NCBI GenBank assembly: GCA_951406725.2
Contig: OX597823.1
Coordinates: forward strand, 117,552,001-117,616,000
Reading direction: 5' to 3'
DNA from: Octopus vulgaris
Lineage: Eukaryota
DNA: 64,000 nucleotides
Below are positions 1 through 64,000 of the stretch, piece after piece; the stretch's first letter is position 1; every line of letters starts with the position of its first letter. Made by a program: the position numbers and the translations under genes. The notes under the pieces were generated by a model. The model was not told the origin of the DNA and made no database searches. It saw nothing but the letters and a program-made list of their open reading frames with translations.

Positions 1-200
1 TGAAATGTTTAGCAGTATTTCGTCTGCCACTACGTTCTGAGTTCAAATTCCACCATGGTCGACTTTGCCTTTCATCCTTTCAGGGTTGATAAATTAAGTA
101 CCAGTTACACATTGGGGGCGATGTAATCGACTTAATCCCTTTGCCTGTCATTGTTTGTCCCCTTTATGTTTAGCTCCTTGTAGGCAATAAAGAACTAAGA
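1..200 (+). mobile_element. SINE family A (tRNA-like B-box head, 5' cut by window edge, A-rich tail)
   Basis: GAGTTCAAATTCC B-box-like motif. The body recurs at 24390, 35000, 39040, 52620, 59780, 60345 and 63910. Confidence 0.8.
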
Positions 201-477
201 TATAGAGGAGATTTGACTGCTTTTTCTAACAAGTCAATTGACCACACACTAATGCTAGTGCCACAATAAAATGTACTGAGAACACCCTGGGTGCATTTTA
301 TTGCATTTGATTAAAAGAAGAGGATCCAATCTTGGGAACCAAGTAAAAAGAAAAAAAATGGGATGATGGGGAAGAGATTGTCATTGAAGCTTTGTCTCAG
401 AAGCCAGAAATCCCTAAAAAGAACCAACTTTGATGACTCATCCAACTTATGTCAATGTGGAAAAGCGCATATAAGTG

Positions 478-590
478 GTGATGATGATGATGATGACAAT
501 GACGATGACGATGATGATGATGACAATGTTGGTGGTGGTGGTGGTGGTGATGATGATGACGAATTCGACAATGACGATGATGATGATGAT
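478..590. repeat. (GAT)n/(GAC)n/(GGT)n compound microsatellite
   Basis: Direct reading; it explains the poly-D and poly-H ORFs. Confidence 0.95.
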
Positions 591-839
591 GTTTCATGCG
601 ATATAACTATATTGTCACATGTTACAATGCAACTACAGTGTCAATCAGTTTGATGTAACTGCAGTTTCGGTTGTGTAACTATAATGATGGAGTTACAGTT
701 TTCTGTCGTAACTGTAAGCAAAGAAAGACCTGACAGCGAAAATATTGCAATAAAATTTGCTAATCTCAATCAATGAGTTCAACAAAAAGCATTTTCATGA
801 AATATATCTATCTGTAAGGTGATTCGACTAGCAACGGCT

Positions 840-1002
840 GCCAGTCATCGAATTTGATTTCGATTTTGATTTGACTTGCCTGAACAGGTCTTCGCAAGCA
901 GAGTTTAGTGTCCAATGAAGGAAAGGTACGCATAAGTGGGTTGGTTACACCCCTGGCATAGGCCATGGGTTATGGTCTCACTTGAGCTTGCCGAGTCTTC
1001 TC
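840..1002 (-). mobile_element. Probable RTE-type LINE 3' UTR fragment
   Basis: GC-richer island resembling the region upstream of the RTE-tailed repeat at 55780-55900. Family assignment is from recall, not a search. Confidence 0.35.
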
Positions 1003-1606
1003 ATTAATTTTAAAATTTAGTTGACACAAAAGCAGAGGATTTCAATAAAAATATGGTAACAATATAGGGTTAATTAGTATTGCCTTTTGGGCTAAACCCC
1101 AAGAAGTAGTATACCTTGCTGGAATGCCTTTGAACATAGCACATATTTGATTTAGAGTTGAGCTTGGGCTAAACAAAACAAACATCAATAACAACAACAA
1201 TATCAATAACAATAATATGAACAACACCAACAACATGAACATCATTAACAGCAACATCAACAACAACAACAGCAGCAGCATCCTGGTTTCGTGATGAAGT
1301 TAAACTTTTGGTTCAAGCTATTTGAACCTTCACAGATGTGAAAATTCAAGAGGAAGGTGGGGTCAGAAACAAACAACTAGGCATTAGTTTGTTTTTCTTT
1401 TACAAAAATTATCTTAGAAACACAGAGTTTTTATTTGTTACACATTATTTGTTAAATATAATCGAACATTCTACCATTCCAACTTCTAACCAGCACTTGT
1501 CAGCTGAAAAGTACAGTGATTTTGAATCTAAATTCCATCTCAGAGATTTTCTTACCATTTTTAAAGTGATGCCAAATCTCAAAGAAAATCAAAAAAGAAA
1601 CTGAAT

Positions 1607-1636
1607 TACATACATACATATATATACATACATAGA

Positions 1637-1668
<32 letters not shown>

Positions 1669-1726
1669 CATACATGCATACATATATATACATACATGCA
1701 TACATATATACATACATACATACATA

Positions 1727-1771
<45 letters not shown>
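1607..1771. repeat. (TACA)n-(TC)n-(TA)n microsatellite
   Basis: Direct reading. Confidence 0.95.
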
Positions 1772-1775
<4 letters not shown>

Positions 1776-2135
1776 ACAAAAATCTATTGAATATTTATGA
1801 TAATCTATCTATAAAATTTGTGTTTTGTTTTTTTTCTTCTGATTCTGCCATTCCGTTGGCCTTCCCTCCTCATTCAAGAACCCTTGTTTGATTTATTTTC
1901 ACGTGGATCCATCCATCAAAAACATTTAATCAAAGCAGGCCTCATTCTGCCTCTGCACTCGCTCTTGTCGAGAAGTTAGCAAGGTAATGGCATAGAATGA
2001 GATATGCACATCTAAAACAACAACAACAACAGTAATAAATGGGACAAGAAAACATGAAAAATTAAACAAAAAAATCAACAAACAGAAGAATATTGACTAA
2101 TGTTTGGGAAAAGGATGAGAGGGAAGTAAAAAAAT

Positions 2136-2251
2136 TATGTGTATGTGTGTGTGTGTATCTGTCTATGTATCTAGGTCTATCGACATATATATATATATCC
2201 ATCTGTCTTTCTCTCTCCTTCTGTGTGTATATGGGTGTGTGTGTGTGCATA

Positions 2252-2293
<42 letters not shown>

Positions 2294-2650
2294 TATGTAT
2301 GTATATGTTAAACGACGATGATGATGTTGATGATGATGATACATTTATATATATACTTGCATACTTATAGACATATATATGTGTATAAATGTATGTATAT
2401 GCATACGTATACATATATACATTCAGAGAAAGGAAGAGAGAGAGAATATAGATAGATATGTCTGTATGTGTGCATACAAAAACACACATAAGCATATGCA
2501 TATATGCATACATAGTTATATAGACAAATATTCACATACATATATATATAGCAATACACATATGTACATGTGTGTGTACACACACTCCTGCATATATATA
2601 TATATATATATATACACATGCACACATATGTACTCACACACATATGAATG
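2136..2650. repeat. Degenerate TA/TG/CA microsatellite field
   Basis: Direct reading. Confidence 0.9.
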
Positions 2651-2896
2651 TCTATAAAGTACCTTAGTTGCAGATAAATCCCAAAAATTCAATTATCTCA
2701 ACTGATTTTCTTCAGGAACATTTCAATAAAGCATTTTTTCTCCATTTTCTTTTTGTTATATTTCCTTTCATATTTTTCTATTATTTTTGTTTTTCGTATG
2801 TTTTTATGATTTATTAATTTTTTTTTTTTATTTTTGTTTGGTTGATTTCAAGGGAAAAAAAAAATATCTAACACTTGTTAAGTCAACTGAAAATCA

Positions 2897-3390
2897 GTGG
2901 TGGTTGTTGTTGTTGTTGTTGTTGTTGCTATTTTGCAGTTGTGATTGTTGTGGTGGTTGCAGTTGTGTTGTAAGTGTCATGCTGGTTGTGGTTGCAGTGA
3001 TTGTCACAGTATTGGTTGTGGTGGCTGTTGTGAATGCAGTTGTGGTGGGGGTTGTGTTGGTGGTGGTGGTGGTGTTTGTTTTTGTACTTGTTGTTTTATT
3101 GTCAGTAATTTACCGGTTGTACTGAAACTAAAGAGATAACAACATAAATGAAGATGATGATGACGACGACAATGTCGATGACAACAATAAAAATGACAAG
3201 AACAAAGATATCAAAGACAACAATGGCAGCAGGGTGGTGGTGGTGGTGGTGGCAGTCGTGGCAGCAGTGGTGGTTGCGGTGCTGGTGGTTGTGACGGGGT
3301 TGATGATGATGATGGTAATGACTACGACGGCGACGATGATAATGATGACGATGATGACGGCAACAAAGAAGAAGAAGAAGATGATGATGA
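2897..3390. repeat. Degenerate triplet repeats (GTT, GGT, GAT, GAA)
   Basis: Direct reading. Confidence 0.9.
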
Positions 3391-3684
3391 CTGGAGAGGG
3401 TTAGCATTGGCATATTCTAGAAAGAATGAGAGATATGAGGAAAGAAAGAAAGAAGAGCATGAAAAGATACAGAATTTGGAACAACAACGAAGAATGAAGC
3501 AAATATGTTTCTGACTTTCCAAAGAATTAACTTCACTGACTTCTAAGTCAGAATCCAGTTACAAATGGCATTTTATTATAGTTTCTGTTTATCTGCAGAA
3601 TGGTTCCAATCTCTGTGGGACATGTATTGTTTTGAGATAATAAGTGTTAAATGTTACCTAATATACTTTCTTTGGATAGTATAT

Positions 3685-3737
<53 letters not shown>

Positions 3738-3835
3738 AATGGTAATATAACAAAAGAATGAAAGAGACCTCGATATTATGTAAATAGAGGAAATTTATCT
3801 GTAAATGTAATATGTGACAATTATTTGGTAGCCAT

Positions 3836-3894
3836 GATAAAACTGAGTTTCGGATGCTGAGGTGGAAATCCACGCCGCCATCTCTTCAGTTATC
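3836..3894 (-). ncRNA. Type I hammerhead ribozyme motif in a Penelope-like terminal repeat
   Basis: Minus strand reads GAUAA-CUGAAGA-GAUG..UGGAUUUCCA..CAUC-CGAAAC-UCA-GUU-UUAUC: stem I GAUAA/UUAUC, core boxes and a minimal stem III. Confidence 0.7.
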
Positions 3895-4025
3895 TGGCAA
3901 ACAAACATACATGTGTTGTTGAGTCAATGGGATGTCAACTAATTACTGAGAATTTATCATTTCCTCTTCCGTTTCCAGTAATGACACTCCTCTATAGGTA
4001 GAGTCTATATAGTTGTAAAATAGGT

Positions 4026-5199
4026 GGGATCCAGACAACCCCTCCCTAGAACTACCCTAGGTCAACCCCACCACAGGAGAAAGTCACCTCAGACAAAACC
4101 CCGTCAGTAATATTCTTTGGTTATATTTTGGTTTTTTGTCTCTTTTTTACTCGTTTCAGTAACGACCCCAGAATTTCTTTATTTTCTTACTTGTCTCAGT
4201 CATTAGACTGTGGCCATGCTGGATCACTGCCTTGAAGAATTTTTTGTTGCAGAATAATCAGCATTTTAAAATTTAAAGTCTTTTGTTTTCTCCTCTCTGC
4301 ACTTAGAGATTAATCAGAATGATCTGACCTTTTGAACTTTCTCCAGCTGTTGAAGGTCTAATAGAATTATGGTCAGTGGAGTGCTGGTCATTCAAACATA
4401 CTTATTATTTCTATCTTTTCAAACATTTCTTGAAGAAAATAGTTGCTGAAGCATGGAACAAACTGCCGGCATCGGTTGTTAGTTGTCGGAGCTCTGCATC
4501 CTTCAAAACTTCCATGCTTCCTGAGATTCGCCAACACTACACCTGATTTTCTCCCCTCCATACACACACAAGCATGTATCTGACTCATATACTGTTCACT
4601 TCCCAGACATTTGCACATTACTGCATATACTTTATATGCACTTTTGACAAGTTGTGCTGCACCTGAGCCCTGTATACCAGAATTGCATTATCATATTACT
4701 TCCCATTTTGTTAAACTTCAATCAATTTGTACTTTGAGTAGTAAAGAGTCTTGTGTTCCTACTTATTTATTTTTGATTGAATATATTTTTGTTTACTAAA
4801 AAATTGGAACCGTGATTTCCATTTTTGTTTACGTGAAATTATAAAAAGAAATTAAAGAGATTTGACTGCTGTTTCTAGCATATGAAGAGACCTTTCAGAC
4901 TTAACTTCATGTGCTGGTTGAAAATCATCTAAAACATTTCTGTGGTTGATACATTCAACTAAAAATTCTTCAAGGTGGTGCCCCAGTCAAATAACTGCAA
5001 CAAGTGAAAAGGAAAAAAAAATTCTGGGGTCGATTCGTTCAACTAAAAATTCTTCAAGGTGGTGCCCCAGCATGGCCACAGTCTAATGACTGAAACGAAA
5101 AATAACCAAAAGAATGTAACCAAGGGGGTTTTGTCCACTTTTGCACTTTAACTATAGGGGTTTTGTCCTGGGGTGGGGTGGGGTGGTTGACCTACACTC
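4026..5199. mobile_element. Non-autonomous MULE-like/foldback element with a 9-bp TSD
   Basis: AAAATAGGT at 4017-4025 and 5200-5208. Inverted subterminal motifs TAGGTCAACC..GACAAAACCCC / GGGGTTTTGTC..GGTTGACCTA. Confidence 0.6.
4438..4700 (+). mobile_element. CR1/L2-group LINE 3' end
   Basis: Translates to VAEAWNKLPASVVSCRSSASFKTSM...* (stop 4544-4546), the WNxLP..FK C-terminal motif of CR1-type ORF2. Confidence 0.75.
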
Positions 5200-5749
5200 A
5201 AAATAGGTACCCCAGAGTGGCAATAACTCAGTGCTAGATACAGTAGTCGTACTCCCAAAACTGGCAAATGCTTCTCTGACTTGCTGAGTTAACTCCTGCA
5301 ATTTTAGCTTGAATGCCGTCTTGACTTTGTATTCGGGGTCAGTTGACTTGTCCCCTAGATATACTACATAAATAGGAAGTCTTTAGTAGTTCTCTAATAA
5401 TCTATTCAGGTATGGGATTCACCAATTCTTAAGAGATTGTGCTAGAACTCTCTTCCAGTTTTTGTTTAGTTGTTTTATCCCTTGACATAAGCAAAAGTTA
5501 TTGTTTTGTTTGTATATCAGCCTTTATCCAGATCTATGATCAGACACTCCATTGTGACCATCATGTCATTTGTTTGTCAGATATAACATATCTAAGATTA
5601 CCTTATCCTATGTGGCCTGGGTTTCTTTTAAGATAGTAGGGAGACTTGACTGCTATTTCTATCAGATTAAGCAACTGTAGATATTCACAATATTGCAATA
5701 AGTTCTAAGTAACATCAACTTCATATTTACCAAAAAATATTCTTATGAT

Positions 5750-5915
5750 AGGTGTAAGAGTGGCTGTGTGGTAAGTAGCTTGCTTACCGACCACATGGTT
5801 CTGGGTTCAGTCCCACTGCGTGGCACCTTGGGCAATTGTCTTCTGCTATAGCCTCCAGCTGACCAAAGCCTTGTGAGTGGATTTGGTAGACGGAAACTGA
5901 AATAAGCCTGTTGTA

Positions 5916-5972
<57 letters not shown>

Positions 5973-6200
5973 GTGTGTGTGTGTGTGTATGTTTGTGTGT
6001 CTGTGTTTGTCCCCCCAACATCGCTTGACAACCGATGCTGGTGTGTTTATGTACCCGTAACTTAGCAGTTCAGCAAAAGAGACCGATAGAATAAGTACTA
6101 GGCTTACAAAGAATAAGTCCTGGGGTCGATTTGCTCGACTAAAGGCGGTGCTCCAGCATGGCCACAGTCAAATGACTGAAACAAGTAAAAGAGTAAAGAG
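5750..6200 (+). mobile_element. SINE family B, near full length (tRNA-derived head, internal TA/TG microsatellite)
   Basis: A-box TGGCTGTGTGG, B-box GGTTCAGTCCC and an A-rich tail. More than 10 copies in the window. Confidence 0.9.
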
Positions 6201-6557
6201 TATGATAGGTTATAGGAACACAATTTCAGATGGATTCTTTATTCAACTCTGTTTCATATGAATGAGGATTGCTTCAATTCAACTCCATTTCCCATCACAG
6301 AGAAGATATTTGAAGAAAGAAAATGGACTTTCACTGTTGAAGATACTGCCAAGCTTCAAAATTAGAAGTATCTTATTCAAATTAGAAGCTTTTACCTGAC
6401 CTCATCAGTACTTTAGTCCGGTGATTATAAATTATTAGTTAAATTGGGAAATGGTGCAAATGTTTTGTAATTTGAACACTGCCTTACAAGGTAATGAAAA
6501 ACTCAATCAAATATACTAAAAAATTAGAACATTGAGCAGTAACTGTTATTTTCTATA

Positions 6558-6800
6558 TTTTACTTGTTTCAGTCATTAGACTGCGGCCATGCTGGAGCAC
6601 CTCCCTGAAGAAAGTTGAGTCAAATAAATCAACCTCAGGACTTACCAAGTCTATTGGTGGCTTTTACCAAACCATAACATAAACATACTAACACCAGTTG
6701 GCAAGCTGGGTGGGAGACAAACACACGCACACACATATACAATGGGCTTTTTTCCATTTCCGACTACCAAATCCACTCACAAGGCTTTAGTCAGCTCAGA
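6558..6800 (-). mobile_element. SINE family B, 3' part
   Basis: Reverse complement of the 5860-6190 region. Confidence 0.8.
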
Positions 6801-8710
6801 ACCATGTATATCTACACATTGTATCTTTTCATAACCAATAAACTGAGCCAGCTGTGTTTTGGTACTTGACACTGTACAGCAACGGGAATAGTGATGATTA
6901 AATGTTCCACCCACTTTGCAGTAAGAACTCAGAAAGTCTTCTGATGCCATCCACAGGCACTTTATATCCAATGAGTTAATTTCATATTAATTTCTTACAC
7001 AAATAATTGTCATAAAAATCTGGAGTTGTTTTTATGAATATATCCTTAAACTCCTATCTTTAATTGGAACCTTTGATCTTCCTGTACGTGTGTTGAACCA
7101 TTTGTTGTTATATATTTTACTAGTTATTTATTTCACTTCTAGTCTTTGTCTAGACACAAACATCTTTTATAGGTATTTTATACACAGGGTTATCAAATTA
7201 TCTGTGTGCCGTCTCCAAGGTAATTAACAATGCAACCACTCTGAACACTGAAAATTAGAATTTACATTGTTTGAGCTGAGATGGTTGCCACATCTGTTTT
7301 TGTATTGCTAGCTTTGATGTTGAAAAGAGAGTATTGTCAATGACTACTGATGGTTTATGTACTTAAAAATAACAAAGTAATCACTGTATAACCAACTGTT
7401 ATTATAACTAACATTCCCTTCTGTTAAGAACTTATTCCATAATCTAGTTTTGCTTCCTAAGGAAAATATTTCATACAACTTATACAACTTCATAACACCT
7501 TAGAGAAAAGTGTGAAAGCATATTTCCAATTTCTGCTATAGTATATGAATGGTCTTTCGCTGATTTAGTCTTTGGACTATTGCTGCTACTATTGTTGTTA
7601 TTGTTGTACTACTGCTTTTTTTTGTTTTTTGTTTTGTTTTTTTACTTCTATCATTTTGTCTTTTGAAAAACATTTTCAATTATAAGACACCCCAGCTTGG
7701 CAACATATGAACTCTGAACAGTAAATAATCAAAGTAAGTAAATTATGGAATTTGGTTCCTAAGCCATGAGTGTCTATCTCTGTCTTCATTGTCTGTGGAA
7801 TAATAATCAGAACAGTGTTATGGTTAAGCTATTAACTACAATAATGATATTCTCAGTTGCCTCTATTTGTCCTGTCAAACTCAATTCTTTTGGTCTACAA
7901 GAGAGGAAAGTGTATCAGTATTTATTGTATTCCTGTCATATTCTTTCAAACAAGAGCTTGACAATGTTGACCGATAGTGTCTCTATAATACTGCTTTGTT
8001 GAGAAAACAATTTAACATTTACCAAAGCCAATGTGTTAAAAGCCAATGCCTTTAAAATACTGACTTAGATGTCAGTATCAAATTTTGTTAGTTTTTATCT
8101 TGTCATAACATTTCATTATTGTACATGATAGAAGCTCTTCCAAATCATACTCTCAAATGATTTTATTTATCACATGATTTTATCAGATCAAGTTATCACA
8201 TAGAAAAGTGGAAAACTTTCTGGAATGTTAGATTATATTTTAATTTTATATTGTATTTGGTAGACAATAGCAACTTTGAGAGCACATTTCAGATGGGCAA
8301 ATCACTGGTTCATAGCATTTCTTATGGAGAGAGTGACAAGGGAGGATCTAATTCAATGCAAAATAAATATTTCAAAGGACTTTGTAAAACATTGATTTTC
8401 AGCTTCTATTACTTCTTGTATCATTTGCCAATATATTACAATGAATGACTTACACTTGCACACACATACACACGCATTTTTTTGGTATTATTTCTTTGCC
8501 ATTGCACATGTTTCATTTACTAATAGGAATCACAAACTTGTACATGTTGGATAAACAGGTAAGAAATTTCCTGCAAATAATATTTTCAGAATTTTCAACT
8601 CTGATACGTACCTCACATCAATACAACTACAACGACTAAATACAGTATTGTAATGCTGGAATAAGCAGATGTGCTTTAAGATAACATGGCTTAAATTTTA
8701 CTCTACCTAC

Positions 8711-8747
<37 letters not shown>

Positions 8748-9373
8748 GAACTTCAATCTTGCTTGCAATGTTGCACAGCCAAATTGGCACATAATATGAA
8801 AATACTATGAATTAAGTTTCCCTTGAAATGTGAATACAAATGGTATAAAACAAGTTTTACATAAATCAGACAACTGGCTCATGAGATATTAGGGATTCTG
8901 GGGGTATGAATACCCAAAACGGTACATAATGGGAAAATACTCCGAAAATAACTTAACCCTGAAAGGGAAGAAGATCTAACCTTTCAATTAGACACATTAG
9001 TGACTTTAACCTGACAACAAAAAAGTACAAGTTGTTTTTTTACAATAAATTTTTCTATTTTCACTTTTGCTAAACAATAATTTAATCATTTAGAAATATT
9101 TTTAAGTGTAGGTGATTTCAAAAATCTAAGTTGCTTCTACAGTAAGTATTCATATTTTAGCTTTCTCTAAACAGACAATATTTTAATGCTTTTTAAAATT
9201 ATTTTCAAGTGAATACCATTACAAAATTTTTTGGCATATTTAAAAAGTATTTTAAAGTGGAAACGACTTTAAAAATACAGTAAATATTTCATAAAAGACT
9301 TGTTTGTAACACCTCGATGTGAAATGATTTTTTCCATAGTTCTTTTTTGAGTGCATTCAACATATCTCATACC

Positions 9374-9492
9374 AAAGATTTGGCTGCTATTTCTAGCACG
9401 TCATGCTGCTACGTAACAGCTATTTCAGGTTCTTTATCACAAGTAGCTGTTACGTGGTAGTAGGGCATGCAAGAAATAGCAGCCAAATCTTT
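9374..9492. repeat. ~120-bp imperfect hairpin of the dispersed GATTTGGCTGCTATTTCTAG motif
   Basis: AAAGATTTGGCTGCTATTTCTAGCA...TGCAAGAAATAGCAGCCAAATCTTT, with inner arms ACGTAACAGCTA/TAGCTGTTACGT. Confidence 0.85.
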
Positions 9493-9549
9493 TCTTTTCT
9501 AGGGAAAGGAGCCGTTTACACGTGATTTCGATGTCACATTCATTGAAGG

Positions 9550-10319
9550 GGATCTTTTCCTTTTGAACGGCACATGTCAACACAATTTCTAGTTAACTAA
9601 ACACTTTAAAACTTCGTATACTGGTAGAATGTGTCAAAATAAAACATTTTTTCTCTTGGCTTTCTTGATAAAATTGTAATTCGTTTGTTTAACGTACTTT
9701 AATTTTTCGAATTTTAACCAATGAATTGCCTCTAATTGAGCTAAATTCATTTGCTGCGTCTAAAACTGAGACAACATCCTGTCCCCAACCCTACCCTAAA
9801 TTTTAGCCTTTATTTTTTTTTTCTTAATTGTTAAATTAATTTATGGATAACAATTAAAAAAAAAACGAAAGCAATGGAAAATAATTTAAACAATTAACAA
9901 ACAAAATAATTCTATAATTTTATACACACGCTTTCCGTACGTATACATAACGAAAGGCTAAAACGAAAGCAAAAACTCAAAACAAAAACAAAACGAATAA
10001 TTTTAGACACACGCGTAACAATTGAATTAATTTAACAATTAAGAAAAAAAAAACAAAGGCTAAAATTTAGGGTGAGGGTTAGGGTTAGTGACAGGATGTC
10101 TCAGTTTTAGACGCAGCAAATGATTTTAGCTCACTAGAGGCGATTCATTGGTTAAAATTCGAAAAATTAAACTACGTTAAACAAACAAATTACAATTTTC
10201 TCAAGAAAGCCAAGAGAAAAAAATGTTTTATTTTGACACATTCTACCAGTATACGAAGTTTTAAAGTGTTTAGTTAACTAGACATGTGTTGACGTGTGCC
10301 GTTCAAAAGGAAAAGATCC
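9550..10319. mobile_element. Foldback MITE with ~290-bp TIRs and an 8-bp TSD (Merlin- or hAT/MULE-type; superfamily uncertain)
   Basis: GGATCTTTTCCTTTTGAACGGCAC...GTGCCGTTCAAAAGGAAAAGATCC. TSD ATTGAAGG at 9542-9549 and 10320-10327. Confidence 0.92.
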
Positions 10320-10394
10320 ATTGAAGGCGTGTGAAATAACCTGGACACATGGAATGTACTCGAAAAAACCCGTGGAAAAAATTATTTCACACCA

Positions 10395-10713
10395 AAGTAC
10401 GAACAGGTCCTCACACCGGGGCGAGGCATTTTTCAATAATATTTTCTTTGAAATATTTAAAACGTCTTCCTTCCATACAGAAGGATCTGAAGACCACAGT
10501 TCGCTTTTCTATTTCTTCAGCATCAAACCCGGGTGTTATTATGATATCCCCGTCTTCTTCCTTCATCCTGGAAAAATAATCTTTCAATTCTACATTGTTC
10601 AACACAATGGTCTTTGTTTCCACAGCGAAAACGTCAGCAAATTTTTTGTTATCAACATAACTCTCATTGAGAGTGCTTTCAGAAACTTTTTCTTTTAAAA
10701 TTTCCACCGACAT
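10395..10713 (-). pseudogene. Truncated retrotransposon ORF1 N-terminus
   Basis: Aligns by eye with the ORF1 starting at 14492. Confidence 0.8.
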
Positions 10714-11185
10714 GTTTGGTCAAAATTACTGATGCACAAAAACAGTTTCACAAAAGTGTTCACAAAATTAGTTTCAATTTTTCCCCACCCCCTTTACGGG
10801 GCGAGGCACAAGAAAAAAACTTACGACGGCTTGAAAAAGGTTTCAATTGCACGAAAAAAACGTTTTTTGCCTTACCTTCCCGACAGAGAAGCAGAAAAAA
10901 TCCAAAGTACAGGTAATCCACGCAATAACAACGAATTTTGCCCCCTTTAGGGGGCGTGGCAGAAAAAAGCTTACATCGGCTTGAAAAAAAGTTTCAATGC
11001 CCAATTGAAGTTAAAAAGGTCTCTATACCTTATCGTCCCGATAGGGAACCATAACAATTTTTTAAAAACACGTATATCCACAAGAACTGCGCTCCAACGA
11101 ACACAAAGAGTTAATCCACAATGGCAAGTTATGTTTTGCTCCAAAATGGAGACTACGGTAACCTGAAGCACTCTCCAAAAATGGA
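10395..11185 (-). mobile_element. Tx1/L1-type array unit 3: 5' UTR plus start of ORF1, 3'-truncated
   Basis: The ORF from 10713 (MSVEIL..MKEEDGD..EKRTVVF..NIIEKCLAPV) is homologous to units 1 and 2. It is preceded by a target-motif copy at 11186-11201. Confidence 0.85.
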
Positions 11186-11411
11186 GGAAAGCACGCTACT
11201 TTATTTCATATAATTTGCCATTTAGGCATTTTCAAAGAGGGGACAAACATGGACAGACAAACATAAAGGGTGAAGTAGCTTAACACGGTTAAAAATTTTG
11301 AATGAAATTATGGATGAGGTTATAAACAATGAATTTTACGAAGACAATGTTTAAAAATATTACTTAATGATCATGTCGAAGAACAGACACCCAGCCATCC
11401 GGGTAGAACCT

Positions 11412-13335
11412 TTACTTCTTGTTAATCAACCCCTGGCCAGAGACAAAGGTGCCTGTCACTATACCTTTCGTACGCGTCTTCCATACTGTTTCTTTCAGTA
11501 TGGCTACTACACAGATAAAACAAGCCTTTCTTTCCCTGTTAAGGAAAGGAGGCGGCACAATTTTGATGATAGACTCAGCTGATAGCTGTACTCTTCCCAT
11601 CACTGACAACATTTGTTCGGCAAAAGCTATCAGTCCCGATAACTCCGGACATCCCACGAATGTGTGCAAGACGGTTTCCCTATCCTGCTCACTTCGCGGG
11701 CATGTCGGCGAGACGGCACTTCCGTGCCTTGACAGCTAGTCGTGAACAGGTAACGCCGCACGGAAACACTGCCAGGACAGGGATTTCTGATAATTATCAG
11801 ATACCTCGGCCCGAACATCCCCCGGAACAGGTTGACCAACTGATTTTCATCGTAGCCCAGGGTCTCCCTCAAGGCGTCTTCTGACATAAATTCCACTAAC
11901 CCACTATAGAAATCCATGGTGGAACTCCTGTTGCCCGCCTGAGAGAGTAGATGGAGCACCTGACGGCACTCCAAATGCCATTCACCCAGTTTAGGTCTCC
12001 GCTTGATCCATGCACCGATGTCCATTAGGGATGTTAACTGGGGAAGGTAGAACCGGACGTGCGGTGACCACACCTGCTCTCCATCCAAGTAAAGCCAGAG
12101 GTGCCTCAACCTTAACGTGAGTTTTCGCATCTTCAGCCAAGGCATCCCTAGCCCACCCTTTAGCGGTTTCTGGCAGCAGACAGAGCGCTTTACAAGTGGC
12201 TTTCCTCCTTTCCACAAAAAGCGGAAAAGGATTCTCTCCAACTTGTTCAGCCACAAATCGGGGCAAGGCACCACGGTCAGACGGTAGGTGATTACTGATG
12301 CTATAAACATCTGCACCACCTCCGCCTTCCCTAGCAGGGATAGCGCCTGCCCAGACCAGGTCTGGGTTAGAGCGGTCACCCTGCTGGCCACCTCACTCCA
12401 ATTTTTCTCTATCTGGAGGTCTGGACCAATCCAGATGCCGAGCAGCTTAACAGGACCTTCTATCCAACGCCCCATGACGTTATTGGACGGCATCGGCTTG
12501 CCCCTCCAGGTGCCGAGTTGCAAACTGACCGACTTGTCCTTGTTAACCTTTGCTCCTGCCACCGCCTTGTAGCTTTTGATGGCCTCTTCCACCACTGGAA
12601 GCTGGCCTTCGTCTGCCACGATGATGGAGGTGTCATCCGCATACGGCGTAGCTCCTCTTCCATACCATAGATCATGTGGCGCACTCCCTAGTGCCTCCAA
12701 CTTCTGCAGCAGAGGCTCAAGAGCCAATACATATAGAAGCGGGGACAGGGGACACCCTTGACGAACTGAACGCTCGATCCTGAACGGCTTCGAAAAGAAA
12801 CCGTTCACCTTGACTACAGACTCGATGTCGCTATACAAAGCAGCGATCTAACCTCGAAAGGTCAGGCCCAGGCCAGCCTCCCCGAGGACCACTGCCAAGT
12901 ACCGATGGTCGACCCTATCCAATACTTTAGACTGGTCTAAATGCACCAGTGCTCCCCCTGCGCCAGAAAGCTTCCCTACCCTCTCTAAGGAGTAGGATAT
13001 AAGGTGGAAATTGTCATGGACCGTTCTGCCCGGGATAGCGCACGTTTGCACTTCCCCGACAAGTTTGTCCACGACCCGTGCCAACCTTTTCGCTAGCACC
13101 TTGGCCAAAATCTTTAACTCTGTGTTCAGCAGTTATGGGCCTGAAGTTCCCTATCTCATCCCCCTTGCTTGGGTCCTTCCTGATCAACATCACCACCCAC
13201 CAGCTCGCAGACTTGGGAATTCTCCCATTCTGCTGCCAGTTGGCGTAGACGCTAGCCAGCAGGTGCCCGAACAAGTCTGGCATACTTTTATAAAACTCAT
13301 AGGGCAGACCATCGAGACCCAGCGACTTCTCTCAT
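11412..13335 (-). pseudogene. L1/Tx1-clade ORF2 fragment: reverse transcriptase plus C-terminal Cys/His region, no APE endonuclease
   Basis: KSxGLDGLPYEFY, FRPITLLN-ELKILAKVL, LDQSKxxDRVD, VRQGCPLSPLLY, YADD, GGLG, CPR..ETVLHTFVGC. There are several stops and frameshifts. The ORF-track piece 11630-12838 is the core. Confidence 0.95.
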
Positions 13336-14492
13336 TTGTATATTTGTCTCGAGTATCATACTCAATTAACACGAGTTCGTCTTTTTCGTCCTTTTTTTCT
13401 GGGCCAGTTGGGCGGGATTTTCTTTTCGGTGTCTGTGGTGTGTCATCGTTTTTATTATTTTTTGTAGGCGATGTGGACGGGAATAATGCACGAGTTCTTT
13501 TACGAACTATCGTAAATTCCCCTTCTGATACCTCCATGGTATCGTCTGGGGTAGCTATATTTTGTTTAGCCGCCGCAATTTTTAAGGGGGTGGGAGGTTT
13601 TAATAATGTAGAGGTTTGTGTGTGCAGGGTCTGGGTTTTTTTGTCAGTTTGTTTTGGGGTTGGCACCGTAACAGTGGGAGTGGGACTTTTTGTTTTTGTA
13701 GGGGTAGGTGAGTTTGCAAGGGTAGGGATTTTTTTATTATCTGAGGGGCCTGGTGTCTGGTTTCTTTTGATTGTCAGGACAGTCCACACGAATGTGGCCC
13801 TTTTTGCCGCAGGCGTAGCAGGTGGGTTTTCGGCCTTCGACCTGTACCCTGAGGGCCACATTCTAGCCCATGAGCACCCTCTCAGGAAGGACCTGCAGGT
13901 CCTCCTGTGTCCTTTGGATTATTACATTAATGCTCCGCCGAAGCCAATTTTCAGGGGAAGAGCATGTTACCTGTAATATTTTGATTTTGTCCGCCCTCTT
14001 ATATAACAGGGCGGCCACTACCTCTACAAGATCTACTTCTGGCGGTACTTCTGCAATCTTGACTCGGGACGTCCTACGTCCCCTATAGGTCGGCAGAAGT
14101 ACCACCTCCTTAGTTTTTAGGGGACTCACGGAATGCCTGTGGGCCACCTCTTCCCCCGAGAAGCAGACCTCCCCTGGCGACGTACACCATGTCCTTCCAA
14201 ATCGGGGACAGGCATTTTTCGATAATATTCTTTTCAAAGTGTTTGAACCTTCTGCTTTGTGGACAGAAGGTTTTAAACACTACGGTCCGCTTCTCGGTCT
14301 CTACGATACTAGAGGAGGGTGATATTTTAACATCACCACCCTCCTCTTTCATTCTTTTAAATAGCTTGACGAGCTGATTAACATTAATGTCAATGTTCTC
14401 AGTTGCCGCAATTTTTTTTTATCTGTGTTGGCACAGCTATCAACGTTGCTCTCCTCAAGAGCACACTTTTCATGAATAATCTCAACAGACAT
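13335..14492 (-). pseudogene. Retrotransposon ORF1 (RRM-like region plus CCHC zinc knuckle), frameshifted
   Basis: ATG at 14492 (MSVEIIHEK..), EKRTVVFKTF, LLPTYRGRR..VPPE, VEGRKPTCYACGKKGHIRVDC, then a Pro/Thr/Lys-rich tail. Confidence 0.88.
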
Positions 14493-14929
14493 TATTCTGT
14501 TGAAATTAGTTATACACAAAAATTACAAATACAAATATTGCTTTCCCACAAAACTGGGAAACCTATAAAAAGTTTTCCTCCCAAAGCAGTTCAAAAAGTA
14601 GTTCAATTCCCACCCCCATTCGGGGAAGGGGCACAAAAATAGTCTAGCAAGACTATATACAGTCACGAAGATGTTATAAATAAAAAAAGCCACAATGGCT
14701 AACAGTTCAACAATAACAAATTATCCAATTATTCCCCGGTAAAACCAGGGAACAAGACAGTTCAACAACATTCAAAAACAAATCTTCAGTAATAAAATCT
14801 AACAAGTAATCCAGATGGTACGAAGTAATAGTAACAACACAGCAAAACTCTTACCGAGAAGAAAAACACATCCAAACCATAGTAAGGTAAGCAAAGCTAC
14901 TCTTCAGTCAGTGAGGGAAGCAAAGCTAC

Positions 14930-16888
14930 TTTATTTTATATAATTTGCCACTAGGGCAGCACACAGAGTAGTAGCTACGGGCTGGACAAGGACATTAATG
15001 GATGATGGTGGTGGTGGATGAAGATGGTGATGGGAGAAGTCGAAAGCGCCCGCCGACTTTCGCTTCTCTAAAACAATGTTTCAATAAATACATTTAATAA
15101 AATGTTCACAATGATTCAAATTACATAAAAAATGTTCAACAATTCTTCTCGTCAGGTCCCCGAAGCAAATTGTCTTGCTGCCTGCAGACAACTCTGCAAC
15201 GACAAGTCGGGGCCTGCAAAGAGAAAGGTAAAGTCATTCTTTTCAAAGGTCTTTGCGACCCTTGACAAAGTATCTTCTGTTACTTTTTCCGCAGCTACCC
15301 GCGGAGGCCATAACGGACTCCTTGAGCCGACCGTGCCCTTACGCTCTCGGTCACCCAAGCCATTCAAGAATCTTTCCACTTCCTCTCCCTTGTGGTAAAG
15401 GAGGAGAAGCATCTCCTCTTCACAGGGAGGGACCTCACACTGCTCCGTCAGTGGCACACTTCCTACTGGCGGAGCCTTGTCCGCGGGTGGCACACATCCC
15501 ACCCGCGACTCCGTCGGCAACACAGAAACGTCAGTCGTCCGACCTCTCCTTTTTCTCCTCCTTCTTTTGGGGGAGACTGCTGACCCAGGGGACTCCATCA
15601 CCAGACACGGGGGATTGCTATCCCCCTTCGCCCCCTGAGCGTTCTTTGGCGGGCAACCATTGTTGCTCGCCTTTCTCTTTCTTTTCGTGGAGGCAACCTC
15701 CTCCACGACTTCCATCGTCTCCCCCTCCAATGAGGGGGCGGCGGGCGCCTTTTCCCCTCTCTGCTCCGGGGCACCACCATGGCCCCTGGGACAATTCTTC
15801 CTGATATGTCCGGGCTTCAGGCATAGGTGACACTTGGGGGGTCGACCCTCGAGTATCACCGGGTACCTGTGCCCAGCCATTCTCAGGAAGTCCGGGAATT
15901 TCATTTCTCCCACGGCTACCGGTGTCCACAGGGTCAAAGTTGCCCTCGACCCCTGCCAGGCGACCGCGGGAGCCACCTTCACACTCAGCAGTCTGGGTCC
16001 ACGCCGGATGGTCTTCTTGATCCATTCCGCCTCCGTGCCCGGGGGCAGCCCACACATCCAGGCTCTCTTCACTTTTCTGCCACAATACGAGGGGAGGAAC
16101 AAAATTTCCTCTCCCTCCAGTGGCTCGCTAGCAAATCTGCTAGCTTCTTCGGGGTACCAAACAGCAACCGCACCGTTGCAAATTTAGTCCCCCGAGAAAT
16201 AAATTTTATAGTTGGCAGGTAGTCCCCCAACTCTTTCTCTATAGTATTCCTGTCGAAGAGGGCAATGGCTCCACGCGACCTAGAATAGGTTCGTAGGACC
16301 ACCGTCCTCTTCTCAAGACTTTCAATCCACTGCTTGGGTGGGACGACCTCCCATTCCAAAGCGGTGGTTTCTTTTGTTGCCATGTTTTTTTGTTTTTTTT
16401 TTAAATAAATGTATTTAGAATAAAACTAAAAAAACAAGAAGAAAAGGAAATCCGAAGAAAGTCACAATGAAAAAAGGAGAGAGTCAAATAAAGTTAAAAA
16501 GAAAGTCAAAAACACAGCAAAATCCTTTTGGCCATTTGGTACTCCCGGCCTAAATCGAACCAGGATCGCACAACTTCCACATGAATTGGTGTAAAATTGG
16601 TAGTTCTTCACAGTACAATGCAATTCTCACAATTCGAAGGCGGATACGCCCCCAAAAATTTTCTCAGCGAGAAAAATATATTTGCCACATGTCGGCAGAA
16701 TCAGAATTCTGAATCCAGTAGGACTTCCTGCATGTAAAAATAATTCTCAACAAAAACTCCCACTGGACCCAGAAAACAGAATCTTACCTTACATTGGGCT
16801 TCCAAAGTTTTCAATTCAAGACGGCTTCAAAAGCACATCTTCACTGCTTCAGTGGCAAACACAACACTGACTCGCACATGCGCAGTTA
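14930..16888 (-). mobile_element. Tx1/L1-type array unit 1: ~1.96 kb ORF1-only (HAL1-like) non-autonomous retrotransposon
   Basis: ~500-nt 5' UTR, a single ORF1 and a ~220-nt 3' UTR ending TGCCCTAGTGGCAAATTATATAAAATAAA. Flanked by duplicated AAGTAGCTTTGC. Confidence 0.85.
15152..16383 (-). pseudogene. ORF1 nucleic-acid-binding protein (~410 codons, one frameshift near 16150)
   Basis: Joins ORFs 16069-16383 and 15152-16102. Contains the knuckle VILEGRPPKCHLCLKPGHIRKNCP (CX2CX4HX4C) and basic KRRRRKRR tracts. Confidence 0.9.
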
Positions 16889-16918
16889 GCAAAGCTACTT
16901 ACCACACAGCCACTCCTG
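16889..16918 (-). mobile_element. First ~30 nt of a SINE-B head (insertion target of the array)
   Basis: AAGCTACTTACCACACAGCCACTCCTG is identical to the SINE-B heads at 46708-46734 and ~58967-58993. Confidence 0.9.
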
Positions 16919-16920
16919 AA

Positions 16921-17285
16921 TCCATGTGGTCATGGATTCAACTCTCTTCTACTAGAGCCCCAGACCAATCAAAGCCTTGAGAGTGAATTTGATAGACAGA
17001 AACTGAACGAAGCCTAGCATATCTCTCTATCTATCTATCTATCTACATGCATATATCTGTATGTGTGTGTGCATATTTATGTTTGTCTGCCACCACTGCT
17101 TGACAACTACTGTTGGTTTGTTTATGTCCTATAACTTAGCAGTTGAGCATAAGAGACTGACAGAATAGGCACCAGGCTTTAAAAGCTAAGTACCAGGGTT
17201 AATTTGTTCAACTAAACCCCTTCAAGCCAGTGTCCAAATATGGCTACAGTCCTATGACTGTAACAAGTAAAACATTAAAAAAATA
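16921..17285 (+). mobile_element. SINE family B, diverged, lacking its head
   Basis: Collinear with 5790-6200. Confidence 0.8.
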
Positions 17286-17830
17286 AAATATATCTATTTC
17301 AGACATATCTACAAATTATCAGATTTACAGAGGGAAGAATGGACATAGAATTATGTTGAATCCTTATGTCAACTAAGATCATTAATAACATAAATGAAGA
17401 ACATGGTAACAGCTAAGAATTGAAACTGAACTTCAGTATCGACTCACCAGAATCTTATCGCCACTCTATGATTGCTTGCTACTCTCCTAACCTACTTCAA
17501 GTTTAGCAGAAGGTAAATGATTTTATTCTCTATTGATTAAACAGAAGACATGCAATTTTAGATAAATGTGCTGAAATCTTACTTTATTTACTCAACAGAA
17601 AATGTCCATCAATATTTGAACCCTTTGTCACAATTTTTCAAATAAAAAGAAGGCAAAGATGACAATATGGTGAATATGACAAGCTGCTACTTCAAAGTTG
17701 AGTATTTCTTCAGAAAACCAAATTTTTGACGATTTCCAAGTAGAAATTATATCAATAAGATTTAATCTATTTAGTTTCATCTAGAATAAAATATTTTATT
17801 GAAAACTTACTTCCTATGTAAATATTTATT

Positions 17831-17832
<2 letters not shown>

Positions 17833-17880
<48 letters not shown>

Positions 17881-18045
17881 CTGTGTGGATATACATATAT
17901 GTGGCATGTCTGAATATACATGTATTTCAAGTGTCAATACATATGCTTCTATGTATGTAAATACATATGTCTGCTTGTATGTGAAAATCCGTATGTATGT
18001 GTGTGTATGTATTTATGTATGTGTGTGTGTGTTTGTGTGTTCCTT
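17833..18045. repeat. (GT)n and degenerate (TATG)n
   Basis: Direct reading. Confidence 0.9.
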
Positions 18046-18667
18046 ATGATAAAACAAAGTAAATACAATTTTCACTGAAGGAAAGAGGAGTTTAACATTT
18101 CATTCCTAATTTCATCAAATAATGTGAGGAAGTGTGATTTCCCGAGAAATTGAAATAGTTTCACAACCAACACCATCATCAGCATCATTACTGTTGTTGT
18201 TGTGATTCTTCTTCTTTTCTTCCTCCTCCTCCTCCTCCTCCTCATCCTCCTCATCATCATCATCATCATCATAATTGCTATTCAACAAACCGTACTGCTC
18301 TGCTTATGGTGAAGCTGATAGGTGTAGTTTTCACGATGATCATGATGATGATGATGATGATGCCAGCAAGAACAGCATCGACAATAATAATGTCGACGCT
18401 ATAGTAGACAATTGGCATCCATGTGGAGTATTTACATGCGAAAAGTAAATACTCTGGCAATATGTATGGCAGCAGGTTTTATATTTGAATTGAAATATTA
18501 GAAATTTAAACACACAAGACATTTTACATATATACACCTATATAAAATGTAAATATACGTTTACTCACAACAATATCTATCAAGCCATCTCTCTGTCTCT
18601 CTCAATTACTCTTCTATCTCTCTCTCTATCTCTCTCTTTTTCTCTCTATCTATATATATTTGACTAT

Positions 18668-18880
18668 ATGTGTGTGGTTAGAAGCTTGCCTCTTAACACC
18701 ACATGGTTCCAGGTTCAGTCCCACTGTGTGGCAACTTGGTCAGGTGTCTTCTACTATAGCCTTGAGTCGACCAAAGCCTTGTGAGTGGATTTTGTAGATG
18801 GAAACTGAAAGAAGCTCATCAAACATTTGTGTGTGTGTGTCATTGTGTTGGTGTGTTTATGTCCCCATAACTTAGCAGCA
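18668..18880 (+). mobile_element. SINE family B, partial
   Basis: Head and body match 5765-6065. Confidence 0.8.
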
Positions 18881-18934
18881 GCACTGGCAGCAGCATGACA
18901 GAGAATTTTGAGAATTTTTGAGAATATATATGTG

Positions 18935-19200
18935 AGGACACATGACCTAATGGTTAGTGTGTTGCACTCGTAATCACAAGATTGTGGTTTCAATTCCTAG
19001 ACCAGGTGGTGCATTGTTTTCTTGAGCAAAACACTTCATCATACTTTGCTCTGCAATCACTATGACACCTGACACACTGTGCAATGTCAATTTAATGGCA
19101 AGAGTGAGCCAATGTAGGGCACATAAACACTGTAAACAAATTATTCATACAGGTTGCTCGGCAAAAGCTGAACACTCATATTGTCTTTGATGGGAGAGGC
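18935..19200 (+). mobile_element. tRNA-derived SINE, a distinct family (C)
   Basis: A-box TGACCTAATGG and B-box GTTTCAATTCC, followed by the SINE2-typical TCTTGAGCAAAACACTT..TTGCTC. Confidence 0.7.
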
Positions 19201-19204
19201 CATC

Positions 19205-19431
19205 ATATACATACATACATACATACATATATACATACAGACATACATACATACATGCATGCATGCATACATACACATATACATACATACATACATACAT
19301 ACATACATACATACATACATACAGACATGCATGCATACATACATACATACATACATGCATACATATATAAATACATACATACATACATACATATATAAAT
19401 ATATACATACATACATACATACATACATACA

Positions 19432-19462
<31 letters not shown>
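19205..19462. repeat. (TACA)n microsatellite
   Basis: Direct reading. Confidence 0.95.
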
Positions 19463-19464
<2 letters not shown>

Positions 19465-20099
19465 GATGGCTGCAAACTCGTGTTTGAGTATTGCTATTGC
19501 CTATAAAGTCCCACACATGCAAAGGCTATGACGAGCCATTTTGTGATAGGTCTTACTTTTTTTTTCAAGCAATGCCTGTGGATGATGATTTTTTTTTATA
19601 GTGAGGAAAGGATTTGCACAAATCCAATCCCACTCTCTGAACATGGACAACATAAACTCACAAAAAAGTACAAATCTACATCATTGAATATTGTCAGTGT
19701 CGCAGGTTTTCTTTCAGAGTTTTCCTTTCCTAGAGAGATGTTGTAACAAGAACTGAAGGACCTCCCACTCCCAGTGGGCCAACTGTGTGCCTGGACACCA
19801 GCCCAGGTATTTTCATGTCCCTGCACATACATACATGCATGTATACACATATACACATATGTTGGATGGCTGTTGACAGCTCATGTACTCTTCCACCCAT
19901 TGACAGGTCTTATTTTTTTGTCCTGTAGGGTGGCCAGCAATCACCCTCCACACCAAGCAAGGTTGGTAGGGTTGCCAGTTTCGTCTCCGATAACTTGAAC
20001 ATGCAACAAATTCTACTGGGTTACATGTTACTAGTAGTACCCAAGAGCAACCTGACATACATACGCATGCATACATGTACATACACACACACGTGCACA

Positions 20100-20245
20100 C
20101 CATCATCATCATCATCATCATTATCCTCTTTTAACATTCATCTTCCATACTGGTATGTGTTGGATGGTTTGACAGGATCTAAAAGGCCCAGATTGCATTA
20201 TATTCCAATATCAGCTTTGCATTGTTTCTATGACTAGATGCCCTT
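20100..20245 (-). mobile_element. RTE-tailed repeat (family D) 3' end with a (GAT)n tail
   Basis: Matches the reverse complement of 56045-56180. Another copy lies at ~20720-20900. Confidence 0.65.
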
Positions 20246-21059
20246 TGAGAATATCATGACTATAGAGAATGGGTAGTGTTGAAGGGTAGAGATCATGAAT
20301 AATATATAAGGGTAGAGGGGTGATCAATATGAGATAGAAGCAGGTAGAGGAGAGTGGTGACCGTGGGGATGAAGAATAGCAGAATTGTACTAATAATACA
20401 GTAGACATAGGGAGGATGGGAGGAGGAGGGAGGTTCTATGAGAGAGAAGGGAGAGGCATAGTGCATAGGAAGAACGAGAGATGTAGTTGAGAAAGGGAGA
20501 TAATTTGATGCAAGTGAAGGGTGATCAGTATAAAATGTGAGTGGAGAGGGACAAAAGTAAAAAGTGGTTCTAGAAAGTGAGAAAGATTGTGAAATATGCA
20601 AAGAGAAAACTGCAATTTTGAAGGTAATGGAGTGGGGACAGGGTTGGAGAAATGATGGACGTCAGAGAAGACTTGAAGAAGAAATTGGGCAAGGGGTCAG
20701 GGAGTGAATATATCTTCACTATCATCATTGTCGTTTAACATTCATCCTTTACATTATTGATAGGTTGGACTGGATCCAGTAGCCTGGAGGACTTTGTTGA
20801 GCTCCAATGTCTATCTACTTCTGAATGGATGTCCTTCTTAATGCCAACCACTTTACAAAGAGTACTGGGTGCTTTATTTGTGTCACTAGCAGTACTGGAA
20901 CAAGGGCAAGCACACCCCACAACTCAACTAAATTGGGGTGTAGTAGTGAAGGAGGCAGTTTCATGCCATGTGTTACATAAATAGGTAGATAGGTTGGTAG
21001 GTATATGTATATATGTTGTGTTTCTAGAATCTCAGTTTCACTAAAATCCACAGCTCTTC

Positions 21060-21520
21060 TCAAGCACCACCACATGTCTCCAATCATTTCGATCCATTGT
21101 CATTTTCTCTGTGAGGCTCAAATTACTTAGATTAGCTTTCAAGGCTTCACCCCAGGTTCCTTTCTTCCACAAGTTCCATCCACTTTAAGTGATTGGTACT
21201 TCTTTATAGAACTATTCTCATCCATATGCATCACATGTCACAGCCTCATTTCTTGTGCAGTACATTAGATACTTCTTATGCCCTATTTTTCTAAATACAT
21301 CTAATAAAGTATGCAAGATTCATTTGCTGTTGTATGTCTGCTGCATGCAGGACCCATTTTTCACCACTATATAACATTATAGTTCATACCCAAACGTCAT
21401 ACAATCTACCTTTCAATCTGAGAGAGAAATCATTTATTTCCAACAAAGATAAAAACTCTCAGAACTTGCTCCATCCGGTTCATATTCTAGCAAATATACT
21501 TTCAGAAATCCTCCTCTTTG
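21060..21520 (-). mobile_element. Degenerate RTE LINE ORF2 C-terminal fragment
   Basis: Minus strand shows HVMHMD.. and G.C.R..P.. remnants similar to the piece at 55680-55780. Confidence 0.5.
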
Positions 21521-22109
21521 CCACTGGAGACCTCCATTGGCATACTACCCATGGTGAAACCAATTAGTAATTTGGCTGTTATGATGCTATAATGTATTTT
21601 ATCAATAAAATATCATCTTCATTTTAATGTCCACTTTTCCATGAAAGATTGGAAAGAAAAAACAAAGCTTGTACAATAACGACATTTATTTATATGAGAC
21701 AAGGAGACACATACACATATACATGCACAAACACACACTCATACATGCGATTGTGCACACACACACACACACACGCTCATGCACAATAGTCTTCTTTCAG
21801 TTACCATCTACCAAATCGGCTTCCAAAATTTTGGTCTGTTCAGGGCTGTAGCAGAAGACACTTGCCTAAGATACCACACAATGTGATCAGATAGCAAGCT
21901 TGAAACCATGTGATTAGTTATCAAGCCATTTAACCATACAGACAAGCATGCATATACGCATGTAAGTGTGTGTGCGTGTGTTGGTCATAGTTGTTATTTA
22001 GTGTTTATGTTATGTTCTCTGGAAGGGAGATCATTTCAACCTCATGGCTTTATTTTCCATTTGACTGTATGATATTATGTCTTCTATGATAGCCAACTGA
22101 AGACATATA

Positions 22110-22589
22110 CCATAAATCCTCAAGTATAGTCTGCCCTTAAGTATAATACGCAGGGGATTTTTAGGGAGCTGTAACTCTGAAAAACCTAAACCTTGTGTAT
22201 AATACGCACCCCTTCTCTAACTTCAGTCAAGGAAGTCTATATAACGTCCTTGGTTTGTAAAACTGTATACAGTAACATCCTTTATTATTATTGTACATAT
22301 AACATAATGCAAACGTGTAGCTTTTTTGTGCATTTTATTAATAGAAAATAAAGAAATAACAATAATAACGTTTAATAAATGTTGCTAACTGCAAGTTATG
22401 GATGATTTAAGGTATTTTCGCGCCCGACATCACAAAATGCATCTGAATAAACATTGCTGGACAGCAAATAGAGACTCGGACATTGCTTAGGAAATAATTT
22501 TCCTTTTTAACCTCGTATATAATACGCACTAGGGATTTTGACCTTTAAATTTTGGGGAAAAAATGCAGATTATATTCGAGGATTTACAG
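22110..22589. mobile_element. pogo/Tc1-mariner-type MITE (TA TSD) nested in a SINE
   Basis: TIR CCRTAAATCCTCRAGTATA with TA flanks. A second copy lies at 47118-47630. Confidence 0.9.
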
Positions 22590-23170
22590 TAAATGGATTT
22601 AATAAATGGAAACTGAAAGAAGTCTGTAATACGTGTGTGTATGTGTGTGTGTGTGTGTGTACTCTTGCGGTGGTGAGTTGGTGTCTCCTTGTCTGGATAT
22701 CAGATGGTAGTTGTAGATGAGTTTCACTCTCATACAAGCTGTGTTGTTTGTTTCTAATCTTCAGTAAAAGCATGTCTGGTCATGAGGAAATGTTTCCTTA
22801 CTTGGAATCAAGAAGGACATCCAGATTTAGACATTCTGCTTCAATGAATTCCATCTCACCCACGCAAGTACAGAAAAGAGGATGAAGATGATGATGATAT
22901 ATGTGTGTGTGTGTGAGTGTGTGTGAGTGTGTTTGTGTAATAGATGTATCATGTGATTTACATCAAGTGACATTTAACAGCAGGGGTGGGTTCTGTTTAT
23001 TATCTTGTTTGTCACATGATAAGAGGACCAGCAAAAACCCCTGAAAAACTAAAGAAACATGAAGACATCTGAAATAAGCTATATGGCAAACTACTTTGCT
23101 TTGTTTTCTTGCAGCATTTGATTTTTGATTTTTTCCAACATTGTAGAATGTTGTTAACAGAGAACATCTA

Positions 23171-23171
23171 T

Positions 23172-23220
<49 letters not shown>

Positions 23221-23227
23221 CCATCAC

Positions 23228-23263
<36 letters not shown>
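23171..23263. repeat. (ATC)n microsatellite
   Basis: Direct reading. Confidence 0.95.
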
Positions 23264-23264
<1 letters not shown>

Positions 23265-24379
23265 GTTTATATGGAAGAAGGAAAGCTTTATATGATAGCT
23301 TTTCTTGGCTGAGATTTATTGATTCAGTTATTTATCCTATAAATTTGTTAATTTCATTACACCACTTTTGTTGATCTTGTAAAAGCAATGTCTGTTTATT
23401 TACTCGTTCTCCTCTGCTTCTTTGTTCTTATGTACTTAATGACATCAACGCATTTCTTTTTAGCTTTCTCATACAAACTTTTTTTTTATTTTTTAGTTTC
23501 CCTCCAGTTTTCTTTCTTTTTTTTTTTTCTTCTTTCATTCTGAATATTTTTACATTCTTGTCCTTCTTTCTCAATGCTGCTTTTCAACATTACTATTTGG
23601 TTACTTTACAGTTTTGGCAATCTTTAATCCCTTTTTATAGGTTTACTTTTTTCAAATGTTACATATGTTTCTTTCTACTGAAATGGCTTCATACTTTTCT
23701 TTTTATTGTTGCTAATATTGCATGAGTTTTTGTAGTAATTTTGTAGTAATATTTTTTCAATCTTACTTAAAGGCATATTATATTCTTTATCAAGTGTTGC
23801 TTATGTTATATCATATGTGAGAATCAATACCACCATAGGAATGTTAGAAATCAATGTTATATTTATATTTTGGCTCAAGTTGAATGATTACATTTTAGTT
23901 TAAAGTTTCAATGTTGCTAATGTTTAGAATTATCAACCAATGTAACAATTGCTATTTGTCTTTTTAGTTGCTTTTACTGTTTCTAACACTATATTGATTA
24001 AAACTCAGTTTCTTTTATTTAATCATGTTAATGCTAATTCTTTTTCATTGCTGCTCTTTTCCCAGAGTTGTTAATCCATCCATCCATCTTTTCTGCCCAC
24101 TATTCATGGGGGTAGACTCCTCAGTCACTTCCTCCATTACATTTTTCCAGCTGGATTCCCAAGGATAACCAACTGAAACTATGGCTATTATCCAGTCATC
24201 TCATTCTTGGTCTAACCCTAGGACTCCTGCAAGGTGGCCTGGCTTGAAGAATTTGTTTTGCAGTGCTAATGTATAAATAATATTTCTTTTATCTTCCAGT
24301 GTTGCTAACACTACACAATATCCAGAATTGGTTTTCTTTTGTTGCTAATGTCACATAAGTTTTCAAACTTTTCTATTAT

Positions 24380-24623
24380 TTCTTTCTTTACTTCTTTATT
24401 GCCCACAGGGGACTAAACATAGAAGGGATAAACAAGGACAGACAAAGGGATTAAGTCGATTACATCGACCCCAGTGCGTAACTGGTACTTATTTAATCAA
24501 CCCCCAAAATGATAAAAGGCAAAGTCGACTTCGGTGGAATTTGAACTCAGAACGTAGCGGCAAATGAAATACCGCTAAGCATTTTGCCCGGTGTGCTAAC
24601 ATTTCTGCCAGCTCACCACCTTA
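24380..24623 (-). mobile_element. SINE family A, full length with TSD
   Basis: TTTTCTATTAT flanks both sides. Body is the reverse complement of 1-195. Confidence 0.9.
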
Positions 24624-25913
24624 TTTTCTATTATCATTCTTCAATGTTACATATCTAGATCCTCTTTTAACTGTATTACTGATGCAGTAATAGTTTACTA
24701 TAAAATACTGTGAAGAAGACTGGATGTATAGCATTGATTTCCCTCTCTGGTCTGTTTATGTATGATTAAAGACTGCAGGGCTAACTGCAGTAGTAACAGA
24801 GACAAGATAAAATCAGTCAGAATCATTTTGATTCATTTGTGAAGTCTGATCTAGTTTGGCAACTGATGCCACAATTATTTTGATACATATGTGTGTCTTT
24901 TGTTTGTTTGTATCAGACAGGAGAGATTGTGTGCTTCAAAATAATATTATAATATTGTTCTGCTGTGTTTGTAGATAACCAGACATATGGCTTTAGAGAC
25001 TGTGTCAGTTGAAGCAGACAACAGCCATAGAGTATTCATCACATGTCTACAGTCATAGAACTGTTATCGTGAAATATTGTTCTTATTTGTGCAACAGGAT
25101 GTAGGTTGGCAGGAATTGGAGACCATTCAACTGAATGTCTTAAAGTATTTCATCTGATTTTTTTATATATTCTAGCTTCAACTTTGACCTCTATATTCCT
25201 GGGGTTTGATAAGCACAATACATGCATTGAGACTTCATTCAATTGACTTTACACATCTCACCTGCAGAGATTAATATTATAGAGGTGAGTTAATAGAGAA
25301 TGGTAAACTATTTTACAACATTTAGCATCATATTTCACATTCTGAGTTCAGTTCCAACTTTCTTCTACACTTATTGGTTTCTGTAATTGAACTGTTAATA
25401 GACCATGCTGGAGCACTGCCCTCAATAGCCTTTAGTTGATTATTAATGACCCTGGTTTACCAGATACATATTTCATTGAACTTTGAAAATACTAAATGTT
25501 AATGTAGGCATTAAGTGGGAACTAGACTCAAATATTGCAGAGTATTACTGTTCAAATGCACTAGTTTTCACATACACATAAATACATATCCCTATATGTA
25601 TATTCTTGTCCTTCTATCATATCTTAACCTCTCAACACCTGACACAAAGCAACATCTTTCAATACTTCACCCCCACTTCACTCAAGGAGTAGGGTCTCAT
25701 TCTGTGAGTTTCTTGATAACTTTGCTAGTGTTAGTGCAACAAAAACAAATGCATCCTGTACTCTCTGTAAAGTTTTTGGGGTTAGGAAGGGCAACCAATT
25801 GTAGAAATCAGGCCAAAACACAGAGGGGTTCAATGCAACCCTCTGGTTGTTGGATCATGTTGAACTGTCCATTCTAGCATAGAAGACAGACATTAAATGA
25901 TGATGACGATGAT

Positions 25914-27191
25914 TGTTATGGTGAGAATCATGACACCCCATGTGAGAATGGAGCAGCCAAACTTGTATGAGTAGCAGTGTGTTTGATTGAGAGTGAGGGA
26001 TGGGAAATTGCAGGAAGTCAAAAGGTGTCATTCGTGAGTTTGTGGAGTCGGAGGAAATAGTTGAGAAGTTGTTATAGTTCGTTGTGAGCTGTTTTGGATT
26101 GGTTACAGTTGTTGGCAGAGTATTTGGGAGTACATCAAGTGGAGACCAACCTTGAAGGTAACAATAAGATTCCTTCATGAACTTATTCCATGATACAGTG
26201 CCCCAGACACCATAGTATCGGACAACAGAACATAGTTTTCGGGGTATGAATTTAGAAATTTCTGTGAGAGCTATGCAATCAATCACATCTCTTCTCTGCC
26301 ATACCACCCAAGATCAAATGGGCAAGCAGGAAACGTTAGTAGACACATTTAAGCAAATGCTAAAAAAATCAGGAAATGAATTAGATAATGATGCAGCACT
26401 GACTCAAATCTTAAGGGTTTACAGAGTAACACCTAACCTGAACACCTGATCAGACAAATCATCCACTGAGCTAATATTTGCCCAGAAGCTAAAATCAATT
26501 TTTGATAAATTATTACCTACGAAAAAACTTATGGGGAAAACACAACAAAGTATTTTGATGTGGGAGACAAGGTTGATTCCAAAATATATAAAAATAGAAG
26601 ACAAGGTTGGAAGGACAGTATAGTGATGAAAAGAATAGGCAGTATGATATACATAATAAAAGGTCAAATAGGGAAGCACAAACGACGTTTGAACCAGTTG
26701 AAGGTTAGACATACCAAAGAAAGAGAGGAAATACCTATGGAAGTTTGTTATGACTTATTCAATGTTCCAATACCAAAAGAAGTTGGACTTCGGTGGAATC
26801 AGCAATTGAAAATGTAAACAAACAGAACAACTAGAAATAGTCCCTAAGTGAAAGAAGTATTAAAACTTCTGAGGAAACTAAAATCTCAAAAAAAGGGACA
26901 GTTGATGACGAAAAACAATGGAATAAAATTAAATAAACAATCTGCACTTCCTACAGAAATCAAATCTCAAAAGGGGAGATGATATAGAGAGAATCATAAC
27001 ACACCCTGTAAGAATTGAGCAGCCAAACTCTTAAAAGTAGCAGCATGTTTGATTGAGAGCGACAGATGAGAAATTGCAGGAAGTCAAAAGGTGTCGTGGA
27101 GTCACAGGAAATTGTTGAGAAGTTGTTATAGTTCTTTGAGAGTTGTTTTGGATTGACTACAGTTGTTGGTAGAGTTTTTGGAAATACATGA
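25914..27191 (+). mobile_element. Internally deleted Gypsy LTR retrotransposon (LTR - integrase fragment - PPT - LTR)
   Basis: Direct repeats at 25914-26137 (TG..CA) and 26980-27191. PPT AAAAGGGGAGA precedes the second. Integrase C-terminal motifs LVDTFKQMLKK..YRVTPN..ELIF..FDKLLP. Confidence 0.85.
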
Positions 27192-27303
27192 AGGGGAGAC
27201 AATTGGTGGCTGCCTCATTCCGTGGTATTGTATATCACACTGTTATTAGTGCATGACACTAAGGTGAAATATACAGAAACCACTTTATAAAAATTATGAT
27301 GAT

Positions 27304-27341
<38 letters not shown>

Positions 27342-27575
27342 ATAAAATGCCAGGAGGTATGAAAGATGAATATATTTATTTAACTACTTGACATCCTTAG
27401 GGTTACAGCTGTTTTGCAACCTTCTTCATGTAGTAGTAGGTTCAGTGTAGAATAAAATTATGTTTGCATTAATATGCATGTTATGTATTATACAATACAA
27501 CTGTATATTCACAACTGAAAGCAAATAAAGCTAGTTCATCAGATCACAAAAATATCATAGTTATATATATATATC

Positions 27576-28783
27576 TTGGGTCATCCCATAAATAATGTAT
27601 TTTTTTTAATGGCATGAATTAAAAGTCGGAGGGGGTGGGATAAACTACCTCCATCATCTTGCTAAATTATAAAAGCAGGTAGTAATTTTACCTTGTACTT
27701 ATCCTTGGTGCAAGTTTTGAAGAATGCAGTTCGATTTTAACAGCTATTTTTTCAAAGCTATATTGAAAGTGAGAAAGGAGCATATTCAGCATGTATTGCT
27801 TTATGAATTCAATAAAAGCAACAACACAATGGAAAGTGTGAGGAATATTAATGCAGTATATGGGGATTTGTCAATAAGCATAAACCAGTGTCAACAGTGG
27901 TTCCAGAAATTCTGAGCTGGAAACTACAGTCTAGAAGACAAGTCTCATCCTGGAAGATTTGTAGAGCTCAACAAGGACGTCCTGCAAAAATTAGCAGAGA
28001 AGCATGGATTTGGTCATTCAACCATTCATTGACACCTGCGTGCCATCAGAAGAATCAGCAAATTGGGTCGATGGGTTCCTCACAAACTTTCTGAGTCTAA
28101 TCATGTGCAAAGAGTGAATGTGTGCTCTTCTTTGCTGTCACGTCTCATGAATAAACCTTTTTTTGACCAAATGGTAACTGGTGACAAGAAATGGTTTTCT
28201 CTATAAAAATGTCAAGCACCAAAAACAGTGGGTGGGGAAAGGAGAAACACTGGCACCCCAGGCTAAAGAAGGTCTTCACCCACATAAGGTGTTCTTATCT
28301 GTTTGGTGGGATATAAAAGGTTTAGTTCACTTTGAACATTTAAACCCAAATCAAATGATAACAAAGGAGATCTACTGTGAGCAGCTTGAGTGGTTTAAGT
28401 CAGCACTAGAAGAAAAATGACCATCTTTGGTTTCAATACGAAAGGTGTTCCTCCACCAGGATAATGCTCAGCCACACACAGGGAGGCTAACATTCCAAAG
28501 GGTGGAGCAGTTAGAATGGGAAAACGATGCCCCACCCACCATATTTGCTGGGCATTTCCCTATCTGATTATCATTTATTCCAGTCATCAAAATCATTTGG
28601 ACAGGAAAAAAATGAATTCTGTAGATGATGTCAAAACAGTACTGGATGAGTATTTTTTATCATGGACAAGGGAATTTTGGAAGAGGGTCTTTGCAAGTCT
28701 ACCAGATGACTTAAAAAAGAACTTTATTTTAATTTTAAAAAATAAAAGAAGTATAAAAAAATCCACATAATTTATGGGATAAC

Positions 28784-28787
<4 letters not shown>
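27576..28787 (+). mobile_element. Mariner transposon, full length, degenerate transposase
   Basis: TIRs TTGGGTCATCCCATAAA / TTTATGGGATAACCCAA. Motifs WVPHKL, VTGDKKW, HQDNAQPH, HPPY..SDYHLF. Confidence 0.93.
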
Positions 28788-28861
<74 letters not shown>

Positions 28862-28894
28862 TACAATATATATTTATATATATATACATATATA

Positions 28895-28947
<53 letters not shown>

Positions 28948-29224
28948 ACAAAGGATGAAATTAATTAATTAAGAAGTAATCAGTAACTTCACCAAGTAGA
29001 ATTCGGCATGAAAAGGACCATTTCATGGTAAGCTTAAGTAATACTATATAATTAGGGTTCAGCAACGATTTGCTTCCCCACATACCGAAGTTTAGAAATA
29101 GCAGTCAAAAAATCTTAGCTATTCCTTCTACTTTAAAGGGGGTTCCCAGAAAAACCAAAGCACTTGAAAACAAACCACGCAGGCAAAAGGGAAAAAACAA
29201 TGAAAGTCATTCTATATTAGGTTA

Positions 29225-29317
29225 CCCACGTACGTACGTTTCGGAATTAGATCAGTATAAAGCGTAAATAATAAATAATTAGACCTTACCCGACCATTTT
29301 CGGCTCTTCAGCATGGG
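29225..29317 (-). ncRNA. Type I hammerhead ribozyme motif in a Penelope-like terminus (~28945-29370)
   Basis: Minus strand reads CCCAUG-CUGAAGA-G..(long stem/loop II)..C-GAAAC-GUAC-GUA-CGUGGG, with a palindromic loop III and a GUA cleavage triplet. Confidence 0.75.
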
Positions 29318-30139
29318 ATTCCTCAATTATAAATTAATAATTAAATAACAATTATTTAATGACAAGAATTTTGACGACAGTGGTTGTGATGGTAGTGGTG
29401 GTGTGGGTATGGTGGTGGTGATTGTGGTATGTCTGTTGATGTCATTGTTTGCCCTTGTACTGATTGTGGTAGGCTGGAGGGGCTGGAGGGGCTGCTGTTG
29501 TTGTTAGTGGTAGTGGGGGGGTTACTGTTGTTACTTCTTCTGGTAAGAGGTAGGGGTTATGTTGTGGTTATTGTTAGTGTTAGAGGAGGTGGTGGTGTGT
29601 AGTGGTAATAATGCTACTGTTGGTGTGGTAGTGCTAGGAAATATGATATGTGAGGTAGAAAAGCAATATCAAATTGTAAACTGAGATCTGTTGGCCATAT
29701 TTTATGTATTTTGGTGATAACAATTTGATAGTGATGGGCATCGGAACGTTGGACTGACTTGGAAATTAATCTTTAATTAAATTCACAGATTAAATCAAAA
29801 TGAAACTAGTTTCAATGTGAGAAAGAGATGAAGAATTGGTTTATAGAAAAGTGGAGTTTAATCAACATTCTAAATTGTATTCTTCATCTTCACCTCCATC
29901 ACATTTACTATGGCTGTCCGTCTCTCCAATATCAAACATTCCTACATCATACTCTTCCTGTTCCTCATCTTCATCTTCATCTTCATCATTGTCACCATCA
30001 TCATCATCATTACAACTAGTTGTGGCATCATCACCATAACGATCATCTTTGTCGTCATCACAATCTTCCGCATCATTGCAGCCCCATCATATTCATTATA
30101 ACTATCATAATCATCCCATCATTAGCATTGCCATTGCTG

Positions 30140-30203
30140 ACATCATCATCATCATCTGCACCATCATCATCATCATCTGCACCATCATCATCATCATCTG
30201 CAC

Positions 30204-30234
<31 letters not shown>

Positions 30235-30239
30235 TGCAC

Positions 30240-30270
<31 letters not shown>

Positions 30271-30405
30271 TGCACCATCATCATCTTCATCATCATCATC
30301 ATCTGCATCATCATCATCATCATCATCTGCACTATCATCATCATTATCATCTGCACCATCAACATCATCATCTGCATCATCATTATCATCAACATCATCA
30401 TCACT
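30140..30405. repeat. (ATC)n array periodically interrupted by TGCACC
   Basis: Direct reading. Confidence 0.92.
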
Positions 30406-30600
30406 ACCAACATCTTTTCAAGATCACAACTTCCACAAACACCCAGGTGCATCTACAACAGACCCCAGGTCTCAACTGGCAACACCATCCTATGAACAAT
30501 ATTCCTTCCACTCAGTGCAGACAAACATTATGACCAAGACCACACTCATGGGACACCTCTGCAATCACTAGAAATTTCTCAAAATGAAACATCATTTGGA

Positions 30601-30769
30601 CATGTGAGGGAGGTGGTCCGCAGCAGTGGCCAGCTCTATTCGGTCCTTACCATTACATGTGAGGGACGCGGTCCGCAGCAGTGGCCAGCTCTATTCGGTC
30701 CTTACCATTACATGTGAGGGAGGTGGTCCGCAGCAGTGGCCAGCTCTATTCGGTCCTTACCATTACATG
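30601..30769. repeat. 55-bp GC-rich tandem repeat, 3 copies
   Basis: CATGTGAGGGAGGTGGTCCGCAGCAGTGGCCAGCTCTATTCGGTCCTTACCATTA at 30601, 30656 (2 substitutions) and 30711. Confidence 0.97.
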
Positions 30770-30924
30770 CTCAATCATCTTGTTTTCTATCTTGTATTTG
30801 TGATTTCTTGTTAAAAATTGTTGTGGAAGGATCCTGACCACCATCACATAACCAAAAGTGGACTGATGCATTTCAATGAAATAAAGAAACTGAGTGAACT
30901 GCTGGCAGGTGACAGTCATGGTCC

Positions 30925-31177
30925 AAGAATTCCTCTCAACACATGGCTATGATGCTCCCCCATTACTTCTGCTCGTGATGAGAGATGCACATATCGTCAG
31001 CCACTAAGGGACATGGTCAACTGGTTAAGGTCAAACAACTGACAAGCAAATCTGTGGTATTCAGCAGAATATTTGCTGTAGCCCATCTTTTATACCAAGA
31101 CAAAACAATGGACATGATAACACTTCCAATCAGTTAAGATCAGAAGCCATGAAAGCTACTGCCTGGTACTCAGGGCA
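30925..31177. repeat. Unclassified interspersed repeat
   Basis: A diverged inverted copy lies at ~34315-34475. Confidence 0.7.
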
Positions 31178-31211
31178 TTATTATTATTATTATCATTATT
31201 ATTATTATTAT

Positions 31212-32013
31212 TTTTTTTTTTTTCCTTCTTTCTTCAAATTTTCTTCCACATCTCACCGAGTGTTTTCCGTACACCTAGGGCAGAAAAGCTCATTGTATGC
31301 ATTTCAAGATTACACATGCAAATTCACAGGTAAAATATGTTTTTAAAAGATTAATAAATAAATTCATGAATGGATGTTGTTTTCACAGCGATAATGCTCT
31401 TCTCAGTACATGAGCCGTTCCAGTTAATATGATTTTTTGCACTTCCTGTAGGGATGGTAAGCCTAGTATCATTTTCAAATAGGTTTCAGTACCTTTTTTT
31501 TATCATTCCTAGAGCTCCTACAATCACTGGTATTGTAGTCGCCTTGAGATGCCACATTTTTTCAATTTCTATTAGCAAGTCTTTATATTCCAGTCTTTGG
31601 AATGTCATCCTCCCTGTATGTGGCTGAGCATTATCCTGGTGGAAGAACACCTTTCGTATTGAAACCAAAGGAATACTCATGTCAATTAATAAGCACGTCT
31701 TTTTTGTCTGATCTTTTATAATAATATCTGGTTTATTAGCTTTTATAGTCTTGTCGGTCTGCACGGGGAAGTCCCATAGAATCAACACATTTCCTCCCTC
31801 AGTCACAGCTTCAGGATGGTGTTTATACCATTTGTCAGCGGTTTTGATTTTATAATGCCGACATATTGTCCAGTGTAAATACTGGCCGACTCTGTCATGT
31901 CTTGCTTTATATTCTACAGGTACTAAGACTCTACACTCTGAGATTAGGTGGTCTATAGTTTCAATCTCATCATTACAGAATCGGCATTTTGGGTCAGCTC
32001 CATTTTTTATCAC
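31212..32013 (-). mobile_element. R4/Dong-type RLE LINE 3' end in a (TAA)n tract
   Basis: CRFC..ETIDHLISEC, RHD, KPDII..LIDMSIP, IPVIVGALG. (ATT)n on both flanks. Confidence 0.88.
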
Positions 32014-32048
<35 letters not shown>

Positions 32049-32729
32049 CATTGATCCTGTGTTTGCAAAATGAGGGTATATTTTTTTAAGCTCATGAGTT
32101 CTTGTTAAATTTTGTTATTTCTAAGAATGTTATTTTATATTTTTGTTGTACTATCTTGTTAATAAGCCAACCAATATCACCTGGGGCTAGCTTGGCTTTG
32201 TTAAATTATTGCAGTTTGTGGAGGAATTCATGTTTGTATTTTCTAAAAATTAATCCATGAAGATTTGAGGAAACTGCCCAGTGGTGGAGAACCAATAATT
32301 TAAAGAACTGTTTTGACACAAACTTCCTGCCTCTTCAGCAAAGTACCACTATCTCCTCCACCACTATTTCCACCATTTTCTATGAAAACAAGAAAAGTTA
32401 CAACAAATGAAACAACAACAGCAATGACAAGGCAAATGAAAAACAACAAAAACAATGAAATTGAAAATAACCGCAACAACAAAAATGTGACTGTAGAACA
32501 AAAAAAATTCAATTATCCATTCAACACCTGAGCATTCCACTTCCTTTGCCACCAACAACACTAACACTAACTCAAAAGTAGAAAGTACAACATGCAAATG
32601 TAGAGGTAGCAGGTTTGCTGACTTGGCCTGCCAAATAGAGGAAGAAATTGTTTTAAAAATGGAATTAATCTTTTAAAAATCCATTAACATTTGAGTGAAA
32701 CTCAACATTCCAGGATCCATCCAGCAACA

Positions 32730-33300
32730 AAAATGACCTCAGAACAGTTGTATATAAAAACTTTAGGTACAAAGAGTAGAAAAATAGAACAGATGACACA
32801 GCAGTAGATTGAAAAGTGTCTCAGACCAATCTGGAGCACAAAAACTTACATCAAAAGCAGAAACAAGTGTATATAGTCTGAGGTGAGATTACCTACAGAA
32901 GATGGGGCCAGAATGCACTCCAGAACAACCCTAAGGAGAGAGCAATTCTCCTCATCCCAACCTAACTTGGTTGCAGGTTAGTTAAAATAAAGATAATCAA
33001 TGTGCCACCAGAAATAGACATTTTCTGGTTGGTGGCAGCTGACCTCTTTGATGTAGATATTTTGATATAAACAAATCTAATAGTTTACTGATACAGAGGT
33101 TGCAGTAACAAAATTAGTATGGTTAATGGATGGAACTATTGAGCCAAATGTATCACCAAAATATGAAGACCATCTCAGACCTGCTCAATCTTCCAAATGG
33201 CACAAAACGATATGTAGCCATTGAGAGCCAAAGGCCAAGGTGTCACTTGTGTGGTGGCACAAGCCACCTCAAGGCAACAGCAAAGAAGGAAACAAGAATG
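32730..33300 (+). pseudogene. Old relic of the same ORF1 family as the 10-17 kb array
   Basis: RTVVYK, IEKCLRPIW, ILLIPT*LGCR..IINVPPEID and IESQRPRCHLCGGTSHLKA across frames. Confidence 0.75.
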
Positions 33301-33703
33301 CTTGTCACTTCCAATGATACCATCACTACAACAACAACTATATAAACAAAACACCACCACAAACCTCCCCAGCTCACACCACACAGTCATGTCATGTGAC
33401 AAAGAAGATGGAGAGGACACAAAATTGCAAACAGTAACAATAACAAAAATATATATACTAATCAGAAGATTGGAAAATATAAACAAATGAAGTAGGCTAC
33501 TTCAAGTAATGATGCACCAACACTACCCCCAACACCAGTGATATCAATACCACTATCCTCAGCACCTGCACGACAACATAAACACAAGCACACACATACA
33601 TAATATACACACATATTTATGAGAGAATAAATGAAATAGTATAATGAAACAATCAATAATTAAAATTAAGATTATAATAATATATAAATAGATAAATTAT
33701 GAA

Positions 33704-33908
33704 ATTCTGTTGTGTCTGGGGAGAGTCATTTTCTTTTTGAGCCTTATAATGTAACACACTCACTGGTAAAATTTCCACTTTTTTCTTATTTTTATTTAAA
33801 GAAAATTTTCGTTAAATAAAAATAAGAAAAAAAGTGGAAATTTTACCAGTGAGTGTGTTACATTATAAGGCTCAAAAAGAAAATGACTCTCCCCAGACAC
33901 AACAGAAT
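33704..33908. repeat. ~96-bp near-perfect inverted repeat with a 12-nt spacer
   Basis: Arms at 33704-33799 and 33812-33908 differ by one indel in a T/A run. Confidence 0.95.
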
Positions 33909-34949
33909 ATGCTTCAACACACGAACTCATATAAAGAATCTTGCAAACCAAATCCAAAAACGAAATTATGAAATATTGGTTAAGTTGAATTATTTGTATA
34001 ATAATTTCTCAAATTCACCATTAAGCATCTTTTGAGACATTTAATGTTGTAAAACCCCAGCATATTGAAAGTGATCTCTTTAATTTCAGAGTAATGTCCT
34101 AGTTTCAATTTTAATAATAACACAATGTAACAAAAATTTAATTTTTTCTTGTCTGGTCAGTAAATGTTATTTCCTATTTGCTTCTATCTAGAAATCGAAA
34201 GAAATGACTTCTGCTCCCTTCAAACTTTTTTTACCTAGACATTAATGTTTTGAAACTGACCTATTTTCCATTACATTTCAGATTCAGCACTGAGTTGCTG
34301 AAGCAGAAATATCGTTATAACAAATATTCTGTTCAATACCAGAGATTTGCTTGTCAGTTGCTTGACCTGAACCACATGAGCATGTCCCTTAGTGACTGAT
34401 AATATGTACATCTCTGATCATGATAAGAGCAATTGGAGAGCATCATAACCATGTGTTGAGTAGGATTCTTTGGGGTTTGAATAAATGTAACAAAAGCAAA
34501 GCTTGAAGGAAATATTAGCCAGTTTTCAGATTTTCTAGGGGTAAGTAAATAGGAAATAGCAGTCGCTACACGTGGACAAAAATAGTGTTACATAGTGTAA
34601 TCTATCTTTTACATGCTTTTGTGTCATTCTAACTTCTTTGGAAAGTTTATGGTACCACAAAAGCATTATTTTGTCTATTAACTGTGTCTAATTTTTAAAG
34701 GACAGTGAATCTTATTTCACCATCATTTTCAGTCTTTTTACACTTGTTTGTGTTGTTTTATGTTGTTTTATGTTGTTGTTTTTTGTCTGTGATTTTTTCA
34801 TTTTCTTTTCTTCTTTCTCTAACCATTTGTAAATTTTCATGCATAATTATTTTTTTCTCATCACATGATAAAGGTGGGGTACTATAGGTAAGCACTGTTA
34901 AGGGATGAGACGCATGTTCATTTATTTCTGATACAGGGCAAGACAGTAA

Positions 34950-35535
34950 GCTGGCAGAATAGTTATCATGCCAAACAAAATGCTTAGTGATTCTACATTC
35001 TGAGTTCTGAGTTCAAATTCTATCAAGGTCAACTTTGCCTTTTGTCCTTTTGCTGTCAATAAAATAAGAACCAATTGAGTACTGGGATTGCTATATTGAC
35101 TAACCTTCTCCCCCAAAGTTTCAAACTTGTGCCTATAGGAATGGTTGTACGGTAAGAAACTTGCTTCTCAGCCACACGGTTTCAGGTTCAGTCCCACTGT
35201 GTGGCAACTTGGGCAAGTGTCTTCTACTATAGCCTTGGGCCAACCAATGCCTTGTGAGTGGATTTCATAGACAGAAACTGAAAGAAGCCCTTCATGTGTG
35301 TGTGTGTGTGTGTGTGTATTTGTATGTGTGTCTATGTTCCCCCCCCTCCCACCATCGCTTGACAACTGATGCTGGTATGTTTATACCTCCATAACTTAGT
35401 GGTTCGGCAAAAGAGACCAATAGAATAAGTTCTGAGCTTACAAAGAATAAGTCCTGGGGTCAATTTATTCGACTAAAAGTGGTGCTCCAGCATGGCTGTA
35501 GTCAAATGACTGAAACAAGTAAAAGAATAAAAGAA
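34950..35535 (+). mobile_element. SINE A-like copy followed by a SINE B copy
   Basis: Homology to 1-130 and to 5765-6200. Confidence 0.8.
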
Positions 35536-35639
35536 TAGTAGAATGGATTTCTAATGCTGGGCATAAAACTATTCCACTTGCCATCCCCACTGTTTTGGCT
35601 AGTGTTCTTTTTCCTGTTGCTCTTCATCTTCATTATCTT

Positions 35640-35870
35640 CAAATTTCTTTTCATACTTTAACTTCTCTCTTCTTCCTGGCATTCAATTCTAAGGTGAGCT
35701 TCACCCCCAACAAATGTAGCTTCACGTTTTCTACTCTTGTCATCAACTTCATTCCCTTTGTCATGATGTCTTCAATAGGGCACAGTTCTGGTATGGCTCT
35801 GTGGCCTTCAGGTGTCATAAGAATTTGCAAATTCATTTTGATGTCCCTGATCACACTCACCTTCTGTTAA
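35640..35870 (-). pseudogene. Probable further ORF1 relic with a degenerate zinc knuckle
   Basis: LQILMTPEGHRAIPE.., then (S)YICW(G)EAHLRIEC at 35678-35721 with a 1-nt frameshift. Confidence 0.45.
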
Positions 35871-35987
35871 TTCTGCTTTGTCCAGTCTCCCATACTACAA
35901 TACAAAAGTGACAATGACTAGACATGACCTTTCATCATTTCTGACGTCTTCTGTTGTCATTCTTGAGTTTCTCTGCAGAGTCAAAGT

Positions 35988-36345
35988 TCATCATCATCAT
36001 CGTTTAACATCAGCTTTCCATGCAAGCATGGGTTGGACGGTTCAACCAAGGTCTCGGTAGCCAGGAGGCTGCACTAGGCTCCAGTCTGATTTGGTAGTGT
36101 TTCTACAGATGGATGCCCTTCCTAATGCCAACCACTCCATGAGTGTAATGGGTGCTTTTTATGTGCCACCAGCACAAGTGCCAGGGGAGGCTGGTAGTGT
36201 CCACAATCAGATGGTGCTTTTTACGTGCCACCGGCACAGAAGCCAGTTAAGGCGGCGCTGGCATCGGCCATGTTCAGATGGTGCTTTTTACGTGCCACTG
36301 GCACAGGTATCACAACTACAGTTTCCATTTGATATTTATTTTGAT
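35988..36345 (-). mobile_element. RTE-tailed repeat (family D) with internal GGTGCTTTTTACGTGCCAC subrepeats
   Basis: Reverse complement of 55860-56180, with a (CAT)n tail. Confidence 0.85.
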
Positions 36346-37200
36346 CAAAGTTTTGTCTGACAATCTCAGCCTTTATTCTGGCTATGCCTTCAGTTTAAAG
36401 GTACAGCAGATAAGGCAAGAGCATTTGCCTTTTTCAGTTGAGAGAACTTTTTCTTGTCTCAAAGAGCCTATTGTACTACTTGAGGGGAGAGAAGACCTAG
36501 TCTGCTTCAAATCTCTCATAAACAGAGCTATATACTTTTTCCTTTTGCCCTTTCATGAATCAGTTGCCTTTGGCAAAAAAATGTTTGATTTTATGAAGTT
36601 CTCCAACCTATATGTCTATTCTTGAAATTGATAGATCTAAAAGGTCTGTAATATTTATTTTGTTTTGTGGTACAGTTTGCCTTTACAGAACTGCTGTATG
36701 AACAGACTATAGTATATGGACTTGTGTAAGAGGTGCTGCTGAGATTAATGTTGTTATTACTGTCACTATCTTCAAAATATTTTATTTGAGCATTTGGGAT
36801 ATTTTTATTCAATTAACTGTTCACTATACCATTCATTATCTCCTTCCTCTTGTACATTGAGTTGTCTTGTTTGAATTTTGTGCTTTTTTAGCCATTGTAG
36901 TATTTAGACTTGCAACATAATGATGATGTGTGATGGCCATTTTGGATTTTAAAATGTAATGTGCATAAACATAATTTTTAAAGTTTGTGAAATAAACTTT
37001 ATTTTTTTTATTCATAATTTCATCATTCCCCCCCCTCCTCATATCAAAAGCAAACCTTTCTCGGGCAATTATGGTGCTTTTTACAAGAACTCCAATGAAA
37101 ATTTCATTTGGTAATGCTTGAATAGATCATATTTTGAAGAGAGAAGCAAAACAATGCTTTCGCACAATGAAAATAAAACATAATGATAATAATAATAATT

Positions 37201-39015
37201 AGGTGTCTGATAACATATCAAATTTTATTAGAAGATCAATGAAGAATCAGAATGCAGAGTTAACTTCATGTGAAAAATCTTTGGAGAGGGTTAACATCAA
37301 GAGAGGCATGTTTCAAGGAGATAGCCTATCACCATTGCTGTTCGTGATTTGCATGATACCTCTCATACAGATTCTACGGAAAGTGACTTTGGGGTACATC
37401 TTGGAAAGTGGAAGAAAATTAAATCCTCTGTTATATATGGATGTCTTTGATCTTTGGGATGACCAAACATGAAATAACTGGCCTAGTTTCAACAGTGCAC
37501 ATATTCAGTAAGGATATCGGAATGGAATTTGGGACTGAAAAGTGCGGTATGCTTATAATGCAAAAAAGCAAAGTAATGTCATCTGATGGTGTAGAACTAC
37601 CCAACGGCAAGGAAACCAATGGTACTGAGACTAATGGATATGGATATTTGGGTATTTTAGAATACAATAAAATCAAGGAAAGTGAGATAAAGGAAAACTT
37701 TAGGCGAGAATATCTCAGAAGAACCAAATTAATTGTGGGAAGTAGGCTCAATGAAAAAAACAAGATCAGGGCAATGAAAACATGGGCTGATTCCTTAATA
37801 CAATATGGTGCAGATGTTGTTAGGTGGACAAAGAGCGAACTTGAGGAAATGAACAGGAAAACCAGAAAAGTGATGACAATTAATAAGGAACTACAGCTAA
37901 AAAGCGATACTGACAGGCTGTATGTGCCTAGGAACAAGGGAAGAAGAGCCCTTATAGGATGCAAGATCTGTGTTGTCAAAGAGAAGAACAGTCTGGGATG
38001 GTACATCAAACAGCAGAGTGAATCCTTGCTTGCTGCTGTTAGAATTAATAATACAATACTTACTGAAAATATGATGCACCCACAAACAAGAAGAAAGAGT
38101 AAACGACTGGAAAATGAAATCAGTGCAGCATGGGCAATACTTGAGAGAAATCAAAGGAAAAGACAAGATGAACACTTGGAGATGGCTAAGAAAAAGCGAT
38201 CTGAAAGGATGCAGTGAAGCATTGATTTGCAGCACTCAAAAGCAAGCTCTAAGAACTAATTACACCAAGTTCCAAATTTGATAAGAGTAGCGAATCGCCC
38301 CTTTGTAGGATGTGTGACAGCAAAAACGAGACAATCTCACATATTGTGAGTGAGTGTAGCAAGTTGGCCCAAAAGCACTACAAAAGGAGGCACGATAATT
38401 TGGCTAAGTTTGTTCACTGGAGGTTATGTGAAAAGTGCAGCCTGGACAGAAATAGTGCAAACATGAAGAAGAGGGAGTCGCTGACTACAATGACTATAAG
38501 ATATTGTGTGATTTTACAATCTAGTGTGACTTCCTAATCAATGACCAGATATTGTTGTGATAGATAAAGGTAAAAAAAGAAACCAAAATTATAGATATTG
38601 CAATACCTGGGGATGCATGCATAAGTGACAAAGAACTAGAAAAGATTGAAAAGTACAGACTATTAAAAGACAAAATTGCAAGAACGTAGACTATGAGGAG
38701 AGTGTCTGTCATCCCAATAATTGTAGGGGCGCCCAGAGCACTAAAACCAAGTTCAAGAAATATGTCAGAGAAATCGGAATTGACATGAGAGCAGAGCAAG
38801 CCCCAAAATCTGTTCCACTGGGGACAGCTAGGATTTTGAGATTTGTACTTGGATGTTCAATGTATTTAACAACCAAATATCAAAGCTTATAATGTGCAGA
38901 AAGAGGTCCTGAGAGACCTCTGACAACAGGCTGCTGTCCAGTCTCACAGAATCAACCAGAGCAAACAAGACTAAGCACTCTGAGAAGCGAAAGAAAATAA
39001 TTAAAAGTAATAATA
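37201..39015 (+). mobile_element. R4/Dong-type LINE, 5'-truncated (RT plus RLE endonuclease), degenerate
   Basis: RGMFQGDSLSPLLF, LLYMD, IGMEFGTEKC, RLYVPRNKGRR, C..C...ETISHIVSEC, RRHD, PDIV..IIDIAIPGD. Flanked by (TAA)n remnants. Confidence 0.92.
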
Positions 39016-39567
39016 AGAGAGGGATTCTTTGGGTCCCTGAAGTCAACTTTGCTTTCCATCCTCTTAGAGTTGATAAAAAATAAGTTCCAGTGAAGTACTG
39101 GTGTCAGTGTAATTGACTAGCTCCCTACACTCAAAACTGTTGGCCCTGTGTTAAAATTTAAAACCTGTATTATCATCATCATCTTCAGCAGCAGCAGTAG
39201 TAGTAGTAAATCTAAAGCAGCCCTTCCAAAAGACAGAATCTGTTTTATGTACTTAGCCCTTATCATATGTCAACTGGAACCCTTGTTAAATATATCAGAA
39301 ATTACAGTCAAATTGATTACAAAATTGCTGAAATCTCCATCTTAATTATTCTAATTATAAGGGAACACAATGCTAGGAATTAATTTTCAATTAAAAATTA
39401 GTCATTTAGCCAAAATATTTCTGTCCATCTTCCCTGAAACATGTTACTAATGCATTAGTAACATAGCAAGCTTGTATGCACAGCTTCTGGTCTTTTAATT
39501 CTATAAGAAAACTTTCCAGTGACCTTTGCAGTAAAAGATCAACCAGAAGCCCCATCTTTGAGTCAAG

Positions 39568-39568
<1 letters not shown>

Positions 39569-39611
<43 letters not shown>
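39569..39611. repeat. (CA)n microsatellite
   Basis: Direct reading. Confidence 0.95.
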
Positions 39612-39613
<2 letters not shown>

Positions 39614-40475
39614 CCGAGCTCACTTTTCTATTTGCTTTTCTGGCAAGATTAAATGTAATTACCTGTGAGGTTTATTTAAGATTAGCTGCAATTATCCAAG
39701 AATACTTGCATCGATGCCAGTTTATAAACAACGTCAACAAGCTGGAATTAAGGATAGATTTTAATTAATTGGCATTATCTTCAGCAGCAGCATCTTTATC
39801 ATCATCAGCACCACCATTACCATTATCATCCCCACTGTCATCATCCTCATCATCAGAACCACCCACCACCATCACCACCATTTTACTTTTGCCTTCTCAG
39901 TATCTCATTAAATCAATCATGGGAATTTGATGTTATTCTTCAACACAGATCATTTTATGCCAACGTATCTATATAGGTTAACTTCTCTTTTTTTTATGCT
40001 TCTTTACAAGCTAAGGGAAAGACTCAAATGGGTTAATGGTATGAATTTTCGATTAAAAATTTATGATATGCTGTAATGGTTGCTTATGTGAAAAAATTCC
40101 TAACCAACTGAAATTTATCTCTTAGTTGGAGAAAGAAAAAAATATAGCAATTGTAAGTACAGGTATAGCTCAATTTCCATAGTTTTAAGTTATGTCTTTT
40201 TTTACTTTACATTGACTTTTTTTCAAAGAAATTAATGGTAAAATAAAGCTCAACTTCATTCAATTTATCTGACTTTATGCCAGTTTCAGTGAACATATTT
40301 ATTTAAAAGCATTAAAAAAAATAAACACTTAAAACCAATATGAAGTGAAAAGCCAAAAAAAAAAATCTATGTGAGAAAATATGTACAAATCATTTATTAA
40401 AACAGATATAAGTAAATAAATTTTTAAAAGTAATTTTTTGTGTTATGATGTGTTTTGAGTTAAGTCACATGTCTT

Positions 40476-40702
40476 TAACGCTTTAGCATTCAAACCAGCC
40501 ATATCCGGCCTAACTATTTTACCTCCTTTTTGTTCAAAACCAGTCAGATCCAGCCTCTTACCCTATCCTACAATATTATTCCCAAAGTAAAGAGTCACAT
40601 TTCAGAAATCTCACAGCTATGAGATAATCCAGGATTAACTCAATGCAATATGAATAAACAAGCATCACATTTGGTCGAATAATGTGAATACTAAAGGGTC
40701 AA
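40476..40702. mobile_element. piggyBac-like MITE, diverged
   Basis: TTAA-CGCTTTAGCATTC ... GAATACTAAAGGG-TCAA. A related inverted copy ends AAAGGGTTAA at ~42930-43028. Confidence 0.6.
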
Positions 40703-41019
40703 ACCAATTACAAACAGAAGTTGAGCTGAGAGATACCACCATGCTGAAATAGCAGTCAAAACCCTGACTTTAAAACCACCTTAAATGTTCATATCGTGCC
40801 ATGAGAGAAGACAGAGAGACAAAATAAACTAGCAAAAAAGATTTTACTGGACAATTCAAGATCCTGGATTTCTGGCTTTGCTTCAGAGAAGCTCTGCCTT
40901 CTTCAGTTGAATATACCAAATAAGCACATAAATACAGATATATATATATATACAGAACATACGTTATACTTACATATATGAACACTCATATGTGTATATA
41001 TATATATATATACGTGTGA

Positions 41020-41058
<39 letters not shown>

Positions 41059-41812
41059 GCATATATATATATATAGATAGATAGATAGATAGATAGGTTT
41101 AAGAGACAGAATCACCCTCAAGCAACTCAATCATCATTGAATGACATTATCCACAATAGGTAGATGTAGGACTAAATATTAAAATTATCAAAATTAATAC
41201 CTACAATTCTTATTCCAAATTATCAAAATTAATACCTTCAATTCTCATTTCAAATCATACTTTACTACACGCGTTTCATGACAACATATTCCTCAGTATT
41301 GCTGAAATAGAACGTCTCTAAATACAATACCATATAAAAACGATTATATTGCCAATCTTCAAGTCTAGCATATATGAACTTATTTTGCTATTTACATCCT
41401 GTATAAAGAAATGACAAACTAAAATAATATAACTAGTAGTTGTTGGAATAATTTTACTTTAGTAAATAATGAACAGAAATGTGGAATAAAAGTAGGAAAA
41501 AGAAATGTTAGTAAAAAGAAATGTTAACTTACCTGTATGGTAATTTTCTCTCCATGAATTAAACATGGCTACTAGCAATCATATAATTCAACAATCCATT
41601 TCTGGCCTTCTTTTTGTTGAATTAGGCATGGTTTCTACAGAATTGTCACTGTATACCCTTCTTATCATTATTATTAAATATAATTCTCAACTGCATTGTA
41701 AAATGGGTTTCAACCCAGGGCTAGAGACCAATCTTAGTAACACCTACAACGTGATTCAAAGCTTGTGTTGAATCTTGTTTTTTATCTTTCAGATCTTATT
41801 TGTTTTCAACAA

Positions 41813-42506
41813 TGAGTGCAAAATAGTGCAAAAATGATCCAAACAGATTCTGTTATATCTGTAGGGAACTGACTTTTGCTAAAGAAAAGCACAGTATTAT
41901 ATGCCATATCAAGAAAATATACAAGGCATACTTTGATTGTTACTTAGGAAACCAGGATAAGTCATGGGTGCCTCATGGGTGTTGCCTTACATGTGTGAAG
42001 ACATTGAGTGCCTGGTATGGGATGTAACATGTCTCTAAAAGTTCATGTGCTTCACTCACATTTGGATAATGTGAGTGATGAACATGGCGAAAGATTCCAT
42101 CAGGATATTTCAGTGATGGAGTGATGATTCAAAGGAAAATGGAACCCTGGCATGTTGATAGACTACTGCTGGGGTATAAAAAAAGAAGATTACACTCCAC
42201 ACAAGAGGCTTAGAAGGACAAAAGTTGTTTAAACTGACAGGTGTGTTTTTAATTCATAACCAATATATGTTTTGTTATACCAACTAAATTTTTGTTTTGT
42301 TTTTTGTAACTTTCAGTACTTGCAATGTTGTGTTCAATACGCAATATTATGCAGTATATTATAAAACGTATGGTTCATGGTACAGGAAAACGGTGCCCAA
42401 TCTGGAGGAATAAAGGTCAGAATCAGTATCAGGACAATCTTTTGACCCAGAAACAAGTCTTTCTTAACTTGTACTTTTTTTGAACCTGAAATTTGTTTCA
42501 CAGAGT
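41813..42506 (+). mobile_element. Internally deleted DNA transposon, probably CMC/Chapaev3-like
   Basis: N-terminal CKNDPNRFCYIC..AYF..LGNQDKSWVPH.CC is fused to C-terminal GCNMSLKVHVLHSHLD..SDEHGERFHQDI..DYCW. Superfamily name is from recall. Confidence 0.65.
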
Positions 42507-44775
42507 AATAAGACCTGGGGTCGATTTGTTTGACTAAAACCTGTCAAGGCAGTGCTCCAGCATGGCTACAGTCAAATGACTGAATCAAGTAAAAGAAATA
42601 AAAGAAAGAATAAAGAATATATATTAATGTTTGCTTTTATGTTTAGATATAATAAAAACAACAATTTTACATGAATCTGATGGGTTTACTTTTGTAGAAT
42701 ACAAATTCATTATTCTTATACAACAATGTTGTTGACAGTGACTTCAAAGTTTCAGCCAGCTAAGCATTCATTGGACTGCAGTATTCACAAATGCCAAGAG
42801 CTACCTTAATTCTGAAGTATTCAGATTACCTTGTCTAATGTAACACTTATTTATTCAAACTGTTTTGGACTAATTATATATTACCTCATAGCAACAAGGT
42901 TTCAGTAATGTGCTTATTTTTAGAATGGCATTGTAGGTAGGTGTGAGAGGCCAAATCTGGCTGGCTTGAATATAAAGCAGTTAAAATATAAGGGCCAGAT
43001 AGGGTCAGTTTAAATCTTAAAGGGTTAACTTAATCAAAACTGCTTTGTCAATTTGTTAGTGACTGTATTGGAATTCTGCAAAGCCAAGAAAGAGAAGAAA
43101 CTTAAATAAAACCCACAGGAAAATATCTATGCTCGACTGCTTACTTGATGATGTCTAAATTCCAATTAAACAGCTCTGTTTTTGCTTTAGACATTGGCTC
43201 TTACTATTTTGGAGAGGAATTTGCGAAATAAATCTAAAGACCAAACATATATAAATTCCTGTTCTCATTCTTTCAAACAGTTATGTGCACATACAACCAT
43301 TAATATACACATACATATGCATAGTCGCACATAGATGAACACACACACATATATATGGTCATACATGCACATGTACATACAATGAAAGGCCACACTTTCA
43401 ATTGATGCAAATGAAAACAGCCAAACTCTTCTCTAAGGTAAATTCTCACTTGAATTTCATTTCTAATTATTAAAGAATTCTTCTCAAGAGTTGCAGCTAG
43501 TAAGAGAAAGATATATTGGCAAGAAACCAAGTCTTTATATTAAATTCTTTGGATAGAAACCGCATCGCTTAATAGATGGCAAAGGATCAAGTTGAAAACT
43601 TTCAGCTGGGCTTGAGCTCTGAAGCCAAGTTGTATTCTTGGCAAGTTCCTGTTGGAAAACATTACCAAAAGACTTAAACAAAAGGGAGATAATCAGTAAC
43701 AGCTCAATGCTTTTAGACGACAAAGTGAAAATATCTGAGAATTTCTTTTGTGGTATTGTTTAAATAGAATAGAATAAAATAAAATATTTTTGGACAATTT
43801 TGATTCTGTTTCACACACACACACACACTCTTACATACCTAATCATGTACATATATATTTGTACCCTATTATATATACCTATGTGTATACACATATATAT
43901 GTACATGTGTGTGTGTGTGTGTGTGTGGACTGAAAAGAAGAGAGCAACAAAGAGGGAGAAAGAGAGAAACATGCATAAAAACCAACCCTTATCATTTCCC
44001 TTTCAATTTACAGCCAAATGTCCGAGATGACACTAGAGAGAGATTCTTGTTTGTTTTTGTATTTTTTCTGCAAATTTGGAGGAATATATGGAGATAAATC
44101 ATTGCAAAAGCATTATTAGAGCTGGAAGGATGCCTTCTCCTACAGCCACCTATTCAACAGCTTAGGATTTTCTACGTAGTTGTTCCAACTATAAGAAATA
44201 ACAGCAAAATCCTCCTTAAACCACACACTATCACCTTTAGAAAAGGACACATTAGAAAATATAGTCCAGCAAACACTATCTTGTCTTGTCTTCAGACAGC
44301 ATTCACCCAGGGTGGGTTGAGCTGGCTTCATTCATCCTCAATGCTGCATCTCTTACAAATGCCGACCAGGCCTGGTGATTTGAGGCTAACGACCTGGTGA
44401 TCTCCAACCACTCCTTATTCCAGCACCAAACACTGTAGACATGGGGGCCTAGGTTGGGTTCCAGATCAGCCTTGACTGTCATCAGCCAGGTTTTTCATTG
44501 TCCACCACATTGCTTTCACCAACCCTGAAGGGGAGCTGGGGCAATTGCTTCGTAGATGAATTCTCCTGGTTGACGATGGAGGGCAAACATTCCCCATGTA
44601 CATCTCACCAGCATACACTATGTTTGAATAAAAGACAGGATGGTCATAGCTGGATAGTTTCTGCTTGAGTGAAACATCATCAACAGCGAAGTAGTTGTTC
44701 AAGATGTATTTCATTTAGGTGAAACACAGAATCCAGTAAAATAATCATCAGCTTTGTCTGAGGAACATGAAACAA

Positions 44776-45180
44776 TAGGTGCAAGCATGGCTGTGTGGTA
44801 AGAAGCTTGCTTCCCAACCACATGGTTCCTAGTTCAGTCCCACTGCATGTCACCTTGCGTAAGTGTCTTCTACTATAATCTCAGGCTAACCAAAGCCTTT
44901 TGAGTGGATTTAATAGATGGAAACAGAAAGAAACCTGGTGTGTGTGTGTGTGTGAGAGAGAGTGTGCGTGTGTGGGAGTGTGTGTGTGTGTGTGTGTGTG
45001 ATAACTAATGCTGATGTATTTACATCCCTGTAACTTAGCAATTTGGCAAAAGAGACTGATAGAATAAGTACCAGGCTTTAAAAACAGTCTAGGGTCGATT
45101 TGTTCAACTAAAATCCTTTAAGGCAGTGCTCCAGCATGGCCACAGTCAAATGACTGAAACACGTAAAGGATAAAAGATAG
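44776..45180 (+). mobile_element. SINE family B
   Basis: Collinear with 5750-6200. Confidence 0.88.
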
Positions 45181-45495
45181 TACTTGTAGCAAGGTTTGAA
45201 CCTCTAATAACCTACATTCTCTTGACTCCACAATAATGATTTCAAAAACACCTACTTTCAGCTAGAAAAAATGAAGCAAGCTAATTCAAATGATGTACTA
45301 TCCCTAATTGTTCTTTAATTAAGTTGACAAATTAGCACAAATTTGTAAGTTAGCTGACTCAGTGTGAATTAACATATATTTTCTCAATGGTTAAATGCTG
45401 TTTCTTGTGACAAGAACTTAAGCAATAAAGTCAACTTGGTTATCCGCAACCAAGACTTCAGTTATATTCCTTGAAACAATGCAGTCAGTTTGATA

Positions 45496-45894
45496 TTCTT
45501 TTATTTGTTTCAGTCATTTGACTGCGGCCATGCTGTAGCGCCACTTTTAGTTGAGCAAATCACCCCCGGGACTTATTGTTTGTAAGCCTAGTACTTATTC
45601 TATCAGTCTTTCTTGCCGAACCGCTAAGTGACAGGGACGTAAACACACCAGTATCGGTTGTCAAGCGATGTTGGAGGGACAAACACAGACACACAAACAC
45701 ACATACATACACACACACATATATATATATACGACAGGCTTCTTTCAGTTTCCATCTACCAAATCCACTCACAAGGCTTTGGTCAGCCCAAGGCTATAGT
45801 AGAGGACACTTGCCCAAGGTGCCATGCAGTGGGACTGAACCCAGAACCATGAGGCTGGTAGGCAAGCTACTAACCACACAGCCACTCCTGAGCC
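45496..45894 (-). mobile_element. SINE family B
   Basis: Full-length reverse copy. Confidence 0.9.
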
Positions 45895-45899
45895 TTTCG

Positions 45900-46284
45900 A
45901 GAATAGGGTTTTTATTCCATGAAACTGTGCAGTTTGACTTTCCGGGACTTTCTGTTGAACTTACTGGATAAATTCAGGTGTTCTGATGATATCAGAGTGT
46001 TTAGAATACTTCTTATGCTTTGATACTGGTGATACGTTTCCATCTTCAGTCTCTAGCTCCTTACAAACTTTATAGATGAAAGATCTGGCCTTTTTTAAAA
46101 ATTGAGATATTTCTAAATCGCTATGCTCAGCCTTTATAACCACAATAACAGCATGCCTCTTCATTTCTTGAGTAAGGTGAGTGTCTGCCATTATTATTTT
46201 CTGAAACAAAGATTATGCAGTGTTAGCAAAAAATGCAGCAATGACCCAAAAGAGGTATGTCCTCAAATATGTTATGCACCCTGT
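45900..46284 (-). mobile_element. Tc1/mariner-superfamily 5' end (TIR plus HTH N-terminus)
   Basis: TA-CAGGGTGCATAACATATTTGAGG terminus. ORF MADTHLTQEMKRHAVIV..SDLEISQFLK..IRTPEFI. Confidence 0.65.
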
Positions 46285-46344
46285 ATAATAGTATAAGCAT
46301 ATTAATAAAAAAAAAAAAAAAAAACGCCATTATGAACCTGATAT

Positions 46345-46740
46345 ACTCTTTACTCTTTTACTTGTTTCAGTCATTTGACTGCGGCCATGCTGGAGCACCA
46401 CCTTTAGTCGAGCAACTTGACCCCGGGACTTATTCTTTTGTAAGCCCAGTACTTATTCTATCGGTCTCTTTTGCCGAACCGCTAGGTTACGAGGACATAA
46501 ACACACCAGCATTGGCTGTCAAGCAAACTCAGACACACAAACATAGACACACATACATATATATATACATATATACGACGAGCTTCTTTCAGTTTCCGTC
46601 TACCAAATCCACTCACAAGGCTTTGGTCGGCCCGAGGCTCTAGTAGAAGACACTTGCCCAAGGTGCCACGCAGTGGGACTGAACCCGGAACCATGTGGTT
46701 GGTAAACAAGCTACTTACCACACAGCCACTCCTGCGCCTA
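46345..46740 (-). mobile_element. SINE family B, young intact copy
   Basis: Complete head AGGCGCAGGAGTGGCTGTGTGGTAAGTAGCTTG with CpGs retained. Confidence 0.92.
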
Positions 46741-47117
46741 TATCATAGTAGTAACTGAATATTACGTTCATGTGACTCTCTTATCATCATTGTCATAAAT
46801 GTCATCACTGCTATCATAACCATCGTAGCCATCAACATGACCATCAATGTCATTATGATCCCCTTTGCTGCCAACATTGTCATCATCTTCATAGTAGTTT
46901 TCATCGTAATTTTCATCATCATCACCATCACCACCACCACCACCACCACCATCGTCGTCATCATCATCATCTTATATCTACTTTCCATGCCAGGCTGTGT
47001 TGGATAGGTTCAAGTCCTCATAAATGTTTACCAATATTTCAAATCTATGTGGATCCACACCAACATGTATATACAGTTACATATTCAAATGTAAACACAA
47101 CAACAAACATGTATGTA

Positions 47118-47630
47118 CCGTAAATCCTCAAGTATAGTCCGCCCTTGAGTATAATACACAAGGGATTTTCTGCGGGCTGTACCTCTGAAAAACCTAAACC
47201 TTGTGTATAATATGCACCCCTTCTCTAACTTGAGTCAAGGAGGTCTATATAACGTCCTTGGTTTGTAAAAATGTATACGGTAACATCCTTTATTATTATT
47301 GTATATATATAACATAATGCAAACATGTAGCTTTTTTGTGCATTTTGTTTACAGAAAATAAAGAAATAACAGTAATAGCGTTTAATAAATGTTGCTTACT
47401 GCAAGTTATGGATGATTCTTTTATGACTTCATTGCTTTCAGGCTTAGCTTAAGGTATTTTCGCGCCAACATCACAAAATGCATCTGAATAAACATTGCCG
47501 GACAGCAAATAGAGACTCGGACATTACTTAGAAAATATTTTTCATTTTTAACCTCGTATATAATACGCACTAAGGATTTTGACCTTTAAAGTTTGGGGAA
47601 AAAATGCAGATTATACTCGAAGATTTACGG
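47118..47630. mobile_element. pogo/Tc1-mariner-type MITE (second copy)
   Basis: TA-CCGTAAAT...ATTTACGG-TA. Highly similar to 22110-22589. Confidence 0.92.
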
Positions 47631-48524
47631 TATGTGTTTACATACACATATACATATATAGAGAGACAGACAGCCAGACAGACAGATGGATAGATTGATA
47701 GATAGACAAAATGGCATCGTTCTTCCTCTTTGTTTTTATTAATTATGACTAAATAAACTAAATTCACATCTTACATATGTAGCTTTCTAAACTTTGCTCC
47801 TCTCTAGAATTTCCACCTTGCATAAGCTTTTCCCACAGATGCTAACACTCTGATATTCTTGGACGTCCTACAAAGTGCTCAACACTTCCCTTCTTAGAGA
47901 GAAAACCATCAATAAGTGGAATAAATGTACAAGTATGGTGAATAAGCAAAAACAAGAAAAAAGACAATGTGATATAAGTTTTAACAAAGTTTTAAGTTTT
48001 AAATGTGAGATAAGTTTTATAGCTGGCCCCGTGCCATCAAAAATGATGGGTAATTGTAGTATTTTATATATAAATAACGTATGAAATAAGATACATAATA
48101 ATCACACATAAAAACATTCACATACACACATATACTCACAGAGTTGAAATGCTGTTTGATTTCTCTTTTCAGCATTGAACTTCACCATCCCATTTCCATT
48201 GCGTGCACACACACACACACACACAAAAATTTACATACACACACATGTACTCACACAGAGTTGAACCGTCGATTTTTTTCACCCCTTCCTTTCTTATTCA
48301 TATGTTGTGATGGAGAAAAACAGAAGATACACGACGTACTTTTGCCACTTCCTTTCTCTCATTGCTATTACTTTCTCTCACTCTCTCTCAATAAGGGCTA
48401 TTACTCTCATTACTTCTCCTTCACTGAATTACTATTTTTTCTTCTCTCCCTTCACTTATACTACTCTTTCTCCTACTCCGTGATTTTGGACAAATATACA
48501 TACATACATATATACATATATATA

Positions 48525-49210
48525 TATAGTTAATCCAAACATGAAAACACAAAGAGAAAACACAGCAGGAAGGAAAGAAAGAAGGAAGATTTATTGTTTC
48601 AAGCGGAGCTCTTCATCAGAAGCATAGAGAAAGGAAAGATCCAAGGAAGGGAAGACGGAGGGAAAAAAATCGCCAACAATACAGACGCGGTCACAACAAA
48701 TTTGGGATTTTACCAATAGAACCACAACTCCTATTTCAGGATAACCTTATTGCATGGAATACACTGTCAGTGAAGAGGTCGCAGTCTTAAAGCGACGAAA
48801 ATATTTTGACAAATTAAACTTAAATGTTGAAGTAAATCGAACGGCTTTTGTGTGTTTCTTAAATGGCTTACAAACATCTTCCACACTGCAATTGTTTTCG
48901 TTTCAGCACACGATCTCAGATCAAATCACTTGCTATGCAAGTACATCTCAGCATTTAGAAAACCTACTATAAAATACAATAACATTATTTGGCAAAATAT
49001 ATATAACTTACCTGTTATTAGTCTGTGGGGAAAGAAGATATTTTTAATCAACGCTACACTTTATATAGGAAGAGTTCACGAATAAAACAAAAGACGAAGA
49101 CAGGTGGTGTAGAAAACAAACAGATGTATTAGTATAACACTCAGGAATTGAAAAAGTCTTTTACGTTTCGAGCCTACGCTCTTCTACAGAAAGGGACACA
49201 GAAAAAAACA
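48525..49210 (-). mobile_element. Penelope-like terminal fragments with minimal hammerhead motifs
   Basis: Minus strand CUUU-CUGUAGA-AGAGC.GUAG.GCUC-GAAAC-GUA-AAAG at 49158-49193, and CUGAUGA-AGAGC.UCC.GCUU-GAAAC at ~48595-48622. Confidence 0.6.
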
Positions 49211-49256
<46 letters not shown>

Positions 49257-49392
49257 AATATATAAAACCACTACACTCATTATTATATTAGGAGATGGTT
49301 TATAGGAAAGGAAAAGGATCATTTGTGATACATCGGAGAAAAGAAAAGAAAAGAGAAAAGGTATAAGAAAGAACAAAACTTTGACTGTGTGC

Positions 49393-50300
49393 ATAGGCAC
49401 GATGTGGCTGTGTGGTAAAAAGCTTTCTTCCCAACTGCATGGTTCTGGGTTCAATCCCACTGCGTGGATCCTTGGGCAAGTGTGTTCTACAATAGCCTCA
49501 GCCTTTTGAGTAGATTTGGTTGACAGAAACTGAAGGAAGTTGGTTGTGTGTGTGTGTGTGTGCTTGTCTCCCATCACCACTTGACAATCGGTGTTGGTGT
49601 GTTTACATCCCCATAACAGTGGTTTAGCAAAGGAGACCCATAGAATAAGTGCCATGCTTAAATAATTAAGTTCTGGGACCAATTCATTCAACTAAAAATC
49701 GTTCAGGACAGTACCCCAGCATCAGTGCAGTCTAATGATGGAAATAAATGAAAGGTAAGAGAAACAAATACAGGCACAGGTGTGTGGTGTATAGGCACAG
49801 GTGTGGTGTATAGGCACAGGTGTGTTGTATAGGCACAGGCTGTGTGGTAAGAAGTGTAGTTCTCTACCTCATGGTTCTGGGTTCAGTTCCACTGCATGGC
49901 ACTTTAGGCAAATGTCTTCTATAGTCCTAGGCTGACCAAAGCCTTGTGAGTGAATTCAGGAGACAGAAACTGAAAGAAGCCCACTGTGTGTGTATGTGTG
50001 TGTGTGTGTGCATGTGAGTGTGTGCATGTGTATGTGTGTGTACATGTGAGTGTGTGCATGTGTATGTGTGTGCGCACATGTGCATGTGAGCATGTGTCTG
50101 TGTGTTTGTCCCCCACTACTGCTTGACACCTACATTGGTTTGTTTAGATTTTATTTAACTTAGCAGTTCATCAAAGGAATCCAATAAAATATGTACCAGT
50201 CTTAAAAAAAAAAAATTAAGTGCTGAAAGCAATTTGTTTGTCTAAACCCTTCAAGGTAGTACCCCAGGATGGCTGCAGTCCAATGACTGAAACAAATACC
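49393..50300 (+). mobile_element. Two tandem SINE B copies; the second has a reiterated 5' end and an RTE-type tail
   Basis: Homology to 5750-6200. (TATAGGCACAGGTGTGGTG) repeats at 49768-49840. Confidence 0.8.
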
Positions 50301-52067
50301 CAAGTTAGCATGGAAGGCAGACATTAAACGGTGATGATGATGATGATGATGAAGTAAGAAAAAAAAGATTAAAAAAAAGATATAAAAAGATAAAATATAA
50401 ATTGTTCAAAGAGGCCGCATTAACATACATCTCGTTTAGCACTATACAGCATACAATGTCCTCAACCAAACAAAACAGATTGTTTGTTTCTATCCTCTGA
50501 AGAGAATATATAAAAATCTATCATAAACAACTTATCAAATTATATTATAGATCTTTCATAATTATTTTACAGCAATTTAATAGTATTATTAACTTGAATG
50601 TTAGTATGAATGTAAATATATTTTATTATTTAAAATTTTGCCATAATTTATGATCTTTTATTTTATTACTCAACGATAGAAAATTCTGAAACAAAAGTCA
50701 AAAGGTAATAAAACCAAATATAAATAAATCTGGGAAAATTACTTATATAAATAAATTTGAAGTGTGAGTGTATGCATGTATGTTTGTGTGTACGTATGTG
50801 TGTATTTATGTATGTATGTATGTGTATGTATATTTGTATGTATTTGTGTATCAGGTATTTACTTATGTGTAGGTTGAACGTGTAATTTTGTGTACGTCGG
50901 TGTGAAAGTGCACACGTGAGTAGGTGTATGTGTATGTTTGAACATGTGTATATTTATGTAGGTGTCAATGTGTGCCTGCGTTTATGTATATATGAAAGTG
51001 TGTGTGTATGTGTGTGTGTGTGTGTGTGCATGTATGCAGTGTGTGTTACAAGGTATGAAATTGTGTATGTGTGCATATGTAAGTCTCAATGTGTATGTAT
51101 GTATGTGCATGCAATATGTGGTACATGGGTATAAAAGTGTGTATGTTTACATATGTAAGTCTCAGAGTATATGTTTGTATGTATATGTATATGTGTGTGA
51201 GACTTTTTATAATATTATTATTCAACCAATTTGCTTTTAACTTAGAGTATTAGGAAGATTATTTTATAAAACGTGTTCCTTTTCAGTTGATTTATTGTGA
51301 TATTCTATTCAGGTGTATTTTTACAGATTTAATAACTTTCAGCAATTTTATGTGATTGTTAAATTATTGCTGTACTGATATAACATGATAAATATAACAT
51401 GTTTAAGGTATTACAGCTGTTAATAATACTCGCTGTAAAAATACGATAAAATCGTTTTTTTTTTATCTGAAAGTAGGAGGCAGGAATTCAGTGAAAGACT
51501 TGATATATTTAACACTTAAACCTGTAACAGAATCACAAAATCTGTTTTATGATTTAACAGAGGACTCGACTTAGCTGCCCAGTCTACTAGAAATAGCAGT
51601 TTGATTTATATCAAATAATATCCTTCTGTACAAACTTTTCACTGAGAAATTTAATTGCATGGTTAAAATTGGTATTTTCTGCAAGTCCCATTCTTCAATA
51701 AACTTAGCATATTTCATCAAAAAATAGCTTCAAACATGATATTCCTCACAAAAACAAAATAGACTGGTATATAAAACTGCTTTCCGCAGTTAAGGGTAAT
51801 GAAATTTTGAGTGGACTTATCTGCTATTTATAGTGAAAGGATTAATAAAGGAACACATTGGAGAATGTAGCTGGGGGTACAATTGAGTCAAGATGGTCAT
51901 GACTGGAATACCTTTGTTTAGTGTTGGCCTGAGGTTAAACAACACAACTAAGTTTCTTTCTTCACTAGTTTACATCCATTTTTATCTATGAATGGTTATA
52001 AAAGTTGGTAAAGGGCAAACCTTTGGAATAGCTTTCCCACATGAATTGAAATTTTTCCATTTATGCT

Positions 52068-52130
52068 GCAGCAGCAGTAGCAGTGGCGGTGGCGGTGGTG
52101 GTGGTGGCGGTGGTGGTGGTGGTGGTGGTG

Positions 52131-52197
<67 letters not shown>

Positions 52198-52206
52198 AGT
52201 AGTAGT
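52068..52206. repeat. (GCA)/(GGT)n/(AGT)n microsatellite
   Basis: Direct reading. Confidence 0.95.
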
Positions 52207-52604
52207 TAATGATAAAGCATCTTCAGAGACCAAATTGAAAGTGCTGAAAACTTTTTTACACTTCAAAAAGAATTTTGGAAGAATTAACCAATTGAACAAT
52301 AGCATCCCAAACACATTAGCAACAGGATAGTAATATCCTGTACACATTTGCACAAATCAAAACTTTATAAGACATTTTGATAAAAAAAAATTATATTTCA
52401 CATGCTTAATTAATTCTTTCTCGAAATAGTTTGAATGGTATTAATTTTATAAACAGAAAACAATATTATTTCATGCAATATGAATGAAATTGAATGGGGA
52501 AAAACTTCAAAAAGCCACATTTTGGACTTGTCTTTTCAATTATTAGTAGTGGTTATGAAGTAAGGTGGTGTGAAATGGTATTTTTCAGAAAGGAATTAAT
52601 AATC

Positions 52605-52812
52605 ATTTCTACTATAGACACAAGGCTTGAAATTTGGTGGGTGTGGGTAAGTCAATTACAATGCCCCCAGTACTCATTTGGTACTTATTTTACACAAGAG
52701 TGAAAGGCAAAGTTGACCGTGGAAGAATTTGAACTCAGAACATGAAGCCAAAAGAAAATGCTGCTAAGCATTTTGCCCAGAATGGTAATGATTCTGCCAG
52801 CTTGCTACCTTA
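52605..52812 (-). mobile_element. SINE family A variant
   Basis: Matches 60345-60555. Confidence 0.75.
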
Positions 52813-54199
52813 GAATGGAATCAATAATGTAATTTGAAATAAATCAGATCCAACCAAAAATTGAACTCAGTTTGTCACTCTATGGTGCTTTGTGCAGTAT
52901 TGTATATCATACCCCACTTCACTATTTGATAAAGTTTTGCACACAAACAGCATCTTTATGCAACATAGACACCTCATAGCAGACATCCACTATTTACACT
53001 CAGGAGAAATTGTACAACTTTCCATTGTTTGTGAATCGTATCATTGTGTAGACTGGACTAGTGAAAGCAGGGAAGTATCTTGGTTGCAGACAGTGCAGTG
53101 TTGATAAGAAATTAATCACTGTTATTCTGGTTCATGACCCAGTATACTATTCAACTAACTTTGTTGCTCACTTGAATGTGTAAAATAAATGAATATTGCG
53201 TGTGAGAGAATCCAACTAAGGTGTTTATAAATACGCACAAATGCTGATTGGATAAAGTGATAGCTGATGGACTTCTGCCATTTACAATGTTGACTGGAAT
53301 TAAACTGATGAAGAATCCAGAAATCTTTCGCCCAACTTTCTTTTTCTTTTACCTAAAATCAATTTCAGAAAACTGAAATGTAATTATCAGATCATTAAAC
53401 ATGTGATTGTCTGATTGTGGCATGAAGAATTTAATCGAATTTTCATTGGCTTTCCAGCATCTCATTATTTCAGTGAAGTTAGTTTGGTTTACAGTTGTGA
53501 AACCAATAGAATTAGCACAAGTGCAAACCAGTCCTCTCTCTGTCCAGTAAAGGAATGCTAACATTTGCTTTTACCATGTTGAAATGCCAATTCTAATGAC
53601 TAACGTCTCAATTCCATTGTTTAACCAAAGGAAAAACTCATTACAGCAGAAGGGTATTGAGGTGAATGTCCACTGTTTTTACAATGGAACGGTCAGTCAG
53701 AAAAGGGGGGAAATAAAAAATATTCTTTTTGCTTCTCTCTTTCTCTCTCTCTCTCTGTTAAATAATAAATGTAGAAAGTAACCTGTGTAAACTGTTCAAA
53801 TAGGAGTGAGTTGTCATGTTGTCATTGATAATATCAACCTCACCTCACTGGTTAATACAGTCCAAGTGGAACTGTGGTTTGGGAGAGAGCTGGTTAAATG
53901 TTTGCATGCAAGTCAGATGTTCCATAATTTCATCTGATTAAGGACCACACAGTCAACTGTGATGTGATTTGTTATACCCAATTTCTCTCTCTTCTTATTC
54001 ATACACATTCAACAAAGCATGCTTGCTTCTTTTTTTTTTTTCAATCCATGCAGTTACACACTCCACACACAAGCATCTAATTTTGAGGGATAAGTCCTTT
54101 GTTGCCAGCAAAGCTAAATAGCTCCTTAATCTTTCTCCATTCTTATTGTAGTTATCACAGCAACTTTTATCACACTTGCACTCAACCACTTCTAGTGAG

Positions 54200-55130
54200 C
54201 CATCTGGGCATATGAGAGAATCTATTTCCTGAGGATTCTTAGGCTTACTGCCTCAGTGCATCTCCTGCATTTGAAATCTACCTGCTCTGTTAGCCTGTAT
54301 TTAATAATCACACTACCTTTTGGTGTACATCGATTCCACCAGGTACACCTAATGGAAATTCTACCAACGTCTTTTCTGCATATAGAACACAACTATTTCT
54401 CTGATACTATAAAGGTCTTTACTAAAACTTTTGTTTTTACTAAATTTACTTTAAGGCCTTTTAATTCTAGATTTTCCTTCCATGCCTGGAATATCAGCTT
54501 TAAATCTTCAGTCAATTTGGCTATAAGAGCAAAATCATTAGCATACAGAATTTCTTGAAGGCAGCTGGTCTTAAATTATTCTGTTGTAGCTTGGAAAATT
54601 ATAAGGTGTGAGACTGAGAACTGAACCCTGATGTACCTCAACCTGCACACTAAATTCATCAGGGAATTCAAACTGGAATCTGGTGCAGCTCTCCAGCTTA
54701 CCAGTTCCAATCAAACCATCTAACCCATGCCAGCATGGAAAGCAGACATTAAAAGATGATGATCATTATCATCATGAATTCATTTTTGATTCCCATCTCT
54801 CTGACTGCCCTTCATACATAGCTAGTATAGCCCTATCCTGAAGCATGTATTACTCCTACAAACACTGACAAAAAATACAGCATTAATGGTGCCTCTTCCT
54901 AAGACAAAGTCAAACTGCACCTCACAGAGACCAATCTTGTCCCTAATCAGTTTTGTGAGACCTTTTCGGTAACTTTCATAACTTGGTCCAATAGTTTGAT
55001 TACTTCAGTAGTTATCTCCTTTTGGTGCATCACCCTTTCTCCTTTGCTGCAATTCTGTATTACTTGCTTTACCATTATTTCTCTTTGCCAGATATTTTAA
55101 GCATTTCAGTGATTATCTTTGATGGCCCAG
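54200..55130 (-). mobile_element. Degenerate RTE LINE reverse transcriptase fragment, interrupted by a family-D tail at ~54665-54775
   Basis: Minus strand VHQGSVLS (~54610-54640) and EILYANDFALIA (YADD-like, ~54520-54560). Confidence 0.75.
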
Positions 55131-55779
55131 TTCAGTTGCTTTCCCTACTTGTATATCTCTTATTACTCTATCTACCTTATAGTTATCAACTTGGATGGCT
55201 CGTCCCTCCATTACATTTTCATGGAGTAGGCACTCTCTCTATCCCTCTCTCTTTCTCTCAGACATTCCCCCATTCAGTAGCCTCCTGTAGAAACACTTAC
55301 ATGCCTCTTAAGAGCACCAGAAAGTGCACTGTTATCATTCTATACATACTTCTCTCCAACACATACACACACACACATATATAAACCCTGCACAGAGGTG
55401 AGGTGCCCAGTGGATTGTCAGTGTAGTTCCAAGGTCATGGTCTACAAGGAAAAGGTGGTGTCCACCAGTAATATCAGTGATAAGAGCAGCAACAACAGCT
55501 GCAGCAAAAACAATGCATCTATCAGTAACAGCAATGATAGCAGTGGTGACAACAACAACAACAACAACAACAGCACCAAACAGTAACCACAGCAATGGCA
55601 GTGAGGACAGCAGCAGCAGCAGCAGCAACGTTAAAAACGTGGAATTCCCTCGTTTTTTGGCCAGTGAACAGAAATCATGCATAAACACACAGCTCTCCTC
55701 ACCCATCTGTAGTACATGACCATACCAGTGCAAACGTATATCATTCCTACACCAGTTTCTCATAAGCAGCCCCAGACCA

Positions 55780-56180
55780 TTCAAAAGTACCTTGGATTGT
55801 TGGGTGACCTGCTGTGCTTGAAGAGAACTATTGAGTCAATTACATCAACATCAAAATGAAAATCAAATGGAAATTGTAGTTGTGATACCCGTGCTGGTGG
55901 CATGTAAAAGGCACCATCCAAACGTGGCCAATGCCAGCACCACCTTGACTGACTTCCGTGCCGGTGGCACATAAAAAGCACGAACCGATTGTGGCCGTTG
56001 CCAGCCTCCTCTGGCACCTGTGCTGGTAACAGTGGTTGGCATTAGGAAGGGCATCCAGCTGTAGAAACACTGCCAGATCAGACTGGAGCCTGATGCAACA
56101 TCCTGGCTTCCCAGACCCCAGTCAAACCGTCCAACCCATGCTAGCATGGAAAATGGACGTTAAACGATGATGATGATTAT
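55780..56180 (+). mobile_element. RTE LINE 3' end / RTE-tailed repeat, abutting an inverted RTE piece (55675-55780, LHWYGHVLQM)
   Basis: (GAT)n tail and GGTTGGCATTAGGAAGGGCATCCAGC motif. Confidence 0.8.
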
Positions 56181-56184
56181 GATA

Positions 56185-57452
56185 CAGGGTTTGGACAAAA
56201 TAATGGAAACACCTAGCATCCTAGCATCATAATTTTGAAATATCTATAAAACCATCAAAAGCTTGTTTATTTTTATGTTTTTTGATTTATTATTAGTGTT
56301 ACTTAATATGTTTTGCTAAAATTGCTTTTTCTTTTTAGATATCATCAGAAAAAGCTGATTAATATTCATTAAAATGACAGATCTATCGGACTTTCTAAGA
56401 GGTCAAATTGTTGGTGCTAGTATGACAGGTGCTAGCGTAATGAAAACGGCCAAAATGTTTGGTGGATCAAGAAGTACTGTCTCCAAAGTAATGACAGCCT
56501 TTGAGAAACAGGGAAAAACCTCTTCGTCAAAACAGAAGAGAACCAAAACTTTCAGATAGAGACCATCGAACTCTTACATGAATTGTTAGAAAGGATCACA
56601 AAAGTACAGCTCCCAAACTTACTGCAGAGCTTAATGACCACCTCAAGAACCCAGTTTCCACAAAAAACATTTGCTGGGAGCTGCACAAAGCCAAATTTCA
56701 TGACAGGGCTGCGATCAGAAAACCACTACTTTCAAAAACAAATATTGCAAAGCATTTAGTGTGGAGTAAAAACCTACAGAATTGGTCCCTAGAACAGTGG
56801 AAGAATGTTTTTTTCTCATTCAAGTCATTCTTTACCCTATTTCTGACCACCAGCCAAGTATACGTGTGGAGGCAGCCAAAAGAAGCACTTGACCCAGACT
56901 GCCTTCTTCCAACTGTTAAACATGGAGGAGGATCTGTGATGATCTGGGTGGGGGGGCTGTATCTTGGAAATCCACTGGCCCAATGGTTTCCCTTCATGGC
57001 AGAATTTATAGTCAAAACTATTTAAGCATTTTATCTGATCAACTTCATCCTATGGTTGCAGAACTGTTCCCGGAGGATAACACAATCTTTCATGATGATA
57101 ATGCACCAATTCACATAGCTAAAGTTGTTACTGAATGGCACAAGGAACATTCTAGTGAGGTTGAACATCTTATCTGGCCACCACAGTTCCCAGATCTTAA
57201 TATTATTGAACATTTATGGTGCATTTTAGAAAAACATGTAAGGAGTCGATATCCTTCACCATCATCACTACAAGAACTGGAGACTGTTTTAGTTGAAGAA
57301 TGGACAAAAATTCCTTTGGAAACAATTCAAACTTTGTATGAGTCCATACCTTGTAGAATTGAAGCTGTAATTATTGCCAAAGGTGGCCCTACCCCATATT
57401 AAAATATATTTGTTTGAAATTTTAAGGTGTTTCCATTATTTTGTCCAACCCT

Positions 57453-57454
<2 letters not shown>
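56185..57454 (+). mobile_element. Tc1 transposon, full length, degenerate transposase (~56374-57402)
   Basis: TIRs CAGGGTTTGGACAAAATAATGGAAACACC / GGTGTTTCCATTATTTTGTCCAACCCTTG. Motifs [43 protein letters not shown]. Confidence 0.95.
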
Positions 57455-57496
<42 letters not shown>

Positions 57497-57650
57497 TATA
57501 TATATATATATACACACATATATATATATACACTCATATATATATACACACTCATATATATATACACTCATATATATATATATACTCATATATATATATA
57601 TATACACTCATATATATATATATATACACTCATATATATATATATATACA

Positions 57651-57712
<62 letters not shown>
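57455..57712. repeat. (TA)n with periodic CACTC interruptions
   Basis: Direct reading. Confidence 0.93.
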
Positions 57713-57830
57713 CTAAAAGTAACATCCACCTCCTTTTTTCTTTCGAGGGCTTATACGCCCATTTATTAGACTATTTTCCTTAGTCATTGTACAGTGATCG
57801 TCACAATCTTTAAGCTTATATAAATGCCAT

Positions 57831-57865
<35 letters not shown>

Positions 57866-58644
57866 AATTAGAAAAAAAACACCTTTTTTATATATATATA
57901 TATGTATTTATATATATATATTATATTTTGTGAAATTTTATTTAGTATCTCTAAATTGAATAATATTCCATCATATTATATATATAGAGATAGATAGATA
58001 GAAAGATATATACATATATGTATACTTATACACACACGTATACATACAAACACATATATGTATGTACGTATGTTATATATACATGAGTGTGTGTAGATAG
58101 AAACATATCTAGATAGATATATTTTTTAGTGATTCACTGGGAAGTGATAAATTACAGGACTCCATATGCAAAAATATTCTTTAATATATTACACCTGAAA
58201 GGTTCTAAATTGCCAGTGTTCTGCTCATGCTTCTGCTCTTTCAGCTGGTAATTCAAGCCCATTTTTCCTTAAATTGTCTGGAGTTTTAATATAATTAGAA
58301 AGATGACAAAAAAAAAATCTATCAAGTAAATGCTCATTTTTATGTTTTTTTAAAGAATCGTGTGAGCCATTATGTATAAAAATAGTCATTTCAAGCTCAC
58401 ATTTTTCATTTCATTTCTGGCTCTCATGTGAATACTCAAAACCATTTTTAATCATTGCATTCAGGATTAAAATATCATACAAGCAAGGTCACACCTGTCC
58501 CCTCATGAAATTTCAATGATGTTTAACTAATTTTTTTAACGCCTTTGAAACTAACATTTTTTTTACTTTTGAACCCGATAAAAAAAATAGAAATCAAAGA
58601 GGCTGATACTTACACAAAAGATACTTAGCTTCATGCATACAGGA

Positions 58645-58998
58645 TACTCTTCCATTTTTTGGATTTGTGGTCATGCTGCAGCATCGCCTTTAGTCGAACA
58701 AATCGATCCCATTCTTTGTAAGTCTAGTACTTATTCTATCAGTCTCTTTTGCCGAACCGTTAAGTTACGGGGATGTAAACACACCAGTATCAGTTGTCAA
58801 GTGATGGTGGAGTGACAAACACAGACACACACATATATATATACGATGGTCTTCCGTCTACCAAATCCACTCACAAGTCTTTGGTTGGCCCGAGGCTATA
58901 GTAGAAGACACTTGCCCAAGGTGCCACGCAGTGGGACTGAACCCGGAACCATGTGGTTTGTAAGCAAGCTACTTACCACACAGCCACTCCTGTGCCTA
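58645..58998 (-). mobile_element. SINE family B
   Basis: Reverse copy with an intact head. Confidence 0.88.
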
Positions 58999-59780
58999 TT
59001 TGAAACAAAATTTTCAATTTGTTTGCTCATAGGTCACACTATACTTTTGATTTGAGGCCACCACTCCCGTAGGGATGTACATTATCTATAATCAACCAGG
59101 TAATTTTGAATCTATGCAGACTCAGGTGAGAACCATATATTATGCAGAATGCTCTCTGGAGTTATTTTTCCTTGGCCCTATTGTTGATACTCATAAATGA
59201 CAACACTACAGTTCCTCTATTTCTCTCTCAATATATATATCAGTCACTTTTCTATGAAGTGTTACTTACACCAGTTGATTTTTAAAATGTGATCCATTCT
59301 TATCTTCTTCTTTATGATGGCTAAGTTCAACAAAATTATAGGAGCAGTTCACAGCATCATAACCATATGCTAAGTCTCCTTTTCTAACACCATTCCCTAA
59401 GCTTTGATTAATTTACAATTGTACCTGGTAAGAAGGTTTTGTTATTCAAAACAGCAGAAGAGATGAATCTATCCAGAATGTGAAGTCAATAAAAAAAATA
59501 TTCTAAACCGTAGAATACCATCAACAACTTTAAACCTCTTCGGCTGCCAGTAGCTTCTGGGATGATTCCCTTCTTTTTACACTCAGTGTTTTAACTGAAA
59601 TATAACATATTCCTTCAGCAGTGAAGGGGTTCTTTTTTCTGTTTCAGGAATTAATGTTTCCCATTCATTTCACCATATTTTCTATCTGTGGATGACCATA
59701 AAACATTTTCAATGAATTCTCATTATCAAAGTTTTGGAGCAATATTTTAGCAACAGATGAACTACAATTTATAAATACCT

Positions 59781-59995
59781 ATTTCTTTACTACCCACAGA
59801 GAGGACAAACAAGGACAGACAAACGGATTAAGTTGATTATATTGACCCTAGTGCATAACTGGTACTTATTTGACCCCGAAAGGATGAAAGGCAAAGTCGA
59901 CCTCGGCGGAATTTGAACTCAGAACATAAAGACAGACGAAATACTGCTAAGCATTTCGCCTGGCATGCTAACGTTTCTGCCAGCTTGCCACCTTT
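59781..59995 (-). mobile_element. SINE family A with an ~18-bp TSD
   Basis: TACAATTTWTAAATACCT on both flanks. Confidence 0.9.
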
Positions 59996-60340
59996 ACAAT
60001 TTTTAAATACCTTTAAGTGAGTCATATTTTTTCATTTACTAAATCAATAGTTGGTAGGTAGCCACAAAATTCTGTTCCAGTCTACCCCATTTTCAACAAA
60101 CAGCAGAACGACAGGAGTAGAAAACTTTTAGTACCTGCAGCACCACCTGCACCATATGACTTTTCTTGAATTTTTATCAAAAATTTAAGTGACAATGTAT
60201 TCAATGATTTAATTGGTAAATTAAGAGCAGATAAATCTATTATCGTTAGAGTTGATAACCAGAATGATTTATCTTTCTTCTGTGCATGCAACTGATGTCT
60301 GACTTGGAGTTGTCAAATTTTTCAAGTAACTGAATATATT

Positions 60341-60555
60341 CTTTTCTATTCTAGGCACAAGGCCCGAAATTTTGGAGGAGGGGGCCAGTTGATTAGATCG
60401 AGCCCCAGTATACAACTGGTACTTAATTTACTGATACCGAAAGGATGTAAGACAAAATCAACCTCAGTGGAATTTGAGCTCAGAGCATAAAGACAGATGA
60501 AATGAGCTAAGCATTTCACCCAGCGTGCTAATGTTTCTGCCAGCTCACCACCTTA
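60341..60555 (-). mobile_element. SINE family A variant with an alternative tail
   Basis: Head and body as at 59830-59995; the tail differs. Confidence 0.8.
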
Positions 60556-60949
60556 GTGACTCAATATATTGCTTGAAGAATGGTTAGACATTTATTAATT
60601 ATGAAACAAAGTACTTGATGAGAAGGCTGTTGAGTAATTTTTGTTTCAGCTTTTTTTTTTTCCATTGAGTTTTGAGAGGCACTAATTTGCATGTGAACAA
60701 AAAGAAGCAGTTAACTCTGTTCCTCCATAAGTTAAAATTCATGCACACCTGTTTACATTGTTTCTGATGCAAGTAACTCAGCTTACCTGTAAATTTTGTA
60801 AGCTATAAAAAAAGGTTGGGGAAAAACAATTTTATTTGTGATGTTTTTTATCTCCATGTTTGGTATTAATTGCATTTAATTTACTAACATCTCTTTTCAT
60901 CATCTTCCCTGGTTGTTTAAAGTTATGTAATTAATTAAAAACCAATTAT

Positions 60950-62230
60950 GCCAACATAATTTTTAGCACAAATGACTATTTGCCTTAAAAAACAAAACTC
61001 TTTTCTATAATGCAGCCAACTTTTACAATAATCTGACTACAAAGAAAGACACTATAAGTATTTGATTAAACAAACCTATTAATCCTTTTCTGCTCAGTTA
61101 TTATGTGACTCAGCTTTTGATAGTAAACGTTTTCTGTAGGACACAGTTAAGGGAAGAACATAAGGAATTGACTTTTCCAATAAGTTTCAAGATAAATATC
61201 ATGAAATAGGACTCAAATTTTTACTAACATGATGTGTGTACATATGGTGCTCCATCTATGACGGGCAAGAATGAAAGATTTATTGCACAAAACAGAACTC
61301 TTAGATCCAAATGCACAGTTTTCTCATCCAATGCACAAATCTAGATATACTGCTTTCTTTTCATTGCATTTTTCATCAGTAAAATACTTGAGCCAAATCT
61401 GTCATTTTAAAGGACACTTTGTAAAAAGTTTTAAGTAGTGTGATCTATATTCAAGCAAATGCTAGAAGGCATCGCCAGGTCCAGCACAAAAGTGTGATGA
61501 TGAGATCCTTAGTATAGATTTATCTATCATACAAAAGTACATCAGTTATTGTATGGACAAGTATTAGTCATGATTTATCTTTGTGAGAGAAAACAATTGA
61601 CTTTTTTTATTCAAGAAAACAATCAGCCTTATCATCAGATACAAATTCTTTTAATCAAGATGTTACGTTTGTATGTGAGACAGTCAAAGCAAAATGAGTT
61701 CAGCAGTTTCAGTGTAAGGTAATAATTCTTCATATGATGAGGCAGCAAGTTGATATCAAATCCCAAATTACTGACTTGAAACTTTCAGAAGAATTCTTTC
61801 TACAGTTCACAAAAATAATTAATGAAAATGAAGAGTATAACTGTGAGACTTCAAAAAAATATCACTTTCAATCAAAGATTCAATGATCTTGTAAAGTATG
61901 ATATCACCATGACAATAGCTTTTCAGCCTTACTTTGCAGGTAGCAGAAAGTTACAAAAGGAGCTGATTATCTAAAGATACTATCCAGAAACTTTGATAGT
62001 AAGGAAGATTGCACTGAAATTTAGAAAAAGGTGATACCTTCAACTTCACAAACATGTTTGCTGATTTCATGCTTTACCACATCATATTGGTGAAAATCTT
62101 CATTCTCATATTTGACACATATCTAGAATTTATCGAGAACACTGATGAGGGAGTGTCTGAAGAACTAATTAAAACTTAAAATGCCCATGTTACAACCAGA
62201 TTTAATAATGCTGTCTCACCAGAAGTAATC
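60950..62230 (+). mobile_element. Highly degenerate hAT (Buster/Charlie-type) transposase relic
   Basis: VCT(Y)GAPSMTGKN at ~61235-61272 (TDGAxxM motif) and FHCIFHQ at ~61359-61379 (CxxH motif). Confidence 0.7.
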
Positions 62231-62669
62231 TCTCCCCTGCACCTTAGTCTATGGCTCCTTCCTTGTCCCCTTTCCCTCATATCTTCTGTCCATATTCATT
62301 CTTGTAAGGCAGGATAACCCTAGACCCCAGCTACCCAAACCACTCTACTCCCCTTGTCATTAACCCTTTTTCCTGCCATCTTCTCTCCTTCCAATTAATG
62401 ACTTCTACTGTCATTCTCTCCTCTTCCATCTTGTCACAACTATAAATCTGTTCCTTTCACCTCATTCATCCTTCCTTATCCAGAATCATCACTCACTCTC
62501 TTCTTCCTCAGTTACAAGGACCATTTTAGGCTTTTAACCATAACAATGAGGCAATGGTCACTTGTGCTGGTGCTACAAGAAGGCACCGAGTACACCGTGT
62601 AAAGTAGCTGGCATTAAGAAGAGCAGCAACCACCCACAGAAACCATGTCAAAACAGATGCTGGGATATA

Positions 62670-63235
62670 TTGGGTTGTCCGGAAAGTTTGTGCCGATTTA
62701 TAGTAGCTTACCTTTAGACTTATTTTAGAACATGGTTGAGTCCATGAAATAGGATTTGACTAGACCTCCATTTAGAGCACAGTTTAAGCTATCTTTTTGT
62801 GGAAGAAGCTTTATGTTCCTATAACCTGTGTTAATCCTGTAACCCTTTAAAATGGAAGATGAGAAAGTTCATTTTCAGCACTTGATGCTTTGGGAACCAG
62901 ACAAAAATTGCTGCAGCTCGGCTGGGATGTGTTACCCCACCCTCCATATTCACCAGATATTGCTCCTTCGGATTTCCACTTATTCAGGTCTCTGCAGAAT
63001 AGTCTTAATGGTAAAAATTTCAATTCCTTCAATTACGTAAAAAAATACCTTGATGAATTCTTTGCGATGAAACCACCTCAATTCTGGGAAGAGGGTATTT
63101 TCAAGTAAAAGGAAAGATGGAGACACATTGTGTAACAAAATGGTTCATATTTGGTTGTTTAAAAATGTAATGGCAAGTATTTATTGACCTTTCTATTTCC
63201 TTTAAAAATCGGCACAGACTTTCCGGACAACCCAA
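62670..63235 (+). mobile_element. Internally deleted mariner element
   Basis: TIRs TTGGGTTGTCCGGAAAGTTTGTGCCGATTT / AAATCGGCACAGACTTTCCGGACAACCCAA with TA flanks. MEDEKVHF.. is joined to GWDVLPHPPYSPDIAPSDFHLF. Confidence 0.93.
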
Positions 63236-63910
63236 TACAAATGCAACAACTTGGTGAAAATTTGTATCTGATGATAAGGTTGATTGTTTTCTTGAAAAGA
63301 CAACCAAACCATTAAACCTTTGCCAGTATGGATGCTGACAGTAAATGACGATGATGATGATGTAAGTGAATGAAAAATTTATCATAATATGCTGTGCTTT
63401 AGTTGTATGTTAGCTGGTTTAAAATTGCTGTGAAAAGAGTCACACTTATTGACAGCAGCCTGGGTGGTGGTGGTGGCAAGTTTAATGTACTCTTTAGTCT
63501 TCACACAAACAGTTTTCCTTCCACCCAAACAGTTTTCCATCCCTGCCTTAGCACTTCAAGTGAGCTAGCTGGTTAGAGCTCTTCCATTTCTATACTGACT
63601 ATTCTCATCAGTTAAATGTTTTATCATTGATCCATCTGATTCAGACGGGTGAATAATCAAAACCATACACTTGTAATATGCCCCTCTAGTTGTAGGCAAA
63701 TATTGATGAGACAAGAATAATGGTAAAGGAAAGTTGGAATGAAAATGAGCAATCAACCATTTACATTGAGAAATGGTAGAATGATTGTATACAGTTAGTA
63801 AAGATAAGATTCTCTTGGCTCAGCTGCAAGTCAGGTGAGACAAACAAACATGCAGGTGAGCCAATGCATAAAGACATTATTTGCTGATTGTTCGCTTTGA
63901 GAAGTAAATA

Positions 63911-64000
63911 TTTATTTCTTTACTACCCACAAGGGGCTAAACATAGAGGGGACAAACAAGGACAAACGGATTAAGTCGATTACATCGACCCCAGTGCATA
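63911..64000 (-). mobile_element. SINE family A 3' end (cut by window edge)
   Basis: Matches 24390-24480. Confidence 0.85.

Follow-up and report, generated by a model that had tools for sequence, protein, structure and literature searches.

LINEs that carry ORF1 and are non-autonomous form a named class, to which HeT-A (Jockey clade), HAL1 (L1) and Ag-Sponge (CR1) belong (PMC5786205; for HAL1 also PMC5753468). Among the Drosophila telomeric families, about 40% are ORF1-only and able to found new ORF1-only lineages (PMC13534243), and in Dictyostelium TRE5-A.2 is mobilised in trans, while a heterologous ORF1 with 25% identity failed to support TRE5-A (PMC3159450). Moreover, elements of the Tx1 clade target other repeats (PMC4494074). 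As for octopus, PMC4758252 cites tRNA-derived SINEs, and a repeat annotation counts 13 L1-Tx1 families with recent activity, its available part mentioning neither targets nor ORFs (PMC13282606). All these statements follow the available parts of the sources. The locus analysed here lies in Octopus vulgaris (assembly GCA_951406725.2, contig OX597823.1, positions 117,552,001 to 117,616,000), and this whole stretch of 64,000 nt is referred to as the window. With good confidence, its element was assigned to an old multi-copy ORF1-only lineage inserted at one base of a tRNA-like SINE head, likely copied by the ORF2p of a co-inserting autonomous element of the L1/Tx1 group (hereafter, the partner).

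An ORF1-only element in a three-unit array

The body of this ORF1-only non-LTR retroelement was located at 16884-14932 on the minus strand (1953 nt), as the first unit of a three-unit head-to-tail array (16884-10414, minus strand) that continued with a decayed copy of the partner and a third unit. The following features were delimited:

16901..16918, minus strand: SINE-head remnant upstream of the insertion site; the head is tRNA-like by global alignment
16885..16900, minus strand: 5′ target copy, with a true duplication of probably ~9 nt plus an element-borne target look-alike
16384..16884, minus strand: 5′ UTR, 501 nt
16868..16872, minus strand: DPE-like RGWYV motif at a distance of 28-29 nt from the first A's in the target copy; an internal Pol II promoter candidate
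15152..16383, minus strand: ORF1, 410 codons; predicted RRM-RRM-CCHC followed by a low-complexity C-terminal half
15788..15835, minus strand: single CCHC zinc knuckle (Pfam zf-CCHC, E 0.021)
14932..15151, minus strand: 3′ UTR, 220 nt; junction without a poly(A) tract
14970..14976, minus strand: 7-nt stretch complementary to the target core (P 0.018 by shuffle)
14946..14958, minus strand: 3′ hairpin TGCC-N5-GGCA, common to the sister families and the autonomous partner
14916..14931, minus strand: 3′ target copy, doubling as 5′ junction of the following element
11202..14915, minus strand: adjoining decayed copy of the autonomous partner family
10414..11201, minus strand: third unit, truncated downstream; an autonomous-type relative represented by its target copy, its 5′ UTR and the beginning of ORF1

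The initial annotation had described a unit with a 5′ UTR, an ORF1 of ~410 codons with one frameshift, ~220 nt of 3′ UTR and no trace of ORF2, which was borne out in each of these parts. ORF1 ran from an ATG at 16383 to a TGA at 15154-15152. Compared with an intact copy, a 5-nt run near 16150 had lost one nt and, additionally, an in-frame gap of 15 nt lay near 16000 (410 vs. 415 codons). The 3′ UTR measured 220 nt (15151-14932). No ORF2 match was found in the element by tblastn (E<0.01), and no ORF2 remnant was detected in the 3′ UTR by blastn, where the last 38 nt alone matched the partner (E 0.019). The two target copies (16900-16885 and 14931-14916) were alike in 14 of 16 nt, the first 13 being identical.

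Within the array, the decayed partner copy had lost partner nt 1587-3184 (the end of ORF1 and the endonuclease) and 5108-5243, and the third unit showed 50% identity to residues 1-95 of the partner ORF1. Beside its cut-off, a long imperfect MITE-like palindrome with arms of ~250 nt (by eye) was present at 9530-10320, and an older SINE body, diverged and inversely oriented (16925-17015, plus strand), abutted the head hosting the array. A whole-window repeat search was dominated by microsatellites.

Copies, sister families and ORF1

When the element was searched against its own genome at the DNA level, at least 21 matches over positions 1-1961 with 92-100% identity were found, a lower bound because the best 37 of 2263 candidates were scored; chance was thereby excluded. 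The family thus defined (family A) comprised 38 near-full-length units at at least 21 loci, arrays included, with a common build, and its flanks past the SINE were unrelated at 21 loci. Therefore, the junction between the ORF1 stop and the 3′ UTR recurred across independent insertions, and the unit amplified at these loci was an ORF1 plus a 3′ end, no ORF2 match being found in any of the 38 copies. An intact ORF1 (414-415 codons) was present in five of them, in which the distance from stop to 3′ end was 202-213 nt. The mean substitution distance between loci was 0.019, some pairs differing by 0.002, which indicates a young or active family.

These counts bear directly on whether the element arose by a one-off internal deletion of an autonomous element, as the private deletions of its neighbour in the window might suggest. 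The same ORF2-less build in 38 copies at 21 loci ruled this out, and its likelihood is negligible also in view of ORF1 itself, which was 29% identical (over 190 residues) to that of the partner, the nearest autonomous ORF1s seen, and of the synonymous sites, which were near saturation between ORF1-only families (dS 1.1-1.8). Rather, the divergence from the partner ORF1 indicates that the ORF1-only lineage is old.

Moreover, sister ORF1-only families (B, C, D and E) of 1.5-2.5 kb were found at the same base, with ORF1s 30-72% identical to that of family A. On contig C1, 86 junctions were listed, 44 of which were ORF1-only, 19 ORF2-bearing and 23 without a coding match; this census joins 60 fetched junctions (28, 13 and 19, respectively) and 26 others (16, 6 and 4). 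Some copies were mosaics, such as C10arr_1603 (N-terminus of B type, C-terminus of A type) and L153 (N-terminus of A type, C-terminus of C type); in L117:2197-2808, L153 and L081, the 5′ UTR, ORF1 halves and 3′ UTR had been exchanged between ORF1-only families. The families A-D formed, together with an uncharacterised protein of Octopus sinensis (the nearest named protein, 60% identical), one clade on a long branch with a support of 100. Family E (L003:4150-4917 and L100:1767-2534), a 1.5-kb element with a 110-nt 5′ UTR and a partner-like tail, had an ORF1 39% identical to that of the partner and possibly represents a separate loss of ORF2; in quick searches, it fell among the autonomous ORF1s in a 32-row tree (support 80) and with A-D in a 12-row tree (support 84), where long branches meet.

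L1-type ORF1p consists of a coiled coil, one RRM and a CTD. The ORF1 described here had been annotated as RRM-like/CCHC, in agreement with the structure prediction, in which the N-terminal 206 residues (pLDDT 85) folded into two domains of beta-alpha-beta-beta-alpha-beta-like topology before the knuckle. The top Foldseek matches in the PDB were the tandem-RRM proteins raver1, UP1 and IMP3 (E 2.6e−4), with a TM of about 0.3 and a different domain orientation, and Pfam returned no RRM match in ORF1. The zf-CCHC match (E 0.021) was under the Pfam family cut-off; the C, G, H and C of the knuckle were invariant in 23 ORF1s. By language-model features, the ORF1 core of L010:2031-2648 resembled clusters with the two chordate ZCCHC3 RNA-binding domains plus knuckle (score 0.91), which is taken as a lead only.

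ORF1 is under purifying selection. The Nei-Gojobori dN/dS over the ORF1 core ranged from 0.06 to 0.38 in all 47 pairs reported, with an upper 95% bootstrap bound of at most 0.60; pairs with pN under 0.33 were considered, from copies with an open N-terminal core only.

ORF1 was nevertheless broken in 33 of the 38 assembled family A copies. A 1-nt loss in one 5-nt run (ORF1 nt ~190, window 16189-16193) was common to 20 of 37 copies, and 50 of 71 frameshifts fell in runs of four or more, which make up 14% of the ORF. Since the frameshifts concentrate in homopolymer runs, copies with the common loss are interspersed with intact ones on the tree, and short-read contigs across the 5-nt run showed no gap among those listed, an assembly error is the likelier reading of this loss. 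Among four runs tentatively taken as RNA, contigs of one (X1) covered 14919-16900 without the frameshift or gap of the window copy, one of them bridging the stop codon. Contigs from three other organisms' runs covered the element in pieces, and those at the stop codon reached 24 nt into the ORF, below the bar set for bridging. Real frameshifts would mean that the elements can do without an ORF1 in cis. An internal frameshift is also cited for the gag of HeT-A, in the available part of the source.

Target site, RNA ends and autonomous partner

All the family A copies whose ends were read were preceded by the SINE head (...GTGTGGT) or by the 3′ end of another element, followed by AAGTAGCTT, and the junction base was identical in every one of them. 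The empty target site had 30,451 exact matches in the genome, and three empty target SINE heads were present in the window itself (5760, plus strand; 46729 and 58987, minus strand). A pattern composed of the tail plus the target returned 1,086 junctions against 0 for the control; as this pattern contains the target itself, the off-target rate is outside its reach. Two copies (L022 and L026) had 5′ ends outside the SINE head. The head was compared with 25 distinct tRNAs of the same genome by global alignment, giving a best score of 46 against 23 ± 5 in shuffles, reached by one in 1000 of them. By local alignment the score was not above that of the best shuffle, neither ARAGORN nor Rfam made a tRNA call on the head, and no parent tRNA was identified among the 25 sampled.

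The initial annotation also reported target duplications at both ends. Target copies did flank the element, but the true duplication is probably ~9 nt long and the remainder of the 5′ copy came with the element. Specifically, the 5′ and 3′ target copies of 46 complete insertions agreed over 9 nt in 17 cases and over 16 nt in 12, and a variant (...CTTCTTACC) appeared as the 5′ copy in 15 of the 46 insertions and as the 3′ copy in none, so the target copy beyond ~9 nt is element-borne. Furthermore, 5′-truncated copies carried duplications of 7-11 nt. Insertions of the 3′ tail only (50-350 nt; L219, L226, L229, L234, L064, L066 and L080) were found at the same SINE base, which is thus struck also by insertions without coding sequence. 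This single-base precision, together with a junction common to ORF2-bearing elements, fits sequence recognition by an endonuclease. At another site (L216; G000:C1:111116891-111116968), two tail/target junctions were found on opposite strands, 50 nt apart.

Common features were also found at the ends of the RNA. The stem TGCC-N4-6-GGCA, ~13 nt from the end and enclosing a variable loop, was preserved in 50 of the 53 distinct tails; one of these 50 had the stem CGCC/GGCG, with a double change from T-A to C-G. A stretch of 7-9 nt complementary to the target core was detected in the tails of 13 of 20 representatives (shuffle P under 0.025), which are not independent cases, as the tails are homologous; it reached 9 of 9 nt in the partner and was absent in family E, some others and a relative that targets (TC)n. 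Likewise, the last 30-60 nt of family A matched those of the partner (z 5.5-5.8) and not those of the (TC)n-targeting relative (z 0.8-1.6). At the other end, RGWYV, which we take to be a DPE-like consensus and hence a candidate promoter motif, was found at +28/29 in family A. Among 76 distinct 5′ ends, it started at +28 to +30 in 30 and at +20/21 in 21 (some sister families), and it was absent from the 5′ end of the partner.

The partner is a 5.45-kb element with ORF1 and an intact ORF2, a frame of 1150 codons with EN, RT and zf-RVT (Pfam domains Exo_endo_phos, RVT_1 and zf-RVT). It had 108 exact 3′ ends and directly adjoined family A in the window and in the array C1arr. The available part of PMC4494074 takes more than 20% of flanks in one repeat as target preference; here, the same SINE base was occupied at all five partner loci fetched, as it was at all the family A ends read. 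The best match of its ORF2 among solved structures was human L1 ORF2p (E 5e−67, vs. 7e−20 for R2), which, with an APE endonuclease, an RT and a C-terminal zinc motif, places it in the L1/Tx1 group. A profile search of the representatives returned unnamed relatives alone, and no named Tx1 references were returned among the relatives of the partner RT; the partner is labelled Tx1 on the grounds of its architecture and target specificity. A second autonomous family (L106-L109, e.g. L108), with an ORF2 67% identical to that of the partner, has (TC)n microsatellites directly at its end; no target-complementary stretch was found in its tail.

Further diverged ORF2-bearing families occupied the same site (L067, L193, L206, L223 and the C7 array), with ORF2s 57-93% identical to that of the main partner. 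Mobilisation in trans by one of these, or by an element with an unsampled ORF1 of A type, could therefore be considered, all the more as the ORF1 search listed 150 matches and a minority of those with 63-68% identity were opened. This is nonetheless improbable: at 40 further ORF1 loci, an ORF1 of A or C type was never followed by ORF2 in its unit, and the six ORF2-bearing units with a visible ORF1 among the 60 junctions of C1 were all of the partner type. Counted against copying by the partner is the combination of an ORF1 identity of 29% with the failure of the 25%-identical ORF1 in Dictyostelium.

Spread at the DNA level, by duplication or unequal crossing-over between SINEs instead of reverse transcription, was also weighed. 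Distances within arrays (0.005-0.014) were indeed below the between-locus mean of 0.019, and four in-array pairs were 0.0005-0.001 apart. The flanks beyond the SINE were, however, unrelated at 21 loci, truncated copies had short duplications of their own, and array members often had their nearest relatives in other arrays or on other contigs, making this the main route of spread very improbable.

Proposed cycle and relation to described elements

The reading of an ORF1-only lineage copied by the partner ORF2p can be laid out as a cycle. Pol II transcription would start inside the 5′ target copy, giving an RNA whose 5′ end carries a target look-alike. The ORF1p, with its two predicted RRMs and CCHC, would coat its own RNA in cis, which would explain the selection on its gene, and the partner ORF2p may then recognise the common 3′ hairpin and tail. 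Judging from the junctions, the endonuclease would nick the bottom strand at 5′-TT/AC-3′ and prime reverse transcription there, the top strand being cut ~9 nt on; by analogy with established TPRT, joining at the 5′ side may be helped by the target look-alike, regenerating the target. As each insertion is left with target copies on either side, the same place receives further elements, and mixed head-to-tail arrays are built. Both transcription and mobilisation in trans are suggested here by sequence features, and in the same conditional sense the ORF1p may act as the RNA chaperone, with ORF2p borrowed in trans, that the initial annotation envisaged.

Its comparison with an invertebrate HAL1 holds only as an analogy. 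Like HAL1, the octopus element is non-autonomous, carries ORF1 only, has a partner of the L1 group and occurs in several lineages (PMC5753468 and PMC5786205, as far as their available parts go). It is not a derivative of mammalian L1, as its ORF1 is related to the CCHC-bearing ORF1s found in octopus elements, and unlike mammalian HAL1 it has two RRM-like domains plus a CCHC in ORF1, no A tract at the 3′ junction, a single-base target and an arrangement in arrays. In its site-specific head-to-tail arrays, it resembles HeT-A more. The Drosophila telomeric elements share with it ORF1-only lineages that found new families, a target common with the ORF2 donor and mixed head-to-tail arrays (PMC13534243, PMC2173066, in their available parts). 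In contrast, HeT-A belongs to the Jockey clade and has a host function at chromosome ends, whereas the partner here is L1-like (L1/Tx1 group) and the loci are interstitial, inside tens of thousands of SINE heads, with target duplications.

As in TRE5-A.2, ORF1 was kept, ORF2 deleted and the 3′ end is structured; aiming at Pol III units and mobilisation in trans would be common to both as well. However, TRE5-A.2 descends directly from TRE5-A.1 and selects its sites by position, ~50 bp upstream of tRNA genes (PMC3159450, available part), while the octopus ORF1 has diverged from that of its partner to 29% identity and insertion occurs inside the head at a fixed sequence. Ag-Sponge is likewise an invertebrate ORF1-present non-autonomous LINE but of the CR1 clade (PMC5786205, available part). 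Finally, Tx1, Keno, Kibi/Koshi and Tx1-Mar with SINEU-3 resemble the present system in the APE endonuclease and RT, the sequence-specific insertion into another repeat and the non-autonomous passenger on the same target, and the 67%-identical octopus relative ends in (TC)n, like Kibi. The Tx1-clade targets in the available part of PMC4494074 are DNA transposons, LTR elements, snRNA genes, microsatellites, satellites and 5S, with no SINE head and no ORF1-only passenger. No SINE-head-targeted or ORF1-only family of Tx1 type was found in the literature searched; Repbase, Dfam, subscription papers and supplements were outside this scope and may hold them. Thus, the ORF1-only kind is known (HAL1, HeT-A, Ag-Sponge, TRE5-A.2), and what is new with respect to that literature is its SINE-head-targeted radiation.

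A broader picture, which we regard as tentative and rather doubtful at present, would be that of a HeT-A-like ecosystem that evolved on a SINE rather than at a telomere. In it, a long-lived ORF1-only clade would outnumber its ORF2 donor by ~2:1 and swap 5′ UTR, ORF1 halves and 3′ UTR between families, with the RNA start in the target, and RNA that matches the target at both ends (through the 5′ look-alike, the complementary stretch at the 3′ end and read-through) might help to place insertions and regenerate the site. In any case, with the octopus families the range of ORF1-only LINEs now includes the L1/Tx1 group, in a mollusc, and a SINE is seen to carry a layer of retrotransposons that parasitise it. 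The partner offers a candidate for an APE-type endonuclease/RT with single-base specificity, and since the RNA ends match the target, a role of RNA in targeting is open to direct testing. Moreover, with diverged ORF1s, one target base, one 3′ hairpin and a young intact ORF2 donor, these families offer a natural experiment, replicated across families, on why an ORF1 of its own is retained by a non-autonomous LINE.
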